Below, in pieces: positions 1-64,000 of a stretch of 64,000 nucleotides of DNA. The stretch is taken from contig CAYZIJ010000001.1 of the NCBI GenBank assembly GCA_964478365.1, forward strand, positions 133,267 to 197,266, given 5' to 3'. This DNA is from an uncultured Terricaulis sp. GTDB lineage: Bacteria > Pseudomonadota > Alphaproteobacteria > Caulobacterales > Aquidulcibacteraceae. How positions within the stretch are numbered: the first letter of the stretch is position 1; each line of letters begins with the position of its first letter. A program made the position numbers and the translations under genes. Under the pieces are notes generated by a model. The model had not been told where the DNA came from, did no database searches, and was given only the letters and a program-made list of their open reading frames with translations.

Positions 1-1131
1 CCATGTCTCGAACTTCGCCAGGATTTGACGGTTCATCAGCCGCAATTGCTGCCAGCCCCACATCGCGTCCTGCGCGGTCAGCTTCTTGCCGGCCTCATAG
101 CCGCGCCGTGCGAGCCCTTCGAGTTCATCGTCCGTCGGCTCGCGGCCCCTGATTTCGATCCAGCGTTTCATCGTCGCCGAGAGATTGGCTGCGGAGACAA
201 AGCTTTGCGCGCGATAGAGCAGGCGATAGTCGATGCCGAGCCCCTCTTCGCGCACGTCATGGCCGAGCGCCTTCAACGTCTCCGCTGTGCGCTCCAACGC
301 AACACGAATTTCTGGATCGACCGGCCGCCCGCTCGGTGTCTCGCTGGAGAAGGCGATGCGCAATTTGCCCGGCGAGCGCGCGATCTCTTCCAGATAGGGC
401 CGCTCCTTTGCCGGATACGCGAACGGGCTTCCCGGCTCGGAATAGCCGGTTGCATCGAGCATCGCGGCGCTATCCCGCACGGTGCGCGAGACGACGTGAT
501 CGACACTCAATCCAATCGCGCGATCGGTATCGTGTTGACCATTCGGATTGCGGTCGCGCGTTGTCTTCATGCCGACGAGGCCGCAGCACGCGGCGGGAAT
601 ACGGATCGAGCCCAAGCCGTCGCTCGCGTGCGCCAGCGGGACCATGCCGCTCGCGACAGCGGAGGCGGCGCCGCCGGATGAACCGCCCGAAATATGATCG
701 GGATTCCACGGATTGCGGCAAGGCCCCAAGCGCGCCGACGTGGTGACGCCGGGAATGCCGAACTCCGGTGTGTTGGTCTTGCCGGCGAGCACAACGCCGG
801 AGGCGCGATAGCGCGTCGCAATTTCGGTATCTTCGATATCCGCATCAACGCATGCGAAGCGGCTGCCCGATGTCCGCGGCCAGCCCTTAACCCTGACGCC
901 CAAATCCTTGATCAAAAACGGCACGCCTTTGAACGGCCCGTCGGGCAACGCGCCCTTCGCCGTCTCGCGCGCTTCGTCGTAAGCTTTGTAAACGACGGCA
1001 TTGAGCGTTGGGTTATGGCGCTCGATGCGTTCGATCGCTGCGTCCAGCAACTCGAGCGGCGTCACGTCCTTCTTGCTGACGCGTTCGGCCAAGCCGAGGC
1101 CGTCGTACGAGGCATAATCCGCAAAGCTCAT
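1..1131 (-). CDS. Amidase signature family enzyme (3' end runs off the window)
   Basis: Translated by hand: starts [18 protein letters not shown], contains [21 protein letters not shown] and [16 protein letters not shown] (amidase signature). Absent from the ORF track because it has no stop in the window. Confidence 0.9.
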
Positions 1132-1183
1132 CGCGCGCTCCACCCTGTTGTTTGCAGCGAAGGTTAAGCGGTTAATTTCGGTT

Positions 1184-1199
1184 TGGCACGCGCGATGCA
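1184..1199 (+). promoter_or_regulatory. Candidate sigma54 (-24/-12) promoter
   Basis: TGGCACGcgcgATGCA versus consensus TGGCACG-N4-TTGC(W), one mismatch. Predicted +1 near 1210, next to the ATG at 1211. Confidence 0.5.
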
Positions 1200-1210
1200 G
1201 CGGTGAAGGC

Positions 1211-1435
1211 ATGGGCGATGGCGTGCGCCACCTTCGTTACGTTGAGGAACCCGGCGATAGCCGCCAGGGTGAGCGGCGCAGCACGGACCGTCGCGCCCCA
1301 CGCCGCTGGCTCGACCCGCTCTTCGCAGCAACGCTCGTCAACCAGATCGCGGCGCCGGAAACCAAGTACGTTCAGGGTTACATCGAGCAGCCCAAACGCG
1401 TTCGCGCGGGCATTGCGTTTGATGTGAAAGCCTAG
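1211..1435 (+). CDS. Small hypothetical protein (74 aa)
   Basis: MGDGVRHLRYVEEPG...AFDVKA fills the gap between the amidase and a REP. Start chosen at ATG 1211 within ORF 1148..1435. Confidence 0.6.
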   Translation: MGDGVRHLRYVEEPGDSRQGERRSTDRRAPRRWLDPLFAATLVNQIAAPETKYVQGYIEQPKRVRAGIAFDVKA

Positions 1436-1441
1436 GCCCTC

Positions 1442-1484
1442 ACCCATTCCCGGGGCGCAGCGAAGCTGTGATCCCGGAATGGGT
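1442..1484. repeat. Short REP-like palindrome, CCCATTCCCGG...CCGGAATGGG family
   Basis: Terminal inverted repeats shared with 18399..18611 and 44799..44925. Lies between convergent genes. Confidence 0.75.
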
Positions 1485-1487
1485 ATT

Positions 1488-1829
1488 TTAGCCCGCCGCC
1501 TTCTTCCTCGATTGCGCCTCGAACTCCGCCAACCAGCTATCGATCGCGTCCAGACGCGCCTCGATGCTCTCAATACGGTCGCTCGGAGCGGCGTCTTCGG
1601 GCGGCGCTTCGCGGGCGGCGACGCCGCTCTTCAAAGTCACTTCCACCAGATCTGCCTGCAGCACGCGCGCGAACGTCGCCAGTTCTTCCGGCGTCGGCGC
1701 CCGCTCATTGATGAACACGGCATGCAGATCAGTACGCTCGATGCCCGCTGCTATCGCTAAAGCTGCGCGGTCGAGTCCACGTTCATCAAGTTTCGCGTCG
1801 AACCAGTCGGCGTCGAAGAAGAGCGACAT
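1488..1829 (-). CDS. XRE/HTH-type DNA-binding protein
   Basis: LDRAALAIAAGIERTDLHAVFINERAPTPEELATFARVL has the HTH_XRE pattern. C-terminal coiled coil. Confidence 0.7.
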   Translation of the reverse strand: MSLFFDADWFDAKLDERGLDRAALAIAAGIERTDLHAVFINERAPTPEELATFARVLQADLVEVTLKSGVAAREAPPEDAAPSDRIESIEARLDAIDSWLAEFEAQSRKKAAG

Positions 1830-1983
1830 TCACCCACCTGCTTCATCACGAGCCCCCAACGCCCGCTGAAAAACCGGCGCCGTTCGTGCAGAACTGCGCC
1901 GGTGATGGACGCTATCTTTCCCCGATTCGGTCGCTGGCTCGACTTCGCAATCGCGCTAGGCCTGGGATTGTGGTGCCTGTGAA

Positions 1984-2069
1984 GGCAATAGGCAGCGGGC
2001 AATAGGCAGTAGAGCGCAAAATCGGCAGCCGCCTAAAGGACGACTGCCGACTGCCTATTACCTACTGCC
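1984..2069. repeat. Inverted arrays of heptamer repeats
   Basis: GGCAATA GGCAGCG GGCAATA GGCAGTA (1984-2011) faces GACTGCC GACTGCC TATTACC TACTGCC (2042-2069). Confidence 0.8.
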
Positions 2070-2074
2070 TTAAC

Positions 2075-2512
2075 TTACTGGCCTGCGAACTCGACGTCGC
2101 GGCGGGCCGAGATAATTGTCACCACCACACCAGCGAGCACGTCCAAGAGCGCCATCACCAGGATGATGAAGAACACGCTCGTGGCGAACGCCGGGTGCAG
2201 CAGGAACTCAACCAGGCAGATGATGAAGACCAGCATGGAGAGCGCGTGATTGAAGATCGCCGCGGTGCCGGTCGAGGTTGATTTCAACAATTCGATGAAG
2301 AGCAGGATGAGTGCGAGCAGCACCATCACGTCGCCGAATGAGATGATCCAGTTGGCGCCGGACGCCATCGGCATGTTGACCCACGCCGTATCGAGATGCG
2401 CGCGCACTGCTGCGCCGTCGCCATTATTGGCCGCCGTCGCTCCGAATGCCCAGATGTTGTAGGTCAGGACCGGGACGAGGATCAGCGGAAATACGTTGAA
2501 AATGGCCCCCAT
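2075..2512 (-). CDS. Hypothetical multi-pass membrane protein
   Basis: About four hydrophobic segments. Start MGAIFNVF chosen because GGAG precedes the ATG at 2512. Confidence 0.75.
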   Translation of the reverse strand: MGAIFNVFPLILVPVLTYNIWAFGATAANNGDGAAVRAHLDTAWVNMPMASGANWIISFGDVMVLLALILLFIELLKSTSTGTAAIFNHALSMLVFIICLVEFLLHPAFATSVFFIILVMALLDVLAGVVVTIISARRDVEFAGQ

Positions 2513-2598
2513 GGGACTCCCCTGCTGTTGCGTGCGTGACCGACGCCCCCGCGTCGCGGCTGTGTGAAGAGCAATACGTTCGCCGGGATCGCGACCAG

Positions 2599-3330
2599 TC
2601 ATACTTCGTCTGTCCCTCCCGGCAACCGCGCCCGGCTTCGTAGCCACATAACGCCCCAGAGATCGGTCATGTTCGCGGCCAACCGTCCGAGGTTTGTGTA
2701 CTTCGAGCGCCCTGCGCTGCGTTGTCGATGATTAACCTCCAAAAACTCCACTGCATAGCCTTCGCGCAGCATCAGTGCGGCCATGAAACGGTGCATGTGG
2801 TCAAAGTACGGAATGCGCAAAAAAGCCTCCCGTTTGAAGACCTTGATCCCGGAACCGCTATCGTCGGCGCCGTCTTTTAGCGCGGCTTTGCGGATATTGT
2901 TTGCGATGCGAGAGGCGGTGCGCTTGCTCCAATTGTCCTGCCGCTTGATGCGTTTGCCCGCCACCATGCCGAGATCGGCAGGCGCATCAGGGCTCATCAT
3001 GCGCGCCAAGAGCTTTGGCAAATCGGCCGGATCGTTCTGTCCGTCGCCGTCCAAAGTGCCCACAACCGGAGCGCGCGCGGCGATTACGCCAGTGCGCACG
3101 GCGCGGCTTTGGCCCGAATTTTTGCGATGCCCGACAATGCGCAAAGCCGGCAATTCGGCCTTTAACGCCGCCAGTTCCGAGCGCGTATCATCGCGGCTCG
3201 CATCATCGACGAAGATCATTTCGTAGGAGCGGCCGTCGAGCACGCCGGCGATTTCGCGGGCGAGATTGGCGGCGTTCCCCTGCTCGTCATGCACCGGCAC
3301 AACGACGCTGAATTCAATGCTTTCGGCCAA
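2599..3330 (-). CDS. Glycosyltransferase family 2 (polyprenol-phosphate sugar transferase, ArnC/DPM-like)
   Basis: FSVVVPVHDE, IFVDDASRD, TLDGDGQNDP, SGSGIKVF, HRFM. Probable TTG start at 3330. Confidence 0.9.
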   Translation of the reverse strand: MAESIEFSVVVPVHDEQGNAANLAREIAGVLDGRSYEMIFVDDASRDDTRSELAALKAELPALRIVGHRKNSGQSRAVRTGVIAARAPVVGTLDGDGQNDPADLPKLLARMMSPDAPADLGMVAGKRIKRQDNWSKRTASRIANNIRKAALKDGADDSGSGIKVFKREAFLRIPYFDHMHRFMAALMLREGYAVEFLEVNHRQRSAGRSKYTNLGRLAANMTDLWGVMWLRSRARLPGGTDEV

Positions 3331-3482
3331 GTTCCTGGTCTCTTCCGGTGAGCGGCGGGCTCTCTTAGCGGTTTGGCGTGCCCGAAGCGAGGGTGCCCAT
3401 CCTGCAAGGCGCCCATCTTGTAAGGTCATCGGCTGCAAGGCGATTGCCTCCCAGCCCCCAAATCCAGCTATCACCCACGTCC

Positions 3483-5213
3483 GTGCGATCGCCCGTCCCC
3501 CCAGCCCTCTACGACCAGTTCGCCCATGGCTGGCGGGGCTACGTGCTGATTGCGCTGATTGCTTTCCTGTCGGCGCAGTTTGGCGCCGGCCGCATTCAAG
3601 TCATGGACACGGACGAGGCCCGCTTTGCTCAAGCGACGCGCCAGATGGTCGAGAGCGGCGACTACATCGCCATCCGCATCCAGGACGAGGCGCGCAATAG
3701 AAAACCGATCGGCGTCCACTGGCTGCAGGCGGCCGCCGTGCAAGCGGCCGAACCGTTCACTGAGCGGCTCAACAGCATTTGGCCCTATCGCCTGCCCTCT
3801 GCGCTCGGCCTCGTACTGGCGGCGCTAGCGACGCTTTGGGCCGGATCAAGACTCATCGGCCCAAGGCCCGCGCTTTTTGGCGCGGCGCTCTTCGCTGTCG
3901 GCATGTTGGCTGGCTTTGAAGGCATGACCGCCAAGACTGACGCATTGCTGCTCGGCTTCACAACACTCGCCGCAGCAACGCTCGCGCATCTGCGCATGGG
4001 CGCGACGCGACCGAAGCTGTTGAGCTTGCTGTTCTGGTTTGCACTTGCTTGCGGCGTGATGATCAAGGGGCCGGTGGCGCCGCTCGTCATTATCCTGACG
4101 CTTGCAGCATTGGCCATCTGGGAAAAGCGCGCGGCGTGGATGAAGCCGCTCCTGTGGTGGCCAGGACCGCTCCTGTTCATCGCGGTGATCGCGCCATGGA
4201 CAATTGCCATCGCATCCGAAACGAACGGCCGCTTCTTCCTCGACATGCTGTTCGGCGACGTCGCGCCAAAGTTGCTCAGCAGCGACGAGGGCCATTTTGC
4301 GCTGCCCGGTTATCACCTCGCATTATTGCCAATCCTGATTTTTCCGGCGACATACGCGCTTCCCGCAGCGTTTCGCATCGCGTGGGAAACTGTACGCGCA
4401 CCGCGCGTGGATGAAGCGCATGCGCCTCATCGCTTCCTGATCGCATGGGCGCTGCCGATCATTCTCTTCTTTGAACTGGCGCCGACAAAACTCGTCCACT
4501 ACGCGCTGCCCGCCTATCCTGCGATCGCATTGCTCTGCGGCGCGGGCCTTGCTGCAATGCTTGGCCGTCCGTGGCGCACAGCACATCCGGTCGGCGTTAC
4601 GCTTTTTGCCGTGGCCGGCGCGGTGATTGTCGCGCTGATGGCGTTCAGCGCCACCTTCATGTTTGGCGACTTCAACGCCGACCTGCGTCGCTCGATCTCG
4701 ACCGCTTTGATTGGTGTCTTGGTCGTGGGGGCCGCGGTTGCGGGTCTTATCATGCTGCGCCGCCCTGCTGCTCGCGCTGGCATCCTCATCGTTTGCGCGC
4801 TGGCGCTTTCGTTCATGCTGCGCGAGCGCATCTTGCCTGAAGCGCGCGAACTCAACGTCTCGACGCAAGCGCTCGACGCGCTTGTGCGCGCGCGCCTCAC
4901 CCCGCGCGACCATCGCCCGCTCTGGGTGGTGGGCTATCGCGAAACCAGCCTGATCTTCCTCACCCGCACCGACATACGCATGGTGAGCGCGAGCGAAGCC
5001 GGCGCACTGGCTCAGCCGGGCGATGCAGTGATCGTCGAGGGCCGCGCCATGCAGGATTTCGCCGCCGAGCTTGCCGTGCGCAACTACGCGTTCGCGCAAG
5101 CAGAGCCGCCAGTGCGCGGCTTCACGTTGTGGCGCGGAGAGCGTGTGGCGCTCTTTATTGGCCAGCTTCGCCCTATCGGCGCTGCGGCGGACGCCCCGCT
5201 ACAAAGTCCGTGA
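3483..5213 (+). CDS. ArnT/PMT-family (GT-C) polyprenyl-phosphate-sugar transferase
   Basis: DTDEARFAQATRQMVESGDY, RNRKPIG, IKGPV, TKLVHYALPAYPA, many TM segments. Start uncertain (3378 or GTG 3483). Confidence 0.85.
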   Translation: MRSPVPPALYDQFAHGWRGYVLIALIAFLSAQFGAGRIQVMDTDEARFAQATRQMVESGDYIAIRIQDEARNRKPIGVHWLQAAAVQAAEPFTERLNSIWPYRLPSALGLVLAALATLWAGSRLIGPRPALFGAALFAVGMLAGFEGMTAKTDALLLGFTTLAAATLAHLRMGATRPKLLSLLFWFALACGVMIKGPVAPLVIILTLAALAIWEKRAAWMKPLLWWPGPLLFIAVIAPWTIAIASETNGRFFLDMLFGDVAPKLLSSDEGHFALPGYHLALLPILIFPATYALPAAFRIAWETVRAPRVDEAHAPHRFLIAWALPIILFFELAPTKLVHYALPAYPAIALLCGAGLAAMLGRPWRTAHPVGVTLFAVAGAVIVALMAFSATFMFGDFNADLRRSISTALIGVLVVGAAVAGLIMLRRPAARAGILIVCALALSFMLRERILPEARELNVSTQALDALVRARLTPRDHRPLWVVGYRETSLIFLTRTDIRMVSASEAGALAQPGDAVIVEGRAMQDFAAELAVRNYAFAQAEPPVRGFTLWRGERVALFIGQLRPIGAAADAPLQSP

Positions 5214-6138
5214 AGCCAACCAGCAAGCCGAGCGCTGGCGTTGCGATTGCCGCGAAGGCTTTCTGAAACGGCGTCTTGGCGCTCTTAGCGACAAACCGCG
5301 CTAAACCTTGCACGTGCTTGCGACCACGCGTCGGGCGCGACAACTGCACGCCAGCCGCATGCGGTTGAAACAGCACACTACCGCCCGCGTCGGCGGCGCG
5401 ACGGCAGAGATCAAGATCGGCTGCGAACGCAGCGAAGCCTTCGTCGAAGCCGCCGAGATCGAGAAAGTCACTGCGCGTGATCAGCATGAACGCGCCGGAC
5501 ACCGCAGCGACGGGCGAAGCCTCCGGATCGCCGCCGGTCAGTTTGCGTTTGCGCGGCGCATCGGTCCAATCAAGTGCGATCGCAATCGCTGACCAGGCGC
5601 TAAGCGAACCCGCACGTGCTGCGCGCTGTTCGCGGCCTTCGCTGTCCGTCAGGCGTCCGCCAACGATCCACGGCGTCTTCGCGTCACCGCCCGCCGCCGC
5701 CATGCGCGCAACTGCGCCGCGCTGCAGCACGATGTCCGGCGCCAAGAATAAGAGCCAACGGCCAAGCGCGGACTGCGCGCCAACATTGGCAGCTGCAGCA
5801 GCCGACTGATCGGGCGTCACCGTCAGCAACTTCACGTCGCGCCGATCGGCTTGCAGCGCGCGCAGCGCCGCTGAGACTTCCGGCGCATTGCCGTGATCGA
5901 CAATCACCAGATCATCGATCCACGGCTCCGCGAGCGCGCTTCGGATGCTGAGATCGAGTTGTTGATAACCGGACGCGCGCACATCGCGCACCACCATGAT
6001 CGCGGACACACGCGGCGCCAGCGCCGTCGATGACGTGCGTTCATGTGACGGGAACTTGTCCACCCAGAGTGTCTCCGCCCAGCGCGCTTTGCGAGTCTCA
6101 TCCTGTAGCGCGTGACGCGCGCCGTCCAGACGGCGCAC
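5173..6138 (-). CDS. Glycosyltransferase family 2
   Basis: IVDHGN, AAAANVG, WLLFLAPD, VSGAFMLI, GGFDEGF, DLDLCRR. Start uncertain. Confidence 0.8.
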   Translation of the reverse strand: MRRLDGARHALQDETRKARWAETLWVDKFPSHERTSSTALAPRVSAIMVVRDVRASGYQQLDLSIRSALAEPWIDDLVIVDHGNAPEVSAALRALQADRRDVKLLTVTPDQSAAAAANVGAQSALGRWLLFLAPDIVLQRGAVARMAAAGGDAKTPWIVGGRLTDSEGREQRAARAGSLSAWSAIAIALDWTDAPRKRKLTGGDPEASPVAAVSGAFMLITRSDFLDLGGFDEGFAAFAADLDLCRRAADAGGSVLFQPHAAGVQLSRPTRGRKHVQGLARFVAKSAKTPFQKAFAAIATPALGLLVGFTDFVAGRPPQRR

Positions 6139-6161
6139 GCCACGGCTTCACGGGTGTGACA

Positions 6162-8096
6162 TTACATACGCTTCAGATCGGGCGGCGTTGCGTCCTCGAC
6201 AAGGCCTTTTATGGCGTCGCCGAGCGTCACGACCTCTTGAGCGTCGCTGCCGAAGCGGCGCAGCGCCAGTTTGCGCTCCTCCGCTTCCTTGCGGCCGACC
6301 ACGGCGATAACCGGGATCTTCTGCAAGCTGTGCTCGCGGATTTTGTATCCGACCTTCTGGTTGCGGAGGTCGAGTTCCACACGCAACCCAGCCGCGCGCA
6401 TCTCCGCCGCGACTTCTTCCGCGTAACCGTCCGCTTCTTGCGTGATCGTCGCGATCACCACCTGAACGGGCGCAAGCCAGAGCGGGAAAGCGCCGGCGAC
6501 GTTCTCGATAAGAATACCGATGAAGCGTTCGAGCGAGCCGAGGATCGCGCGGTGCAACATCACCGGGCGATGCTTGGCGCCGTCCTCGCCAACATATTCC
6601 GCCTCAAGACGATCAGGCAGCTGATAGTCCAGCTGGATCGTGCCGATCGTCCACTCACGGCCAATCGCATCCTTGACCGAAAAGTCGAGCTTCGGCGCAT
6701 AGAAGGCGCCGTCGCCTTCAGCGATCGTCGGTTCGACGCCCGCCGCGCGCGCAGCGTTGAGCATTTGCGCTTCTGCTTTATCCCAGAACTCATCTGAGCC
6801 GACGCGCATTTCAGGCCGCGTCGCGAGCGCGATCTTGTGGCTCTCCATGCCGAAATCGGCATGGATCGATTTGGCCAGGCCAATGAACGCCGTCGTCTCT
6901 TCTTCGATCTGATCTTCACGGCAAAAGATGTGCGCATCGTCTTGCGTAAACGCGCGCACGCGCATCAGGCCGTGCAGCGAACCTGACGGCTCGTAGCGGT
7001 GGCACGCGCCGAACTCAGCCATGCGCAGAGGCAGATCGCGATAGCTCTTCTGGCCGAACTTGAAGATCTGCACGTGACCCGGGCAGTTCATCGGCTTCAG
7101 CGACAGCGTTTCGTTCTCCACCGTCTCGCAAACGAACATGTTCGGCCGGTACTTGTCCCAGTGACCTGACTTTTCCCAGAACACACGGTCGAGCACTTGT
7201 GGCGTGCGCACTTCGAGATAGCCCGCCGCATCCAAGCGGCGGCGCATGTACGCTTCGATCGTGCGCCATAGCGTCAGGCCCTTTTGGTGCCAGAACACCA
7301 TGCCGCGCCCCTCTTCCTGCATATGGAAGAGATCCATCTGGCGGCCGAGTTTGCGGTGGTCGCGCTTCTCGGCTTCTTCAAGCTGGCGAAGATACTCTTC
7401 GAGCTGCTTCTCATCGGCCCAGGCCGTGCCGTAGATGCGCTGCAATTGCTGGTTCTTCTGATCGCCACGCCAATAGGCGCCCGCGAGCTTCATCAGCTTG
7501 AAGGCTTTGCCGAGCTTGCCCGTCGACGGCAAATGCGGCCCGCGGCAGAGATCGCCCCACTTATCGCCGTGCGAATAGATCGTGATCGCATCGCCGGGCT
7601 TGATCACTTCATCGATCGTCTCGGCTTTGTAGATTTCGCCGATCGATTTGAAGTGCGCGATCGCGGCGTCCTTCTCCCAGACCTTACGGATGATCGGCAG
7701 ATCGGCGTCTACGATCTCCTTCATGCGCTTTTCGATCTTCTCGAAATCGTCCGTCGAGAACGGCTCGTCGCGCGCGAAGTCGTAATAGAAGCCGTCTTCC
7801 GTCACCGGACCGAACGTGACTTGCGTGCCGGGAAAAAGCTCCTGCACCGCTTGCGCAAGAACGTGCGCCGCGTCGTGGCGCAGCACTTCAAGACCGTCCG
7901 CGCTATCGCGCATGACAAGCTCAAACTTGCCGCCGCCCTCAAGCGGCCGCGTCAGATCCCACCAAGCGCCGTCAAGCTTCGCAGCGACAACTTTCTTGGC
8001 GAGCGATTTCGAAATGCCTTCGGCCACCGCCAACGGCGTTACGCCATCGTCGTAACTACGCTCGGCGCCGTCGGGAAATTTGAGTGAGATGCTCAT
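6162..8096 (-). CDS. thrS: Threonine--tRNA ligase
   Basis: TGS domain, RHDAAHVLA, DLCRGPH, RDHRKLG, KPMNCPGH, HRAILGSLERF. Confidence 0.99.
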   Translation of the reverse strand: MSISLKFPDGAERSYDDGVTPLAVAEGISKSLAKKVVAAKLDGAWWDLTRPLEGGGKFELVMRDSADGLEVLRHDAAHVLAQAVQELFPGTQVTFGPVTEDGFYYDFARDEPFSTDDFEKIEKRMKEIVDADLPIIRKVWEKDAAIAHFKSIGEIYKAETIDEVIKPGDAITIYSHGDKWGDLCRGPHLPSTGKLGKAFKLMKLAGAYWRGDQKNQQLQRIYGTAWADEKQLEEYLRQLEEAEKRDHRKLGRQMDLFHMQEEGRGMVFWHQKGLTLWRTIEAYMRRRLDAAGYLEVRTPQVLDRVFWEKSGHWDKYRPNMFVCETVENETLSLKPMNCPGHVQIFKFGQKSYRDLPLRMAEFGACHRYEPSGSLHGLMRVRAFTQDDAHIFCREDQIEEETTAFIGLAKSIHADFGMESHKIALATRPEMRVGSDEFWDKAEAQMLNAARAAGVEPTIAEGDGAFYAPKLDFSVKDAIGREWTIGTIQLDYQLPDRLEAEYVGEDGAKHRPVMLHRAILGSLERFIGILIENVAGAFPLWLAPVQVVIATITQEADGYAEEVAAEMRAAGLRVELDLRNQKVGYKIREHSLQKIPVIAVVGRKEAEERKLALRRFGSDAQEVVTLGDAIKGLVEDATPPDLKRM

Positions 8097-8422
8097 GACT
8101 TATTCTCGTTGAGTTCGATGTCTGCTGGCGGCGCGCGATAGCCGCCCTTCCAGTCGCCATAACGCCAAGGCCGCCACCACGAGTTCTTCTTGACCTCACG
8201 CGGCGCCGGATCCCAGCCATGCCCGCCCCAAGGCGCGCACCGGCAGATGCGCGCGCCAGTCATCCACACACCCGCCCACGCACCGTGCGCGCGTATGCAA
8301 TCGGCAGAATAGGACGAACACGTCGGCCGATAGCGGCAGCCCTGGCCGATGAGCGGCGAGAGCGTCCACTTATAAAGCTGGATGAGGCCCAGAAGGCCTC
8401 TTGCGGGAAGACTCAATGACAT
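8093..8422 (-). CDS. yidD: Membrane protein insertion efficiency factor
   Basis: YKWTLSPLIGQGCRYRPTCSSY...RICRCAPWG.HGWDP. Stop overlaps the thrS start (ATGA). Confidence 0.95.
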   Translation of the reverse strand: MSLSLPARGLLGLIQLYKWTLSPLIGQGCRYRPTCSSYSADCIRAHGAWAGVWMTGARICRCAPWGGHGWDPAPREVKKNSWWRPWRYGDWKGGYRAPPADIELNENKS

Positions 8423-8502
8423 GACGACGACAATTTGGTTCTAGCTCGATCGGGGCGCAAACATGCCGCCGCTGCGGCGCGCCCGATCATGCGCCGCCGG
8501 CT

Positions 8503-8541
8503 CTAGCTGGTAGTCGTCGTAGTGGTGAGGCGCTGAACCAT
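8503..8541 (-). CDS. Threonine-rich leader peptide MVQRLTTTTTTS (longer form MSAMVQRLTTTTTTS from 8550)
   Basis: ATG GTT CAG CGC CTC ACC ACT ACG ACG ACT ACC AGC TAG: six consecutive Thr codons 80 nt upstream of yidD-thrS. Confidence 0.8.
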   Translation of the reverse strand: MVQRLTTTTTTS

Positions 8542-8547
8542 GGCGCT

Positions 8548-8576
8548 CATATACACATGCCCGCCTCTAGACTCAA
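8548..8576 (-). promoter_or_regulatory. sigma70-like promoter of the leader-yidD-thrS transcript
   Basis: TTGAGT (8576-8571), 17 nt, TATATG (8553-8548). Predicted +1 at 8541 is the A of the leader ATG. Confidence 0.6.
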
Positions 8577-8896
8577 CCGGAGGCGCCGCCGCCTTTTTCC
8601 TGGCAGCGCACCAGCGTGAAGGCCCCGTAGCATTCGAGATAATCGGCGCCTGGCAGATCGAGCGTGTATTTCGAGGCGAGGTAGAAGCTTTCGTAGCGCC
8701 CAGCCCCTGCCACCATACCGGTGACGAAATCGACCACCGAGTCCAGCGAGAGCGGCGCAGGCTCAGCGCCCTCCGCAGCAGGCGCGCCGGCGCGCGCTTC
8801 GAGAAACGCACGCGCGGCCGCTTCATGCTGAGCTTGCGTCGGGACGGTGAAATACGCCCCGACGCCCGCCAAGATCAAAAGCAACAAAAGCCGCAT
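8573..8896 (-). CDS. Hypothetical exported protein, paralog of 8902..9216
   Basis: Signal/anchor MRLLLLLILAGVGAYFTVP. C-terminal YLASKYTL...CYGAFTLVRC. Confidence 0.75.
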   Translation of the reverse strand: MRLLLLLILAGVGAYFTVPTQAQHEAAARAFLEARAGAPAAEGAEPAPLSLDSVVDFVTGMVAGAGRYESFYLASKYTLDLPGADYLECYGAFTLVRCQEKGGGASG

Positions 8897-8901
8897 CGGC
8901 T

Positions 8902-9216
8902 TTAGCCGCCGGTCCGCGTATCTTCCTGACGCGTGCACTGCACTTGCGTGAACGCGCCAATGCAGCTGACGATCGGCTGACCGTCGAGCGTCACGTCATA
9001 CTTCGCACCGACATAGTAGTTGGTGTAAGCACGGTCGCCCGCGAGTGCGACGGCAGCGCCTTCAGCGACGCCGCCAAGATCGAGATTACCTGCCGCAGCT
9101 TCGGTGCTCTCCTGCAGCACAGCGTCAGCCGCAGAACGCATCGCCGCTTCTTCCGGGCGCGTGAAATAGCCGGCGACGCCAGCGATGATCAAAAGCAACA
9201 AAACCAGCCTGAGCAT
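8902..9216 (-). CDS. Hypothetical exported protein, paralog of 8573..8896
   Basis: MLRLVLLLLIIAGVAGYFTRP...YYVGAKYDV...CIGAFTQVQC. Confidence 0.75.
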   Translation of the reverse strand: MLRLVLLLLIIAGVAGYFTRPEEAAMRSAADAVLQESTEAAAGNLDLGGVAEGAAVALAGDRAYTNYYVGAKYDVTLDGQPIVSCIGAFTQVQCTRQEDTRTGG

Positions 9217-9278
9217 TGGGTCTCTCCCTCGTTCCCCTGCGGCGACCCTAGCGCAGCGCTCCCGCGCCGCAAAGCGCC

Positions 9279-9680
9279 TCAGCCCGCTTTCTTGCGCGCG
9301 GGCGATTTTGGCGGCGCAAATGCCATCGAAAGTTTCTTGGGCGCCACGGCGCGCCAGCTTTCGTCGAGATAATCGGTCAGCTTGCCCAGCGGCGCCTTGG
9401 CCTTCGCACTAAACCTGAACGTGACCCAGCCAGCCTTGCCAAGACCATAGCCAGTAGGCTCGGCGTTCTTCATCTGCAAAGCGTCATCACGGCGAAACGG
9501 AAGCTTCATCGAAACCGAGAGCCCGCTAGCCTCGTCGCCGCCGACGAACAGGAACGCCTTCTTGCCCGCAACTTTGTAAGCCGGGTGTCCCCACGGCATA
9601 TCCTCGACCGTCTCCGGATACTTCATCGCCGCCGTGCGCAGCGCTTTCGCGACTGGGTGATCTGCATGCGTCCATTTCAT
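9279..9680 (-). CDS. MmcQ/YjbR family protein
   Basis: YPETVEDMPWGHPAYKVAGKKAF, PTGYGLGKAGWV, LTDYLDESWRAVAPKK. Confidence 0.85.
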   Translation of the reverse strand: MKWTHADHPVAKALRTAAMKYPETVEDMPWGHPAYKVAGKKAFLFVGGDEASGLSVSMKLPFRRDDALQMKNAEPTGYGLGKAGWVTFRFSAKAKAPLGKLTDYLDESWRAVAPKKLSMAFAPPKSPARKKAG

Positions 9681-9720
9681 TGCGACACGCCCATGCACCG
9701 AACATAGCGCGACGCTTGCA

Positions 9721-10146
9721 TTACTTCGCCCCAGCCTGATCGAGCGCTTCGACTGCAGCATCGAAAGCCAGCATTGTCGATGCATGCCGCGCTGGATAAT
9801 CCTTCACGCCTTCGAGGTGACGCAACTCCCAGAAACGGCCCGCGGGCGGCGCCGCTCCCTCTTTCAGCATCGCGCGTAAGGCGTCGCGCGCCGCGCGAAT
9901 TTCGGCCGGCGTTGCGCCGATGGCGTGCATCGCCAGCACGCCAGTCGCCGCCTGCCCCAGCGCGCACGCTTTGGGATGCACGGCAATGTCGTTGACCTTG
10001 CCGCCAGAGAGCTTCAGCTCCACCGTCACCACAGACCCGCACACGCGGCTGACTTTGGTCGCGGCCCCGTCCGGCGCATCGAGCCGGCCGACATGCGGCA
10101 TGTCGGCGGCAAGTTCGAGAATGCGCGGGTGGTAGAGGTCGTCCAT
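9721..10146 (-). CDS. IscU/NifU-N-like Fe-S scaffold family protein (alphaproteobacterial type)
   Basis: SRVCGSVVTV, KACALGQA, PARHAST. Confidence 0.9.
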   Translation of the reverse strand: MDDLYHPRILELAADMPHVGRLDAPDGAATKVSRVCGSVVTVELKLSGGKVNDIAVHPKACALGQAATGVLAMHAIGATPAEIRAARDALRAMLKEGAAPPAGRFWELRHLEGVKDYPARHASTMLAFDAAVEALDQAGAK

Positions 10147-10208
10147 TCGCCTTTATGTGGCCTTCCTTGACGGCCAAGCAACGGTCATACTCGGGCGGAG
10201 AGGCTCCT

Positions 10209-10715
10209 ATGCGCAGACGTTTTTTCCTGGGCGCGGCTTTGGCTGCGGGCGCAGGCCCAGCTTTGGCGCAAACCACGACGCCAACGCCGCCACCCGCTGC
10301 TGCGCCCACGCCACCGCCACAAGGTCCAATCGATCCTGTGAACGCGCTCGAATACGCTTTCGTCGCCGCGCTCACTGACGCGCGCATGCGTCCGGTCTTT
10401 CGCCAGTATCTTGTGAATACGCATGTCGTGCTCGCACTCAGCAGCGCCGATCAGAATTCAGCCCCGCTCGAAATCGACGTGCGCCCTGATTTCCGCGCGG
10501 CCGCGATCTTCACCAGCGCCCAACGCGTCGATGAAGTACTCGGGCCAAACGCGCCGCGCATCGTCATCAATGGCCGCGCCGCGTTTGAACGCGTCGCCGG
10601 CAAGAATGTCGTGATCAATTATCGCTTGGTGCCGATGCTGACGCTCGAACCGGCGGATGTCGCCGCCTATCTCGAATCTGCGCCAGCAGAGTCGTCAGCC
10701 GGGCCCACCGAGTAG
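10209..10715 (+). CDS. Tat-exported SseB-family protein
   Basis: MRRRFFLGAALAAGAGPALA twin-arginine signal, Pro-rich linker, NALEYAF...AIFTS...VVIN core. Confidence 0.65.
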   Translation: MRRRFFLGAALAAGAGPALAQTTTPTPPPAAAPTPPPQGPIDPVNALEYAFVAALTDARMRPVFRQYLVNTHVVLALSSADQNSAPLEIDVRPDFRAAAIFTSAQRVDEVLGPNAPRIVINGRAAFERVAGKNVVINYRLVPMLTLEPADVAAYLESAPAESSAGPTE

Positions 10716-11138
10716 GCCGTCACTGCCGCAGCGGCGATCATAGATTCCGCGCGTACGCGCCAACCGCCCGTCCCCAGCCGCATCGAACAAATGTACTTGC
10801 CATGTGTGCGTGCAATTGGCGGCCGTCACCGTGCGGCGGCACACTTGCGCTGGCGGCGCGCCACGCCCCGCTTCGGTGCGCGGCGCTGGCCCACAATTGA
10901 AGTCCTGACCGCGCAGATCACCGGCCGCAGCGCTGACCGCCAGGCCGGCGCCATAGCGGCTCGACACATTGCTCTCGAACGCCGCCAGCGTTTGGGGCGC
11001 GCTCGCGTTGCGCCAATCGCCGAGATCAAGCGGCGTTGATGGGATCGTCGCGCCACCCGACGCTGGCGGCGGCGCGCTGACCGTGGTGGCGCAAGCGGCG
11101 AGCAAAAGCAGCGAAGCGAGAGCGGCAAACTGTTTCAT
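10695..11138 (-). CDS. Hypothetical lipoprotein, paralog of 11150..11590
   Basis: Lipobox LAAC. LDLGDWRNA...AFESNVSSRYG and three Cys in the core. Confidence 0.7.
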   Translation of the reverse strand: MKQFAALASLLLLAACATTVSAPPPASGGATIPSTPLDLGDWRNASAPQTLAAFESNVSSRYGAGLAVSAAAGDLRGQDFNCGPAPRTEAGRGAPPAQVCRRTVTAANCTHTWQVHLFDAAGDGRLARTRGIYDRRCGSDGLLGGPG

Positions 11139-11149
11139 CGCGTTGTCCT

Positions 11150-11590
11150 TCAGCGTGCGCCGAGACACATACGATCAAAGCCCGCAACGGGCTGACCGCG
11201 CTCAACTACGACATACCAGTCCACGGCGCACTGACGCTCCATGATTTCGATCCGGCAATCGAGGCGGCCGCTATCGCCGCAGCTGAAACCGTTGCGCTCC
11301 AAGTCTGCGCGGATCGCAGCGGCGTCCTGACCGGCAAAACGGCTGCGGATCTGTGTTTGGAATGCGGGCCCGTAGACCGCCGGATCGGCATTGCGCCATT
11401 GGCCGAAATCGATGCCGCCCGGCCCCGCGCCTTCCGGCGGCGCTGTGGCAGCACTTGGGGCGGCGCCTGGCGGCGGCAGCGCCGAACCGCGCTCAACCGG
11501 GAACGGCAACGGCGCATCCGTATCGGCGCCCCCGCCTGCCGTCGAACAGGCGGCCAGAGCCGCAATCACCACCAAAAATCCAAGCCGCAT
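11150..11590 (-). CDS. Hypothetical lipoprotein, paralog of 10695..11138
   Basis: Lipobox LAAC. IDFGQWRNA...AFQTQIRSRFAG. Confidence 0.7.
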   Translation of the reverse strand: MRLGFLVVIAALAACSTAGGGADTDAPLPFPVERGSALPPPGAAPSAATAPPEGAGPGGIDFGQWRNADPAVYGPAFQTQIRSRFAGQDAAAIRADLERNGFSCGDSGRLDCRIEIMERQCAVDWYVVVERGQPVAGFDRMCLGAR

Positions 11591-11681
11591 CGCGTGTCCT
11601 TCTTGTCCCCGCCGCTGGCTTAGTCGCGGGCCGCGGCGGGAGCAAGGCGCACACCCGCTCCAGCAGCGCTAAGATAGCCCC

Positions 11682-12152
11682 ATGAGCGAGACACGAGCCC
11701 CCAAGCGGGCGTCCACAAAGACCCAAGCGCAATGCGCGTGTGGCGATGTCGTCATCGAGATCGCCATGCCTGCACAATGGGCATGGCACGACCACTCCGC
11801 CGCAAGCCGGCGAGCGCATGGCGCCGCGTACGCAACCTATGTCGGGTCATGGAAGAGCCGCTTCGCGTTCGTGCGCGGCGAAGATTGTCTAACGCGTTAC
11901 GAAGAACCGGAGAGCGGCGCCGTGCGCAGCTTTTGTGCGCGATGCGGCACGCCGATGCTCTACGAACGCAAACGCGCCACCAACAACATCAACATCCCAC
12001 GCGCGCTCTTCACCAGCGGCGTCGGCCGCGAGCCGCGCTATCACCTCGCGATCGACCAATTGCAGGAGTGGACCTATCTCGGCGAGAAGCTCGGACCGCT
12101 CAAAGATTTTCCCGGCGTGGTTTGGACAGGCGCGCGCCGCAAACGCGCTTAA
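11682..12152 (+). CDS. GFA (Mss4-like) family protein with degenerate catalytic Cys triad
   Basis: CACG and RSFCARCGTP are kept. The usual CHCxxCRR reads DHSAASRR. Confidence 0.8.
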   Translation: MSETRAPKRASTKTQAQCACGDVVIEIAMPAQWAWHDHSAASRRAHGAAYATYVGSWKSRFAFVRGEDCLTRYEEPESGAVRSFCARCGTPMLYERKRATNNINIPRALFTSGVGREPRYHLAIDQLQEWTYLGEKLGPLKDFPGVVWTGARRKRA

Positions 12153-13381
12153 GCGACGCTCGAAATGCGCCCGAGGAAGAGCCGCGTGCGTGTGGGCCTA
12201 TGGTGCAGCACGATGAAGAACGGGTGATCGGCCCGGAACTCGACCGGCGGCGCCTCCGGCACTGGCATAGCTGTAGCGACCATGTCGATAGCAGTGACAG
12301 CAGCCGCCTCCGTGCCCTCCTCATCGATGGCGAGGAATGTTTTGTGGATCACACCGCTGACAGCGAGCGAGGTTTGCTCGGTGACCCCGGAGAAATCAGC
12401 GCCGCTAGTGAAGGCCTGACGCAAACCCAAAGCTTGCAGCTGCGGCACGAGATCATAGTCCGCGCTCATCTCCACTTTCGGCAGCGTCACACTGAGCCGC
12501 ACCGCTTGCGCAGCACTCAAATCCTGCATCCAGCGATCCAGCCGATTACCGGCGATCTGGCCTTCAAATGCCGGCAAACCATTGCGGGCGCGCGGCAAGA
12601 ACACAGACAGCGCAAATGCGCCATCGTCATAGTCGAACTCCGCCGCCTGGAAGCCTTCGCCGTCCACGTAACGCGCGCGCGTGACCTGATGCATGAGCCG
12701 CGCGCGCTCGGTAGCGCCGGATTGTGCGTGGAAGTCGCCGTCACGCGTGGAATTGGCGGCGAATTGGTCGGCCCATTTGCCTTTGAAATACACCGCGTTG
12801 GTGAGGACAAGTCGCCGATCCGGATCGGGTGTGCTGATGATTGTCGGGATGCGATCACGCGTTTCGCGCGCCGCCCAAGCATTGATCGTACGCAGCGCCG
12901 CAGTTTGATTGGCAATGAACGGCACCGCTTCGATCGTGGCGCCCAAGTCTTGCCCCAGCGTGCGCGCGTACTCGGCGCGCAGCGTCATCGTGCGCTCAAC
13001 CCAAGCGGCGTTGGCCGAGGTAAACTCACTGCCGCCGGTTTGCGCCGCCAGCGTTTGGGCCGTGGCCCGCGATTGCGCCGTCGCGCGGGCGACATCAGCG
13101 TCGAAGCCAAACGTGTGCGCAATCTCGCCCGCCGTTGCGCCGCGCGCGCCGGGATAGAGCAACGCGAAAGCGCTCACGACGCTGTACGGCGAAACGAATT
13201 GATTGCCTTGCTCGCTGGCGATGGCGCGATAGAGCGCGACGTCGAACGGATCAGCGCCCGGCGTTAAGATCGGCGCTGGCGTCGGCTCTGTTTGCGGCGG
13301 CGGCGTAGGCGCCGCGCCAGCAGCGCATGCCGAAACAGCGGCGCTCGCGGCGGCCGAAAGAAGTAAAGCACGACGATGCAT
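12149..13381 (-). CDS. Serpin, Tat lipoprotein
   Basis: MHRRALLL...VSAC signal, NQFVSPYS, LTNAVYFKGKW, hinge DEEGTEAAAVT, FRADHPF. Confidence 0.95.
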   Translation of the reverse strand: MHRRALLLSAAASAAVSACAAGAAPTPPPQTEPTPAPILTPGADPFDVALYRAIASEQGNQFVSPYSVVSAFALLYPGARGATAGEIAHTFGFDADVARATAQSRATAQTLAAQTGGSEFTSANAAWVERTMTLRAEYARTLGQDLGATIEAVPFIANQTAALRTINAWAARETRDRIPTIISTPDPDRRLVLTNAVYFKGKWADQFAANSTRDGDFHAQSGATERARLMHQVTRARYVDGEGFQAAEFDYDDGAFALSVFLPRARNGLPAFEGQIAGNRLDRWMQDLSAAQAVRLSVTLPKVEMSADYDLVPQLQALGLRQAFTSGADFSGVTEQTSLAVSGVIHKTFLAIDEEGTEAAAVTAIDMVATAMPVPEAPPVEFRADHPFFIVLHHRPTRTRLFLGRISSVA

Positions 13382-13556
13382 ACGATGCCTCCTGCCCTCA
13401 ATCACATGATGGGAACTCGTTGGGCAAAGTGAAGGCGCACGTGTCGCAAACACGCCTCAGTTCCTCTCTGACGTAATTTAAATGCATCTCATCGGGCGTT
13501 CGCGCGTTGGTCGCGCTGGGTCGGCAATGCGCCGGCGTGCTCGGAGAAAAGTTCCC

Positions 13557-14072
13557 ATGAAGAAGATTCTGATCGCAACCGTCGCCACTGCAGCACTCGC
13601 AATCGCCGCTCCAGCGTTCGCGCAAGTCGCTGGCGATGTAACCGGCGCCGTACAAAGCCAAACACAAGTGACCCCGCCGAGCTCACCTGTCCCGCAAACC
13701 ACTGAAGATGCGCAAGACGCCGTCGACGCCACCACTGACGAAGCACAACAGGCCGCTGAAGCGCCCCCGCAAGTCCCGACCGTTGCAACCGCCGAAGCCG
13801 CACCGCCAGCCACTGAAGCAGACATGTCTGCAGAAGCGGCAATAACGCCGGAACAGCCGGCCGAAGCCACCGCCTCCGCCTCCGCCGATGCAGCGATCGA
13901 AGCACCTGCCGCGGAAGTACAAACGGCAGCCACTGCAGAAACCGCAGTTGAAGCAGCTGCAGACATGCCGTCGTCAGTCCAAGAAGCTGTGAATGACGGC
14001 CGCTACACGACTGACGATCTCAACCGCGCGCAACTCGCGGCATTGCAATCGCCAACGCAAGGCTCGCGTTAA
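13557..14072 (+). CDS. Secreted Ala/Glu/Thr/Pro-rich low-complexity protein
   Basis: GGAG before the ATG, signal MKKILIATVATAALAIAAPAFA, acidic mature part, short C-terminal YTTDDLNRAQLAAL. Confidence 0.8.
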   Translation: MKKILIATVATAALAIAAPAFAQVAGDVTGAVQSQTQVTPPSSPVPQTTEDAQDAVDATTDEAQQAAEAPPQVPTVATAEAAPPATEADMSAEAAITPEQPAEATASASADAAIEAPAAEVQTAATAETAVEAAADMPSSVQEAVNDGRYTTDDLNRAQLAALQSPTQGSR

Positions 14073-14094
14073 TCCGCTGAGCTGAGCCGGGGCG

Positions 14095-14124
14095 AAACGG
14101 CGGAGCGCAAGCTCCGCCGTTTTT
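14095..14124. terminator. Bidirectional intrinsic terminator
   Basis: AAACGGCGGAGC-GCAA-GCTCCGCCGTTTTT between convergent genes. Confidence 0.85.
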
Positions 14125-14126
14125 CG

Positions 14127-15503
14127 TTAGGTCTTCCGCCGCCAAGTGGAGCCGCTTACGCTATCCATGACTTCGACGCCGCGCGCCGCGAGTTCATCCC
14201 GCAAGCGATCGCTTTCCGCATAATTCTTCGCCACGCGCGCGGCGACGCGCTCGGCGACAAGCTTGTCGATCTCAGCCGCCTGCTCACCGAAGCTAGCGCG
14301 AAACCAGTGCTCGGGATCGTCCTGCAGTATGCCAAACAACTTCGCTGCAGCGAGCAGCTCGCCCTTCGCCTTCGCCATATCCGCCGGCTTCTTGGCGACG
14401 TTTGCAGCGGTCGCCAGCGCGTAGAGTTCAGCGATGGCTTCCGGTGTATTGAGATCGTCGCACAAGGCTTCGAGAAACGCCTTTGGTGGCTCGACGTCAG
14501 CGGCTTCCACATCCTTCAAGCGCAAAACCGCGCCGTAAAGCCGATCGAGCGAGGCTTGCGCGTTGCGCATCATGTCCTCGTTCCAATCAAGCGGCGCTTT
14601 ATAGTGCGCGCTAAGCAAGCCCCAACGCAGCGTCTCGCCCTGCCAGCCCTGCTCCAGCAGTTCGCGCGGCGTGATGACGTTACCGAGCGACTTCGACATC
14701 TTGGTCGTGTCCATGGTCAGGAAGCCATTGTGCATCCAGACGCGCGCCAGCGGATGGCCGTGCGCGGACTCGCTCTGGGCGATTTCGTTTTCGTGGTGCG
14801 GGAAGACGAGATCGATGCCGCCGCCATGAATGTCGATCGGTGAGCCGAGTTCGGCTTCGATCATCGCCGAGCACTCGATGTGCCAGCCTGGGCGCCCCGC
14901 GCCGAAAGACGCTTCCCACTGCGGCTCGCCTCGCGTGGCTGCCTTCCAAAGCGCGAAGTCGGATGGATGACGCTTATCGTCCTCACCTTCGACGCGCGCG
15001 CCGGCTTGCAGGTCTTCCTGCGCGCGGCCGGAGAGCTTGCCGTAATCCTCGTCAGCAGAGACTGCGAAATAGGCGCCGGTATCGACCTTATAGGCCTTGC
15101 CGTTGGCGATGAGTTTTTCGATCAGCGCGATCATGCCATCAACGTGCTCGGTCGCGCGCGGCGTGAACGTCGGCAGCAATACGCCGAGCGCGCCGGTGTC
15201 GCGCTCATAGGCCTTTTCGAACGGACCAGTGATCTCGGCAATCGACTTGGCGCTTTCAATCGCGGCTTTGATGATGCGGTCGTCTATGTCGGTATAGTTG
15301 CGCGCATAAAGCACGGCGTTTTCGCCGTAGGTATGGCGCAACAGCCGGAAGAGCACGTCGAACACGACCGGCGGGCGCATGTTGCCGATGTGCGCGTAAT
15401 TATAGACCGTCGGTCCGCACACATACATCGTCACCCGGGCTGGATCGGCGGGGACGAACGGCTCTTTCCGCCGCGTCAAAGTGTTCGTGAGACTGATGGT
15501 CAT
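14127..15503 (-). CDS. cysS: Cysteine--tRNA ligase
   Basis: [43 protein letters not shown]. Confidence 0.99.
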
Positions 15504-15530
15504 GGGTTGTGGGTTCTAGCGGCGGGCCGT

Positions 15531-15683
15531 GCTACACTCCATATCTATTCCTGGGCCGCCGATCTGGCCCTGCTGCCTGAGGTGAAACCGCGGGCGGGCG
15601 TTAAGTCCGGGTGTCCGGTTGGTGCGTACAAAGCACCCGGAACCCTCCCGGCTCGACCTCCGCTGCTCAGACAAGGACCCCCG
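15531..15683 (+). other. Long structured 5' leader of folE (candidate cis-regulatory RNA)
   Basis: GCTACACT -10-like element at 15531, then ~140 nt with an 8 bp stem TCCGGGTG/CACCCGGA and CCTCC motifs before the AAGGA RBS. Confidence 0.4.
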
Positions 15684-16298
15684 ATGAGTGAGATACTGAA
15701 ATGGCGCTCGCCCAGCGAGGCCGAGGCAAAGCGTCCGTCGCGTGAAGCGGCGATGGAAGCGGTCAAAACGTTGATCGCCTGGGCCGGCGACGATCCGGAC
15801 CGCGAGGGCCTGAAGGATACGCCGAAGCGCGTCGTCGACGCCTACCGTGAATGGTTTCGCGGCTACGACGAATGCCCGGCCGATGAGCTGAAGCGCGTCT
15901 TCGAAGAAGTCAGCGGCTATGACGACATCGTCATGCTAAAGAAGATCGATGTGGAGAGCCATTGCGAGCACCACATCGCGCCGTTCTTGGGCAAGGCGTA
16001 CGTCGCCTATTTGCCGACCGACGCCGTCGTCGGCATTTCCAAGATCGCGCGCGTCGTCGAAATTTTCGCCAAGCGCCTGCAGACGCAAGAGACGATGACC
16101 AGCCAGATCGCCCAAGCGATCGAGGAAACGCTGAAGCCGCGCGGCGTCGCCGTCCTGATCGACGCCGAGCACCAGTGCATGAGCACGCGCGGCGTCCACC
16201 ACAAGGACGTCACCACCATCACCACGCAATTCACTGGCGCCTTCAAGGATGACGCTGAGCTGCGCAATCGCTTCCTGAAGCTGGCGGGCTATGGCTGA
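15684..16298 (+). CDS. folE: GTP cyclohydrolase I
   Basis: [44 protein letters not shown]. Confidence 0.98.
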
Positions 16299-16321
16299 GC
16301 CTCGACACAGATCACTCGATG

Positions 16322-16353
16322 AAAAGGGCGCAGCGGAAGCAGCGCCCTTTTTT
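16322..16353 (+). terminator. Intrinsic terminator after folE
   Basis: AAAAGGGCGC...GCGCCCTTTTTT. Confidence 0.8.
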
Positions 16354-16462
16354 CGTTATCCCGGGACTCAGCGAAGCTGAGAACCAGGGACCCCAGAGGC
16401 AAACGACGTACTGGTGGCCCCTGGGTTCCGGGCTCGTCGCTGCGCGATGCCCCGGAATGACG
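16354..16462. repeat. REP-like element, CGTCAT(T/C)CCGG...CCGG(A/G)ATGACG family
   Basis: Terminal IR plus inner GGGACCCC...CCCCTGGGTTCCGGG. Similar to 22975, 37865 and 47603. Confidence 0.85.
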
Positions 16463-16501
16463 AGTGCATAAGCGTAAGCGCGTTGCGCCGTCTCACTCAG
16501 C

Positions 16502-17503
16502 ATGCACTATCGCCGCATGCGCTTGGTCCTTCTACTCCTCCCGCTCCTGCTCTCCTGCGCGCCAGAGCAAGCCAGCGCACAAAACTTTCAGCTGCCGATT
16601 GATTGCGCCGTTGGTGATGCCTGCGTCGTGCAGAACTACGCCGATCTCGATCCAAACAACGGCGCCGCTGACGATCCGCGCTGCGGCCCGCTAACCTATG
16701 ACGGCCATGACGGGCTCGACATCCGCGCACCGCAGGCGCTCGCAGATCGCGGCGTCGCCGTGCTTTCGCCTGCCGCCGGCATAATCTCCGCCGTGCGCGA
16801 CGGCGAGCCTGACGGTGCGTTTCTCCGCGGCGGCATGGCAGCGATCGACAATCGCGAATGCGGCAATGGCGTGCGCGTGGATCATGAGGGCGGCTGGTCG
16901 AGCCAGCTCTGCCACATGCGCGCCGGCTCCCTACGCGTGCGCGAAGGCGAGCGCGTTGAAGCAGGACAGACGCTAGGGCTGGTCGGTCTCTCCGGCCACA
17001 CCGAGTTTCCGCACATCCACATCACGCTTCGGCTTAACGACAATCGCGTTGAACCAGTGACGGGCCAATCCTTGGGCGGCGTGCGTTGCGGCGACGATGT
17101 TGAGCCCGGCACGATATGGTCGGCGCAAGCGCGCGAAGCTCTCGCCTATCGCGGCGCGCAATGGTTTGCCGCAGGCTTCACCGGTTCGCCGCCGGGCGAA
17201 GGCGCCAACGCTGAACAGCTACCGGCAAATGCGACGCGCACCGCCGAAGCGTTTGTTTTCTATGCGCTCGCCATCGGCCCGCGCGAGGGCGACGTCTTGC
17301 GCGTGCGTCTCTATGGGCCGAACGGCGCGCTAGTCGGTGAAAACACCCGCACGCAACCGCGCGACCAAGCGCAAGCCTGGCTCTTCACCGGCCGTCGCAC
17401 GCCAAGCGGCGGCTGGGCGGCGGGCGAATATCGTGGCGAAGCCGTATTGTTACGCGATGGCCGCGCCGTGCAAACGCGCACGGAGACGATTACGCTCCGC
17501 TAG
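16502..17503 (+). CDS. M23 family metallopeptidase
   Basis: YDGHDGLD (HxxxD), CGNGVRVDH, GHTEFPHIH. Confidence 0.9.
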   Translation: MHYRRMRLVLLLLPLLLSCAPEQASAQNFQLPIDCAVGDACVVQNYADLDPNNGAADDPRCGPLTYDGHDGLDIRAPQALADRGVAVLSPAAGIISAVRDGEPDGAFLRGGMAAIDNRECGNGVRVDHEGGWSSQLCHMRAGSLRVREGERVEAGQTLGLVGLSGHTEFPHIHITLRLNDNRVEPVTGQSLGGVRCGDDVEPGTIWSAQAREALAYRGAQWFAAGFTGSPPGEGANAEQLPANATRTAEAFVFYALAIGPREGDVLRVRLYGPNGALVGENTRTQPRDQAQAWLFTGRRTPSGGWAAGEYRGEAVLLRDGRAVQTRTETITLR

Positions 17504-18362
17504 CGGCTGGGAGCGCAGGCGCCCGCTCCGGCTTGTGCACCAACGTCACCAGCACAAAGCTCAGCAGCATCAACAAATACCAAGCGCCCATCTTTTCCAG
17601 CGAGACCATATGCCAGCCGTCGCGCTGGCTCGGATAAACCCAAGCCGCGGCGAAGGTGCCGAAATTCTCAGCGATCCAGATGAAGAACGAGACCAACACA
17701 AAGCCTAAAAGCATCGGCATCCGGCGCGGCTTTTGATCTGGCGTGAACTCAAACCAGGCGCGGCCAAAGATGAGCGCCGAGAACGCAAAAAGCCCGAGGC
17801 GAATATCGATCGTGTAGTGGTGCGTGAAGAAGTTCACGTAAGCGAGCAACGCCAAAGCCCAAGTCGTCCAGAGCGGCGGATAATTGACGTAACGGATATC
17901 AAACAGCCGAATGGCGCGGGCGATGTAGGAGCCGATGCAGGCGTACATGAAGCCGGAGAAAAGCGGCACGCCGCCGATGCGCAACACATTCTCTTCCGGA
18001 TAAATCCAAGAGCCCTGCGCCGTCTTGAAGATTTCCATGATCGTGCCGACGACATGAAAGATCAAAATAACGACCGCTTCGTCCCAGCGCTCCAGCTTCG
18101 TCGCCAGCAACGCGCCTTGAATGGCGACGGCGGCAAGCACCAGGAAATCGTAGCGTGCGATCGGCGCGTCGTCCGGCCACCACAAATGCGTGCCGAGCAA
18201 AAGCGCGATCATCAAGCCGCCGAACAAGCACGCCCACGCCTGCTTCAATCCGAACAGCAAAAACTCATACGCCCAGCGATGCAGCCGGGATCGTTCCGCC
18301 CACGGACGCGCCCAGGCGTCAAACCGGGCGACTTGGGCTTTGATCTTGTCTTTGAGACTCAT
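17490..18362 (-). CDS. DUF817-type membrane protein
   Basis: YEFLLFGLKQAWACLFG, ARYDFL, MEIFKT, FSGFMYACIGSY, WIAENFGTF. Confidence 0.85.
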   Translation of the reverse strand: MSLKDKIKAQVARFDAWARPWAERSRLHRWAYEFLLFGLKQAWACLFGGLMIALLLGTHLWWPDDAPIARYDFLVLAAVAIQGALLATKLERWDEAVVILIFHVVGTIMEIFKTAQGSWIYPEENVLRIGGVPLFSGFMYACIGSYIARAIRLFDIRYVNYPPLWTTWALALLAYVNFFTHHYTIDIRLGLFAFSALIFGRAWFEFTPDQKPRRMPMLLGFVLVSFFIWIAENFGTFAAAWVYPSQRDGWHMVSLEKMGAWYLLMLLSFVLVTLVHKPERAPALPAASGA

Positions 18363-18398
18363 GGGTTGAGCAACATCACAGCATAAGACCGAAAACCA

Positions 18399-18611
18399 CC
18401 ACCCATTCCCGGGGCGCGGCGACGCGGCGAGCCCGGGCCTTCGCCCGCCAAAGCGCGAACGTCGCACAGAGGGTGATACATGCTTCGGCCCGCATAGGCG
18501 GGACCCATAAGCACGATTGACCGGCGATTGAGGCGGATTGCGCTCCAGTTTTTCAACTGCCGCGCATATGGGTCCCGGACTTGGCCTGACGGCCAATCCG
18601 GGAATGGGTGG
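18399..18611. repeat. Long composite REP-like element (CCCATTCCCGG family)
   Basis: CCACCCATTCCCGG...CCGGGAATGGGTGG ends with inner GGGACCCATA...TATGGGTCCC. Confidence 0.8.
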
Positions 18612-18643
18612 AGCTTGCCGACTCTCTCTAGTACATCGCCTTT

Positions 18644-19747
18644 ATGAAGGTCGCTGTCGTTGGCCTAGGCATTGTCGGCCTCAGCATCTGCGCGCGCTTG
18701 GCGCTCGCGGGGCACGAGGTGATGGGCTTCGACCAATTCGAGCCGATGCACACCGAAGGCTCCTCGCATGGCGACACGCGCATCATGCGGCTGACACCTG
18801 GCGAAGGCGAAACCTATGTCAGCCTCGCCCGCCGCGGCGCCGAGATGTGGCGCGCCTGGGAAGGTCTCGCCGGGCGGCCGCTGATCGATTGGACTGGCGG
18901 TCTGATGGCCGGCCCGCACGGCTCTCCCTTCGTCGACTCGTGCGTGCGGTTGAGCAAACGTCCCGCCGCCGCCATTCGTGGCGACGCCATTCATCCACTG
19001 ACACGCGGCGCGATCGCGCTCCCCTATGATTGGGACGCCTTCCGCCAAGAAGATTGCGGAGTCATCGCCGCCGACGCGACGCGCAGCTTTCTTCTGCGCC
19101 ACGTGCCCCGCTTCGGCGCCAAGCTCTTCCACGGTCGCAAAGTCGAAGCGCCGATCACGTCAACGACTTTGACCATTGATGGCTCATCGCGCGCGTTCGA
19201 TGCGGTGATTGTCGCTGCCGGCAGTTGGGCGGCGAAGCTGCTGCCGGAGTTTGCACCGCGCCTCACGGCGAAACGCCGCGTCGTCGGCTGGTTCAAGAGC
19301 GAAACGCCACGCGCACTGCCTGTGCTTTGCATCGACAATGAAGTTGGCGTTTTCGGCATGCCGGCGCCGCGCGGGCTCTATAAGCTCGGCCTACACGCCG
19401 TCGGCGAAACCACCGATCCCGACAACGTCCGCGAAGCTGAAGATGGTGATGCGGCGTTGCTCAGCAAATACGTCACGCAAATTCTGCCACAACACGATCC
19501 GGAGCCCGTGCGTCTCTCGCGGTGCCTCTACACCGTAACGCCAGATGAAAACTTCCTCATCACGCCAAGCGCCGCCAACGACCGCGTACTGCTTTTCTCC
19601 GCCTGCTCCGGTCACGGATTCAAATATGCGCCTGTCTTTGGCGAACTCGCAGAGGAATGGCTGAAGGGCGAGCCATCGCGCGAATTGAAAGCCTTCGGGC
19701 TCGACAGACGCGGCGATGTGAACCGCCTGGGCGCGGTCAAAAGTTAA
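18644..19747 (+). CDS. FAD-dependent oxidoreductase, sarcosine/N-methyltryptophan oxidase (SolA-like) family
   Basis: VVGLGIVG, GSSHGDTRIMR, CLYTVTPDENF, CSGHGFK. Confidence 0.9.
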   Translation: MKVAVVGLGIVGLSICARLALAGHEVMGFDQFEPMHTEGSSHGDTRIMRLTPGEGETYVSLARRGAEMWRAWEGLAGRPLIDWTGGLMAGPHGSPFVDSCVRLSKRPAAAIRGDAIHPLTRGAIALPYDWDAFRQEDCGVIAADATRSFLLRHVPRFGAKLFHGRKVEAPITSTTLTIDGSSRAFDAVIVAAGSWAAKLLPEFAPRLTAKRRVVGWFKSETPRALPVLCIDNEVGVFGMPAPRGLYKLGLHAVGETTDPDNVREAEDGDAALLSKYVTQILPQHDPEPVRLSRCLYTVTPDENFLITPSAANDRVLLFSACSGHGFKYAPVFGELAEEWLKGEPSRELKAFGLDRRGDVNRLGAVKS

Positions 19748-19824
19748 CGCCGGTAAACGCCCGCGCCACAATCCCGTCGCACCGGAGTCACGAACGTGTC
19801 GCGGAATCACGCGATACGAACCCC

Positions 19825-19995
19825 ATGAACGCAGAGCAATTCCTCGCCCTCGCCGACACGCTTCGTTCTTTCGCGCAGCATTCTGGCCGCGATCTAAACG
19901 CGTCCAATCTCTTCGTGCACGACATGCTCATGCGCGCGATCCAGCGCGAACCGGTTGAACTCGATCGCAACACGGATGAGCGCAAAGCCGCGTGA
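19825..19995 (+). CDS. 56-aa protein resembling ECF sigma region 2
   Basis: MNAEQFLALADTLRSFAQHSGRDLNASNLFVHDMLMRAI... fills the gap between convergent genes. Confidence 0.55.
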   Translation: MNAEQFLALADTLRSFAQHSGRDLNASNLFVHDMLMRAIQREPVELDRNTDERKAA

Positions 19996-19996
19996 G

Positions 19997-21850
19997 TTAG
20001 CTGGCTTCAACAATCGCGCCCACGCCCGGTCCCGCATCTGCGGCGACCGTGAATGCAGCAGCGCGCGCGACCTCGTACTGTGCCTCGACAATCGTGGACA
20101 CGGTGAAGAACTCCGCGAGCGCTTGAGCGGGCGTCAGCGTCAACACGATGTAGCCGTGCAAGATTGGATCATTCCATTTGATGTGCGGATTGCGGGCGAT
20201 CGTGCTGGCGGCGAAATCGATGCCGAACGGCTGGAAGAAACTTGCATCGCTAGGCGAAGTGATCGACGTCGCGCCGAACTCCACGGCGACACGCCCCTCA
20301 TCGTCATTGATCTCATTGGCCCACGCTGTGTGACTGTCGCCGGTGATGACGATCGTGTTACCACCCGCCGCGCGAATGTTTTGCAGCAAGCGCGCGCGTG
20401 ACGCGGGATAGCCATCCCAGGCGTCGGTGTTGAGCGGAAACGGAAAGCGCGTGAGCTTCAGAAGTTGCGTCACGCCAGGGCGCAAGCGCTCCAATGCTGC
20501 CGCCAATGCAGCAGGCGTGGCCGAAAGATCCGGTGCATCGACGCGCGACACCAAAGTCTGATTGCCGATGATCTGCCATGGCGTGTTCGACGCTTTCGAG
20601 CGCGACAATTCCTGCGCCAGCCATTGCTCCTGCGCTTCACCAAGCAGCTGACGATCCGGCGCGTTCAGCGCTTCGTTGATCGCCACAACATCCGGGGCCA
20701 GGAAAAACCCCGCCGGCAAATCGCGCGCTTGCTGCACCAAGCCTTGCGCACGCCGCCAATCCAGCACCGGGCGCAGCTCTTCCCCAACCTCTTCATAGAT
20801 CGCCGGCAGACGCTGCATTTGCGGGGTGTCAGCCTCATGCTCGCGCAACGCCACTGGCGCTTGCGGGTTGGCGAAATTCCATCGCTGCGTCTGGACCGGC
20901 AGATTGGTCGCGTAATCGAGCGGCTGCGTACGCGCGAGCAAACGCGATTCCAGCATGATCAGCGTGAAGAGATCGCCGAACTGGAAGCTGCGATTGATCG
21001 CTTCAAAAGCGCGGCCGGATTCCGGCTCGCGGATCGGCATCCACTCATAGTAAGCTTGGATCGCCGCTTGCTTGCGCGTCGCCCATTGGCCTTCGTCTTG
21101 ATCGTGATTTTCCGCGCCGTTGGTGAAAGAGTCGTTGGCCACTTCGTGATCGTCCCAAACGACGATCCAGGGCGCGACCGCGTGCGCCGCTTGCAGCTCT
21201 GCCTGACCCTTATACTGAGCATGGCGCGCGCGATAATCTTCAAGCCGCGTGCACTCCACTTCCGGCGACGGCACGCGACCCAATTGGATCGCGTTCTCGC
21301 CGCCATAACCGGAGAGACCGTATTCGTAGATGTAGTCGCCGAGATGGATGATCGCGGCGAGGTCGTCGCGCTCGGAGAGCGATTTGTAAGCGTTGAAGAA
21401 ACCGTGCGGATACGAGGCGCACGAGGCGACGCCAATTTTCAACTCTTCCGTGCGCCCACGCGGCAGCGTGCGCGTTTTGCCGACAGCACTTGCCGCCGTG
21501 CCCGCGCGGAAGCCGTAGAAGTATGGCGCGCCCGCGCGAAGGCCGGTGACGTCCACCTTCACCGTATAGTCGCGCGCTTCATTGGTTTCGAAAACGCCGG
21601 TCTTCACAACGTCGGTGAGTTCACGATTGCGCGACACGATCCAACGCACCGGCACCGCGCCCGAATTCACCGGCGACACGCGCGTCCAGATGATGACGCG
21701 ATCCTGCTTCGGATCGCCCGAGGCGACGCCATGCACAAAGCCAACTTCGCCTTCATAGGCGGGCGTTTCGACATTCTGCACACCGCACGCGGCAACCGCG
21801 CCCGTCGTCGCCAGCAGCGCGCCGCGGCGCGTCCATCCCCGTTTCGTCAT
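19997..21850 (-). CDS. phoD: Alkaline phosphatase D, Tat-exported
   Basis: WTRRGALL signal, FVHGVASGDP, IHLGDYIYEY, VWDDHEVAND, DAWDGY, TGDSHTAW. Confidence 0.95.
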   Translation of the reverse strand: MTKRGWTRRGALLATTGAVAACGVQNVETPAYEGEVGFVHGVASGDPKQDRVIIWTRVSPVNSGAVPVRWIVSRNRELTDVVKTGVFETNEARDYTVKVDVTGLRAGAPYFYGFRAGTAASAVGKTRTLPRGRTEELKIGVASCASYPHGFFNAYKSLSERDDLAAIIHLGDYIYEYGLSGYGGENAIQLGRVPSPEVECTRLEDYRARHAQYKGQAELQAAHAVAPWIVVWDDHEVANDSFTNGAENHDQDEGQWATRKQAAIQAYYEWMPIREPESGRAFEAINRSFQFGDLFTLIMLESRLLARTQPLDYATNLPVQTQRWNFANPQAPVALREHEADTPQMQRLPAIYEEVGEELRPVLDWRRAQGLVQQARDLPAGFFLAPDVVAINEALNAPDRQLLGEAQEQWLAQELSRSKASNTPWQIIGNQTLVSRVDAPDLSATPAALAAALERLRPGVTQLLKLTRFPFPLNTDAWDGYPASRARLLQNIRAAGGNTIVITGDSHTAWANEINDDEGRVAVEFGATSITSPSDASFFQPFGIDFAASTIARNPHIKWNDPILHGYIVLTLTPAQALAEFFTVSTIVEAQYEVARAAAFTVAADAGPGVGAIVEAS

Positions 21851-21909
21851 GCGTCGTCCTCCGGGGAGGGTTAGAGCGCAAATTTCCGGACGCCGCAAAT
21901 GCCGCGCGA

Positions 21910-22938
21910 CTAGCGCCGCGCCTGCACCCGAATTCTCACGGGTTGGTGGTCCGTGTACTCGAACCCTAGGTCGTAACCGTTCACCTCAAGCACCTCGACG
22001 TTTGGCGACACGATGTAGCCGTCGATGGTGGTGACGTAATTCTCCCCGGCCACGTAAGGCTTGTGATTTGTACGCACGCTCGGGATCGAGGCGTCCGCCG
22101 CAATGCGCCAGCCCTCCGGCAGAGCGTCCTGTGGGAATGGGAAAAGCCAAAACAGGAAACGCTCATCGGTGGTGTGCGGAAAATCGGTCTCGGCGATCTG
22201 GAAATTCCAATCGCCCGCGATCACGACGCGCCGCCCGCTCGCATATTCCGCCTGCGCCCAAGCCATCAGTTCATGCAGCTGTCGCGTACGCACTGTCGCA
22301 TCTTCATCGAACGCCGCCAGGTGCACACTCGCAATCGTCCAGTTCGCATCGCCTGCGAGCCGCACGAACGGCGAGCCATAACGGCGGCGCACGCCGAAGA
22401 TACCGCTATCCTCCGCCGGCAAAGCAACCAACCCGGTCTCCGCCACAGCGGAGTTCGAATAAAGCGCCTGACCATGATCGAGCCGCAGCGGCCACGGCAT
22501 CAACCGCGTGCGAAAATCTGGATAGAATGTATTGTCGCGATCGCGCAGCGCATGCTCGACGCGGTCGCGCAGATTGATCCAGTAATTCACCGGCCCTGCA
22601 CGCGCGAGCTCCTGCATGACCACGATATCGGCATCGGCGCTACGCTGCGCCAAGAAGGCCTCGATGCCGGAGACATTCGTCCGCACCGCTTCGCGCGATG
22701 GCGGAAACATGTGCTCTCCGCCGTCGGCGACGAAATCACTACCGCGTCCCAATCCGCCATAGCCGACATTCCAGTCGAGCAGCTCAAGTGTGTCGCCAGC
22801 CACCTGCAGATCAGTCGCGGGCTCGCGCTCGATATCGGCGGCAGTCGAGGCGACCTGATGATTCACCGTCAAAAACGCCGCGACATAAATCGCGATCAGC
22901 GCGGCGATGACGGCAGTCGTGATGAGAAAGCGCTTCAT
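21910..22938 (-). CDS. Endonuclease/exonuclease/phosphatase family protein
   Basis: N-terminal anchor, LLDWNVGY, VMQE, SVHLAAFD, AGDWN, IDGYIVSPN, TDHQPV. Confidence 0.9.
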   Translation of the reverse strand: MKRFLITTAVIAALIAIYVAAFLTVNHQVASTAADIEREPATDLQVAGDTLELLDWNVGYGGLGRGSDFVADGGEHMFPPSREAVRTNVSGIEAFLAQRSADADIVVMQELARAGPVNYWINLRDRVEHALRDRDNTFYPDFRTRLMPWPLRLDHGQALYSNSAVAETGLVALPAEDSGIFGVRRRYGSPFVRLAGDANWTIASVHLAAFDEDATVRTRQLHELMAWAQAEYASGRRVVIAGDWNFQIAETDFPHTTDERFLFWLFPFPQDALPEGWRIAADASIPSVRTNHKPYVAGENYVTTIDGYIVSPNVEVLEVNGYDLGFEYTDHQPVRIRVQARR

Positions 22939-22974
22939 GCGGGCACTATCAACACGCGCGCGCGGCACACAAGT

Positions 22975-23079
22975 CGTCATCCCGGACGCGCGAAGCGCGA
23001 TCCGGGACCCCGGGGGCAACTCACTCGACGCTGGCCCCTGGGTCCCGGGTTCTCGCATTCTGCGAGCCCCGGGATGACG
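22975..23079. repeat. REP-like element, CGTCAT family
   Basis: CGTCATCCCGG...CCGGGATGACG. Confidence 0.85.
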
Positions 23080-23109
23080 AGGCGTGATTGGGCCGATAGA
23101 AGCGCCGCC

Positions 23110-24141
23110 GTGAGCGACGAAGAAGAACACCAAGCCCCCGGCGAAACCCGCTCCGCGGTTGCGCCAGCGGACGCTGGCGATCGCGTCGATGCCTGGCTGG
23201 CCAAGCTCTGGCCGGACATCTCGCGCTCGCGCGTGCAAGGCTTGATCGGCGCGGGCAAACTGAGCGTCGACGGCGCACCGGTGACGCACGCGAAGGACAA
23301 GCCTCGCGCCGGCGCCCGCTACGAAATCACGCTGCCGCCGCCCGAACCCGCCGCGCCGCAGCCGGAAACGCTGCCGATCAATGTCGTCTACGAAGACGCC
23401 GACCTCATCGTCATCGACAAAGCCTCCGGCATGGCGATGCACCCCGCGCCCGGCTCGATGCGCGGCACACTCGTCAACGCCCTGCTCGCCCATTGCGGCG
23501 ATAGCCTTTCCGGCATTGGCGGCGTCGCCCGGCCCGGCATCGTCCATCGCATCGACAAAGATACGACCGGGCTCGTCGTCGTCGCCAAGCACGACGTCGC
23601 GCACCAAGGGCTGGCGAAGCTTTTTGCAAAGCACGATCTTGAGCGCGTCTATTACGCCGTGACGCGCGGCGCGCCGAAGGATCGCAGCGCGCGCATCGAA
23701 AACGTGCTGGTGCGCTCCGGTGAGGATCGGCGCAAATATGTCGTCGCACGCAATCCCGATAGTGGATCGGGAAAGCGCGCCGTCACGGATTACTGGACCG
23801 TGGAGACATTCGGACAACAGGCTGGCGCTTCTATCGGCCGGCCCGCTGCGGCTCTTCTGGAGTGCCGCCTGCACACCGGCCGCACGCACCAAATCCGCGC
23901 GCACCTCACCAATCTCGGCGCGCCGCTCATCGGCGATCAGCTCTACGGCAAACAACGCGCCTTCAAAGCCGAAGGCGCTCACGCAGAGGAAGCCGCAGAA
24001 GCGGTCGCCGCCTTCCCGCGCCAAGCCCTGCATGCGGCGGTGCTCGGCTTCAAACATCCGGTCAGCGGCGAAGACCTCCGCTTCGAAAGCGCGCTGCCCG
24101 CAGACATTTCCGCGCTGCTCGACGTCCTGCGGCGCTTGTAG
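23110..24141 (+). CDS. rluD: 23S rRNA pseudouridine synthase (RluA/RluD family, with S4 domain)
   Basis: RVDAWLAKLWPDISRSRVQ, RPGIVHRIDKDTTG, LHTGRTHQIRAH, RQALHA. GTG start. Confidence 0.95.
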   Translation: MSDEEEHQAPGETRSAVAPADAGDRVDAWLAKLWPDISRSRVQGLIGAGKLSVDGAPVTHAKDKPRAGARYEITLPPPEPAAPQPETLPINVVYEDADLIVIDKASGMAMHPAPGSMRGTLVNALLAHCGDSLSGIGGVARPGIVHRIDKDTTGLVVVAKHDVAHQGLAKLFAKHDLERVYYAVTRGAPKDRSARIENVLVRSGEDRRKYVVARNPDSGSGKRAVTDYWTVETFGQQAGASIGRPAAALLECRLHTGRTHQIRAHLTNLGAPLIGDQLYGKQRAFKAEGAHAEEAAEAVAAFPRQALHAAVLGFKHPVSGEDLRFESALPADISALLDVLRRL

Positions 24142-24180
24142 CGCAAATTTCGCCGCATTTGGCGGCGACCGACGCTCCCC

Positions 24181-24819
24181 ATGGGCGAGGGGGATCAGAC
24201 TCATCTGCGTCGGCGCGCGCTGAGCATGGTGGCGAGCGCGCTCGTCGTCAGCATTGCGTGCGTCTTACTCGTTCTCTCATCGCGCACGACGATCTTCGAG
24301 AGCCTGGGTCCCAACGTCATCAACGTAGTAATCGCGCCAAATCCCGAACGGCGCGACCCGGATCGTCCGCAGCGTCAACCGCAACAGCGCCCCAACACAC
24401 CCTCAACGCCAACGACGCCAAACGCACCCGTGAGCGTCGATCAGCAACAGCTATCCAGCATGCTCGCCTGCTTCCGTCCCCGCGGCCGCCGCCCCGCAAA
24501 TTGCCCACGAGAACCGGCGCCCAATCCGGACGATCCGCGCGGTCAGTTGCCTGTCGGCGGCGATTTCTACGAGCCGCCAGAGCCTGACCTCGATCAGATC
24601 TACACGCAGGCCGAACGCGAGACGTTGGTGATGCCGAGTTGCGTCCGCGATGGCCCGCCGGGGGCCGGCGCGGGCGTCGCCGCGTGCGTGCCATTCGGCA
24701 CACGGCCTCCGCCACCTTCACGCTCCGCCGAACAAATTTGTAGGGACGCCAATATGGGCGGGCCGTGCGAGGCGCCGCCCTTCCGCGAAGAAGATGTGGT
24801 ACGCCGCCGCTCCAACTGA
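24181..24819 (+). CDS. Hypothetical Pro-rich membrane-anchored protein
   Basis: N-terminal hydrophobic segment then Pro/Gln-rich region with paired Cys. Confidence 0.6.
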   Translation: MGEGDQTHLRRRALSMVASALVVSIACVLLVLSSRTTIFESLGPNVINVVIAPNPERRDPDRPQRQPQQRPNTPSTPTTPNAPVSVDQQQLSSMLACFRPRGRRPANCPREPAPNPDDPRGQLPVGGDFYEPPEPDLDQIYTQAERETLVMPSCVRDGPPGAGAGVAACVPFGTRPPPPSRSAEQICRDANMGGPCEAPPFREEDVVRRRSN

Positions 24820-24913
24820 GTGGTTCCTGCGCGGAACATGTAAAACGCCTCTCCCGCGAATGTGCGGCGCGCACTAGTCTTCGATCGCTGTAGGTTTATC
24901 GGGCGATCCAATC

Positions 24914-25207
24914 ATGCCGAACGTTTTCGCAAACGCTGAGCGCGTGCTCGCGGCCGTGGTCGCGCTGGGCCTCTTCACGCTCAACGACGTGCACATGTTC
25001 CAGGGCTTGCCTCGCGTGGCCGACCCCGGCGACGGCCGCATTCACGCCCTCTCGCTGCAGCTCTGGGGCGCCAACGAACAGGTCTTCGTCAGCACTATAG
25101 ATTTGGGCCTGCGCTGGGGTCTGGCCGGCCTGACTGTGGCGGCGTGCGTGTGGGCGATCGCCGAGACGCTGCCGCTCGGCCGCAAGGCCGAAACACAAGA
25201 CCTATAG
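24914..25207 (+). CDS. Small hypothetical membrane protein
   Basis: Two hydrophobic segments. Fills the intergenic gap. Confidence 0.6.
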   Translation: MPNVFANAERVLAAVVALGLFTLNDVHMFQGLPRVADPGDGRIHALSLQLWGANEQVFVSTIDLGLRWGLAGLTVAACVWAIAETLPLGRKAETQDL

Positions 25208-25243
25208 GCCAATGCCAAGGCGTTCCGCCGGTGATTCTATAGG

Positions 25244-25288
25244 TTGAATTCGTTTCACTCCGCGAACAATATAGTTCTTGATTTGTTC
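25244..25288 (+). promoter_or_regulatory. sigma70-like promoter overlapped by an alphaproteobacterial LexA (SOS) box
   Basis: TTGAAT (25244) - 17 nt - CAATAT (25267). GTTC-ttgattt-GTTC at 25274-25288 fits the GTTC-N7-GTTC consensus. Confidence 0.65.
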
Positions 25289-25444
25289 TCGGCCTTGAGA
25301 TAGTCTCGGCTTGGTCAAATCGGGGCCCCTGCAAGGCCTTGAACGGCTCCCTATATAGAGGCTCACGGGCAACCGAAGCCGCCTCTCGGACGTAGTCCAT
25401 GCGAGGCCGGAAACGGCGCCGCCCTTGGAGGGGTTTAAAGCTAC

Positions 25445-26359
25445 ATGGCATCCACTGCGCTAACGCTCGCTCTGTCGCCTGAGCAAGGCTTGCAACGGTA
25501 TCTCTCGGAGATCCGTAAGTTTCCTATGCTCACGAAAGAAGACGAGTTCATGCTGGCCAAGCGCTGGCAGGAACACGGCGACACCGAGAGCGCCCATAAA
25601 CTCGTTACGTCACACCTGCGCCTCGTCGCGAAGATCGCGATGGGCTATCGCGGCTATGGCCTACCGATCGGAGAAGTGATCTCCGAAGGCAATGTCGGCC
25701 TCATGCAGGCTGTGAAGAAGTTCGATCCGGATAAGGGCTTCCGCCTCGCGACCTACGCGATGTGGTGGATCCGCGCCTCGATCCAGGAATACATCCTGCG
25801 TTCGTGGTCGCTCGTGAAAATGGGCACCACCGCCGCACAGAAGAAGCTCTTCTTCAACCTGCGCCGCATGAAAGGCGAGATGCAGGCGCTCGAAGAAGGC
25901 GATCTGCGCCCCGAACACGTCGCGTCCATCGCGCACAAACTCGCGGTGACCGAAGAGGAAGTCGTCTCCATGAACCGCCGTATGGGCGGTGGTGGCGATG
26001 CAAGCCTCAACGCGCCAATCGGTGGCGCCGGCGGCGAAGGCGACAGCGAATGGATGGACTGGCTGGCCGACGATAAAACCGAAGGCACCCAGGAAACGCG
26101 CCTGGCCGACAATCAGGAATTCAGCGAGCGCATGACGCTTCTCCAGGAAGCGATGAGCGAACTGAACGAGCGCGAGCGCCACATCATCCAAGAGCGCCGC
26201 TTGAAGGATGAACCGGCGACGCTGGAGGAGTTGTCCGTAACGTACAATGTCAGCCGCGAGCGCGTGCGTCAGATCGAAGTCCGCGCTTTCGAAAAGCTGC
26301 AAAAGGCGATGCGTAAGCAAGCCGCCTCGCGCGGCTTGATGGCGGACGCTGAAGCTTAA
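25445..26359 (+). CDS. rpoH: RNA polymerase sigma-32
   Basis: HLRLVAKIAMGYRGYG, RLATYAMWWIRA, RpoH box QKKLFFNLR. Confidence 0.98.
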   Translation: MASTALTLALSPEQGLQRYLSEIRKFPMLTKEDEFMLAKRWQEHGDTESAHKLVTSHLRLVAKIAMGYRGYGLPIGEVISEGNVGLMQAVKKFDPDKGFRLATYAMWWIRASIQEYILRSWSLVKMGTTAAQKKLFFNLRRMKGEMQALEEGDLRPEHVASIAHKLAVTEEEVVSMNRRMGGGGDASLNAPIGGAGGEGDSEWMDWLADDKTEGTQETRLADNQEFSERMTLLQEAMSELNERERHIIQERRLKDEPATLEELSVTYNVSRERVRQIEVRAFEKLQKAMRKQAASRGLMADAEA

Positions 26360-26380
26360 AGTTTGGTCTTGGGACCATCG

Positions 26381-26410
26381 AACGCCGGCGGAAACGCCGG
26401 CGTTCTCTTT
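26381..26410. terminator. Terminator between rpoH and ftsA
   Basis: AACGCCGGCG-GAAA-CGCCGGCGTT followed by CTCTTT. Confidence 0.8.
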
Positions 26411-26420
26411 TGCGCCGAAC

Positions 26421-27740
26421 TCAGAAGTTCACGCGCAGCCAATTCCACATGTCGTGGACGGCGTTCTTGACCATGGCGGCGGCTTGGCCGAGCGACGGCG
26501 CAAAGCCTTCGTCGACAATATCCAGCTCCGGTCCGTCCAAACGCGAGCGCAGCAAGCCTGCGCTGGTCGCGTAGGCCGGGCCGACATCGCTATGATCGAA
26601 ACCGCAGAGATCGAACGGACGGCCCAATCGCACAGGCATGCCGAGCGCCTCAATCGCCAGATCGCGCACGCCCGGAATGGTCGCGCCACCGCCAACCAGC
26701 ACCGCGCGTTGCGGACCGTCGGCGCCGGAGAGCCCAGCACGCGCAAGGCGATCGCGCACCATCAGCAACATTTCATAAAGCCGCGGCGTCATCGTATCGG
26801 AGATGGCGCCACGCAAAGCGGTCGATGCTTCCAAGCGTCCGTCCGCGCCAAGTCTTGGCGCCGCTACCGCTTCACGCGGATCGCACGCATTGCCGACAGC
26901 GCCAAAATGCAGCTTTACCCGCTCTGCCGCAGCGAATGTCGTTTGCAGCTTCGCCGCCAAGTCGCGCGTCAAGCGCACGCCGCCGACGGCCAGAGTCTCG
27001 CAATGCACCAAAGTGTCATCGACGTAAGCCGCGATGCCGGTCGTGCCCGCGCCCAAATCAATAAGCACGGCGCCTTCCTGGCGCTCTTCGTCAGTCAGCG
27101 CCGCCATCGCCGCAGCCTTCGGCGCAGCAATGATCTCTTCGACTTCAGCGCCGGCATGGCGCACGCAAGCCTTCAGCGCATTCAAAGCGTCGGTCGGCGC
27201 AGTCACCACGCACGCTTCAACCGCCAGCATCTTGCCGGCATGGCCGTGCGGATCGGCGATGTTCTCGCCATCATCGATCGAGTAAGCGAGCGGCTCGACG
27301 TGCATGAAGGTGAGCTGCGGTGTCGGGATGGCTTGCATCGCCGCGTTCAGCGCGTTCTCGACGTCGCGGCCAGTGATCACTTGGCCTTTCACGCGCACAG
27401 CGCCGCGCACGATCTGTGAGCTGATGCCGGGGCCGGCGTAAGACGCCACGACCCGAGAAATGGGCGCGCCCGCCATGGCGGCGGCCTCGGCCAAAGCAAC
27501 CTCGATTGCGCGCGCGCAGGCGTCGAAATCCGCAGGTTTGCCGCTGGCGATGGCGGGCGCGGTCTGGTGGCCTACGCCGAGTACGCGCAGCGGACGGTCC
27601 GGATGCATATCGAGCACCGGGTCGCGGCGGGCGGCGAGGCAAACTGTTTTGGAAACACCGACATCGAGCACCGCGACGAGCGGCGCCGGTACGGTCAGTT
27701 CGAGAACGTCATCGTCCTGATGCTTGGCGAGAGCAGCCAT
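26421..27740 (-). CDS. ftsA: Cell division protein FtsA
   Basis: LDVGVSKTVC, IDLGAGTT, AERVKLHFG, LVGGGA, amphipathic tail WNWLRVNF. Follows ftsQ. Confidence 0.9.
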   Translation of the reverse strand: MAALAKHQDDDVLELTVPAPLVAVLDVGVSKTVCLAARRDPVLDMHPDRPLRVLGVGHQTAPAIASGKPADFDACARAIEVALAEAAAMAGAPISRVVASYAGPGISSQIVRGAVRVKGQVITGRDVENALNAAMQAIPTPQLTFMHVEPLAYSIDDGENIADPHGHAGKMLAVEACVVTAPTDALNALKACVRHAGAEVEEIIAAPKAAAMAALTDEERQEGAVLIDLGAGTTGIAAYVDDTLVHCETLAVGGVRLTRDLAAKLQTTFAAAERVKLHFGAVGNACDPREAVAAPRLGADGRLEASTALRGAISDTMTPRLYEMLLMVRDRLARAGLSGADGPQRAVLVGGGATIPGVRDLAIEALGMPVRLGRPFDLCGFDHSDVGPAYATSAGLLRSRLDGPELDIVDEGFAPSLGQAAAMVKNAVHDMWNWLRVNF

Positions 27741-28699
27741 TACGCGCCCCCCAACAGCATACGCGGGCCACCGGCCAGCGTCGGATGTACGCGCACGGCC
27801 ATACGATGCGGCACGCGCATATCGATGTGGCTTAGCGGACGATCGAGCAGAGCATGCTGCGATTGCAAACGCTCCAAGCGCACCAGCGCGTCCGCGGCGC
27901 CCTGCTCAGGCAGCGCAACAATGGCGCCCGACATCAGTTCGATATTCCAGCGGCGATCGCTGACGCGCGTGATCGACTGCAAGCGCTCACGCACTTGCGG
28001 CAAGCTTTCGAGCGCAATCAACAGCGGCTCGACAGCAGGGCCAGCGCCCGCGCCAATCACCAACGGCAGATCCGGATGATCAGCAGCGCGCTCGGCCAGC
28101 AAGCGCTCACCGTTCACATCGATGACGGAAACTTCGCCGTCCTCTTGCCAAACCGCGTATTCCTGGCGGCGCTGCACTTCGACAACCATGGTCGACGGCC
28201 ACAAGCGGCGCACGCGCGCGGATGCGACCCAGTCAAGGCTCTCAATGCGAGTCTGCACATCTCGCGGATCGAGCGAAAGAACAGATTGGCGCCCTTCCGG
28301 CACGATCAGCGCACGCACTTCCGCCGCGCGTTGCGGCGAGATTGCAGGCGCGCCATCAATGGCGGCGACTTCCACATTGGCAATCTCGAAGCCTGCGTTT
28401 GCCGCAACGCCATCAGCGCCGCGCGCGAACGCTTCGCGATAGTCGAACAGCGACGAACCCAGCCAAGCAGCGCCGGCAATGCCTGCACCGATGAACAGCA
28501 CAGCGCCGGTCAGCGCCAACACTAAGCTACGCGGCGTGACTTGCACGTCGTCGTTCGAGAGACCGCCTGAGAGCTTGATGCGCGCAATGCGCGGCATCGA
28601 CTCGTGTGGCGACGGTCCACTCGCACGCGTCGGACCACGGCGCTTACCGCCACGTTGGGGTTCTTGGCCGCGACCGCGGCGCGCTTTTACCGCGGCCAT
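27740..28699 (-). CDS. ftsQ: Cell division protein FtsQ
   Basis: TM segment, POTRA region ([17 protein letters not shown]), RRWNI, IDMRVP. Confidence 0.92.
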
Positions 28700-29607
28700 G
28701 ATGCGTCCTCCAAGATCCAGGCGACGAGCTCATCGTAAGACATGCCGACATGGCCGGCTTGTTCGGGCGTCAGCGAAGTCGGCGTCATGCCGGGCTGCGT
28801 GTTCACTTCGAGCAGCGCCAGGCGATTGCGTTTCGGATCGTAGCGGAAATCAGAACGCGTCACGCCGCGGCAGCCGAGCGCGCGGTGCGCTGCTTCAGCG
28901 GCGCGCATGCATTGCTCGGCAACGTCAGCAGGAATGTCAGCCGGCACAACGTGGCGCGAGCCGCCGCTCGAGTACTTGGCGTCGAAATCGTACCAATCAC
29001 CATCGCTGGTGATGAAAATCTCAGTGACCGCCAGCGCGCCGCGCCCGTGCATCACAGCGACGGTCAATTCCTTACCGTCGATAAACTCTTCGACGAGCAC
29101 TTCCTCGCCGAACGTCCAATCCGGATCGAGCAATTGCTCTGGCGGACGGTTCGCGCCTTCGCGCACGATAAAGATGCCGACAGACGAGCCCTGCGCGTTC
29201 GGCTTCACAACATAAGGCGCCGGCATCGGATGCGCTTTCGCGGCTTCGAGGCGATGCATCAGCTTGCCATTGGCGAGCGGTAGGCCCGCTTGCGCGAACA
29301 CGGCCTTCGACTTGTCTTTGTCCATTGCCAGCGCGGACGGGAGGCAACCGGAATGCGTGTATGGCAGCTGAAGATAGTCGAGCACGCCTTGCGTGCGCCC
29401 ATCTTCGCCCCACTCACCGTGCAGTGCGTTGAAAACTTTATCGACGCGCGCGGCCTGCAGATCCGAAATCCAGTTCGGATTCTGAGGATCGATCTCGATC
29501 ACATCGTGACCAAGTCTGCGCAGCGCAGCCGCGCAACCAGCGCCCGAGCTTAAGCTCACAGGACGCTCGGGGCTTAAGCCCCCAAGAAGCACCGCCACCC
29601 GGGCCAT
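28687..29607 (-). CDS. ddl: D-alanine--D-alanine ligase
   Basis: [46 protein letters not shown]. Confidence 0.98.
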
Positions 29608-29735
29608 TCGCGCCTCACCAACCAAACCACCAACCCGGCCGTACGCTTTTTCTGCGCTCAGTCCGGAGTGTCATAATGAAACGCATCGCGGTTAAGGCAT
29701 GATGATGACGCGCACTTTAGTTGCTGATTTTTATG

Positions 29736-29750
29736 GTAAATTTGCGCTAA
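29736..29750 (-). promoter_or_regulatory. Possible CtrA box upstream of ddl-ftsQA
   Basis: TTAG-cgcaaat-TTAC on the minus strand versus TTAA-N7-TTAA, inside an AT-rich intergenic region. Confidence 0.4.
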
Positions 29751-29972
29751 GTTGCATGAGCGCGGCATTCACCATGATGAGCAAAACGTGAGCGCGCAGC
29801 GGCCTCGCGCCAGCATTTTCCCGCTGCAGAGCTAACAAACGACGAGCGCACCTACCGCAAACTGTGATGACGTTAGGCGCGGCGCACCTGTTCACGTTAA
29901 TGCGCGTTCACTGCCCGCACGCGCCGCAGCGCGTCGCTCTGCGCCGCGAACTCAATCTAACAGGACAAATTA

Positions 29973-30482
29973 ATGCGCCTTACCGCACTCGCACTGGCGG
30001 TCCTCGCCGCTGCGTGCACGCAACCGGCTGAGCACAACGGCGTCGACATGGGACCGATGCCAGTCGTTGCAGCACTTTACGATTCAGGCCCGCTCTCAAG
30101 CGATGCGGAATATCTTAGCGTCTGGTTCACGCAAGAAATGGCCAACGCCCTCGCCGCGAACGCGACCAGCCCTGAAGCCGAGCGCATCGACTTCGACTAT
30201 CGCTCGTGGGCGATCGATCCCGAAGTTGACGACATTCGTTACGCAGTCGGCCAACACGCCGAACCGCGCCTTACAGAGATCAGCACGCGCTTTGGATACG
30301 ACGGCATTCCCGGTGGCATGATCCTCACCTGGGATATGTGCCGCCGCGCCGACGGCGAGTGGCGCATCGCCAACGTCACGGCAGTGGCGATCTCCGACGA
30401 ACCCAACCCAGTGGCTGCTGACCCGGTGTCGTTGCGGCCGATGATTGGCCTCGATCCGACGCTGCCGGAGACGTGCGTCTAA
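29973..30482 (+). CDS. Hypothetical lipoprotein (DUF3828/NTF2-like by appearance)
   Basis: Lipobox LAAC. WFTQEMANAL, IDFDY, EWRIANV. Confidence 0.7.
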   Translation: MRLTALALAVLAAACTQPAEHNGVDMGPMPVVAALYDSGPLSSDAEYLSVWFTQEMANALAANATSPEAERIDFDYRSWAIDPEVDDIRYAVGQHAEPRLTEISTRFGYDGIPGGMILTWDMCRRADGEWRIANVTAVAISDEPNPVAADPVSLRPMIGLDPTLPETCV

Positions 30483-30601
30483 ACACGCCACTGTCTGAAA
30501 AACTGGCGGAGCGCCCGTGAAATGGGCGCCCGCTCCTTATCCCAAAGCGCGCAGCGTTGACCGCCTTGGCGGCGCTGCGCGCAAAGGCCAGCACAGATGC
30601 G

Positions 30602-31213
30602 ATGACATCTCGCATCTTGCTCGCCTACCCCGAAGCCGCCGCTTCCCAAGCGCGAACCGTCGCCGCGAAGCTCGGCGCGCTTGGTTATGAGGTCAGCGCG
30701 CTCGGTCCGCGTACGCGGGGCGACAAGATCGTGATGCTCTGGTCTCGCGCAGCGTGGGGGACGCCTGCGCTCAGGGCGGCGGCGCGCCGTGCGCATGCGG
30801 CGGGGAAACTCGTGTGCATTCGCTTGGACGCTGCGCCGCCGCCCGTACGCGGCGCAAAGCTCTCGCGCTTGCCGCGCGGCCGCGCAGATCAAGACGCGTG
30901 GCGACGCTTGCTCCATCCCACAGCGCGACCGCTCGCGATCGCGCGGAAAGAGGTGCGAAGGCCCGCACCGCGCACCAAGCGCGCCATGCCACGCTCGGCG
31001 TTCGCCCCAAGCGCGCTGGCGGCGCCCCAGGAGTCTGCTTCCATGAAAGAGAAGAACAGCCGCGGCTTCGCGATCGCCCTGACGCTGACGATACTGGCGA
31101 TCGGGGCGACGGGGTACTTCTATCAACGCGACGCGCGGGTGGCCGGACCGATCGATCAGGCCGCCAACAGCTTCTACGCCGAAGCCAGCAAGCTCGCGGC
31201 GCTCGCGCCCTAA
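30602..31213 (+). CDS. Degenerate TIR-like domain protein with C-terminal TM helix
   Basis: RILLAYPEA..A..VAAKLGALGYEV...IVMLWSRAAWG...KLVCIRLDAAPPP follows the TIR_2 layout with no catalytic Glu. TM segment FAIALTLTILAIGATGYFY. Confidence 0.6.
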   Translation: MTSRILLAYPEAAASQARTVAAKLGALGYEVSALGPRTRGDKIVMLWSRAAWGTPALRAAARRAHAAGKLVCIRLDAAPPPVRGAKLSRLPRGRADQDAWRRLLHPTARPLAIARKEVRRPAPRTKRAMPRSAFAPSALAAPQESASMKEKNSRGFAIALTLTILAIGATGYFYQRDARVAGPIDQAANSFYAEASKLAALAP

Positions 31214-31214
31214 G

Positions 31215-31994
31215 TCACGGATCGTTTGGCCAGGCGTACTCGTAGACGCGCTTCAAATGCGCAGCGTGCAACGTGCGCGCTTCGTCGCTATCAGCGCCCT
31301 CCAAAAAGCAATGCTTCTGGAAATAGCCGCGGCCCGGCACGCCTTCTTTACTGACCACCAACGCGAACAGAGGCGGCTCACGGCGCGCGCGATTCTGATC
31401 GGCAATCGCGTCGAGCGCGCCATAGAGCGCCTCGAATGATGTCTTCGTGCCGCGTGCCCAGGCGCTTGCGACGGTGCCGAACGCCTTGCGATAGCTGATC
31501 GGCTCACCACCCTTGCGCGCTGTGCGCACCAACAAAGCACGCAGCCGTGCGACGACTTCGGGGTTCTCGCCGCCGGCGCGCTCTTTCAGCTTCGCCGCCA
31601 ACTTGTGACCAACGAGCCGCTCCATGCCTTCGGCCAGTTGCAGCAAGCCCTTATGGTCATTGCCGCCCGCCCAATCGGTCATATTCGCCATGTGCAAATG
31701 AGCGAGGTGCGCGGGCGGATCGCACGGCGCCCAAACCGCGGGCACAAGCACGTCACGACGCAAGCCAACTTCAACCTCATTGCGCACCCATCGCGACTGC
31801 GCCGCTTCATCCGTCCAACAGACGACGATGCACTTGGCCTTCTCGGCCACGCCCATGATCCGCTCATGCCACTTCTCGCCGGCGCCGAGCGCAGCGTCGT
31901 GCCAGACGGACAGATGAAATTCTTTGAGCAGGCTCGCCAGACGATCGACGCGAACGTGGTCTTCCCGTTTGTACGAGATGAACACATCCGTCAT
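31215..31994 (-). CDS. TIR_2 domain protein fused to a winged-helix-like domain
   Basis: TDVFISYKRED, LSVWHD, KCIVVCWT, SRWVRNE (catalytic Glu position), VLVP. C-terminal ISY...EPPLFALVVSKEGVPGRGYF. Confidence 0.88.
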   Translation of the reverse strand: MTDVFISYKREDHVRVDRLASLLKEFHLSVWHDAALGAGEKWHERIMGVAEKAKCIVVCWTDEAAQSRWVRNEVEVGLRRDVLVPAVWAPCDPPAHLAHLHMANMTDWAGGNDHKGLLQLAEGMERLVGHKLAAKLKERAGGENPEVVARLRALLVRTARKGGEPISYRKAFGTVASAWARGTKTSFEALYGALDAIADQNRARREPPLFALVVSKEGVPGRGYFQKHCFLEGADSDEARTLHAAHLKRVYEYAWPNDP

Positions 31995-32006
31995 CGCGCT
32001 CGCGCC

Positions 32007-33161
32007 TTAGCCCAGAGCTTCGCGCAGATCTTCGATCAGGTCTTCGACATCCTCGATGCCAACGGAGAGGCGCACTAAGCCATCAGTGATGCCGAGCGCT
32101 TCGCGCAGCGGCTTATCGATCGAGGCGTGCGTCATGATCGCCGGATGCTCGATGAGCGATTCAACACCGCCGAGTGATTCCGCCAGCGAGAAGAGCTTCA
32201 CGCGTTCCAGGAATGAACGCGCGGCCGGCAAGCCGCCCTTCAGCGTCGTCGTGATCATGCCGCCATAGCCGCCGATCATTTGCTTCTTAGCGATCTCGTG
32301 CTGCGGGTGATCGGTGCGGCCAGGATAAATCACGCGCTCGATCTGCGGCTGCGCGGCAAGGAAATCCGCAATCTTGGTCGCATTATCGCAATGGCGCTGC
32401 ACGCGCACCTGTAGCGTCTTGGTCGAGCGCAACAGCAAGAACGCATCCCACGGCGCCATTACAGCGCCGACGGCGTTCTGCGTGAACTTCAAACGCTGCG
32501 CGATGTCGTCATCATTGGCGACGAGCACGCCACCAATCACGTCCGAGTGGCCGCCGATATATTTGGTGCATGAGTGCAGCACGATGTCTGCGCCAAGCGA
32601 GAGCGGGTTCTGCAGGACTGGCGATGCGAACGTATTGTCAACGCCGACGATCGCGCCCTTTGCCTTGGCGATGCGCGACACAGCTTGGATATCGATGATT
32701 TTCAGCAGCGGATTGGTCGGCGTTTCGATCCAGCAGAGCTTGGTCTTTGCCGTGAATGCCGCCTCTGTCGCGTCGAGATCGGTCATGTCGACGCGCGTGT
32801 AGGTAATGCCGAACTGCTTGAAGACCTTATCGAGCGTGCGGAACGTACCGCCATAAACGTCATCGCAGAGCACAACGTGATCGCCGCTCTGCAGCAAATG
32901 CACGCACGCCGCCAACGCCGCGAGACCAGACGCGAACATCATGCCGTGACGCCCGCCTTCGAGTGACGCGATGTTCTCCTCCAGCGCCTTGCGCGTCGGG
33001 TTAGCCGAGCGCGCATAATCGTAATCATCGATGATCACGCCAGGGCTTTGCTGGACGTAGGTCGAGGTTTGATAGACCGGCGTCATGATCGCGCCCGTCG
33101 TGGGATCGGGGCGCTGACCGGCATGGATGGCGCGGGTGGCGAAGCGTTTGTTGTGGTGCAT
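32007..33161 (-). CDS. Cystathionine gamma-lyase/synthase (Cys/Met metabolism PLP enzyme)
   Basis: YARSANPTR, FASGLAA, IETPTNP, VDNTFASP, HSCTKYIGGHSD, LAESLGGVESL. Confidence 0.95.
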   Translation of the reverse strand: MHHNKRFATRAIHAGQRPDPTTGAIMTPVYQTSTYVQQSPGVIIDDYDYARSANPTRKALEENIASLEGGRHGMMFASGLAALAACVHLLQSGDHVVLCDDVYGGTFRTLDKVFKQFGITYTRVDMTDLDATEAAFTAKTKLCWIETPTNPLLKIIDIQAVSRIAKAKGAIVGVDNTFASPVLQNPLSLGADIVLHSCTKYIGGHSDVIGGVLVANDDDIAQRLKFTQNAVGAVMAPWDAFLLLRSTKTLQVRVQRHCDNATKIADFLAAQPQIERVIYPGRTDHPQHEIAKKQMIGGYGGMITTTLKGGLPAARSFLERVKLFSLAESLGGVESLIEHPAIMTHASIDKPLREALGITDGLVRLSVGIEDVEDLIEDLREALG

Positions 33162-33164
33162 GGC

Positions 33165-34532
33165 TTAGCGGCCCTTGCCTGCGAGATGCTCGATCAGATC
33201 GATCTTCGAAACGACGCCAACGACATTCGACGCGTCCACCACCACCGCGACGTGATCGGTCGCGAAAATGTGGAAGAGCTCTTCGATGCGCGCCTTCGGA
33301 TAGATAAGACCAGCGATCGGCGACGCGACAGACTTGGCCGGCGCGTCAAGGCTGAAGTCCTTCGACTGCATCTTCGCCAAAATATCGCTCTCGTGGACGA
33401 TAGCGTTGAGCTTGCCGCGTTCGATCAGCGGAACTTGGCTGACGCCATTCTCGCGCATGAGATTGACGATAGTGCGCAGCGGCGCCTCAGCGTCCGCCGT
33501 GATCGGCTTACCGGTGCGGCCCTTCAGCAATTCTTCGACAAATCCCATCTCGCGCGCGGTTTCGTTGAAGCCGTGCTCCTTCATCCAAACGTCGGAGAGG
33601 AATTTCGAAATGTAGCGGTTGCCGTGATCCGGCAGCACGGTGACGACCACCTTGCCCGGTCCAAGCTCCTTGGCGATCTCAAGCGCCACCGCCATGTTCG
33701 AGCCCGACGAGCCGCCGCAGAAGAGGCCTTCTTCCTTCACCAAGCGACGCGCCAGCATGAAGCTGTCGCGATCGTTCACTTGGCGCATGTCGTCAACGAC
33801 GGAGAAATCCATGGCGCGGCATTCGATGTCCTCGCCGATGCCTTCGACCATATAGACGTGCGCCGTCGGCAGCGTCTTAGTGTGGAAGAGATGATAGTGC
33901 ACCGAACCCAGCGGGTCGGCGCCGATGATCTTCACATGCGGCGCATGCTCTTTGAAGAAGCGGCCGACGCCGGAGACCGTACCGCCCGTACCGGTGCCGC
34001 CGACGAAGGCGTCAAACTTGCCGCCATCCGTATCTTCAAAAATTTCGCGGCCGGTTGAGTGATAGTGCGCCTCGATGTTCCACTGCGAGTGATACTGATC
34101 GACGTAAAACGCGCCCTTCTCTTCGGCGATGCGCTTGGCGACGTTGACGTAGTGCTCCGGTGAATCGCCAGGCACGTCAGTCGGCGTGATGATGACTTCG
34201 GCGCCGTATGCGCGGAGAGAGTCTTGCTTCTCCTTGCTCATCTTGTCCGGCATCGTGAAGATGCAGCGATAGCCTTTCACCGCCGCCGCCATCGCAAGGC
34301 CTTGGCCGGTATTGCCCGACGTGTTCTCAACGATGAGCCCGCCCGGCTTCAGGATGCCAGCTTCTTCAGCGCGCTCGATAATGTAAGCGGCCATGCGGTC
34401 TTTGATCGAACCGGCCGGGTTCAGATATTCGCACTTCACCCAGATCTCAGCCGAGTCCTTCGGCACAATCTTGTTGAGCTTGACGAGCGGCGTCTTGCCA
34501 ATCGCGGCGAGGATGTTCGGTTTGAGATTCAT
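33165..34532 (-). CDS. Cystathionine beta-synthase with C-terminal CBS domains
   Basis: NPAGSIKDR, ENTSGNTG, GTGTGGT, EGIGED, GGSSG, LPDHGNRYISK and a CBS pair. Confidence 0.93.
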   Translation of the reverse strand: MNLKPNILAAIGKTPLVKLNKIVPKDSAEIWVKCEYLNPAGSIKDRMAAYIIERAEEAGILKPGGLIVENTSGNTGQGLAMAAAVKGYRCIFTMPDKMSKEKQDSLRAYGAEVIITPTDVPGDSPEHYVNVAKRIAEEKGAFYVDQYHSQWNIEAHYHSTGREIFEDTDGGKFDAFVGGTGTGGTVSGVGRFFKEHAPHVKIIGADPLGSVHYHLFHTKTLPTAHVYMVEGIGEDIECRAMDFSVVDDMRQVNDRDSFMLARRLVKEEGLFCGGSSGSNMAVALEIAKELGPGKVVVTVLPDHGNRYISKFLSDVWMKEHGFNETAREMGFVEELLKGRTGKPITADAEAPLRTIVNLMRENGVSQVPLIERGKLNAIVHESDILAKMQSKDFSLDAPAKSVASPIAGLIYPKARIEELFHIFATDHVAVVVDASNVVGVVSKIDLIEHLAGKGR

Positions 34533-34646
34533 TGGGGCCGATCCGTTGTTTGCGCGGGGTTTAGAGCCACGCGGGCCGAAAAGCCACTCCGGAGCGCCGC
34601 AAATTCTGGGCGATACGGCGCCGAAACGCCGCATCGCAGCGCTTCG

Positions 34647-35561
34647 CTATTGCGAACGCCCGATCCGCTTGATTTCCCACTCAAGCTCAATGCCGTGCTT
34701 GGCTTTCACTGCGGCGCGCACATCTTCGCCGAGGCCCTCAATATCAGCCGCTGTTGCGTCGCCGGTATTGATCAAGAAGTTCGCGTGCTTTTCGCTCACC
34801 TGCGCACCGCCGCGCCGATAGCCGCGCATTCCGGCTTCGTCATTCAGCATCCAAGCCGAGAGCTTCGACCCATCAGGACCGATCGGATTTTTGAATGTCG
34901 AGCCACCAGTCTTTTCACGGATCGGCTGCGAGCCTTCGCGCTTGGCCGTGATCTCCGCCATCCGCGCGCTAATCTCTTCCGGTTCGCCCGGCGTTCCTTG
35001 AAAGGTGGCGTCGAGAAAGATGTAGCCTTCGGGCAGCGCGTTGTGGCGATAGGTGAAACCGAAATCGGCATGGGCGAGCGTCACACGATGGCCTTTGCGA
35101 TCGAGCGCCGTTGCTTCAACCAAGATGTCCGTCGTCTCGCGACCATAGCAACCAGCATTCATCGTCAGCGCACCGCCAACCGTGCCTGGCACGCCGACAT
35201 AAAACTCCAGGCCGGCGAAGCCCGCTTTCGCAGCGCCTTTCGCCACCATCGAATCCAGAGCGCCTGCGCCCGCTTTGATGCGCGCGTCGCCAAGCGGTTC
35301 GATCTGCGCGAACTGGCGACCCGCCAAGCGGATCACCACGCCCGCCACACCGTGGTCGCGGACGATCATGTTCGACCCGACGCCAATCGGCAGGATCGGT
35401 ACGTCATGCGACAGGTTCGCCAGAAACTGCGCGAGGTCATCCGCATCCGCCGGCAGGAATAGCGCGTCCGCGGGCCCGCCCACCCGGAACCAAGTGAAGG
35501 GCGCCAGGCTTTCGCCTTTAAGCAGCTGGCCGCGCACGGGCGGCAGGTCGATATCACTCAT
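34647..35561 (-). CDS. murB: UDP-N-acetylenolpyruvoylglucosamine reductase
   Basis: [44 protein letters not shown]. Confidence 0.98.
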
Positions 35562-35665
35562 TGTTGAATGGCTATGTCATGCTTCAGGGGGCTGAGAAAG
35601 CGGCTGTGGCCCGTAACATACTCATCTCGCGCCACGCCGGCCGGGCTCACTTGGAGGTTCTACCC

Positions 35666-36037
35666 ATGATCCGCAATGGATTGATCGCCATCGCCGGTGC
35701 GATCGCACTGACCGCCTGCGCCAGCACGACGGCGCAGCAAAGCGCAGACGGGCGCGATTGCTTTTATGTCCGCAGCGTGCGCGGCTACGAAGTGGTCGAT
35801 GATCGCACCATACTCGTCCGCATCAGCGATCAGCAGCGCTACCACCTAACCACCGTCACCCCCATCGAAAACGCGCTCGACTATTCGTCGCGCATAGCGA
35901 TCGACGCGCCGGGCGGCTTCGTTTGCACCGGCGGCGGCGCTGGCGTTGAGATCCTTGGCGGCCGCGATCGACGCTCGTTCTTCGTCAATTCCGTAACGCG
36001 CGCGCCGGCCGAGGCCGATGCGCCCAGCGGCTCATAA
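35666..36037 (+). CDS. Small lipoprotein (DUF6491-like), paralog of next gene
   Basis: GGAGG RBS, lipobox LTAC, RDCFYVRSVRGY, DDRTILVR. Confidence 0.8.
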   Translation: MIRNGLIAIAGAIALTACASTTAQQSADGRDCFYVRSVRGYEVVDDRTILVRISDQQRYHLTTVTPIENALDYSSRIAIDAPGGFVCTGGGAGVEILGGRDRRSFFVNSVTRAPAEADAPSGS

Positions 36038-36047
36038 GGAGGCACTC

Positions 36048-36401
36048 ATGCGAACTTCTCTTCTCGCTCTCGCGGCAGCGTTTGCGCTCTCTGCCTGCGC
36101 CACTGAAGGCGCGACCCAAGACGCCGCCGCGCGCGATTGCTTCTTTGCGAGCACCGTGAGTGGCTACAGTGTCATCGACAACAGCACCGTCGAAGTTCGC
36201 GCCGGCAGCGACCGCTATCGCCTGACGACGCTCTTCAACGCGCGTGATCTGGATTGGACGCAAAACATTGCCATTCGCTCGACCACCGGCTCGATCTGTA
36301 CCGGCAATGGCAATGGTGTCGAAATCATCGGCGGCGAACCGCAGCGCACTTACCCAGTGCAATCAATCGCCCGCGCACCGGAACCAGTTCAAGGCAGCTG
36401 A
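36048..36401 (+). CDS. Small lipoprotein (DUF6491-like)
   Basis: AGGAGG RBS, lipobox LSAC, RDCFFASTVSGY. Confidence 0.8.
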   Translation: MRTSLLALAAAFALSACATEGATQDAAARDCFFASTVSGYSVIDNSTVEVRAGSDRYRLTTLFNARDLDWTQNIAIRSTTGSICTGNGNGVEIIGGEPQRTYPVQSIARAPEPVQGS

Positions 36402-37262
36402 TCAGGACGCGATCGGCAGACCTGCGCGCAACGCAATGCGCTGCAATGCGCCTTTTACGATGACGTCGAGCTGGCTGCCGGGAAGGTAGTCAGCCGGCGC
36501 CACGTAGTTCACGCGATCTTCCGCGATCAGCAAGTGAATGTGACTCACCTTTAGCGGATCGTTCCACCGATCCGGATCAAGCACGGCAACGGCCGTGCCG
36601 CCCTGATCCGTCACCATCTTCATCGACGGAATGTCGGTATCGCCATCGCCGATAAAGATCATGCGCTCGAACGGCAGCGGACGTTCTTCCGGGCGCATCC
36701 AGCGATTGATTGCTTGCGTGTCCCAGACGTTCTCGATGCCTTTATTGATGCGGAAGAGAAACTGCGTCTTGTTGGTGTAGTTGACCGCAACCGCCGGCCA
36801 CACCGCCTCGCCCTTCTCATTATAGATAAAGCGCGACGCGAACACGCGCTTGAAGTGCGGATAGATCGAACAGCCCTCGATCATCTCCTCGATACACGAC
36901 GAGACGATGTAGTGATCGAGTTCGAGGTTCTGATCCTGCGCGAATGAGTCGATACGCGCGAACCAGCTCTCGACACCATCAAAGAACGACGGCTCCGACC
37001 CGTGCTGGCGCAAATGATCGCGCGTCACCGATTTGCCGAGCTTGCGCGATCGCTCTATCATCTGCTGCATGTAGACGAGAATTTCGTCGGCGTCGGATGT
37101 CTTGGCCAGACGCTTCACGTCCTTCCAGAACACGTCGTGATCGATCCCGAGGTCGGGAATGAACGAGTGTTCCTGCAGATTGCCGCGCGCGAGGGTGCCG
37201 TCGAAATCATAGATGACGGCTGCACGCAGCGGCTTCGGGGCGCGGTGAGCTGTATCAGGCAT
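36402..37262 (-). CDS. HAD-superfamily hydrolase
   Basis: YDFDGT (motif I), YIVSS, NKTQFLFRINKG, FIGDGDTDIP. Confidence 0.9.
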   Translation of the reverse strand: MPDTAHRAPKPLRAAVIYDFDGTLARGNLQEHSFIPDLGIDHDVFWKDVKRLAKTSDADEILVYMQQMIERSRKLGKSVTRDHLRQHGSEPSFFDGVESWFARIDSFAQDQNLELDHYIVSSCIEEMIEGCSIYPHFKRVFASRFIYNEKGEAVWPAVAVNYTNKTQFLFRINKGIENVWDTQAINRWMRPEERPLPFERMIFIGDGDTDIPSMKMVTDQGGTAVAVLDPDRWNDPLKVSHIHLLIAEDRVNYVAPADYLPGSQLDVIVKGALQRIALRAGLPIAS

Positions 37263-37317
37263 GCATCCGGGCTGCGCAGAGTCGCAGCCCGGGTCAATCG
37301 TTTCGCTGTGGATTACC

Positions 37318-37800
37318 TTAGCTCGCGGGCATCAGCCGGTCGCGGATGGCGCGGACGCGGGTGAGCAGCGGCTGAACCTCGCGAACATTGGCGCGGAATT
37401 CGAGCGACACGCTCTCGGCGCCTGCCGCATCCTCAACCGTCAGACCTTCCGCGCCGCCGTCGGCGCAATCGGGACAACCTACGACGTCAGGCAACGCATC
37501 AAAATCGGCAGCCGAGGCGAGGCGCTGGATGTCCTGCCACTCGCTTGTGCTCAGCGGCATAGAATAGCGTTGAGGCGGCAGCGAGTTAGGCGCGCCGCGG
37601 CCGCCACGCGCCAGACGCGTGAGCACAGCTTGGCCTTCGGTGATTTCAAGCTCCGTCGTGCAATAGCCAACACACATGCCGAACGACGTGGTGGAGAGCA
37701 CACGCGTCACCTCACCTTGCTGCGACGGCGCGGCGGCGCTTGCGCACGCGGAAAGGGCGAGCGCCAGGGCGAGTGCGGTTAGGGGCAGGAGTTTGGTCAT
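37318..37800 (-). CDS. Hypothetical lipoprotein
   Basis: Lipobox LSAC. FGMCVGYC and GCPDCADGG motifs. Confidence 0.8.
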   Translation of the reverse strand: MTKLLPLTALALALALSACASAAAPSQQGEVTRVLSTTSFGMCVGYCTTELEITEGQAVLTRLARGGRGAPNSLPPQRYSMPLSTSEWQDIQRLASAADFDALPDVVGCPDCADGGAEGLTVEDAAGAESVSLEFRANVREVQPLLTRVRAIRDRLMPAS

Positions 37801-37864
37801 GGAACGATCTTGTGCGGGGGTTGGGATGAGCGAGCGATGAACGACTTACGAGCATCACTCTGTC

Positions 37865-37967
37865 CGTCATTCCGGACGCGCCACAGGCGCGATCCGGAAC
37901 CCATGAGCCGACACTGCGTCGATTGCCCTGGGTTCCGGGCTCTCGCTCCGCGAGCCCCGGAATGACG
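37865..37967. repeat. REP-like element, CGTCAT family
   Basis: CGTCATTCCGG...CCGGAATGACG. Confidence 0.85.
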
Positions 37968-37976
37968 ATCGGGAAA

Positions 37977-38129
37977 TCAGTTGAAGCAGTAGGCGCGCGC
38001 GCCCGGCGAACAGCGTTCGGCGACGTAGGGCAATGCCGTCATGAAGGCGACGAAGAGAAGCCCCGCGATTGCGATGCAGACAGCGGCGATCGCACACCCC
38101 TTCTTCTTCGTTGGATCGATTTCGTCCAC
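37977..38129 (-). CDS. 50-aa single-pass membrane protein directly after murC
   Basis: GTG start 2 nt after the murC stop. KKKG followed by a hydrophobic helix. Confidence 0.5.
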   Translation of the reverse strand: MDEIDPTKKKGCAIAAVCIAIAGLLFVAFMTALPYVAERCSPGARAYCFN

Positions 38130-38131
38130 CG

Positions 38132-39547
38132 CTATGCAACAGCCGCGCCGAGCTTCGCTGGCAGCGCGTTCGCGTACACCGTGATGTCGCCCGCACCCAG
38201 GCACACGACAATATCGCCCGGCCTGGCCTCAGCCCGCACTAGGTCCGGAAGATTGTCGAAGCTCGCAATACGCCGCGCATCGCGGTGACCGTGGCTCTTC
38301 AAACTGATCGCCAGCGCATCAGAATTCACATCGTCAATCGGTGTCTCGCCGGCCGAATACACATCGGCGACGGCAACGATGTCCGCGTCGTTGAAGCACG
38401 TCGAGAATTCTTGGAACAGATCGCGCAAGCGCGAGTAACGGTGTGGCTGCACAACAGCGATCACGCGGCCTTCCGTCATTTCGCGCGCGGCGGAGAGCAC
38501 GGCGGCGATTTCAACCGGGTGATGACCGTAATCATCAACAATGCGGACTTCGTTCCAATAGCCCGTCGTCGTAAAGCGACGCTTCACGCCGGCGAATTTC
38601 TTCAGGCCTGTGCGAATGCCAGCATCCGTCACACCAAGTTCACGCGCGACCGCGATAGCAGCCACCGCGTTCTGGACGTTGTGACGGCCCGCAACCGGCA
38701 AGAAGAGATCGTGCATCGTAACGCCCGGACCTTCGCCCTTCTTGCGCGCGACGACATCGAACGTCGAACCATCCCGCGACGGGCGCACGTTCACGGCGCA
38801 CACATCAGCTTGCGGATTGAAGCCGTAGGAAATGATCCGGCGGTCGCGCACTTGCGCCGCGAGCGCCTGCACCTGCGGGTGATCGAGGCACATCACTGCA
38901 AAGCCATAGAACGGAATGTTCTCAACGAACGTCTGGAACGCCGCGTTCATGGCTTCGACCGAGCCGTAATGATCGAGATGCTCAGCATCCATGTTGGTGA
39001 CGACGACTGCGGTTGCACGCAGACGCGTGAACGTGCCGTCGCTTTCGTCGGCCTCGACCACCATCCACTCGCCTTCGCCCATGCGGGCGTTGGCGCCGTA
39101 AGCGTTGATGATGCCGCCATTGATGACGGTCGGGTCTTTTTGGCCGGCATCGAGCAAAGCCGCGACCATCGAGGTCGTCGTCGTCTTGCCGTGCGTGCCG
39201 CCGATGGCGACGGTCCATTTCAGCCGCATGATCTCGGCCAGCATCTCTGCACGCCGCACAATCGGCGCGCCGCGCTGGCGAGCGGCGTCAACTTCCGGAT
39301 TGCCGTCCTTGATCGCCGACGAGATGACGATAACGCCGGCGTTGGCCGCGTTCTCAGCTTTATGGCCGATCGAGATTTGAATGCCTTGGGCGCGCAAGCG
39401 TTCGATATTGGCGCCGTCCTTGGCGTCGGAGCCGCTGACATCATAGCCGAGATTCTTCATCACGGCGGCGATACCGGACATGCCGATGCCGCCGATACCG
39501 ACGAAATGAATGGTCCCGGTGTCGAACGGAATGGCGCGGCGGATCAT
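38132..39547 (-). CDS. murC: UDP-N-acetylmuramate--L-alanine ligase
   Basis: [38 protein letters not shown]. Confidence 0.99.
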
Positions 39548-39611
39548 GAATTCCCCAAACGAAACGTGGCCTCATTATAGGCCGCGCATCGTGTCCGCTG
39601 GAAGGCGATCT

Positions 39612-39950
39612 TTAAGCGCGTGTAAGAATTGCGCGCGACCGGGCCAGCACGGCGCGGGGACCGAGGATCGAAACACTGGCTGCCGCGACGCCAAGCGCCA
39701 AAAGCCCGGCCGCCATGACCAACGGTTGCGCCGTTTCCCAGGTCAGACCAGCCGCACCCGCGATCGGAAAGACCAAACCAATCGCGCTGAAGAGCGCGAT
39801 CTGGTTCAGCGCCTTGCTCACCGCCGCACGGCGGCGGGCGCGGATGCTGGTGCGGGAGAGCACGTCGAAGCGGAAGGCAGGATCGGGCGTCGCGGGCGCT
39901 TCGCCCAGCAAGTCCGCCATCAGGAGATCGTCGTCGCGTTCGCTCATCAT
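39612..39950 (-). CDS. Putative membrane anti-sigma factor
   Basis: ATGA overlap with the ECF sigma stop. Short soluble N-terminus (PDPAFRFDVL) then two TM helices. Confidence 0.65.
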   Translation of the reverse strand: MMSERDDDLLMADLLGEAPATPDPAFRFDVLSRTSIRARRRAAVSKALNQIALFSAIGLVFPIAGAAGLTWETAQPLVMAAGLLALGVAAASVSILGPRAVLARSRAILTRA

Positions 39951-40489
39951 CCCGCCTCCGCAGGCACGCCCAATGCGGCCTGCAAACGCGCGCGCCCGCG
40001 CGTCACATGAGATTTCACCGTGCCCAGCGGGAGTTTCAATATCTCCGCCGCCTCGGCATGCGTAAAGTCCTGCCCCAAACACAGCGCCAACGCCGCGCGC
40101 TGATCATCGGGAAGCTCTTCCATCGCCCGCCTCAAAGCCAGCTTCTGCGCCATCCGGGCGTCTCCGCCTGTCTCTTGCTCTTCCAACTGAGCGTAGGCGT
40201 CATCGCGCGCCATGCGCCTGCTGTCCGCCCTCCGCGCGCGCCGCCAATACTGAAACGCGACGCCGCAAATGAAAGTGCGCAGACGCGAAGAGCCATCGAA
40301 GCGCTCAAGCACTTCCCACGTTCTAGCAAAGGCTTCCTGCGCGAGATCGTCGGCGTCGGCATACGAGCCAACGAAACGGCGCAGGAAGGCGCGCACGGCG
40401 GGCTGGTTCGCATCGACGAGACGGCCAAAGGCGGCCATGTCGCCGTAGCGGGCAGCTTGCACCAGACGCGCCTCCTCGGCGGCGTCCAT
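39947..40489 (-). CDS. ECF RNA polymerase sigma factor
   Basis: AFGRLV, DADDLAQEAF, EAAEILKLPLGTVKSHVTRGR. Confidence 0.95.
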   Translation of the reverse strand: MDAAEEARLVQAARYGDMAAFGRLVDANQPAVRAFLRRFVGSYADADDLAQEAFARTWEVLERFDGSSRLRTFICGVAFQYWRRARRADSRRMARDDAYAQLEEQETGGDARMAQKLALRRAMEELPDDQRAALALCLGQDFTHAEAAEILKLPLGTVKSHVTRGRARLQAALGVPAEAG

Positions 40490-40493
40490 CGCG

Positions 40494-40895
40494 TCAGCTC
40501 TTGCGTCCGAAGATCAACAGCAGCAAAGCGCCGAACGCCATAATGCTCATCACGATTGCGACGATGGCAAAAGCGAACGACCATTCCTGCGCGCGCATGA
40601 ACCAATAGCCAGCGCCGAAGCCCGCACCGAGCGCCGCGAACGTTACGAACGTCCACAAGCGGTTTTCAGTGGGCGTGCGGCCCATGCCGCTACTGGCGCC
40701 ACTGCTCATCTCAGCAGACGCAAGCTTCAACAATTCCGGCGGCGGGTCTTTGCCTTGATCGACGTAGGACTTGATCAAGTCCATCGTTCGGGTCGCACGG
40801 CGATCGGCTTGAAACATACCGATCAGGCCCATCAGCATCCCGAAGATCGGGAACATCAGCCACCAGAACGAATAGAACAACGCGGTGAAGCTCAT
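40494..40895 (-). CDS. Three-TM membrane protein of the ECF operon
   Basis: FWWLMFPIFG, IKSYVDQGKDPPPELL, two C-terminal TM helices. Confidence 0.8.
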   Translation of the reverse strand: MSFTALFYSFWWLMFPIFGMLMGLIGMFQADRRATRTMDLIKSYVDQGKDPPPELLKLASAEMSSGASSGMGRTPTENRLWTFVTFAALGAGFGAGYWFMRAQEWSFAFAIVAIVMSIMAFGALLLLIFGRKS

Positions 40896-40896
40896 C

Positions 40897-41040
40897 TCAC
40901 TTGCCCCCTAGATCGCGGCGGGCGCGATCGTGAATCTCATCGATGCGGCGATTGTCCTGCAGCACGCCGACAAGCGCCATCACCATCCCGAACACGGGGA
41001 AGATGAGCCACCAGAAATCGCGAAACAGTTCTTCAGACAT
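40897..41040 (-). CDS. 47-aa microprotein, truncated paralog of 40494..40895
   Basis: GGAGGG RBS. MSEELFRDFWWLIFPVFGMVMALVGVLQDNRRIDEIHDRARRDLGGK. Stop is 1 nt before the next ATG. Below the ORF-track cutoff. Confidence 0.8.
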   Translation of the reverse strand: MSEELFRDFWWLIFPVFGMVMALVGVLQDNRRIDEIHDRARRDLGGK

Positions 41041-41113
41041 TTGGACCCTCCAGGCGTCTTTGGTCCTCTACCGCCGCTGACGGCGGACCTGGATGCGGAC
41101 CGATGCGAAAATC

Positions 41114-42205
41114 TTAGCGGGCAACGCTTTCGGCCAGGTCGGCCAGCGATTTCGCCGCTTCCGGCTTAGCGGCCGAGCGGGCGGCAGCGGCGCGGACGGC
41201 GAGGCCGTGCGGATCCGCCAAGCGGCGCTCAAGCAATGCGGCCAGCGCACCGGCCTCGAACTCTTGTTCGGTAAACACGTCCGCCGCGCCGACTGAGGTC
41301 AGCCCTTCGGCATTGGCGGTCTGGTGGTCATCCGCCGCCGCTGCGAACGGCACCAGAATAGCAGGCCGCCCCGCCACCTGCAGTTCCGTCACCGACGAGG
41401 CGCCGGCGCGTGAAATGACCAGATGCGTCGCGCCCAAGCGCTGGCCCATGTCATTGAAGAACGGCGCGACGTCAGCGTTCACTTTGGCCTTGGCATATAC
41501 CTTCTTCGCCGCCGCCACCTGCTCTTCGCGCACTTGATGCACGACATCGAGCCGTTGGCGCAGCGCTTGCGGCAGCATGGCGATCGCCTCGGGGATCACT
41601 TCGCCGAACAAGCGCGCACCTTGGCTGCCGCCGATGATCAGCAGATTGAGTCGCCCACCAGCAGGCGCTTCCGGATAAGGCCGCTCGCGCACTGCTAGGA
41701 TCGGCGAGCGCACCGGATTGCCGACGACATGCTTACGGCTCGCAGCACTCTGCGGCAGGCGATCAAGCCGATCGAAGCCGCACGCCACGATAGAAGCGCT
41801 CCCGGCCATTGAGCGATTGACGCGTCCAAGCACTGAGTTCTGCTCGTGAACGAGGATCGGCACTTTATGTGCGCGCGCCGCCATCAAAGCCGGGAAAGAA
41901 GGATAGCCGCCAAAGCCCGCGACCAGCGACGGCGGCAGCTCGGTGAAGCGCTTCTTGGCTTCGTTGATGCCGCGCCAAATCTTGAACAGCGCCGGGATCG
42001 CGGTGATCGGATTAGCGGAGAGCGAGGCGGCTGGAACGTCTTCGATGCGTTCCGCAGGAAAGCCTTCCGCGTATCGGCGGCCGCGCGCGTCCGTCATCAA
42101 GATGACGCGCCAGCCACGGCGAAACATCTCTTCGGCGAACGCAGCGGCGGGGAACAAATGTCCGCCCGTTCCGCCAGCAGCAATGACGACGACTTTTTTG
42201 CTCAT
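41114..42205 (-). CDS. murG: Lipid II GlcNAc transferase
   Basis: GGTGGHLFP, GFGGY, HEQN, GNPVR, GGSQGA, SRAGASSV. Confidence 0.99.
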   Translation of the reverse strand: MSKKVVVIAAGGTGGHLFPAAAFAEEMFRRGWRVILMTDARGRRYAEGFPAERIEDVPAASLSANPITAIPALFKIWRGINEAKKRFTELPPSLVAGFGGYPSFPALMAARAHKVPILVHEQNSVLGRVNRSMAGSASIVACGFDRLDRLPQSAASRKHVVGNPVRSPILAVRERPYPEAPAGGRLNLLIIGGSQGARLFGEVIPEAIAMLPQALRQRLDVVHQVREEQVAAAKKVYAKAKVNADVAPFFNDMGQRLGATHLVISRAGASSVTELQVAGRPAILVPFAAAADDHQTANAEGLTSVGAADVFTEQEFEAGALAALLERRLADPHGLAVRAAAARSAAKPEAAKSLADLAESVAR

Positions 42206-42213
42206 CGCTCAAT

Positions 42214-43353
42214 TCATGTGCGGATCGGACCGGCAAAGAGAAAGGCGCCGGGGCGATCGCGAAGCAGTGAAAGGCAGAGCCCCAAAGCCAGCGCTGAGCC
42301 GATCATCGAGGAACCACCGAAGGATATGAACGGAAGCGTCATGCCCTTCGCGGGCAGCAAACTCAAGTTCACGGCGATATGAATAGACGCTTGTGCGACG
42401 AGAAGCGTCACCAGGCCTGCCGCAGCGATTTGTTCGAAAGGTTCCACGAGCCGGCTCGCGCGCGACAAACCGCGAAACGCAAGCGCGCCGAAAAGCGCAA
42501 TCAATCCAAGCGACGCGAGCAAGCCGAACTCTTCGGCTGCAACCGCAAACACAAAGTCCGCATGCGCATCCGGCAACGAACGCTTGATCACGCCCTCGCC
42601 CGGCCCGCGCCCGAACACGCCGCCCGCGGCAATCGCTTCCAGCGCGCGATTGACCTGGTAAGCCGCGTCGCCTTCGGGATTGAGGAACGTGTCCACGCGT
42701 TCGCGCGCGTGTGGATAAAAGCTGTAGATCGCCCACGCGCTCAAACCCGCGAGCACGGTTCCACCGATCGCCCAACGCAAAGCGAGGCCCGATAAAATCA
42801 GCATCGGTCCCAAACACATCGCCAGAAGCGCAGTCTGACCAATATCTGGCTGCGTGAGCAGCACAGCGGCGGTGAGCGCGTACAAGCCGATCGCGATCCA
42901 ACGCCCCGGAAACTTGGGCGCGCGCACGCTCTCGCCGAGCATCCATGCCCAAACGACGATCAGGGACGGCTTCAGGATCTCCGACGGCTGCAAAGAAGCG
43001 AAGCCAAAATCGAACCAACGCTGCGCGCCCTTCACCTCGGGCCCAAAAAGCGCCGCCAGCGCACACAGCGGCAGAAACAGCGCCACCAGCAACGTCGCCC
43101 CGCGCCGCACCTGGCGCGGCGAGAGCGCCGCCGCTGCAAACATCACGATGACGCCAATCGCCGCGTAAGCAGCCTGGCGGCCAGCGAAGTAGAACGCTTC
43201 CTCGATGCGGATGCGTGCGGTGGCGGCGGGCGACGCCGCCATCGAAAACAGAATACCAAAGCTGAACAGCAGAGCCGCGATGATCAGCAACGGGCGATCA
43301 TAGGTGCGCAGCCTGTCGTACGCCGCGCCGAAGCGTTCGGCGATCACGCTCAC
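42214..43353 (-). CDS. ftsW: SEDS peptidoglycan polymerase
   Basis: KGAQRWF, LQPSEILK, QPDIG, PDAHADF, GMTLPFISFGGSS. Confidence 0.97.
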   Translation of the reverse strand: MSVIAERFGAAYDRLRTYDRPLLIIAALLFSFGILFSMAASPAATARIRIEEAFYFAGRQAAYAAIGVIVMFAAAALSPRQVRRGATLLVALFLPLCALAALFGPEVKGAQRWFDFGFASLQPSEILKPSLIVVWAWMLGESVRAPKFPGRWIAIGLYALTAAVLLTQPDIGQTALLAMCLGPMLILSGLALRWAIGGTVLAGLSAWAIYSFYPHARERVDTFLNPEGDAAYQVNRALEAIAAGGVFGRGPGEGVIKRSLPDAHADFVFAVAAEEFGLLASLGLIALFGALAFRGLSRASRLVEPFEQIAAAGLVTLLVAQASIHIAVNLSLLPAKGMTLPFISFGGSSMIGSALALGLCLSLLRDRPGAFLFAGPIRT

Positions 43354-44771
43354 GCCTTAGCGCCGTTCGACTTTGGCTGCCCGGCCAAGGCCGCGACGCT
43401 GGCCTTGAACTTGTCGCCGCGCTCTTCGTACGAGCGGAACTGATCGAACGAGGCGCACGCCGGCGAGAGCAACACGACCGGATGCGGCTCACCCGAAGCG
43501 CGCGCATCGTTGAACGCAAGCATCACCGCCGCTTGCAGATTGCCGGCCATCACGGTCGCGACCTTGCCGCGCAGCGTGTCGGAGAAATCGCCAGCGCTCT
43601 GGCCAATGAGATAAGCCTTGGCGATGCGCGGGAAGAATTCCGCCAACTCGGCAATGCCGCCGTCTTTCGCCACGCCACCCGCAATCCAATAGACGCGCGG
43701 ATAAACCGCCAACGCCTGCGCAGCGGCATTGGCGTTGGTGGCTTTGCTGTCGTTGATAAAGCGCACGCCTTCGATTGTACCCGCGCGCTCCAAGCGATGC
43801 GGCAAGCCGCCGAACGTCGTCAGCGCAGTCGCAACGATACGATGATCCACACCGAGCGCACGCGTGGCCGCATAGGCCGCTGCCGCGTTCTGCGCATTGT
43901 GCTTGCCCGCCAAAGCTGGCGCCTGCGCCAGGTCAGCGACCACTTCCGAACGCCCGGCGAGCGCATCGACCAACTTGCCGCCAATCGCGGAGACCCCGCG
44001 CCCGAGCGACTGGCCCGACGAAATCGGCGAAACATGCTGCACGCCTGCACGCGTCAGTTCGGTGCAAATCTGCGCACAATAATGATCGTCGACGCCAATC
44101 ACCGCCCAATCAGCCGCGCCCTGATTGAGGAAGATGCGCTTCTTGGCGGCGACATAAGCCGCCATATCGCCATGACGATCCAGATGATCGGGCGTTGTGT
44201 TCAGCCACACCGCCACATCGAGACGCAGACTCGACGTGATGTCGAGCTGATAGGAACTCAGCTCGATCACGTAGTACGCGCCCGCATGCAGCGCCGGCAG
44301 TTCGAGGATCGCGTTGCCGATATTGCCGCCAAGGCGCACGTCCTTGCCGGCCGCTTTCAAAATGTGCGCAATCAATGCCGACGTCGTCGACTTGCCGTTG
44401 GTGCCGGTGATGCCGATCAGCTTCGGCCGCTGCGTCGCTGGCAACGCATTCACGGCGCGCGCGAACAATTCGATGTCGCTCATGATCGGCACGCCGACCG
44501 CTTCGGCAAGCGTCACGACACGATGCGGCTCAGGAAACGTCAGCGGCACGCCGGGCGAGAGCACGAGCGCTGCGAACGAGCGCCAGTCGCGGCTGTTAAT
44601 GTCCGACGTCGGCACGCCTGCAGCCTCCGCAGCCGCGCGCGTTGCGTCGTTATCGTCCCACGCATGCACGCGCGCGCCGCCGGCTGTCAGAGCGCGTGCA
44701 GCAGCCAGGCCAGTGCGCGCGAGACCGAACACGGCAACATCGCGGCCTTTGAATTCAGTGATCGGAATCAT
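43350..44771 (-). CDS. murD: UDP-MurNAc-L-Ala--D-Glu ligase
   Basis: FGLARTG, GITGTNGKSTT, ELSSYQL, PDHLDRH, NDSKATN, SPACASFDQF. Confidence 0.98.
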   Translation of the reverse strand: MIPITEFKGRDVAVFGLARTGLAAARALTAGGARVHAWDDNDATRAAAEAAGVPTSDINSRDWRSFAALVLSPGVPLTFPEPHRVVTLAEAVGVPIMSDIELFARAVNALPATQRPKLIGITGTNGKSTTSALIAHILKAAGKDVRLGGNIGNAILELPALHAGAYYVIELSSYQLDITSSLRLDVAVWLNTTPDHLDRHGDMAAYVAAKKRIFLNQGAADWAVIGVDDHYCAQICTELTRAGVQHVSPISSGQSLGRGVSAIGGKLVDALAGRSEVVADLAQAPALAGKHNAQNAAAAYAATRALGVDHRIVATALTTFGGLPHRLERAGTIEGVRFINDSKATNANAAAQALAVYPRVYWIAGGVAKDGGIAELAEFFPRIAKAYLIGQSAGDFSDTLRGKVATVMAGNLQAAVMLAFNDARASGEPHPVVLLSPACASFDQFRSYEERGDKFKASVAALAGQPKSNGAKA

Positions 44772-44798
44772 GGCTTCGCCAATGGGCAATAGTCTGAC

Positions 44799-44925
44799 CA
44801 CCCATTCCCGGATGCGCGCAGCGCAGTCCGGGACCCATACACACGACTGCGCATCGCATGAAACTCCAAGCAATCGCATTTATGGGTCACGGGCTCGATG
44901 CTCCGCATCGCCCCGGGAATGGGTG
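44799..44925. repeat. REP-like element (CCCATTCCCGG family) between mraY and murD
   Basis: CACCCATTCCCGG...CCGGGAATGGGTG. Confidence 0.8.
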
Positions 44926-44937
44926 TGGGTGTCGTCC

Positions 44938-44965
44938 TACTGCCTACTGCCCACTGCCGATTGCC
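44938..44965. repeat. Heptamer tandem array
   Basis: TACTGCC TACTGCC CACTGCC GATTGCC, same unit as 2042-2069. Confidence 0.75.
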
Positions 44966-45024
44966 TTGTTTCAGCATCACGCGCCGCTTTCCAACGAGCG
45001 AGTTACCTGCGCTGCTTCGCCCCG

Positions 45025-46170
45025 TTAACGCAACTTCAACGTCGCGAGCCCCGCGAGCGCGAAAATCACCGCAATGATCCAGAAACGGATGACGATGGTC
45101 GGCTCTTGCCAGCCGAGCTTCTCGAAATGGTGGTGGATCGGCGCCATCAAGAACACACGTTTGCCGGTGCGTTTGAACACAGCCACTTGCAGCATCACGG
45201 ATAGCGTTTCGAGAACGAACAGACCGCCGACAATCGCCAGCACGATCTCGTGCTTCGACGCGACAGCGGTCGCGCCCAACAAACCGCCCAGCGCCAACGA
45301 GCCGGTGTCGCCCATGAACACGCGCGCGGGCGGCGCGTTGTACCAGAGGAAGCCAAGCGATGCGCCGAGCAGCGCGCCCAGGATGGTTGCGATCTCAGCC
45401 ACACCCGCAACGTGTGGAATACCAAGGTAATCAGAATAATCGACGCGGCCGACGAGGTAACAAATGATGCCGAACGTACCCGCCGCAATCATCACCGGAA
45501 CGATCGCCAAGCCATCGAGGCCATCGGTAAGATTCACGGCGTTGCCGAAACCGACGATGACGATCATCGCAAACAGCACATAAAACGCGAGCAGCTGGAT
45601 GCCCCAGCCGTTCACGAACGGCAGCGCAACGGCGGTCAGCGCGTCGCCGTGCATGAGCGCGTTCCAGAAGCCCATAATGTCGTGCGTTTGGCCGGGCGTC
45701 GTCGCCACCCACTCGGCGACGAGCATGGCTAGCGCGGCAACCAGCGCGATCGTGAACTCAAAGCTTAAGCGCAGTTTCGCGGATAACCCGCCGTGATGTT
45801 GCTTGGTGACCTTCGCGTAGTCATCGACAAAGCCGATGGCGCCAAAGCCCAACGTCACGACCAAAACCGCCCAAACATACGGGTTGTCGAGATCCGACCA
45901 GAGCAGCGACGAGATCGTCAGCGGAATAAGAATAATGAGCCCGCCCATAGTCGGCGTGCCCTTCTTGGTGAGCAGGTGGCCTTGCGGGCCGTCTTCGCGG
46001 ATCGGTTGGCCCTTGCCCTGCTTTTTGCGCAACCACGCAATGAACGGCGCGCCGAACGCGAACGCGATGATCATCGCGGTGAACATCGCGCCGCCGGTGC
46101 GGAATGTGATGTAGTTGAACAGGTTGAAGAATTGCGAGCGCTCTACGAACTGCGCCAAGAGCTCAAGCAT
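45025..46170 (-). CDS. mraY: Phospho-MurNAc-pentapeptide transferase
   Basis: [41 protein letters not shown]. Confidence 0.99.
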
Positions 46171-47578
46171 TCACGTTCCCCCCGTTCGTGACAGCGAGCG
46201 CATTCAGCGCTGCAACCACGCGGCTCATTTTCGAGCCGTTCGATCCCTTCACGAGCACGACGTCGCCTGCCCGTAACGCTGGCGCAATGATCGGAATCAG
46301 CGCGTCCGCGTTCTCGGCATAGCCGCCGCGACGCGAAGCGGGAAGCGCCTCCATAAGCGCCGCCATGCGCGGACCCGCCGCGAATACGAGATCGACGCCG
46401 GCTTGTTCCAGAGGTTGTGCGAGCCCTGCGTGATAGGCGCGCTCGTCCGCGCCCAATTCCAACATATCCCCAAGCGCCACGATGCGACGGCCGCCGTTTG
46501 CGGGCTTACGCGCCGAGAGTGTGGAAAACGCCGCGGCCATCGAGGCGGGGTTGGCATTGTAAGCGTCATCCACAAGCATGAAGCCGCCGAACGCCGCGTC
46601 GATGCGCGTGGCGACGCCTCGGCCGTCGAATGCGCGCAAATGCTCAAGCGCATGCGCGGCGGCTTCAACATCGCCGCCAACAACATCCGTCGCAGCCAAG
46701 GCCGCGATCGAGTTCAGCGCCCAATGCGCGCCTTCGACGCCGACGCGATACTTGATTAGGCGGCCAAGGATTTCCGCTTCGGCGTTAGAGCCGGTTTCAT
46801 CCATGTCGAACCTCAATAGCCGCGCTTCGCACTCAGCGCCACGGCCGAACCGGATCAAGGTCGCGCCATTGCGCTCCGCCGCCGCGATCAAGCGATCCGC
46901 ATGCGGCGCATCGTTCGGTACGATTGCTGCGCCGCCAGGTTCGAGGCCGGCATAGATGTCGCCTTTTTCGTCGGCGACGGTTTCGAGCGAGCCGAGATTT
47001 TCGACGTGCGCGGGCGCGATGGTCGTCACCAACGCCGCGTGCGGTTTCACCAATTGGGTCAGCGGCAAGATCTCGCCGCGATGGTTCATACCGATTTCGA
47101 ACACGGCGAACTGGCTTTCACGCGGCATGCGCGACAACGTCAGCGGCACGCCCCAGTGATTGTTGTAGCTCTTCACGCTGCGATGCGTGCGTCCGCTGGC
47201 GGACAAACAAACCGCCAGCGCCTCCTTCGTCGAGGTCTTTCCAACCGAGCCCGTCACCGCCACGCGCTTGGCAGCACTACGATCTCGCGCTGCTTCGCCG
47301 AGCTTGCGCAAGCCTTCGAGCACATCCGGTACACACAGCGCAGGTCCTAAGCCTTCCGCCGCGCGTGCGTCTGAAATCAGCGCCGCACTTGCGCCGGAAA
47401 CGAACGCTTGCGCCAGGAAATCATGTCCATCGCGCACATCTTTCAGCGCAACGAACAGATCACCCGGCTCGCTCGTGCGCGTGTCAATCGACACGCCATT
47501 GACGCGCCAATCGCTGCCATTGATCAAACGGCCACCGGTTGCGGCTTGCGCCTCTTCTGCGGACCAAAGCTCAGACAT
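46163..47578 (-). CDS. murF: UDP-MurNAc-tripeptide--D-Ala-D-Ala ligase
   Basis: [44 protein letters not shown]. Confidence 0.98.
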
Positions 47579-47602
47579 GCGCCGCTCTCTCCAACTTGAA
47601 CT

Positions 47603-47712
47603 CGTCATTCCGGGGCGACCGCAGGTCGAGCCCGGAACCCAGGGGCTGACAAAGCGCGGTGCGTTGGCCCCTAGCTTCCGGGCTCTTCGCTTCGCGAAGC
47701 CCCGGAATGACG
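47603..47712. repeat. REP-like element, CGTCAT family, between murE and murF
   Basis: CGTCATTCCGG...CCGGAATGACG. Confidence 0.85.
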
Positions 47713-47728
47713 AGAGAAATAGAAACGC

Positions 47729-49189
47729 TCACTGCTGAGCTTCCAACACATCACGCGCCACATCCTGATCCGAGAACGGATGCGTGACGCCTTTGATGAT
47801 TTGTCCCGTTTCGTGACCTTTGCCCGCGATCAGCACCGCATCGCCGGGCTTCATCATCGCAATCGCTTCGCGGATTGCTTGCGCGCGATCACCGATCTCG
47901 GTCGCGCCCGGCGTCGCCGCCAAGATTTGCGCGCGGATCGCGGCAGGTTCTTCGCTGCGCGGGTTATCATCGGTGACGATCACAATGTCCGCGTGACGCT
48001 GCGCGATAGCGCCCATCTTCGGGCGCTTATCAGTATCGCGATCACCGCCGCAGCCGAACACAGCGATGATCCGCCCCGGCGCATGCGGACGCGCCGCGCG
48101 CAGCAAAACGTCGAGACCATCCGGCGTGTGCGCATAGTCCACAAACACGTGCCCGCCACTCGCGCTCTGCCCAATGTGCTCCATGCGGCCTTTGACCGGC
48201 TTCAGCGCCGCCATGCCGGCAAACACCGCGTCCGGAGCATCGCCAAGCGCGAGTGCGAGCGCTGCAGACGTCACCGCATTGATCGCCTGAAACTCACCGA
48301 TCAGCGGCAGCTCGACTTTATGTTCTTTGCCGGCCCAACGCAGGATCATCGTCTGCGCGTTCGGACGCGGCAGGATTTCGATGATTTTCAAACCGTCCGC
48401 ATCCGCGCGCCAACCGGCAGTGACCACCTTCAACGGCTCGGCATCAATGCCGCGCATGGCGCGCATCTCAAACACTGGCGCTTGCGGCGAATCCGCATTG
48501 ATCACCGCGATGCCCGGACGCTTGACGTAATCCCAAAGCTTCAGCTTCGCGTCGCGATAAGCCTCCATCGACTTGTGATAGTCGAGGTGATCTTGCGTCA
48601 GGTTCGTGAACGCGCCGGCGTCGAAGCCAAGGCCTGCAACACGGCCTTGCTCAAGTCCGTGGCTCGAGACTTCCATCGCCGCATGCGTGACGCCGCCATC
48701 GGCGAGCAGCGCAAGCGTGCTGTGCAGCGCGACGGGATCGGCCGTCGTGTGGCCGAGATCGATGACGCCGCCATCCCAGATCGCGCCGAGCGTGCCGAGG
48801 CTCGCGGCGCGCTTGCCGCCATGCGCCCAAATCTGGCGAAGGAAATCGACGGTTGAGCTTTTGCCGTTGGTGCCGGTGACACCCACCAAAACATGTGGGC
48901 GCTGCTTCCTATAGAAAGCCGCCGCCGCATACGCGAACTCAGCGCGCGCATCATCGACGATAACGTGCGGCAACTCCGGATCTTCTTCGAGATCGCCCAC
49001 GCTCATGACCGCGACCGCGCCATTCGCTTTTGCTTGCGCAACGAAATCGCGCCCGTGCGCGGCGACGCCTTGGATCGCGGCGAACAGGAAGCCGGGTTTT
49101 ACTTTGCGGGAGTCGGCGGTGAGGCCGGCAATCTCTAAGTCCTCGGCGTCAGCCGGGACGCCGTCAAAAAACAGATCGCCGAGTCTCAT
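47729..49189 (-). CDS. murE: UDP-MurNAc-dipeptide--DAP ligase
   Basis: GVTGTNGKSS, MEVSSH, FTNLTQDHLDYH, VDYAHTPD, DNPR, AGKGHE. Confidence 0.98.
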   Translation of the reverse strand: MRLGDLFFDGVPADAEDLEIAGLTADSRKVKPGFLFAAIQGVAAHGRDFVAQAKANGAVAVMSVGDLEEDPELPHVIVDDARAEFAYAAAAFYRKQRPHVLVGVTGTNGKSSTVDFLRQIWAHGGKRAASLGTLGAIWDGGVIDLGHTTADPVALHSTLALLADGGVTHAAMEVSSHGLEQGRVAGLGFDAGAFTNLTQDHLDYHKSMEAYRDAKLKLWDYVKRPGIAVINADSPQAPVFEMRAMRGIDAEPLKVVTAGWRADADGLKIIEILPRPNAQTMILRWAGKEHKVELPLIGEFQAINAVTSAALALALGDAPDAVFAGMAALKPVKGRMEHIGQSASGGHVFVDYAHTPDGLDVLLRAARPHAPGRIIAVFGCGGDRDTDKRPKMGAIAQRHADIVIVTDDNPRSEEPAAIRAQILAATPGATEIGDRAQAIREAIAMMKPGDAVLIAGKGHETGQIIKGVTHPFSDQDVARDVLEAQQ

Positions 49190-49198
49190 GCCCTCTCC

Positions 49199-50827
49199 CT
49201 AGCGCGTCGGAGAAGAAGGCTCCACTCGCAAACCGAGCATGGGGGCTATCCGCCGGAGCGTGCGCGCCACGACGGGCGCTGCTGTTGCTCCGCCGACAGC
49301 GCCCTCGCCAACGCCGTCCAACGACACGACGATCACATAACGTGGGTCGTGCGCCGGAAATACGCCTGCGAAAGAGGAAAAATTGCGGCTTTCGTCATAG
49401 CCGGTCGTGTTTTCGAAAACTTCCGCCGTCCCGGTTTTGCCGGCGACCGCAAGCCCGGGAACATCCGCCGCCCGGCCGGTGCCGCTCGTGACGGTTGCGC
49501 GCATATAAGCGAGCACCTGACGCGTCACTCCGGGCGAGAACACCGTGCTACGCTCGATTTCCACATCCGGTCCGCGCGCCAACAAAGTCGGCGCAACGCG
49601 CGCGCCCTGGTTTGTGAACACTGTATAGGCGCCAGCGAGCGAAGCGGGCGTCGTCGCAAGGCCATAGCCAAAGCCCAAGCCTGCAACGTCACGGCGACTA
49701 CGCGCGCCCGGGTAGATCGGCTCCTGCCGGCGCGCCAACTCCAAAGAGGGCGCCGACATGAGGCCCAAGCGCTCAAGATACGAACGCTGACGCGCGCCGC
49801 CGAGACGCAAAGCCAAGCGCGCCGCGCCGATGTTTGACGAGTGCGCGATGATCTCGCGCAAGCCGGCAAGCCCCGGCGCCGGTTCGTGATCCTCGATCAC
49901 CGAACCATCGACATCGAACGCCTGATTGAGATCGAACAGTTCGCCGGAATTGGTCAGCTCTTCCTGCAACGCCATCGCGACAGTGAACGGCTTCACCGTC
50001 GAGCCAAGCTCGTGCACGTCGCCGGCGATGCGATCGGTGCGCGCGGCTTCACTCGCTTGCCCCGCCGCGTTGGCGTTGTAAGTCGGCCAGGACGCCAGCG
50101 CGTAAACTTCGCCGGTGCGCCCATCGAGCAGAATAGCGGACGCGGCCGATGCACTCGACGCACGCGCCGCCGTCGCGAGTTCAGTTTCCAGTGCATATTG
50201 AATACGCACATCAAGCGAGAGCCGCACCGAACGGCCCTCTGACGCGGCTGCGCGGATCTGATCGTTCAGCCCAAGCTCAATCCCCGCCAACGGAACGAGA
50301 TCAACATCGGTGAAGCCCAAGGTATGCGCCGCAAGTTCATCGTGCGGATAGACGCGGCGATCTTCGCGCTCAAAGCCAATGCCGCCGAGTCCGAGCGCCA
50401 AAACTTGTTCGCGCTGCTCGGGCGAGAGAGAGCGGCGCAGATAGATGAGCTGACGCGATGTATCGGTGAGGCGGCGCACGAGCGTCGCACGATCAAGATC
50501 CGGAAACACGCCGCGCAACACGTCAGCCGTTTCATTCGCATCCCACACCCGGTGCGGCTCGGCCGTCAGCGCAAAGGAGCGCACGGTGGTAGCGAGCAGT
50601 TCGCCATTGCGATCGACGATGTCGGCGCGCTCGATGCCGCCAACCGCAGCAGCGCCGCGCGGATCGGCGAGCGGATCGCCGGAGAACGCCAGCTGAATCG
50701 CGCGCCCGCTCAACAGCAACAGCACAGCGAAAATGCCGATCGCCAGCATACGCACGCGATTGCGCGCCGGCGCCGCTTCGCCCGCGACCGGCTCTTTCGC
50801 GATAGATGTAAAATCGAACGCCTTCAC
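49199..50827 (-). CDS. ftsI: Penicillin-binding protein 3 (septal transpeptidase)
   Basis: RADIVDRNG, SxxK (STVK), SxN (SSN), KTG. dcw position. Confidence 0.93.
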   Translation of the reverse strand: MKAFDFTSIAKEPVAGEAAPARNRVRMLAIGIFAVLLLLSGRAIQLAFSGDPLADPRGAAAVGGIERADIVDRNGELLATTVRSFALTAEPHRVWDANETADVLRGVFPDLDRATLVRRLTDTSRQLIYLRRSLSPEQREQVLALGLGGIGFEREDRRVYPHDELAAHTLGFTDVDLVPLAGIELGLNDQIRAAASEGRSVRLSLDVRIQYALETELATAARASSASAASAILLDGRTGEVYALASWPTYNANAAGQASEAARTDRIAGDVHELGSTVKPFTVAMALQEELTNSGELFDLNQAFDVDGSVIEDHEPAPGLAGLREIIAHSSNIGAARLALRLGGARQRSYLERLGLMSAPSLELARRQEPIYPGARSRRDVAGLGFGYGLATTPASLAGAYTVFTNQGARVAPTLLARGPDVEIERSTVFSPGVTRQVLAYMRATVTSGTGRAADVPGLAVAGKTGTAEVFENTTGYDESRNFSSFAGVFPAHDPRYVIVVSLDGVGEGAVGGATAAPVVARTLRRIAPMLGLRVEPSSPTR

Positions 50828-51147
50828 TCGGACGGCGACCGCTGCTTCGGCGCAGGCAGACGCGCAGCGATCTCCGCCTCAGGCAAAGCTGCGCTCTCGC
50901 TGCCAGTCACCGAGCCCAAGCGATCCTGCGACAAGCGTTCAATGCGTTCCGGGCTCTCAAGCTCCGCGATCTCAGCCCGCAAAGCGCGCATGTCGGCCTC
51001 GCCTTCTGCGATGTCATTTTGCAGCGCGCGCACATGCGCTTCAGTCGCCGCCGCATCGGTCTTGGCTTTGTACAAGCCAACCGCGAGCGCGATGATCAGC
51101 ACCAGTGCAAGAATGTGCAGCGTGCGCCTTAGTTGAGCTTTCGCCAT
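50824..51147 (-). CDS. ftsL: Cell division protein FtsL
   Basis: TM plus coiled coil, LESPERIERL. Lies between rsmH and ftsI. Confidence 0.85.
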   Translation of the reverse strand: MAKAQLRRTLHILALVLIIALAVGLYKAKTDAAATEAHVRALQNDIAEGEADMRALRAEIAELESPERIERLSQDRLGSVTGSESAALPEAEIAARLPAPKQRSPSE

Positions 51148-52115
51148 TCGGCCTCCGCTTTAGGCGCGAGCGACGGCGCTTCGAGATCATCCCACGCCGG
51201 CGCATCCGTTCGCACTGCCCAGCGCAAGCTGGCCGAGCGGGAACGCGGATTGACCAATGTTTCGTCGTCACCCGGCGCAGTGGCGCGGCGGCGCTCCAAC
51301 GTAAAGCTAGGCGCGCGCTCCGGCGGCAGGTCCGGCATGAAACGCGAGCCACGTCCCTGCGCATCGGCGCGCGCCGTGATAAACTGTTTGACCATGCGGT
51401 CTTCCAGCGAGTGGAACGACACCACGACCAAGCGCCCACCCGGCTTCAACGCGCGCTCAGCAGCAGACAAGCCACGCGCCAACTCGCCCAGCTCGTCATT
51501 CACCAGCAAACGCAACGCTTGAAACGTCTTCGTAGCCGGATGCGTCCGCGCGCCTCTGCGGCCGCCGACGGAATCCTCGACCAGTTTCGCAAAGTGCAAC
51601 GTCCGCGTGATCGGCGCCGCCGCGCGCGCTTGCACGATAGCGCGCGCGATGCGGCGGCTCTCATCGTCTTCGCCATAGCGATAGATCAAGTCAGCGAGCG
51701 CGGTTTCGCTGAGCCGGTTCACGGCGTCGGCGGCGCTCAGGCCTTCCATCTCCATGCGCATGTCCAAATCCCCGTCCGCCTGGAACGAGAAGCCGCGATG
51801 GCCCTCGTCGAGTTGGAAGGACGACACGCCCAGATCGAACACGACGCCATCCACAAGTTCCGGAGCGGCTAGATCGCCAAACCGGCCTTGCTGAAGCATG
51901 AATTTACCTTTCGCTGACTCCGAAAGCTCAGCGCCGCGCGCGATCGCGTCAGGATCGCGATCAAAAGCAATGACTTGGCAGTCCGCCCGGCCGAGCATCT
52001 CGCGCGAATAGCCGCCACCACCGAAGGTCGCGTCGATATAGGTGCCGCCCGGTTTGAGGGCGAGCGCGTCCATCGCTTCTGCGAGGAGTACCGGGGCGTG
52101 CCCTGAATTGCTCAT
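51129..52115 (-). CDS. rsmH: 16S rRNA m4C1402 methyltransferase
   Basis: HAPVLL, DATFGGGGYS, DLGVSSFQLD, FQALRLLVNDE, SFHSLEDR, NPRSRSA. Confidence 0.99.
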   Translation of the reverse strand: MSNSGHAPVLLAEAMDALALKPGGTYIDATFGGGGYSREMLGRADCQVIAFDRDPDAIARGAELSESAKGKFMLQQGRFGDLAAPELVDGVVFDLGVSSFQLDEGHRGFSFQADGDLDMRMEMEGLSAADAVNRLSETALADLIYRYGEDDESRRIARAIVQARAAAPITRTLHFAKLVEDSVGGRRGARTHPATKTFQALRLLVNDELGELARGLSAAERALKPGGRLVVVSFHSLEDRMVKQFITARADAQGRGSRFMPDLPPERAPSFTLERRRATAPGDDETLVNPRSRSASLRWAVRTDAPAWDDLEAPSLAPKAEAEWRKLN

Positions 52116-52184
52116 TTCGGCCGATGTTACAGCGAGTCCGCCGCCCCGTTCTGCAAAGAATCAGATAATCGTCCCGCCTAAGGA

Positions 52185-52931
52185 ATGATGGGGCGAGGCA
52201 TGGCAAGCGACGGCACAGGGTTCGGCATGGGAACGGGCGCAAGCCAACCGGCGGCGATCGTCATCCAAACCGGCCGCGCCAAGGCGGCCAGGCCTGAGGA
52301 AATCTACCAAGCCTGGCTGCAACTCGCCGAAGCGCGCATCCCGGCCGAGCAAGTGCTGCTCAATGGCTATGCGCTCGCCGCCGCCGATCAAGCGACACCC
52401 GGCGAAGCGCAGCTCGCGCAAGTGCTCGCCTTCTTCGACGGCCTCGCCGCGCAACTCTTCACCCGCCAGACCGATGTCGGCGAAGTTTCCAACTACATTG
52501 CCGGCGACGCCCGCCACTGGCGAGGCTTACTCCGCGGCTTCCGCCAACGCAGCGCGGCCGCCAAGGAAACGCCGCGCTATGCCGAACTCACGCGCGCGCT
52601 CGCCGCGACCGAGTTTCTCGCCAGCGATCCAATCACCGACGAAGAGCGCGCTGCCTTCTCGCTCGACAACATCCGCGCCGAAGTCAGCGCCGACGCCAAG
52701 AGCCTCGAAATCGTCGCCGACCTCCGCTGCCGCTCGCCATCGATGCGCGCCGTCCCAAACATCGCCATCTGTCTGCGCGACGAGAACGGCGACATCTGCG
52801 GCGAAGCCGTGTTCGCGCCGCCCGTCGCAGAACTCCAAGGCCAACGCACCGAAGGCTTCACCGCGACGCTCGAAACGTCGCGCGAGATCACGGATGTGGA
52901 AGTAAGCCTGACGCGGCGCGCGGTGGGCTGA
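52185..52931 (+). CDS. Hypothetical two-domain protein with C-terminal FxLYD/DUF3426-like beta domain
   Basis: Helical N-half. C-half LEIVADLRCRS...ICLRDENGDICGE...FTATL. Divergent from rsmH. Confidence 0.65.
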   Translation: MMGRGMASDGTGFGMGTGASQPAAIVIQTGRAKAARPEEIYQAWLQLAEARIPAEQVLLNGYALAAADQATPGEAQLAQVLAFFDGLAAQLFTRQTDVGEVSNYIAGDARHWRGLLRGFRQRSAAAKETPRYAELTRALAATEFLASDPITDEERAAFSLDNIRAEVSADAKSLEIVADLRCRSPSMRAVPNIAICLRDENGDICGEAVFAPPVAELQGQRTEGFTATLETSREITDVEVSLTRRAVG

Positions 52932-52986
52932 AGCGAGCGCGCGCCCTTGGCAAAATCGGACACCCCGCTTGGATGCTGACAGGTTA

Positions 52987-53046
52987 GCGTCCCTTCTCCT
53001 GGTTAAGGAGAAGGTGGCCGCGCAGCGGCCGGATGAGGTTTACCGG
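52987..53046 (+). repeat. Left arm of ~60 bp inverted repeat (CCCTTCTCC...GGAGAAGG REP type)
   Basis: GCGTCCCTTCTCCTGGTTAAGGAGAAGGTGGCC...GGCCGGATGAGGTTT, near-identical to the reverse complement of 54362..54420. Confidence 0.9.
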
Positions 53047-53117
53047 AGCACGCCGAATTAGCGCGCAGGCTTGACGGTCGTGGTCTGCTTTTCGCCGATT
53101 GCGGACGCTCGTCCGCC

Positions 53118-53294
53118 TTAGCGGGATTCATCCTTGGCCACGGCTATCGTGTGCAGGATGTAGCAGACAGGCGGAACGAGGATCAGCCATTCGATTGGCC
53201 GAACGTCCACGAAAGCTTGGCCGATTGCGAGGATCAGCCAGAGCGCAAACATCACCGCGCTCCAAAGCAAAAAGACGGGAAACAGTCTGCGCAT
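53118..53294 (-). CDS. 58-aa two-TM membrane protein
   Basis: Translated by hand: MRRLFPVFLLWSAVMFALWLILAIGQAFVDVRPIEWLILVPPVCYILHTIAVAKDESR. Below the track cutoff. Confidence 0.55.
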   Translation of the reverse strand: MRRLFPVFLLWSAVMFALWLILAIGQAFVDVRPIEWLILVPPVCYILHTIAVAKDESR

Positions 53295-53464
53295 AAGCCC
53301 CTGATCTCACGCGACCCGAATGCCCGCAACGGGCCAACGTGGCCGTTGCGCGAAATTTCGCGACTGACTTGGTCGCTCCAAAGCTGCCGACGACACCCTG
53401 CCCGTCCCAACGGCTCACGTTCGCCGAGAGCAGACGTTCTCCGGTGAGTATGCGAGCATGTTCT

Positions 53465-53773
53465 ATGAGCTACATAATCACCTTCGATATCGAGCCTGAT
53501 CGCCGGCTCGGTCTGGTTGATGCGATCAAGGCGACTGGGGAATGGGGCGAGGTAACGCCTACTTCCTACTTGGTCGCGTCGCAGCAAACGGTTCGCTCCA
53601 TCATTGAGACGTTGCAGCCGATGCTGGGACCGCAAGACTCTCTGGCTGTGATGACCGTGTCGGCACCCTGGGCCGCGTATTGCGATCCGAACGTCGAGAC
53701 GCTCGCCGTATCGCTGCTGGGAAAAGATGAGACCTGGATACCCAAGGACTGGAACGGCACAGATCGTTCCTAA
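53465..53773 (+). CDS. Stand-alone Cas2/VapD-like ferredoxin-fold protein
   Basis: MSYIITFDI...LVDAIKATGEW...SYLVAS..TVRSIIETLQPMLGPQDSLAV matches the YxIxYDL...AIKxxGxW...DxLxV pattern. Confidence 0.6.
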   Translation: MSYIITFDIEPDRRLGLVDAIKATGEWGEVTPTSYLVASQQTVRSIIETLQPMLGPQDSLAVMTVSAPWAAYCDPNVETLAVSLLGKDETWIPKDWNGTDRS

Positions 53774-53889
53774 AGTCCGCTTTGGGCCAACGTGCGCCAT
53801 CGCGTACAAAATCACGAATGGCCTAGTCGCTCAAAACGTGACGCTTGCTTCAGCAGCCGGGGAGCGGCCTATTCTCGCCGTTTGCGGAC

Positions 53890-54264
53890 TCAATTGACAA
53901 TCAAGTGCACGCGGCCTGGGTAGCGCAGACTATCCACGCCGATCTGGACTTTCGCGGTCGTGCCCAGCCCGGGCAAGCGCAGTATTTCCTCTGTTGAACT
54001 CTGAGTGACCACAAGAGCGCCGCTCGGAGTCGGAAGACTTCCAACGAACGCCAGAACACCCTGAAGGTTTGGCCCACGGTCGAGAATTATTTCAACTTCA
54101 CCATCAACATCAGCAATTGTGCCGACCGCGAGCACTTTGTCCGTTCGCCACACTAGGGGCGGCTCCCGCGCTTCAAGTTGGGGGATGTCCTCAGGCGCAA
54201 AGTCTCCATTCGCATCGTGCACGAAGAAGGCGGGATGATCGAGGTAGCGGCGGGTCTCTGGCAA
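53890..54264 (-). CDS. Hypothetical beta-rich protein (immunity-protein-like)
   Basis: 124 aa, AVGTIADVDGEVEI, FVGSLPTPSGALVV, KVQIGVDSLRYPGRV. Codon usage differs from flanking genes. Confidence 0.6.
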   Translation of the reverse strand: MPETRRYLDHPAFFVHDANGDFAPEDIPQLEAREPPLVWRTDKVLAVGTIADVDGEVEIILDRGPNLQGVLAFVGSLPTPSGALVVTQSSTEEILRLPGLGTTAKVQIGVDSLRYPGRVHLIVN

Positions 54265-54361
54265 TCGGCGCTCTCCTACTTGTGCAGACTAGCACCAATC
54301 ATCTCGAACAAGAGAACGTCCGCTTTGGGCCAGAAACAGACAATGCGACTATCGCCAGGCA

Positions 54362-54420
54362 CCGGGAAACCTCATCCGGCCCTTTCGGGCCACCTTCTCC
54401 TTAACCAGGAGAAGGGACGC
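54362..54420 (-). repeat. Right arm of ~60 bp inverted repeat
   Basis: CCGGGAAACCTCATCCGGCCCTTTCGGGCCACCTTCTCCTTAACCAGGAGAAGGGACGC. Confidence 0.9.
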
Positions 54421-54537
54421 GATTTCCGCTCCCGGCGAAAAGCGGACTCTATTCCGAGCGTAGATTGTCCAGCAGTCGCGCTCGTTCGCATCGGATTCGC
54501 AGGATTTTCATGCGTCACGCCGATAGGCGTGTGCTCG

Positions 54538-54720
54538 CTAAAACGCGGATAGATCAAAACTTATCCTACACCGCGAAACCCGGCGCATACTCCGCCTCGT
54601 CCGCATCATCGAAGGGGCGTTGGTCCAACCCAATGTGAAGCGGGACGTGATGAGTGAGATGAGGCGGCGGGGATTGAAACCGTCGCGGTCCGGGGACCGG
54701 TGTTGGTCTGGCCCGCTCAC
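54538..54720 (-). CDS. Possible 60-aa Arg-rich peptide or structured RNA
   Basis: MSGPDQHRSPDRDGFNPRR...PSMMRTRRSMRRVSR, downstream of a TTGACG -35-like site. Coding status uncertain. Confidence 0.3.
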   Translation of the reverse strand: MSGPDQHRSPDRDGFNPRRLISLITSRFTLGWTNAPSMMRTRRSMRRVSRCRISFDLSAF

Positions 54721-54900
54721 CGTTGGCGCACAGGGCCCGGAGTGAACAGCTCCTCATCTCTTGCGCTGACGTCAAGATCGCGGAGACGCTGAGCGAAACG
54801 CGCAGTTCTCACATTTTATTCCTGGCGCCTTAGCGCGTCAGCTCAGCGTCTCGCCCTTCGGCCGCGGTTCAATACGAAGCGCGACGTTGCAAACACGCGC

Positions 54901-55470
54901 CTAGAGCGCGCTGCTAAACACAATTGGCCAGGCGATGGTGAGCACGAACAACGCAATACCCGCCACCCACTGCGCCCAACGCGCAGAAATAGAGATCGCG
55001 AGCAAACACACGAGCAAGTACGGCACGTTGCCGAGCCCCTGCTGCCAAGCCAGCTCGGGCGTTGGCGTATTCAGATAAACAAGGCTCATCGCCATGAACA
55101 CCAGAACGAGCAAGGCGTAGACGCCATAGAACAGCCGAAAATTCTTCGCGTAAAAATCCTGCATGTCGACCGGGCCGTCAGATGGCGCATCGAGCGAAAC
55201 TGCGGCGCACATCAAGAAAAGCAGCACCGACGAGATGAAGAAAAGCGTGACCGTGTAGAGGTCCCATTCTGCCACACCGCGATAATCCCACATCGCCAGC
55301 CAGTCGATATAGACTTGCGTGATCGCATTCACGATGGCGAGCGTCAGCAGACCGGAATAGCGCACGCGGTCGCGCGCCAACAGCAATCCGCCAACGCGCG
55401 ACAGCAAATGTCCAAGCGCAAGCGCATAGACAAACGACAGCAACACCAAAACGAAATCGAAACTGCCCAT
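54901..55470 (-). CDS. Hypothetical multi-pass membrane protein
   Basis: MGSFDFVLVLLSFVYALALGHLL, about six TM segments. Directly downstream of rnpB. Confidence 0.8.
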   Translation of the reverse strand: MGSFDFVLVLLSFVYALALGHLLSRVGGLLLARDRVRYSGLLTLAIVNAITQVYIDWLAMWDYRGVAEWDLYTVTLFFISSVLLFLMCAAVSLDAPSDGPVDMQDFYAKNFRLFYGVYALLVLVFMAMSLVYLNTPTPELAWQQGLGNVPYLLVCLLAISISARWAQWVAGIALFVLTIAWPIVFSSAL

Positions 55471-55518
55471 CGCCCGCCCCGCCTGCGAGGGCGGTTATCG
55501 AGCGCATGAAGAAAAAAT

Positions 55519-55916
55519 GCCAGTCGGCCTGTAAGCCGGGTTCTGTACCTCTTGCGAGGTGACGACCATTCCTCTGGACCGCACATTGCTGCGCGGTTCT
55601 CGCGACCAACCCGGATGCACGCTCACGGACGAGCTGTACCCCGGATCAAGTCCGGGGCCATTGCATCCCTATTCGGTCTTGCTCCCGGCGGGGCTTGCCG
55701 TGCCACCTTCCTTACGGTCGGCGCGGTGGGCTCTTACCCCACCGTTTCAGCCTTGCCTGTGCTCACTTGCGCGAGCCATCGGCGGTTTGTTCTCTGTGGC
55801 GCTATCCCTAAGATTTCTCTCGGCGGGCGTTACCCGCCGCCGTATCCGCGTGGAGCCCGGACTTTCCTCGAACGCACCGTTTCCAGTTTGCGCCCGCGGC
55901 CGTCCAGCCGACTGGC
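55519..55916 (-). ncRNA. rnpB: RNase P RNA (type A)
   Basis: GCCAGTCGGCTGGACGGCCGC...GAGGAAAGTCCGGGCTC...ACAGAACCCGGCTTACAGGCCGACTGGC. Confidence 0.99.
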
Positions 55917-56065
55917 GTGGCGGGTATAGCGAGATGACGCGCGCTCCGCCAGCTGACACAAGTCTGGACCGCCGGCGCCCTCGCCGGCAGGGCGCGTCTG
56001 CTACCGAGATGAGCCGGCGCTTGTTGAATCGAGCGCGTGCCGGCGAGGGCGCCGGCGGTCCAGAC

Positions 56066-56839
56066 TCAATTCAACGCCCGAGCCACAGCGACGAGCAGAC
56101 GGCGCGTCTCCTCGTCGGCCGCGCCACTAATGTCGCTGGGACGAAAGCGGCGTTGGAAGGCGACGAGGGCTGCGTGCGTTGCGTTGTCCATCGCGCCGGT
56201 TTGTTTGACGTCGTAGCCGATCGCGCCGAGTTGGGTTTGGATGTCGGAAGCAATATCGTCGTTGTCGATATTGACGGGCACGGGGCTCGGCCACACCGAG
56301 ACGCCGGCGCTTGCAAGGCGCTGCCACGGAAACTTCTCGCCCGGATCCGCTTTGCGTTCGGGCGCGATATCGGAATGGCCGACGACGCGCTTGGCGTTCA
56401 GTTGCGGCCAGCGTTCGAAGATATCCTTCAGCAATCTGATGACAGCGTCGATTTGCGCGTCGGTGAAATCCGGCAGTCCAAAATCGTGTCCGCCATTGGC
56501 GATCTCGATACCGATCGCGCGGGCGTTGAGATCGCCCTCGCCCTCCCAGCTGCCAACACCTGCATGCCAAGCGCGATGCTCTTCCGGCACCAAGCTATGA
56601 ACGCCGCCCGCTTCGTCGACGACGTAATGCGCGGAGACGCGCGAAAGCGGCGCGTCAGCCAAAACGTCTGGGCTCTGCCAGGGACCGGGATAATTGCCGG
56701 CCAGCGGCGCGGGGTCCGTCAGCCGCGCCAGCGCGATCGCTGCGTCCTGCATGCCGGTATAATGCAGCACGACAAGATCGATCGGACGCGTGCGTGCGTC
56801 GAAATTGGGCGATGGGCGTTTGATGTAAGCGTCGGTCAC
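56066..56839 (-). CDS. N-acetylmuramoyl-L-alanine amidase (Amidase_2 plus PG-binding domain)
   Basis: SPNFDAR, VLHYTG, VSAHYVV, AWHAG, IGIEIAN, GHSDIAPERKADPGE. Confidence 0.96.
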   Translation of the reverse strand: MTDAYIKRPSPNFDARTRPIDLVVLHYTGMQDAAIALARLTDPAPLAGNYPGPWQSPDVLADAPLSRVSAHYVVDEAGGVHSLVPEEHRAWHAGVGSWEGEGDLNARAIGIEIANGGHDFGLPDFTDAQIDAVIRLLKDIFERWPQLNAKRVVGHSDIAPERKADPGEKFPWQRLASAGVSVWPSPVPVNIDNDDIASDIQTQLGAIGYDVKQTGAMDNATHAALVAFQRRFRPSDISGAADEETRRLLVAVARALN

Positions 56840-56874
56840 GCCGCTCTTATAGAGCGACTCTCTCCGGCCTGTCG

Positions 56875-57138
56875 TTACGACTTGCGATGCGCGGCGGTTT
56901 CCACGACCCAGCCCGTTGGCGTCTGCCGCGCTTCGAGCACGCCATCAGCTTGCGGCGCCTTGCGCGGGCGCAAGCGCATCGCGACAGCGGCGCCTGCAAT
57001 CATGAGGCCGACCACCATCGCCGCCGCGAACGCAAACACGAGAGCCAAGGCCGCGCCGATCGCCAGAACGACGAGACCAGCCGCGCGCAAGAAAGCGCTG
57101 AGAGCGGCGGAACCAAAGTCGGCGGCGTTAGCGGTCAT
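56875..57138 (-). CDS. Small membrane protein
   Basis: Long Ala-rich hydrophobic hairpin and tail VLEARQTPTGW. Confidence 0.65.
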   Translation of the reverse strand: MTANAADFGSAALSAFLRAAGLVVLAIGAALALVFAFAAAMVVGLMIAGAAVAMRLRPRKAPQADGVLEARQTPTGWVVETAAHRKS

Positions 57139-57250
57139 CGGTGGCGAACTCCTTAGCCAGACCAATATTGGAGAAGGAGCCTCAGTGATCAATGCGGCGC
57201 GCGTGCGGCGCACATGTGGATTGGTTACTTCGCCCACGTGTTGGGCGCAG

Positions 57251-57943
57251 TTACTCGGCGTCGACGCTCATTTCCTCACGGATCTTGGCGTAAGCGGCAT
57301 TGATAGAGCCTGTTTTCTGGCGCGCGATTTCCACAAACTCCGGTGGAGCGCCACGCTGAACCATGCGGTCGGGATGATTTTCCGCCGCCACCCGCCGCCA
57401 AGCATGACGCACTTCTTCCATGGTCGCGCCCGGCAACAATCCAAGCACCGCATAGGGATCGCCCGCATCGGGGCCAAGATTGGTCGCCTTGATGCGGCGA
57501 TATTCCATTTCGGAGAACCCGAAATATCCAGCTACCTCAGTCAGATAGTCGAGCTCACACACGGTGAGCGGCCCATCGGCGCCGGCGATGTGGAAAAGGC
57601 CGTCCAGTACGTCCTCCAGCAGGCATGGGCGCGCGCGGTATTTCCGACCGATCTGCTTTGCATAGGATTCGAATCCCAAAACCGTCTGGTTCGCCAGCAT
57701 GAAGGCGCGCCGGAAATGCTCTTCTTCACCCGGCGGCGGACGGAACACCTGCGCAGCGGCGGCAAGCTCAGCCTCGGTGGTGACGCCATCGGCGCGCGCC
57801 ATTTTCGCGGCCAAGCCAATAACGGCGGCGGTAAAACCGACGTCATTCGGGCGTGGGGCGCATTCTTCGCCAAATTCGGGCGGATCGGCCTCCGGGTCGA
57901 ACGCTCGCGCAGCCATATCAACAATCCTGGACCAGACGGACAT
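57251..57943 (-). CDS. TerB-like plus J-domain co-chaperone (DjlA-like)
   Basis: AAKMARADG, LFHIAGADG, DPYAVLG, ENHPD. Confidence 0.92.
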   Translation of the reverse strand: MSVWSRIVDMAARAFDPEADPPEFGEECAPRPNDVGFTAAVIGLAAKMARADGVTTEAELAAAAQVFRPPPGEEEHFRRAFMLANQTVLGFESYAKQIGRKYRARPCLLEDVLDGLFHIAGADGPLTVCELDYLTEVAGYFGFSEMEYRRIKATNLGPDAGDPYAVLGLLPGATMEEVRHAWRRVAAENHPDRMVQRGAPPEFVEIARQKTGSINAAYAKIREEMSVDAE

Positions 57944-57990
57944 GGCCCATTGTCGCCGATGGTAGCCGCGCACGCTAGTGATACAGATGT

Positions 57991-58016
57991 GAAACCGTCG
58001 CGGCATGCAGTGCGTT
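57991..58016 (+). promoter_or_regulatory. ECF-type promoter candidate for the fasciclin gene
   Basis: GAAAC-N17-CGTT, 8 nt upstream of the ATG. Confidence 0.45.
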
Positions 58017-58024
58017 CACCGCCC

Positions 58025-58573
58025 ATGACCGGTTCCTACACACGCGCCGCGCTACTCGCGCTCTTTTTGACGGCCGCGCCCGTCGCCCTCGCTCAAACAG
58101 GCGAGCGCTATTTGATTGCCGACACCAACACGCCCAATCCTGACGGCGATGTCATCGACGTCGCAGCGGCGACCGGCCAATTCACATACTTCCTCGAAGC
58201 AGTCGAACAGACCGGCTACGAAGAAACGCTACGCGGCGAAGGGCCGTTCACGATTTTTGCGCCGACAGACGAAGCATTTCGCTCGATGAGCGAACGCGAG
58301 CGCGAGCGCTTGTTTGCGCCTGAGAACCGCGACGAGCTGCTGGCGCTGCTAGCGTTTCACGTCGTCGATGAACGCGTGACCAGTGAAAGCGCGTCGGGCC
58401 GCTTGATGCGTGAAGAGGCGTCCGACGGCCACACGCTGACCATCGACGGTCGCGATGGTTTGCGCATCAACGATCAACTCGTCGCCATGCCGGATATCAC
58501 TGCCACGAACGGCGTGATCCAAGGGATCAACAGCGTGCTCAGCCAGCCGGTGATGGTGGCGTCGCTGGATTAG
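58025..58573 (+). CDS. Secreted fasciclin (FAS1) domain protein
   Basis: Signal peptide, GPFTIFAPTDEAF, LAFHVV, ATNGVIQGINSVL. Confidence 0.93.
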   Translation: MTGSYTRAALLALFLTAAPVALAQTGERYLIADTNTPNPDGDVIDVAAATGQFTYFLEAVEQTGYEETLRGEGPFTIFAPTDEAFRSMSERERERLFAPENRDELLALLAFHVVDERVTSESASGRLMREEASDGHTLTIDGRDGLRINDQLVAMPDITATNGVIQGINSVLSQPVMVASLD

Positions 58574-59465
58574 CGCGCAGTGCCGCAATTTCAGCGCGGA
58601 GTGCGCGTACCTCGTCGAGGATGCGCTTCTGCACGACGGCCGCGTCTTCCTGCGCTTCGGCAATGCCCTCCACCTCTTCTTCGAGTTCGTCGATCTCTTC
58701 CTTGATCGCTTCTTGCGGCGCCTGTTGCACGGCCTCGACGATGACGCCGATGAACAGGTTCAGCACGGCGAACGCCGCAATGACAGTGAAGCTCATCACG
58801 AAGAACCACGCGAACGGGTAGGTCGGCTGCAGCCGCGCGATGGTGTCGCCCCAACCGTCGAACTGCGACAGCGCAAACAGCGAAAGCGCACTTTCGCCGA
58901 GATCGCGGAAGCCCTCTTCGTTGTGGAAGAGCGTCGTGCCCATCACGGCGCCAATGTAGAAAACGATGCCAAGGATGGCGAGCGTCGCCAAAATGCCGGG
59001 CATGGCGCTGAACAAAGCCTCGACCACGCGACGCATCTGCGGCACCGCGCTGATCAGACGAAAAATGCGGACGACGCGAAGTGTACGCAGCGCCGAGATC
59101 ACCGGCGAAACCGCCCACCAGCTCACGCCGACGACAATCAGATCGAAGATGTTCCAACCGCGGCTGAAGTAGCGCTTGGGACCTTGCGCAAGAAACTCGA
59201 GCACCAGTTCGACCGTGAAGATGTACAGGAAGTACATATTCCACTGCTCGATCAGAGCGTGATACGGGCCTGTCTCACCGTTGTGGGCGTCGTAACCGAG
59301 GATCGCGGCGTTCGCGATGATGCAAGCGACAATGAAGAGTTCCCAGACGAGATTCTGGGTCAGCCACCGAAATAGCGGAATGCCGCCCTGCTGCGTCTTC
59401 TTGCTCTTCGGTTTCACTTGAGCCGGCGCACCAGCGCCAGCGGCGGCGGCCGCCACATTCGCCAT
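58539..59465 (-). CDS. Voltage-gated ion channel, BacNav family
   Basis: IFTVELVL, WNIFDLIVV, S4 LRTLRVVRIFRL, filter QFDGWGD, S6 LNLFIGVIV, C-terminal coiled coil. Confidence 0.93.
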   Translation of the reverse strand: MANVAAAAAGAGAPAQVKPKSKKTQQGGIPLFRWLTQNLVWELFIVACIIANAAILGYDAHNGETGPYHALIEQWNMYFLYIFTVELVLEFLAQGPKRYFSRGWNIFDLIVVGVSWWAVSPVISALRTLRVVRIFRLISAVPQMRRVVEALFSAMPGILATLAILGIVFYIGAVMGTTLFHNEEGFRDLGESALSLFALSQFDGWGDTIARLQPTYPFAWFFVMSFTVIAAFAVLNLFIGVIVEAVQQAPQEAIKEEIDELEEEVEGIAEAQEDAAVVQKRILDEVRALRAEIAALRANPATPPSPAG

Positions 59466-59942
59466 GATCGATCCCCTCGTGCTGGGACCCCACTCCCAAC
59501 GGCGGCGAACCTATCGCGGGAGTCGCGGCGTGCGAAAGCCCTTCAAGACTCTTGTGCAGGCTCCCGACCAACCTTGGCCACCACCTCAGCAATGCGCGTA
59601 AGCTTGCGTGTTTGACGGCTCGCGCAGGCGTCAGCCGTGGGCCTAGAGAATACGGAGCGCAGCCAGGCCGGAAGTTCGCCTGCTTTGAGCTGGCGGTTTG
59701 ATCGCTGGGTCATGAGGTTACGCCCTTCGACGCCCGCAAACACTCGTAAAATCACAGATGGTGATCGCTTCGCAAGCATTCGCGCTCAGCAACAATACGC
59801 GCGACGCAAACGAAGTCTATAAACAATAGACGCACCTGCGGATTAAGAATAGCGAATATTTTAGATTTGTACGCTCTAGACCTGAAAATACTAAGAGACG
59901 GTCTATGATTATTTACCGAACTATGGGGATACCGCTTATTTG

Positions 59943-59967
59943 GGAACTTGTACGCCGCTTACTCATT
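59943..59967 (+). promoter_or_regulatory. EcfG/sigmaT-type promoter candidate
   Basis: GGAAC-N16-CATT upstream of 60008. Confidence 0.45.
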
Positions 59968-60007
59968 GTCCGCACTGGGAACTTGGAACTCGATGAGCTG
60001 AATATCC

Positions 60008-60262
60008 ATGAACGACCTCACCCGCGCTGAACGCCTACAGATCATGCTGACGCAAGAAGAACTCGCCGCACTGGACGATTGGCGATTTGCCCATCGCATG
60101 CCGAGCCGCGCTTCCGCCGTGCGTGAATTGTTGAAACGCGGCCTCTCAGCCGAAGGCTATGCGCCGACCGACAGCAGCAGGCACTCACGGGATTTTGGCG
60201 TCACGAACCGTGCGGCGAAGCCGACAAACGGCGGAAATGGCGGCGATCCCGAAGCCGGCTGA
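60008..60262 (+). CDS. Ribbon-helix-helix (CopG-like) DNA-binding protein
   Basis: ERLQIMLTQEELAALDDWRFAHRMPSRASAVRELLKRGL. Confidence 0.8.
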   Translation: MNDLTRAERLQIMLTQEELAALDDWRFAHRMPSRASAVRELLKRGLSAEGYAPTDSSRHSRDFGVTNRAAKPTNGGNGGDPEAG

Positions 60263-60277
60263 TTAGCGGACCATCGC

Positions 60278-60958
60278 TTAGCCGACTGGGATAATAGCCT
60301 CAGCAGACACCGTCTGCACCTGCATCGCGACCTGCTCGGCCTGACGCTGCTGTTCAGCCTCAGTGAGCATGTTCTGGATGAAGCCCTGAACTTGGTACGT
60401 CCGTCCGCCCCAGTGACGGCCAGGCACATTCCAAACTTGCACCTGACTCCAATCGCCAGCCGGCGACACATCGCGGATCGGCACGTCGCGCGTGATCTCG
60501 CCCGAATTCAACCAATTCGAATGATCGACGATGATCAGGCGTGGCGACACCACTTCACGCACAACCGCAACGTGGCCACGCGTGTTGGTGTTGTAGCCGC
60601 GCAGAACCAGCACTGAGCCTTCGTCCGGATCAGCAGAGGTTTCGTAGCGGTCGCGTGCTTGCTGCCACCAGGTATTGGCGTTGCCATAAATTTCGACGCC
60701 GGACTCGCGGCGCGCAAACGGCACGCACTGCAAGCGCGAACCCCAGTTCGTTACGCGAGCCGTCGGCTCGTACGCCTCGTCCGGCAACCGCTCGAAATCG
60801 GCGGGCGCCATGGTGGCGTGTTCTGATGGCCCCTCCGTAACTGACGGGTCGACAGCAAGATCCATCGACAATGGTGTCAGCGCCTCTGCTTCCGACGGCA
60901 GACCTGAAAGGCCTGCAGCGGCTGCAGCAGCGAGAAGAAGCGCGCGGGAGTCGACCAT
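60278..60958 (-). CDS. CHAP-domain peptidoglycan hydrolase, exported
   Basis: LQCVPFARRESG, YGNANTWW, GHVAVV, HSNW. Confidence 0.9.
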   Translation of the reverse strand: MVDSRALLLAAAAAAGLSGLPSEAEALTPLSMDLAVDPSVTEGPSEHATMAPADFERLPDEAYEPTARVTNWGSRLQCVPFARRESGVEIYGNANTWWQQARDRYETSADPDEGSVLVLRGYNTNTRGHVAVVREVVSPRLIIVDHSNWLNSGEITRDVPIRDVSPAGDWSQVQVWNVPGRHWGGRTYQVQGFIQNMLTEAEQQRQAEQVAMQVQTVSAEAIIPVG

Positions 60959-61170
60959 GCCCTGGTGTCCAGGCGAGCTATTGCCCCAAACTGAGACACA
61001 CAAAGCCGCCTGCGGAGTAAAAGAATACTTAAGACGACAGCTGAACTTCAGGAAAGGTAGTGTTCTCTATGGTAAAGAGAATCCTATCTCACAAGATGTG
61101 GACTGGTCTTCAAGTAATACAGGTTAACGCTAGTCTTACCAAACCGGCAAGAATGCTTAACGGGGAACAC

Positions 61171-61752
61171 TCAGCCTAACGCAGCGCTCAGGCTGAACGG
61201 ATGAATGAAGCCATCGGCGGTGTAGATTCGCCCGCCCCAGTGGCCGCCCGGAATATGCCAGACCCGGATTTCAGACCAATCATTATTGGGCGACACATCA
61301 AGCATCGGCACGCCTACGCTGATCTCGCCATTGTTGAGCCAGTTGGCTTGATCGACCCGGATCAGGCGGCTGGAATCGATGCGGGTCACCACAGCGACAT
61401 GGCCGCGACCCGGATTATTGTAGCCGCGCATGACCAGGACAGAGCCAGGGGCGGGCCGGCTCGACCGCGGATAGCGGCCGGCGGCCTGGGCCCACCAAGT
61501 GTTGGCGTCGCCGAAAATCTCCACCCCGGACTCGCGGCGCGCAAACGGCACGCATTGCAGGCGAGCGCCGGGGTCAGCAACCCGGGGCTCCTCGCCTCCA
61601 CCCCAACGTGGCTGAACCTCGGAAAACGCTGGCGCGCGCCCCCGCAAGCCACCGGAGACCGGCGCTGGCGTGGAGGCGCAGGCAGTCAAAACCGCCGCCA
61701 TCAACCCAAGCGCTAGAGACCGGGCCAGGCCATTTCTCAATCGAATCGACAT
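61171..61752 (-). CDS. CHAP-domain peptidoglycan hydrolase, lipoprotein
   Basis: Lipobox LTAC, LQCVPFARRESG, GHVAVV, QANW. Confidence 0.9.
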   Translation of the reverse strand: MSIRLRNGLARSLALGLMAAVLTACASTPAPVSGGLRGRAPAFSEVQPRWGGGEEPRVADPGARLQCVPFARRESGVEIFGDANTWWAQAAGRYPRSSRPAPGSVLVMRGYNNPGRGHVAVVTRIDSSRLIRVDQANWLNNGEISVGVPMLDVSPNNDWSEIRVWHIPGGHWGGRIYTADGFIHPFSLSAALG

Positions 61753-61864
61753 CTCAAAGGCAGCATAAACCGTTTCGGTTGGTATCCGGTGAATGCGCCC
61801 ATCCGTCGCGAGACCAGCCGCCGCAGGCTTGACCAACAGTTAAAAACGGGGCCACCGGGAGCGG

Positions 61865-62401
61865 ATGGCCTCCGACCGCCCCGCTTTGATCGTCCGCCCC
61901 TGCTTCCAGCAGGACCTCGAATACGTGCAGCTGATCTACGCTCACCACGTGCTTTCGGGCACGGGCACGTTCGAGATCGAGCCGCCAAGCTTGGAGGACA
62001 TGACCGACCGCTGGAGCAAAATCGTCGACAAAGGCTGGCCGTTCTTCGTCGCCTCACCAGTCAGCGATTTGAGCCGCATCCTGGGCTTTGCTTACGCCGC
62101 CCAGTATCGCGACCGCGCCGCCTACGCGAAGACCTTCGAATGCTCAGTCTATGTCGGTCCGACCACGCAACGCCAAGGCGCAGGCACGCTTTTGCTCGGT
62201 GAAGTGTTGACCACCTTGCGCGGCGATGGAGTGCGCGAAGTGCTCGCCTTCATCGGCGACAGCTACAACGCCGCTTCGATCGGACTGCACGGGAAGCTCG
62301 GCTTCAACATGGTCGGACGACTCACGAAGGTCGGCGAAAAGTTTGGGGCGCCACTGGATGTCGTCGTTATGCAGCGCACACTGCCGGCGCCGAAATCCTG
62401 A
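61865..62401 (+). CDS. GNAT N-acetyltransferase (Pat/YncA type)
   Basis: IYAHHVLSGTGTFE, LGFAYA, RAAYAKTFECSVYV, ASIGLHGKLGF, VGEKFG. Confidence 0.92.
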   Translation: MASDRPALIVRPCFQQDLEYVQLIYAHHVLSGTGTFEIEPPSLEDMTDRWSKIVDKGWPFFVASPVSDLSRILGFAYAAQYRDRAAYAKTFECSVYVGPTTQRQGAGTLLLGEVLTTLRGDGVREVLAFIGDSYNAASIGLHGKLGFNMVGRLTKVGEKFGAPLDVVVMQRTLPAPKS

Positions 62402-62541
62402 TGAAACGCCTACGCCTGCTTGCGTTCCGCGCAGATGCTGCACGCGCTCAGTGCAAGCGAACTGTAAACTTTGGTCACGAATCTTAGGATTTGAGTAACC
62501 ATACGCGCACAGTCTTGGCGGGTGTTTGGGAGGAGATCGCG

Positions 62542-63228
62542 ATGCTCATACGCAAGCTCGTGGTCGTTGGTTTGGTCGGGTTCGTAACGTTAGCCGCGAG
62601 TATCGCTACCGCCGAAGATGCGGTCGGTCCCAGCGCTTCATATATCGGCGTCGACGGCGCAAATTTCGCTGATCCGGCGGACGCATTCTCTGACAGATTT
62701 CAATTGGACATCAGTCCGGGCCGCGAAGGGCGCTTTGCCTCGTTTACGCCGGATCCGTCGCGTGAACGCTCGAGCGGGCGCAATCGTGCCTACGAGGTCT
62801 CGGTCGTCGCAGATGCCGGCAACGGCGTGGATGTCGCCTTCGCGCAACGCGGTGGCGTCGGCTTTAACTCCCAAGGCGATGTCGAACGCGAAAGCCGAGC
62901 ATCCGAAGTGCGACTGGGTCGTGGTCTGCGCGCCATGCGCGACGACGAGCCGTCGGCGGGATCGCGCTGGTACCTCTTCGCAGCCTCGGAAGACGAGGCT
63001 CTGATTTGGGCGCCAGGCAGCCGCAGCGAGTTCGGCGCCGCCGCCGGTGGCTTTGCCCTGCAAGACCGCGTCGAGATCGGCGACATGCAGGCTGGCGTCA
63101 CCTACGAGGCGAATGGCTGGCAGACTTCTTTCGCCTACGTTCAACGCGAAATCAGCGCCCGCAGCGGCGCACGAACCTACCATCAGGGTGAACGCTTCGT
63201 CGGCCTGACGGTAACCATGCGCCACTGA
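62542..63228 (+). CDS. Exported beta-strand protein (LpxR/DUF2219-like C-terminus), paralog of next gene
   Basis: GGAGG RBS, signal peptide, SEVRLGRGL, WYLFAASEDEALIW, VEIGDMQAG, FAYVQRE. Confidence 0.7.
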   Translation: MLIRKLVVVGLVGFVTLAASIATAEDAVGPSASYIGVDGANFADPADAFSDRFQLDISPGREGRFASFTPDPSRERSSGRNRAYEVSVVADAGNGVDVAFAQRGGVGFNSQGDVERESRASEVRLGRGLRAMRDDEPSAGSRWYLFAASEDEALIWAPGSRSEFGAAAGGFALQDRVEIGDMQAGVTYEANGWQTSFAYVQREISARSGARTYHQGERFVGLTVTMRH

Positions 63229-63348
63229 GCCGAGGAGAGCACACCGCAGGGGGAAGCGGCCATGGCGTTCTCAAAAGACTTAACAGGCCACGGAACATGT
63301 GGCAGCCATTATGCATTGCCGCTTCGAACGTTCCTAAACGAGGCTGTG

Positions 63349-64000
63349 ATGGGTGGTTTGGGTTCAATACGGGTAGTTTTAGCGGCGGGCTGCGCGCTTG
63401 CCGCAGGCTCTGTCGGCGTGTCGCTCGCATCGGCGCAAGAAGGCCCGCCAGTACCGGTGAGCTTCGAAGACCCGGCCGCACGCATCGGCCCCTCCGATCC
63501 GGTACTCGATCTTTCTGTCCGTGACGCCAATCCCCGCTTCGCGCCGATCGCTGCGCCCGGCGCCGACGGCGACACCCCGCGCCGGCTTGAGCTTGAACTT
63601 GCAGCCGGCGGCGGCGACTCCCCGCTCGATATCTCAGTTTCACAGCGCGCCTCACTTGGCTCTGACGCCAACGGCGACATCTCTCGCCGCGGATCCGGTT
63701 CGGAAGTCCGGGTGGGTCGCGGCTTGGTCAGCGATGAAGGCAACCGCACCCAAAACGGCGGTTCAGCCGTGTACGCCTTCGTCGCCTCAGACGATGAAGC
63801 GCTGACTTGGCAACCTGGCGCCCGCAGCGATTTCGGCGGCAGCGGCTCGTCGCTCAGCCTGCAAGAACAGGTCGAAATCGGCGACGTATCGGCCGGCGTC
63901 ACGTTTGAGCGTAACGGCGTTCAAACCTCATTGGCCTACGTTGAGCGCGAAGAGAGCGCTAGCGTCGGTGGACGTCACTTCAGCCAAAACACGACGTTTA
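63349..64000 (+). CDS. Exported beta-strand protein, paralog of 62542..63228 (runs off the window)
   Basis: Translated by hand: MGGLGSIRVVLAAG..., SEVRVGRGL, VYAFVASDDEALTW, VEIGDVSAG, LAYVERE. Confidence 0.7.
   Translation, partial: MGGLGSIRVVLAAGCALAAGSVGVSLASAQEGPPVPVSFEDPAARIGPSDPVLDLSVRDANPRFAPIAAPGADGDTPRRLELELAAGGGDSPLDISVSQRASLGSDANGDISRRGSGSEVRVGRGLVSDEGNRTQNGGSAVYAFVASDDEALTWQPGARSDFGGSGSSLSLQEQVEIGDVSAGVTFERNGVQTSLAYVEREESASVGGRHFSQNTTF

Follow-up and report, generated by a model that had tools for sequence, protein, structure and literature searches.

In E. coli, the leader peptide pheM, which contains many residues of the cognate amino acid, makes the synthetase operon pheST respond to tRNA charging. 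The thrS operator of that species instead binds ThrRS through mimics of the anticodon arm that lie beside the Shine-Dalgarno (SD) sequence, and T-boxes bind uncharged tRNA. To our knowledge, the regulation of aminoacyl-tRNA synthetases in alphaproteobacteria is largely unknown, and both T-boxes and the E. coli thrS operator are absent there. The laboratory strain Caulobacter crescentus NA1000 translates mRNAs of the leaderless and of the SD-less kind. Two further systems involve leaderless short ORFs. In mycobacteria, a ribosome stalled on a leaderless poly-Cys sORF blocks a duplex that sequesters the next start (Canestrari et al., bioRxiv 10.1101/834739), and in Streptomyces lividans, a "thrL" preceding thrS has been proposed from the RNA-seq of one genome (Droste et al. 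2021, PMC8079986).

In the current analysis, we followed up a locus in a 64,000-nt stretch of DNA (the window; all coordinates are positions in it, and all features are read on its minus strand), where an earlier note had described a Thr-rich leader ORF and a set of pairings ahead of yidD and thrS. Every one of those coordinates and pairings was found at the locus, confirming the observation (Table 1). With a probability that we put at roughly 0.6, the yidD-thrS operon is under the control of a ribosome-mediated attenuator that senses charged tRNA-Thr; as judged from the sequence, the leader most likely serves to signal a shortage of threonyl-tRNA through a stalling ribosome.

Table 1. Features of the leader and of the yidD-thrS operon, in order of transcription
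Feature	Positions	Strand	Remarks
-35-like hexamer TTGAGT	8576-8571	minus	Overlaps the TGA stop of an upstream 121-aa ORF
-10-like hexamer TATATG	8553-8548	minus	17-nt spacer after the -35; 6 nt upstream of the leader ATG
Leader ORF MVQRLTTTTTTS, then stop	8541-8503	minus	ATG 8541-8539; 12 codons plus TAG 8505-8503
Six-Thr-codon run ACC ACT ACG ACG ACT ACC	8526-8509	minus	Presumed sensing codons
Stem I 5′ arm GCCGGCGGCGC	8501-8491	minus	Begins 1 nt after the leader stop
Stem II 5′ arm GAUCGGG(CGC), GAUCGGGCGC	8488-8479	minus	The 7 conserved nt form the stem I hairpin loop
Stem I 3′ arm GCGCCGC-AG-CGGC	8480-8468	minus	AG bulge 8473-8472
Stem II 3′ arm (GCG)C-CCCGAUC, GCGCCCCGAUC	8458-8448	minus	Pairs with the 5′ arm, with one bulged C
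G-poor, A/C/U-rich spacer without SD	8423-8447	minus	Between stem II and the yidD ATG
GUCGUCGU	8431-8424	minus	Exact complement of the Thr codons ACGACGAC (8520-8513), just upstream of the yidD ATG
yidD ATG	8422-8420	minus	80 nt (8502-8423) after the leader stop
yidD	8422-8093	minus	109-aa membrane protein insertion efficiency factor; Pfam PF01809 YidD, 1.1e-24
thrS	8096-6162	minus	644-aa threonyl-tRNA synthetase; Pfam TGS, tRNA_SAD, tRNA-synt_2b, HGTP_anticodon

Like the mycobacterial poly-Cys attenuators, the present leader is a first-cistron sORF, here predicted to be leaderless, with a run of codons for the sensed amino acid and no terminator, and its regulatory codon tract complements the downstream start region (in the window, in 21 of the 47 species of its genus, and in 3 of 32 elsewhere). 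The mycobacterial system, however, concerns Cys and Cys metabolism genes in Actinobacteria, whereas the target here is an aminoacyl-tRNA synthetase operon that begins with an SD-less gene; moreover, a conserved two-helix module lies here between the ORF and its target, and the codon:start pairing is found in only part of one genus. With pheM-pheST, the locus shares a leader rich in the cognate amino acid ahead of an aminoacyl-tRNA synthetase operon, but pheM has its own SD within a 5′ UTR and an intrinsic terminator with a U tract, neither of which is present here. As in thrL (RF00506), a short ORF with a Thr-codon run is (here presumably) read by the ribosome as a sensor; thrL, however, is an enterobacterial element that serves thrABC biosynthesis, contains Ile codons too and uses a terminator/antiterminator pair, whereas the gene here is thrS and there is no RF00506 match. 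In placing codons for the sensed amino acid ahead of the cognate synthetase gene, the locus resembles the classical attenuators (thrL, pheM, trpL, and hisL), but unlike them it has no intrinsic terminator as its OFF structure. The E. coli operator and the Firmicute Thr T-box likewise regulate thrS in response to a tRNA-Thr-related signal; unlike these, the present element has no NGU anticodon-like loop (by eye), no SD, and no T-box match, and its proposed sensor is the translating ribosome. tnaC and mgtL, where leader peptides are known to control Rho, share with the locus a short ORF, the lack of an intrinsic terminator, and C-rich unstructured RNA near or after the ORF; the amino acid and gene context differ, and here only composition suggests a candidate Rho site. 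The S. lividans "thrL" is also a leaderless short ORF ahead of thrS, and the hairpin after it likewise lacks a U-rich tract, but the ORF has only two Thr in 18 residues, it is unrelated to the present leader in both sequence and structure, and it was put forward without comparative or functional support (PMC8079986).

The TTGAGT-N17-TATATG arrangement that the earlier note had read as a promoter is indeed present, with AGCGCC directly after TATATG in the window and no SD ahead of the leader ATG. TTGAGC or TTGAGT with a 17- to 18-nt spacer is common to most species of the genus, and a TAnnnn hexamer stands 6 to 7 nt ahead of the leader ATG in 69 of 83 homologues, a distance that fits a leaderless transcript. 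A promoter scanner made no call here because the -10 ends in G, yet the same geometry recurs in relatives. The predicted transcription start is accordingly placed, from the promoter geometry, on the A of the leader ATG (8541), which would give a leaderless mRNA.

Each of 83 distinct loci, drawn from 10 genera in the family of the window, has a homologous short ORF (leader counts were taken over these loci, and the RNA family comprises 84 sequences). Thr occupies codon -2, the second one ahead of the stop, in all 83, codon -3 in 76, codon -4 in 64, and codon -5 in 59, and the Thr positions show synonymous codon variation across the 83 homologues. The N-terminal part of the leader is variable, and all three stop codons are in use. 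Given that Thr makes up 5.1% of codons genome-wide and that the run is nevertheless kept in every homologue, it goes beyond chance. ACT, a rare codon, is threefold enriched, accounting for 28% of leader Thr codons versus 8.9% genome-wide. Counting against the attenuator reading, leaders of genus g17 have only two Thr codons and those of g22 one or two. The comparison strongly supports the proposed Thr-rich leader, predicted to be translated, ahead of yidD-thrS. The expectation that the run would be conserved in relatives held throughout the 10 genera of the family, but it did not extend to the other yidD-thrS loci compared: no Thr-rich short ORF was found at those of Caulobacter, Brevundimonas, Phenylobacterium, Asticcacaulis, Hyphomonas, or Maricaulis type. 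We also considered a leader-yidD fusion by read-through or frameshifting and rejected it; within the genus, the stop-to-ATG spacing takes every value from 77 to 83 nt, so that no common frame is kept.

Between the leader and yidD lies a module of two helices. Stem I pairs GCGGCGC (8497-8491) with GCGCCGC (8480-8474) and extends beyond what had been described earlier, through GCCG (8501-8498) with CGGC (8471-8468), to a total of 12 bp; stem II is formed by the loop of stem I and a downstream arm. The distance from the leader stop to the invariant GCCGGCG is exactly 1 nt in 83 of 83 leaders, and GCCGGCG and CGGC are invariant across the 84 sequences, including those of a low-GC genus. Over both helices, 98.6% of alignment cells are paired and 11 of 19 pairs are changed on both sides, a result equaled by 0 of 500 shuffles, with slid controls giving 34 to 47% paired cells. 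The model behind this alignment did not include stem I, whose pairs are kept at 100% and 99.8% with compensatory changes in other genera; in stem II, both-side changes occur in 6 of the 7 conserved pairs. The two folds are predicted to be comparably stable: masking the 5′ arm of stem I gives an extended stem II of -20 to -28 kcal/mol (-25.7 kcal/mol in the window), against about -20 to -23 kcal/mol for the hairpin of stem I. The geometry is constant across genera: S1 of 12 bp, L1 of 1 nt, S2 of 7 bp, L2 of 0 nt, and L3 of 9 to 14 nt. By eye, the loop of stem I reads (A/G)GAUCGGG and the apical region of stem II is GC rich. The two stems had been taken to be mutually exclusive. Both exist and covary, but in stem II the 7 conserved bp involve no part of stem I other than its loop, so that one stem need not exclude the other; together they could form a switch or an H-type pseudoknot, and the geometry is equally compatible with the latter.

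The module was absent outside the window's family in 400 sampled alphaproteobacterial genomes. Covariance-model matches outside the family (in the order, at E values of at least 2e-4; in the class, in 2 of 400 genomes) were rejected as homologues because they lie in coding DNA or, once, in a leuA leader hairpin. When positions 7900-9300 were run through cmscan against Rfam at E values up to 10, only a chance RT-15 match elsewhere was returned, with no match to Thr_leader (RF00506) or T-box at the locus, and RNase P RNA alone matched in the whole window at the gathering threshold. Our literature search found no description of this element. The 84 sequences make up a well-defined RNA family that covaries strongly and has no entry in Rfam; most of its carriers are uncultured.

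Downstream of the module, the start of thrS overlaps the stop of yidD through ATGA; this overlap, pointed out earlier for the window, is kept in 39 of 50 loci. Also as reported, yidD starts without an SD: none was found at any locus compared, and in the window no GGAG-type sequence lies ahead of the yidD ATG. The spacer ahead of yidD has 15.5% G in the homologues, compared with 32.7% in the regions ahead of 917 long ORFs of this genome, of which only 3.8% are equally G poor. C makes up 30% of the spacer, and the leader ORF has 31% C and 20% G.

These features suggest the following sequence of events. If transcription starts at the A of the leader ATG, a 70S ribosome would load directly on the 12-codon ORF. 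Comparison establishes the Thr run, five to six codons long and separated from the stop by one more sense codon, and these Thr codons would serve as the sensor. Ribosome footprints are well established and allow a stalled ribosome and one at the stop codon to be placed on the RNA. Since the Thr run lies at a fixed distance from stem I, a ribosome awaiting Thr-tRNA at the last Thr codon would abut stem I without opening it. A ribosome that reaches the stop codon, on the other hand, would draw about 9 to 10 nt from the 5′ arm of stem I into its channel; with stem I opened, its loop and 3′ arm would refold with the downstream arm into the extended stem II hairpin. In the output, the least certain step, the freed ACGACGAC would pair with the SD-less GUCGUCGU and block yidD initiation (in this genome and much of the genus), a pairing that a ribosome stalled on the Thr codons would prevent; the mycobacterial poly-Cys sORFs, which work in just this manner, are a precedent. 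thrS would follow yidD through translational coupling at the ATGA overlap, and Rho acting on untranslated C-rich, G-poor RNA may amplify the effect.

The evidence on this output step is mixed. In the window, ACGACGAC:GUCGUCGU is a perfect 8-bp duplex of -15.2 kcal/mol (z of -4.0 versus shuffles) that falls in the 3.3% tail of 916 real start regions of this genome, and the minimum-free-energy fold holds stem II together with the helix between Thr codons and start region. Among species of the window's genus, 21 of 47 show such complementarity at p<0.05, reached through at least five different sequence solutions. In nine other genera that have the leader and the helices, however, it is at chance level (3 of 32; mean z of 0.04). 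Furthermore, the attenuator lies about 145 to 150 nt from the yidD start in one genus and, owing to an insertion, 201 nt from yidD in L098, a species of the window's own genus, so that pairing between Thr codons and the start cannot be the family-wide output. The pairing of the Thr codons with the yidD start, as the earlier note had proposed it, holds for this genome and is enriched in its genus, but it is not supported as a general mechanism; it is therefore an add-on at the lineage level, or one output among several, rather than the conserved core. Nor did the opening energy of the start site, modeled in three versions (free versus masked, at equilibrium, and with hairpins closed), give a consistent ON/OFF difference. 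Another candidate, the stem I 5′ arm as an anti-start, was rejected: most of the genus has a duplex of GCCGGCGGC and GUCGCCGaGC at -16.8 kcal/mol (mean pair probability of 0.29), but 16.8% of real genes reach as much, so that it does not stand out from background.

The same sensor may instead be read out through Rho, an alternative that we take seriously but think less likely. The Thr-codon tract and the spacer after stem II would then be the two C-rich halves of one divided Rho loading site, and the GC-rich module between them would be looped out, as in the rutA-boxB-rutB arrangement of lambda tR1. Once the ribosome is done and gone, Rho would terminate transcription early, whereas a stalled ribosome would mask the 5′ half (as in tnaC), so that Rho could not load and transcription would enter yidD-thrS. 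The lack of a U tract after stem II in the window and in 83 of 84 relatives is in keeping with this, as are the base composition of the leader ORF and the low G content of the spacer relative to the controls; extreme C/U-rich tracts also follow stem II in several genera, for example, CUUCUCUCCCUCCCC in g17. Such a mechanism does not depend on how far away yidD lies and therefore accommodates g17, part of g24, and the species that has the insertion. It leaves the enriched complementarity between Thr tract and yidD start in the genus unexplained, however, and gives the near-isoenergetic alternative folds no role, and a G-poor sequence is equally expected of an unstructured, SD-less start region. 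Very unlikely, in our opinion, is classical transcription attenuation, with the extended stem II as an intrinsic terminator that lacks a U tract and stem I as the antiterminator. The ribosome positions would suit this scheme, in that stem II would form once a ribosome at the stop covers the arm of stem I, and stem I would stay intact with a stalled one. Hairpins without a U tract, though, are poor terminators of bacterial RNA polymerase. As had been noted before, no hairpin with a U tract was found by terminator scan between the leader and yidD (8503-8423), and the tract is missing in 83 of 84 homologues; the single exception, L164 (genus g19), has UUUUU directly after stem II and speaks for this reading, as do the hairpins without a U tract that are described after actinobacterial leaderless leaders (PMC8079986).

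We consider it improbable that stems I and II form a static H-type pseudoknot, which would act as a roadblock timing pauses at the last Thr codons or as a binding site for a protein, such as ThrRS. The dimensions given above for S1, L1, S2, L2, and L3 fit a classical H-type pseudoknot and are constant across genera, the covarying pairs of stem II are exactly those compatible with stem I, and the invariance of GCCGGCG and CGGC exceeds what stability alone demands. High-GC genera, on the other hand, extend stem II into the stem I 3′ arm and so form an equally stable hairpin, which is typical of a switch. If the bound protein were ThrRS, its site would provide a second feedback input. The lower stem GCCG:CGGC matches the first four bp of the tRNA-Thr acceptor stems of this genome, where only four tRNAs start with GCCG and three of these are tRNA-Thr; this 4-bp match is weak and was noticed post hoc, the position equivalent to the discriminator is variable, CCA is absent, and by eye no loop resembles the anticodon-like loops of the E. 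coli thrS operator. It would be a long shot, but a pseudoknot that the stalled ribosome abuts without opening, and that gates split-site Rho loading or binds ThrRS in the manner of an acceptor arm, would represent a new class of regulator: one sensed by the ribosome, without a terminator or SD masking, controlling an SD-less, leaderless-type operon. In the ThrRS-mimic case, one RNA would integrate charged tRNA-Thr, via the ribosome, with free synthetase, via binding. We give very little credence, finally, to a short ORF that senses no Thr and simply loads ribosomes on the leaderless 5′ end, for yidD re-initiation or protection from decay. yidD does lack an SD, and one study proposes re-initiation after leader ORFs as a general expression enhancer (PMC4833913). 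Such a role would leave unexplained the Thr at codon -2 of every leader and the Thr run before thrS specifically, the enrichment of the rare codon ACT, and the unrelated Thr-rich leaderless ORF ahead of thrS in a second family, and a ribosome would scan poorly across the 80-nt gap with its helix of -23 kcal/mol.

As a ribosome-mediated attenuator, the reading that we prefer, the element would couple a predicted leaderless sensing ORF to an essential synthetase gene without an intrinsic terminator or SD sequestration. It offers a test case for the way in which a stalled ribosome passes on its signal in organisms that commonly use leaderless and SD-less initiation. The second family mentioned above is of Reyranella type; its Thr-rich leaderless ORF ahead of thrS is unrelated to the present leader, indicating that this solution arose more than once.

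The yidD-thrS operon of the window is preceded by a short Thr-codon ORF, and the features that the earlier note had read there (promoter, leader ORF, Thr codons, the gap between leader stop and yidD, the complementarity, and both helices) were all found on the minus strand at the positions tabulated below. yidD and thrS, whose identities were confirmed by Pfam matches, share the ATGA overlap that it described. A consensus scan left the leader promoter uncalled because the -10 hexamer ends in G. No hairpin with a U tract lies between leader and yidD in the window, and an Rfam search of the window returned no family matching the leader or the RNA module that follows it. Directly 5′ of the leader promoter are two tandem paralogous small ORFs, each with an N-terminal hydrophobic segment and a common motif (...Y..KY.L.L.G....C.GAFT.V.C...); neither has a Pfam match, and members of their gene family stand 5′ of the leader in many species of the genus, though not in all.

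Coordinates of features in the window
Feature	Position	Strand	Basis or remark
-35-like TTGAGT	8576-8571	minus	sequence reading
-10-like TATATG, 17-nt spacer from TTGAGT, then AGCGCC	8553-8548	minus	sequence reading
Leader ORF MVQRLTTTTTTS, opened by ATG	8541 (ATG) to 8505-8503 (TAG)	minus	sequence reading
Six Thr codons	8526-8509	minus	sequence reading
ACGACGAC within Thr codons	8520-8513	minus	exact complement of GUCGUCGU
Stem I lower helix GCCG:CGGC	8468-8501	minus	
GUCGUCGU near yidD start	8431-8424	minus	exact complement of ACGACGAC
yidD ATG	8422	minus	80 nt from leader stop
Two tandem paralogous small ORFs	8573-9216	minus	
Bacterial RNase P RNA class A	55516-55915	minus	Rfam RF00010, 292.6 bits

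The leader element is real and conserved. A thrS-anchored scan with one genome per species yielded 80 loci, in which yidD-thrS synteny was characteristic of Caulobacter-like lineages; only three loci carried a Thr run 5′ of yidD, all grouping with the window, and two Reyranella-type loci carried one 5′ of thrS. The leader is present in 36/36 examined species of the window's genus, and a covariance model built from the post-stop region matched 59 of 61 genomes of its family (10 genera). The model found nothing convincing in other families of the order and nothing in 400 genomes (308 genera) of the class. Subgroups of the genus have different genes 5′ of the promoter, so the unit starts at the promoter. 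Genus g17 (loci L150-L160 and L180-L182) has a leader ending ...HLTTD with just two Thr codons (ACT ACT), and a conserved ~115-nt spacer reaching from stem II to yidD, within which lie a CU-rich tract (CUUCUCUCCCUCCCC) and a motif with TGGCAC. Two loci of genus g22 (L167 and L170) keep the stem I/II module behind an ORF with only one or two Thr codons; yidD was not found within about 300 nt of either module, L167 has four tandem copies of CAAAGGCCAGCACCGG in the downstream DNA, and these loci may represent a decayed or re-purposed copy.

Among 83 distinct leaders, Thr occupies codon -2 before the stop in every one, codon -3 in 76/83, codon -4 in 64/83, codon -5 in 59/83, and codon -6 in 39/81; Thr makes up 5.1% of all codons in the window's genome. 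Third positions of the Thr codons are mixed (ACG 121, ACC 116, ACT 96, ACA 14), which suggests that selection acts on the amino acid and its tRNA and not on a fixed RNA word. Compared with its genome frequency, ACT is threefold enriched. ACY predominates at codons -2 and -3 and ACG at codons -4 and -5, so that the leader would query both major isoacceptors. The N-terminal half of the peptide is freely variable, the last sense codon may be Y, S, C, D, F, G, or others, and all three stops (TAA, TAG, TGA) are used; the gap from stop to GCCGG measures 1 nt in all 83. In 69/83, a TA-type -10 hexamer (mostly TAT) ends 6 to 7 nt 5′ of the leader ATG, and nothing SD-like was found 5′ of that ATG. Taken together, the Thr codons, the spacing, and the -10 position leave no reasonable reading of these sequences other than a translated, leaderless, Thr-sensing ORF, its transcription start and translation being deduced from them.

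The module behind the leader consists of two helices, whose energies here, like all folding energies in this work, are nearest-neighbour predictions. Stem I, the RNAalifold consensus structure (about -23 kcal/mol), begins 1 nt past the leader stop and comprises GCCG:CGGC, a 2-nt bulge, and 7 to 8 further GC pairs; in stem II, 7 nt from the hairpin loop of stem I pair with a segment ~10 nt 3′ of that stem. In an alignment of 84 sequences, fitted to stem II only, so that the stem II counts come from a model-fitted alignment, 98.6% of cells were paired over both stems, and 11 of 19 pairs showed two-sided changes (86 cells). None of 500 shuffles equalled the observed covariation, and slid controls were 34 to 47% paired. 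Stem II occurs as GAUCGGG/CCCGAUC, GAUUGGG/CCCAAUC, GACGAGG/CCUCGUC, GACGGAG/CUCCGUC, GGCAGGG/CCCUGCC, UUUGGGC/GCCCAAA, and UGUGGG/CCCACA, and stem I as GCGGCGC/GCGCCGC, GCGAGGCGC/GCGCUUCGC, and CGACAU/AUGUCG. In the window's genome, the acceptor stems of the tRNA-Thr genes open with the same four pairs as the invariant GCCG:CGGC helix, and only 4 of 39 tRNAs start with GCCG, three of them tRNA-Thr; this may be coincidence.

The two helices had been proposed to be mutually exclusive. Both exist and covary, but the stem II pairs conserved across the family fall wholly inside the stem I loop and are compatible with a pseudoknot. Two structural readings fit the module. One is a switch: in GC-rich genera stem II continues into the stem I 3′ arm, and masking the 5′ arm of stem I, as a terminating ribosome would do, yields a predicted extended stem II hairpin (-20 to -28 kcal/mol; -25.7 in the window) about as stable as stem I. 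The other is an H-type pseudoknot, for which the loop lengths are constant (L1 = 1, L2 = 0, L3 = 9-14 nt), which is a classical pseudoknot geometry.

Stem I begins 10 nt 3′ of the first base of the last Thr codon. Given the established ribosome footprint and helicase positions, a ribosome with the last Thr codon in its A site would have stem I at the mRNA-channel entrance, ~13 nt away from its P site. With this spacing, a ribosome awaiting Thr-tRNA there would leave stem I intact, and one at the stop codon would have unwound most of its 5′ arm. We infer that stem I relays the position of the ribosome, for which the spacing fixed in 83/83 leaders is the best argument.

How this signal would reach yidD is less certain. 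The earlier note proposed that the Thr codons pair with the yidD start, a masking relieved by a stalled ribosome. In the window the duplex between Thr tract and start region reaches -15.2 kcal/mol (z -4.0 versus shuffles); among 916 real start regions from this genome it falls in the 3.3% tail. Both this helix and stem II appear in the unconstrained MFE fold of 8545-8400; the fold's energy does not beat that of shuffled sequences (z 0.05), so the single-sequence fold proves nothing. When the 3′ part of the leader ORF was compared with the stretch between stem II and yidD +10 across the genus, 21/47 species showed complementarity at p<0.05, by several solutions (GUCGUCGUC, CUGUAGUUUGUGAUG, AUAGUCGUCAUG, CGUUCGUUUC, CGUCAAAGUCAUC), which makes selection for the pairing plausible within the genus. 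Complementarity in other genera is no greater than chance (3/32, mean z 0.04). Start-site opening-energy models gave no consistent difference between the ON and OFF states. The stem I 5′ arm, which across most of the genus is complementary to AUGUCGCCGAGC (mean pair probability 0.29), was considered as an anti-start sequence and rejected, because this complementarity does not rise above the background of GC-rich genes.

The main rival, or possibly an amplifier, of start-site masking is Rho-dependent attenuation, in which a stalled ribosome masks the C-rich Thr tract. This would explain an element that works at any distance from yidD: the yidD start is about 150 nt downstream in g17, and in one species of the window's genus (locus L098) a ~120-nt insertion separates the Thr tract from its start partner. 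Other features of the region fit an unstructured, SD-less start region and a Rho loading site equally: no SD precedes yidD across the family, and the spacer from stem II to the yidD ATG, usually about 25 nt, is G-poor and A/C/U-rich (G 15.5% versus 32.7%; 3.8% of controls as low). The ATGA overlap occurs in 39/50 loci. For this genome we favour start-site masking with coupled thrS translation, at about 45% taken by itself. The L098 insertion lies between stem II and yidD and has inverted repeats within it (CAUUCCGG...CCGGAAUG); at that locus the leader and its two stems are undamaged, but the yidD start region has lost complementarity to the leader.

Whatever the read-out, the sequence comparisons indicate that leader and module are almost certainly a Thr-tRNA-sensing cis-regulator of yidD-thrS. 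The leader-peptide attenuator principle is shared with E. coli pheM-pheST, where cognate codons precede a synthetase operon, and is already known; what is novel is the RNA module and the putative non-canonical read-out. Unlike classical attenuators, the element lacks the defining intrinsic terminator, and it does not match Rfam Thr_leader. Closest in mode of action are the mycobacterial leaderless poly-Cys sORFs, at which a stalled ribosome keeps the start region of the following gene from being sequestered (bioRxiv 10.1101/834739). The proposed Streptomyces lividans 'thrL', leaderless and 5′ of thrS, was described from one genome; it carries two Thr codons, and its hairpin has no U tract (PMC8079986). 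Its sequence is unrelated. We found no literature description of a Thr leader with a stem I/II module 5′ of yidD-thrS.

A second leaderless Thr leader, unrelated to the first, lies directly before thrS in 47/61 genomes of the Reyranella-type family (L183-L213, also L042 and L045; about 170 nt 5′ of thrS). Its promoter is TTGACT-N17-TATCTC, followed after 6 to 7 nt by ATG, its peptide reads MERRF.TAP..(T/I)TT(V/D/A)RT before the stop, and two covarying hairpins separate it from thrS. The sequence at the SD position of thrS is complementary to the Thr codons of this leader, and the partner changes with the leader (ACGACCACCG with CGGUGGU, AUCACCACC with CUGGUGA), which supports start masking as a real alphaproteobacterial strategy, in another family. 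The pairs are ACCACCG:CGGUGGU or, with the changed leader, UCACCA:UGGUGA. Elsewhere in the window's own genome (contig C19, minus strand, leader ATG at reverse-complement offset 6416), a His-rich short ORF, MSTGFQPTFADRPVSGAVAHAHHHAHARH, sits behind a -10-like box 94 nt 5′ of an ORF that is HisG-like by eye, and is probably a his leader-peptide attenuator. Locus L215 (genome G636, another alphaproteobacterial family) has a Leu-rich short ORF, MSLRLDLLLRLTRPVA, after TATCTA-N6-ATG, with a GC-rich hairpin between it and a leuA-like gene; its sequence suggests a leu leader-peptide attenuator that shares the leaderless design of the Thr leader.

Follow-up and report, generated by a model that had tools for sequence, protein, structure and literature searches.

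Three gene cassettes at the centre of an inverted triplex-motif repeat doublet: a candidate integron-like system in Terricaulis

We analysed a 1.43 kb feature (52987-54420) on a contig of an uncultured Terricaulis sp. (GCA_964478365.1, CAYZIJ010000001.1, forward strand 133,267-197,266). This whole stretch of 64,000 nt is called the window here, and all coordinates are window-based. Two inverted arms of ~60 nt lie around 1.3 kb of sequence with three ORFs. The original prediction placed the arms between rnpB and rsmH, and both flanks were borne out by a PF01795 match and an RNase P RNA match. The features of the locus are as follows:

51129-52115: rsmH, left flank of the gap (PF01795, E 6e-85)
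52185-52931: 248-aa ORF in the rsmH-rnpB gap
52986-53048, plus strand: left arm, BoxC/PIT/TM-type triplex-motif repeat, inverted repeat (arm HMM 72.3 bits; three-block grammar)
53049-53082, plus strand: spacer from left arm to palindrome, a doublet half-spacer and a few bases resembling the 3' interior of the unit (alignment of occupied and empty doublets)
53083-53106, plus strand: boundary palindrome X, GTCTGCTTTTCGCCGATTGCGGAC, matching the 3' end of the junction unit
53118-53294, minus strand: cassette 1, ORF1, 58 aa, hydrophobic (ORF list; GC3 0.71)
53318-53439, plus strand: junction unit A, ~120 nt (nhmmer 98.9 bits)
53465-53773, plus strand: cassette 2, ORF2, 102 aa (four metagenome homologues; weak Cas2-like ferredoxin fold)
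53772-53889, plus strand: junction unit B, ~120 nt, overlapping the stop codons of ORF2 and ORF3 (nhmmer 92.5 bits)
53890-54264, minus strand: cassette 3, ORF3, 124 aa, all-beta (nine homologues; ComJ-like fold; GC3 0.59)
54318-54341, minus strand: boundary palindrome Y, GTCTGTTTCTGGCCCAAAGCGGAC on the minus strand, matching the 5' end of the junction unit
54360-54420, minus strand: right arm, triplex-motif repeat as on the left, inverted repeat, second hairpin GGCCCGAAAGGGCC (arm HMM 67.6 bits)
54425-54447, plus strand: another X-type palindrome, 4 nt beyond the right arm
54901-55470: 189-aa ORF in the rsmH-rnpB gap
55516-55915: RNase P RNA (rnpB), right flank of the gap (292.6 bits)

The three small ORFs expected between the arms were recovered (58, 102 and 124 aa). 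GC content was 0.583 in the cargo versus 0.627 in the window, and the low-GC stretch extended beyond the right arm, to ~55500. GC3 was 0.71 for ORF1, 0.70 for ORF2 and 0.59 for ORF3, against a window value of 0.715 ± 0.041 (42 long ORFs); therefore, only ORF3 was clearly low. The claim that all three use visibly more A/T-ending codons was clearly borne out for ORF3 only. As predicted, there was no transposase in the cargo between the arms and no target duplication. We observed no direct repeat at the outer arm junctions here, nor in the set of seven pairs examined, so that the usual signs of a MITE or TIR transposon were absent.

ORF1 had no Pfam or NCBIfam match and is probably a small membrane protein, an assignment made by eye. 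ORF2 had no Pfam or NCBIfam match at E ≤ 1. Its model was of low confidence (pLDDT 59.7), and the top Foldseek matches were to Cas2 at E 2e-3 to 0.1, none ≤ 0.001; its N-terminus (...IITFDIEPDRR) resembles the start of Cas2 by eye. The earlier Cas2/VapD label of ORF2 thus had no support from Pfam and marginal support from the fold. The ORF3 model (pLDDT 81.5) best matched ComJ in the PDB (4mqd; E 3.3e-4, TM 0.56-0.60, 7% identity), with no Pfam match and no partner nuclease nearby. ComJ is a nuclease inhibitor. The predicted folds give weak to moderate support to the labels Cas2-like for ORF2 and immunity-like for ORF3. Both are taken as real genes because conserved homologues exist in metagenomes; the four homologues of ORF2 were 61-89% identical, and each was flanked by units in other arrays. 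We also considered ORF2 and ORF3 as a toxin-immunity pair, which was rejected: each was found elsewhere without the other.

The arms proved to be near-perfect inverted copies, as first described, with 33/33 complementary positions between 52987-53019 and 54388-54420 and 25/30 between 53027-53056 and 54352-54381. Almost their sole difference was the second hairpin (GGCC-GCGCAGC-GGCC versus GGCC-CGAAAGG-GCC). The left arm runs CCTTCTCC-TGGTTAA-GGAGAAGG, followed by hairpin GGCCGCGCAGCGGCC and third block GGATGAGG. The general arm grammar was CCYTCTCC-loop-GGAGARGG-loop2-GGRTGAGG, which fitted 138 distinct copies. A three-way match was kept in 135 of these, as T.A*A in 103 and C.G*G in 32, and 3 were mismatched. 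This covariation counts as few independent events because only two subfamilies underlie it. Loop 2 was mostly 15-17 nt long (range 13-19) and formed a hairpin of its own with compensatory changes.

This grammar agrees with the TMECO consensus of Escherichia coli (Holder et al. 2015, PMC4666352). As in BoxC/PIT/TM repeats, a pyrimidine block is followed in the arms by its purine complement and then by a purine block in mirror order, with one T opposite an A. They share with them a G/C-rich composition, intergenic position, tandem inverted pairs with one common variable region, and an association with locus variability. Unlike TMECO, the arms have blocks of 8 nt, A-rich positions and a loop 2 that is a 13-19-nt hairpin, versus 3 nt in E. 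coli. Since loop 2 is longer than 3 nt and hairpin-forming, we filed the arms as a BoxC/PIT/TM variant. Judged from their sequence, the arms are BoxC/PIT/TM-type triplex-motif repeats with a predicted triplex and not RAYT-type REPs, and the REP-type label of the original prediction was dropped on this grammar and on the lack of a RAYT in the genome. Each arm would form a polypyrimidine/polypurine hairpin, onto which the third block, of purines, could fold to make a triplex, and a small hairpin in loop 2. The radC-motif of Rfam on the left arm was attributed to chance because it was sub-threshold (23.5 bits, gathering score 40) and had no counterpart on the right arm.

The arms are low-copy in Terricaulis and 90-100% identical between species, and their exact sequence was confined to Terricaulis/Vitreimonas-type MAGs. 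The repeat is not abundant in this genome, where we counted 4 good copies of the arm type and ~18 hairpins belonging to the wider family. All arm pairs were convergent, and the family usually occurred as tight doublets with spacers of 20-46 nt, in line with the earlier expectation; ~25 distinct doublets were empty and ~15 pairs were occupied. Alignment with empty doublets showed that the pair studied here is such a doublet with its cargo at the centre, and the predicted doublet with cargo was supported in this respect. In all five occupied pairs aligned, the insert followed ...TGGCGC, the centre of empty doublets (TGGCGC|GCGCCA), and each insert had one X end and one Y end. An apparent empty-versus-filled pair from flank clustering (L071/L022) was a false match.

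The proposed search for nuclease genes beside the arms gave a divided answer. Both DUF559 genes of this genome sit within such arm pairs, and 15/30 DUF559 loci in the genus had hairpins on both sides. DUF559 is described as a Vsr-like, PD-(D/E)xK nuclease. In the literature on DUF559 with REPs, and on cargo in repeat doublets, we found no account of this arrangement. No RAYT was found next to the arms, as Y1_Tnp/RAYT (PF01797) was absent from this genome. Mobilisation by a RAYT or IS200-type transposase was rejected for this genome, from which Y1_Tnp is absent. In the genus, the Y1 transposase occurred in 42/80 genomes, tracking neither arms nor arrays, and G034, G033, G020 and G017 have none. 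Similar to REP/REPIN-RAYT systems, the structured repeat occurs in inverted doublets and as inverted copies on either side of a nuclease-type gene, and copy number is low with vertical retention at syntenic loci. The enclosed gene differs: it is a PD-(D/E)xK DUF559 gene here, not a Y1 HUH transposase.

The cargo was not a single cassette, as had been supposed, and resolved into three independent cassettes. They belong to a separate system that has boundary palindromes of its own, junction units of ~120 nt and, as its candidate enzyme, a tyrosine recombinase. The 24-nt palindromes X and Y lie at opposite sides of a cassette, and a unit running from Y to X joins neighbours. Units A and B are the only two full junction units in this genome. 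The X-type palindrome outside the right arm has a parallel in genome G014, which repeats the layout of arm, 4 nt and palindrome, and whose cassettes sit beside doublets and not within them. RNAalifold found 0 pairs in the junction units; single-strand folds were no better than shuffles in 6/7, and the helices proposed were 73.5% paired versus 71.6% in shuffles. With no conserved fold, site recognition cannot be modelled on attC.

Relatives carry the same units, which are ~80% identical, in longer arrays of up to 13. Within arrays the units were co-oriented without exception (13/13, 8/8, 8/8, 6/6, 6/6 and 4/4). Genomes have several, dispersed arrays, most of them without an adjoining recombinase. 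No gene family common to the array flanks was found, and a P4-type integrase beside the G033 array was discounted as part of a neighbouring island. Cassettes are shared between loci. The cassette with ORF2 was found again between units beside different neighbours, the homology (53421-53790) running from unit half to unit half. A hotspot cassette of G077 was 90% identical over 436 nt to an array cassette of G033, and this homology stops inside the Y palindrome. Arms are not always present: cassettes with boundary repeats occur without them in the long arrays, and this genome has a further example at C24:26389-27113.

Comparison with relatives also turned up different cargo within one arm pair, as had been anticipated, though at another locus. 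There, between acs and lrp, a single arm pair held four unrelated cargos in four genomes (1033, 683, 787 and 545 nt; no mutual BLAST similarity), with two cassettes and a unit in G020. The acs-side outer junction of this arm pair was identical in G019, G033 and G020. At least 14 genomes had a naive acs-lrp site free of any arms, and the arms themselves therefore arrived by insertion. The rsmH-rnpB gap ranged from 35 nt to ~4 kb across the genus, which upholds the idea of an insertion hotspot. Some genomes (e.g. G079) held other, repeat-free genes at the same hotspots.

We identified a candidate enzyme in a tyrosine recombinase of 224 aa (PF00589 match), found in 29/80 genomes. Its gene lay ~35 nt downstream of a co-oriented unit 5' half in 12/13 loci, and a unit 3' half followed the gene in at least 7 loci. 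At G020:C33 the recombinase heads an array of at least five units. The complete genome G085, recorded as Candidatus Viadribacter manganicus, also has a copy, and the presumed catalytic tyrosine is close to the C-terminal RYLG. The link between recombinase and arrays is by adjacency only. Public data contain at least 8000 proteins of this family, whose sole annotation is "integrase". No recombinase copy was found in the array-bearing genomes G017 (99% complete) and G010. This genome does not encode it either, and its three-cassette array is therefore an orphan.

No integron integrase was found in 61 genus genomes (best TIGR02249 score 128 bits versus a cut-off of 265), and the 224-aa recombinase scored 18.8 bits against the same model. 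The IntI-like TIGR02249 matches were integrases paired with IS91-family transposases, unrelated to the arrays. A classical integron was rejected, there being neither IntI nor an attC-like fold. Alphaproteobacteria have been reported without integrons, In0 elements or CALINs, which the authors called "extremely puzzling" (Cury et al. 2016, PMC4889954). Similar to integrons and CALINs, the arrays are co-oriented and made of mostly single-gene cassettes with a ~120-nt repeat between them. Cassettes common to different arrays, a tyrosine recombinase as candidate enzyme, and a cargo of small unknown proteins, membrane proteins and TIR-domain genes also recall integrons, and orphan arrays without recombinase recall CALINs. 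Unlike integrons, the system has no IntI, a conserved attC-like hairpin is missing from its junction repeat, the gene for the recombinase is embedded in that repeat instead of adjoining an attI, Terricaulis has several arrays per genome, and the host is an alphaproteobacterium.

The pdif modules of Acinetobacter plasmids are XerC/XerD-dependent gene modules. They are likewise arranged in rows, each module lying between short imperfect palindromes that are inverted relative to each other. In contrast to pdif modules, the sites here do not resemble dif, two palindromes and ~70 nt lie between modules, and the place of the housekeeping XerCD would be taken by a dedicated candidate recombinase of 224 aa.

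Our data suggest, at somewhat better than even probability, a recombinase-moved cassette array within a triplex-repeat doublet. The outer layer is the inverted BoxC/PIT/TM-type doublet, of a kind that also encloses genes for DUF559 (Vsr-like) nucleases. The inner layer, a three-cassette mini-array of a separate system, occupies the dyad centre of the doublet. In its full-length form, a unit consists of two halves with the 224-aa recombinase gene between them. The recombinase would act at unit and palindrome sites and excise cassettes, which could re-enter other units or the centres of triplex-repeat doublets; integron-like arrays, and a turnover of cargo at fixed landing sites, would be the result. 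The orphan array of this genome may have been acquired earlier or from outside. Weighing against this reading are the dispersed arrays, most with no recombinase adjoining, the array-bearing genomes G017 and G010 with no copy found, a link to the recombinase through adjacency only, the missing conserved fold of the unit, cassettes beside doublets as in G014, and repeat-free genes at the same hotspots in some genomes. The anatomy, the repeat families, the co-oriented arrays, the sharing of cassettes between loci, the differing cargo of one doublet and the adjacency of recombinase and unit are observed; we infer the movement of cassettes by the candidate recombinase, the position of the cut, the reason why doublet centres are targeted and the route by which cassettes enter them.

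The whole arm-to-arm segment might instead be a non-autonomous, cargo-carrying transposon of the MITE kind, with terminal inverted repeats of ~110 nt made up of arm, spacer and palindrome, and a trans-acting enzyme, perhaps a DUF559 nuclease, would move it as a unit. The symmetry of the ends over ~110 nt, the arrival of arms by insertion at acs-lrp, the absent target duplication and the DUF559 genes within the same kind of arm pair are consistent with this. We consider it unlikely, because unrelated cargos occupy one arm pair whose outer junction on the acs side is shared by three genomes, the majority of pairs are empty, cassettes with their boundary repeats occur armless, and a complete arm-cargo-arm segment was not found at two loci. 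Exchange with no dedicated enzyme, in which arms, palindromes and units give short homology for RecA after gene transfer, is a fairly improbable account. It would fit the high identity of arms between species and that of units, the many arrays with no recombinase adjacent, and the cassettes of this genome, which has no recombinase. Homology alone would not be expected to keep up to 13 units strictly co-oriented, though, and the homology of shared cassettes breaks off at or within the 24-nt palindromes, too short for efficient RecA exchange; the recombinase gene embedded in a unit at 12/13 loci also argues against it.

Structure-induced instability would make the doublet a fragile site: a triplex or cruciform would stall replication or be cut, perhaps by the Vsr-like DUF559 nuclease, and repair would capture stray DNA. 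TM loci of E. coli are more rearranged than control sites (PMC4666352), and the rsmH-rnpB and acs-lrp gaps are hypervariable, repeat-free contents included. A single insert position in all five occupied pairs aligned, and the constant pairing of one X with one Y end, are too regular for illegitimate capture, and we regard this explanation as very unlikely.

Cassettes moved by a recombinase within a doublet would amount to an integron-like system of gene shuffling in Terricaulis, apparently not described before. The locus and its relatives point to integron-like stacking and swapping of single genes, through other sites and another recombinase, in a class reported to be integron-free. Cassette insertion would thereby be tied to BoxC/triplex repeats. 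These repeats have been linked to genome instability by a mechanism left unexplained, and the work on TMECO reported neither a partner gene nor cassettes (Holder et al. 2015, PMC4666352). More tentatively, BoxC-type doublets may be dedicated landing pads for a cassette system run by tyrosine recombinases of 214-224 aa, each encoded inside its own ~120-nt unit, as an alphaproteobacterial functional counterpart of integrons. If true, this would explain in concrete terms how triplex repeats come to be linked to genome variability.

The cargo between rsmH and rnpB is bracketed by near-perfect inverted arms, as the original prediction had it, and the left and right arm differ almost solely in the small second hairpin that each contains. 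We observed three small ORFs between the arms, and neither a transposase nor a target duplication from arm to arm, again as predicted. The features of the locus are listed below.

Features of the rsmH-rnpB locus (window positions)
51129-52115, rsmH
52987-53019 and 54388-54420, inverted, outer part of the arm repeat, 33 of 33 positions complementary
53027-53056 and 54352-54381, inverted, inner part of the arm repeat, 25 of 30 positions complementary
53083-53106, palindrome X, GTCTGCTTTTCGCCGATTGCGGAC, matches the 3' end of the ~120-nt junction unit
53118-53294, minus strand, ORF1, 58 aa
53465-53773, plus strand, ORF2, 102 aa
53890-54264, minus strand, ORF3, 124 aa
54318-54341, minus strand, palindrome Y, GTCTGTTTCTGGCCCAAAGCGGAC, matches the 5' end of the unit
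55516-55915, RNase P RNA

GC dropped from ~0.65 to ~0.58 across 53000-55500, extending past the right arm. The predicted compositional shift of the three ORFs held for ORF3, where GC3 was clearly low (0.59 vs 0.715 ± 0.041); it did not for ORF1 and ORF2. Only some genomes of the genus have the 248-aa ORF that adjoins rsmH (52185-52931), which matches DUF3426 weakly (E 0.024). A 189-aa membrane ORF (54901-55470) occupies a separate ~610-nt insertion (54895-55502) that is missing in the relative G077; its junctions (GTTGCAAAC...GCATGAAGAAAAAATGCC) are without arms, units or X/Y palindromes, and the ORF has weak homologues elsewhere in three relatives. Between the right arm and this ORF lies a non-coding stretch (54555-54894) that G077 shares at 85% identity and in which genome it abuts rnpB directly. 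It had no family match in an Rfam search, and may represent a conserved small RNA or a regulatory region beside rnpB.

The cargo had been taken for a single cassette. We observed instead three cassettes, separated by two copies of a ~120-nt unit (AACGTCCGCTTCGGGCCAACGT ... TCGCCGAAAGCGGACGTT) in the intergenic stretches 53318-53439 and 53772-53889, the only full copies in the source genome. Relatives carry unit arrays of 13 (G034:C92), 8 (G020:C17 and G033:C30) and 6 copies (G017:C13 and G010:C12), co-oriented in every array, and the genes between units are mostly single, TIR-domain proteins among them. A 24-nt palindrome lies beside each arm across a 17-36-nt spacer, X on one side and Y on the other, and one X end plus one Y end was found in all five aligned occupied pairs. 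The window also has an X-type palindrome beyond the right arm, at a distance of 4 nt. A second two-gene cassette of the source genome (C24:26389-27113) has perfect X and Y boundaries without arms; it adjoins a different palindromic repeat, of the GTCATCCCGG...CCGGGATGAC type. Cassettes of the relative G014 lie just outside a doublet (an inverted arm pair), so they are not always within one.

Comparison with other arrays indicates that cassettes move, and homology between shared cassettes ends at these boundaries. Four ORF2 homologues (61-89% identity) were found on metagenome contigs, and the copies at 76% and 89% have units on their flanks and different neighbours. Nucleotide homology of ORF2 copies to the window covers 53421-53790, from one unit's end to the next unit's start. 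Similarly, a cassette from the G077 rsmH-rnpB site and one from the G033:C30 array are 90% identical over 436 nt, and this homology ends within the Y palindrome. ORF2 and ORF3 do not form a fixed pair, because homologues of ORF3 were found in other settings that lack ORF2.

The prediction of a doublet with captured cargo in a hotspot was correct in outline. Eight genomes have rsmH and rnpB 35-80 nt apart and others have up to ~4 kb between them, and the closest relatives (flanks 87-90% identical) differ from the window in content. Four other cassettes, bounded by X/Y-type palindromes, occupy the site in G077, which has the window's right boundary (Y with a truncated arm) but no left arm. G079 has three unrelated genes, with arms, X, Y and units absent. 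At acs-lrp, a naive, armless site was seen in at least 14 genomes, and arm pairs enclose cargos of 1033 nt (G019), 683 nt (G033), 787 nt (G024) and 545 nt (G079) with no mutual BLAST similarity; in G020 the arms enclose two cassettes and a unit. G019, G033 and G020 have the same acs-side outer arm junction. Judged by eye from its translation, the G019 cargo (L016:2768-3800) comes from an EF-G/TetM-like GTPase gene, of which it retains a frameshifted C-terminal fragment; cassettes can thus contain fragments of genes. In the source genome, acs and lrp are separated by ~1.6 kb (C3:21012-22626) free of arms, units and palindromes; at least 14 relatives have nothing in this gap, and in G085 it extends to 6.6 kb. 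A second locus with cargo turnover had 438 vs 602 nt between flanks that are both 86-87% identical. The sequence ...TGGCGC precedes the insert in occupied pairs and lies at the dyad centre of empty doublets; these centres would be the targeted landing sites.

The arms had been called REP-type. Each reads CCTTCTCC-TGGTTAA-GGAGAAGG, then a 13-19-nt hairpin, then GGATGAGG, and the hairpin stem varies with compensatory changes (GGCCGCGCAGCGGCC, GGCCCGAAGGGCC, GTCGGCGAAGCCGAC, GGCGCGAAGCGCC). Because the final block mirrors the purine block with a single T facing A, the arms, judged by sequence, have the block layout of BoxC/PIT/TM intrastrand triplex motifs (E. coli TM consensus CCCTCNCCC-N3-6-GGGNGAGGG-N3-GGGNGAGGG; Holder et al. 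2015, PMC4666352). One position in the three blocks covaries among 138 distinct copies (T.A*A, 103; C.G*G, 32; mismatched, 3), which form essentially two subfamilies, so that independent changes are few. Unlike the E. coli elements, the arms have a longer, hairpin-bearing second loop, and are thus a variant of the family. E. coli TM loci are more rearranged than control sites, by a mechanism left open, and some are inverted pairs with one variable region in common (PMC4666352). A sub-threshold Rfam radC RNA motif match (52987-53134, minus strand; 23.5 bits vs a gathering score of 40, E 0.064) spans the left arm and palindrome X, has no counterpart at the right arm, and is probably due to chance.

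Good arm copies in the source genome number only four, two in the window and two in a tight doublet (C1:104417-104535), alongside ~18 wider-family hairpins. Exact-arm matches in public genomes were all from Terricaulis, Vitreimonas or "Hyphomonadaceae" MAGs, the one exception being a 3.3-kb contig from a Candidatus Sumerlaeota bin. In relatives, arms are 90-100% identical and form convergent pairs without exception, of which ~25 distinct ones are empty (20-46-nt spacers) and ~15 enclose 370-1311 nt. A search for a RAYT, GIY-YIG or DUF559 nuclease beside the arms had been suggested. No RAYT was found in the source genome, and both its DUF559 (Vsr-like) genes (C26:29429-29776, C8:35541-35858) lie inside such pairs, between convergent triplex-motif hairpins whose subtypes match (C26:29373-29842, C8:35503-36001). 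Across the genus, family hairpins flank sampled DUF559 loci on both sides in 15 of 30 and on one side in 6 of 30, with 52 hairpins in 96.6 kb of these loci vs 18 in the whole 3.35-Mb genome. Unlike REPs, the arms accompany DUF559 genes rather than RAYTs. Caulobacter has a DUF559 protein, VsrA, that was investigated as a Vsr-like endonuclease, and the parts of that study consulted do not mention a repeat association (PMC12907096).

None of the three ORFs matched Pfam or NCBIfam. ORF1 is hydrophobic by eye. The predicted Cas2/VapD likeness of ORF2 survives as a weak lead: its low-confidence model (pLDDT 59.7; beta-alpha-beta-alpha-beta-alpha pattern) had Cas2 proteins as best PDB matches, none reaching E 0.001. 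The ORF3 model (pLDDT 81.5) is all-beta and best matched ComJ, the NucA DNase inhibitor (4mqd, E 3.3e-4, TM 0.56-0.60), which makes an immunity-like role plausible.

We found no integron integrase in 61 genus genomes (best TIGR02249 score 128 bits vs a cut-off of 265). The best sub-threshold scores come from ~300-aa tyrosine recombinases paired with IS91-family transposases, which were rejected as IntI; such pairs recur in relatives (L028, L030, L032, L034, L168). Listing all PF00589 matches in ten genomes revealed 212-231-aa recombinases in array-bearing genomes. A 224-aa subfamily (best NCBIfam matches XerA/XerC-like, far under cut-offs; 18.8 bits against the IntI model) is present in 29 of 80 genomes, the source genome not among them. 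A co-oriented unit 5' half lies ~35 nt upstream of the recombinase gene in 12 of 13 loci and a 3' half downstream in at least 7, and in G020:C33 the gene heads at least 5 further units. With the gene between unit halves, the unit looks like a ~0.9-kb recombinase element minus its gene, or like the attachment region around that gene. Public data contain at least 8000 members of the family, annotated only as integrase and often on 1-2-kb contigs. G017 and G010 carry arrays but no copy was found in them, so the link to arrays is by association only. The 224-aa protein is a candidate for serving the cassettes; it would catalyze their exchange at presumed crossover points.

Alphaproteobacteria have been reported to lack integrons and CALINs (PMC4889954), and we found no published description of the Terricaulis cassette system. 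Unlike integrons, it has no IntI, and no attC-like fold was found for its unit. Sequence comparison shows the layout of the locus, the turnover of cargo among relatives and the adjacency of recombinase gene and unit. These data suggest that the three cassettes of the cargo make up an orphan array, which belongs to a distinct integron-like system.
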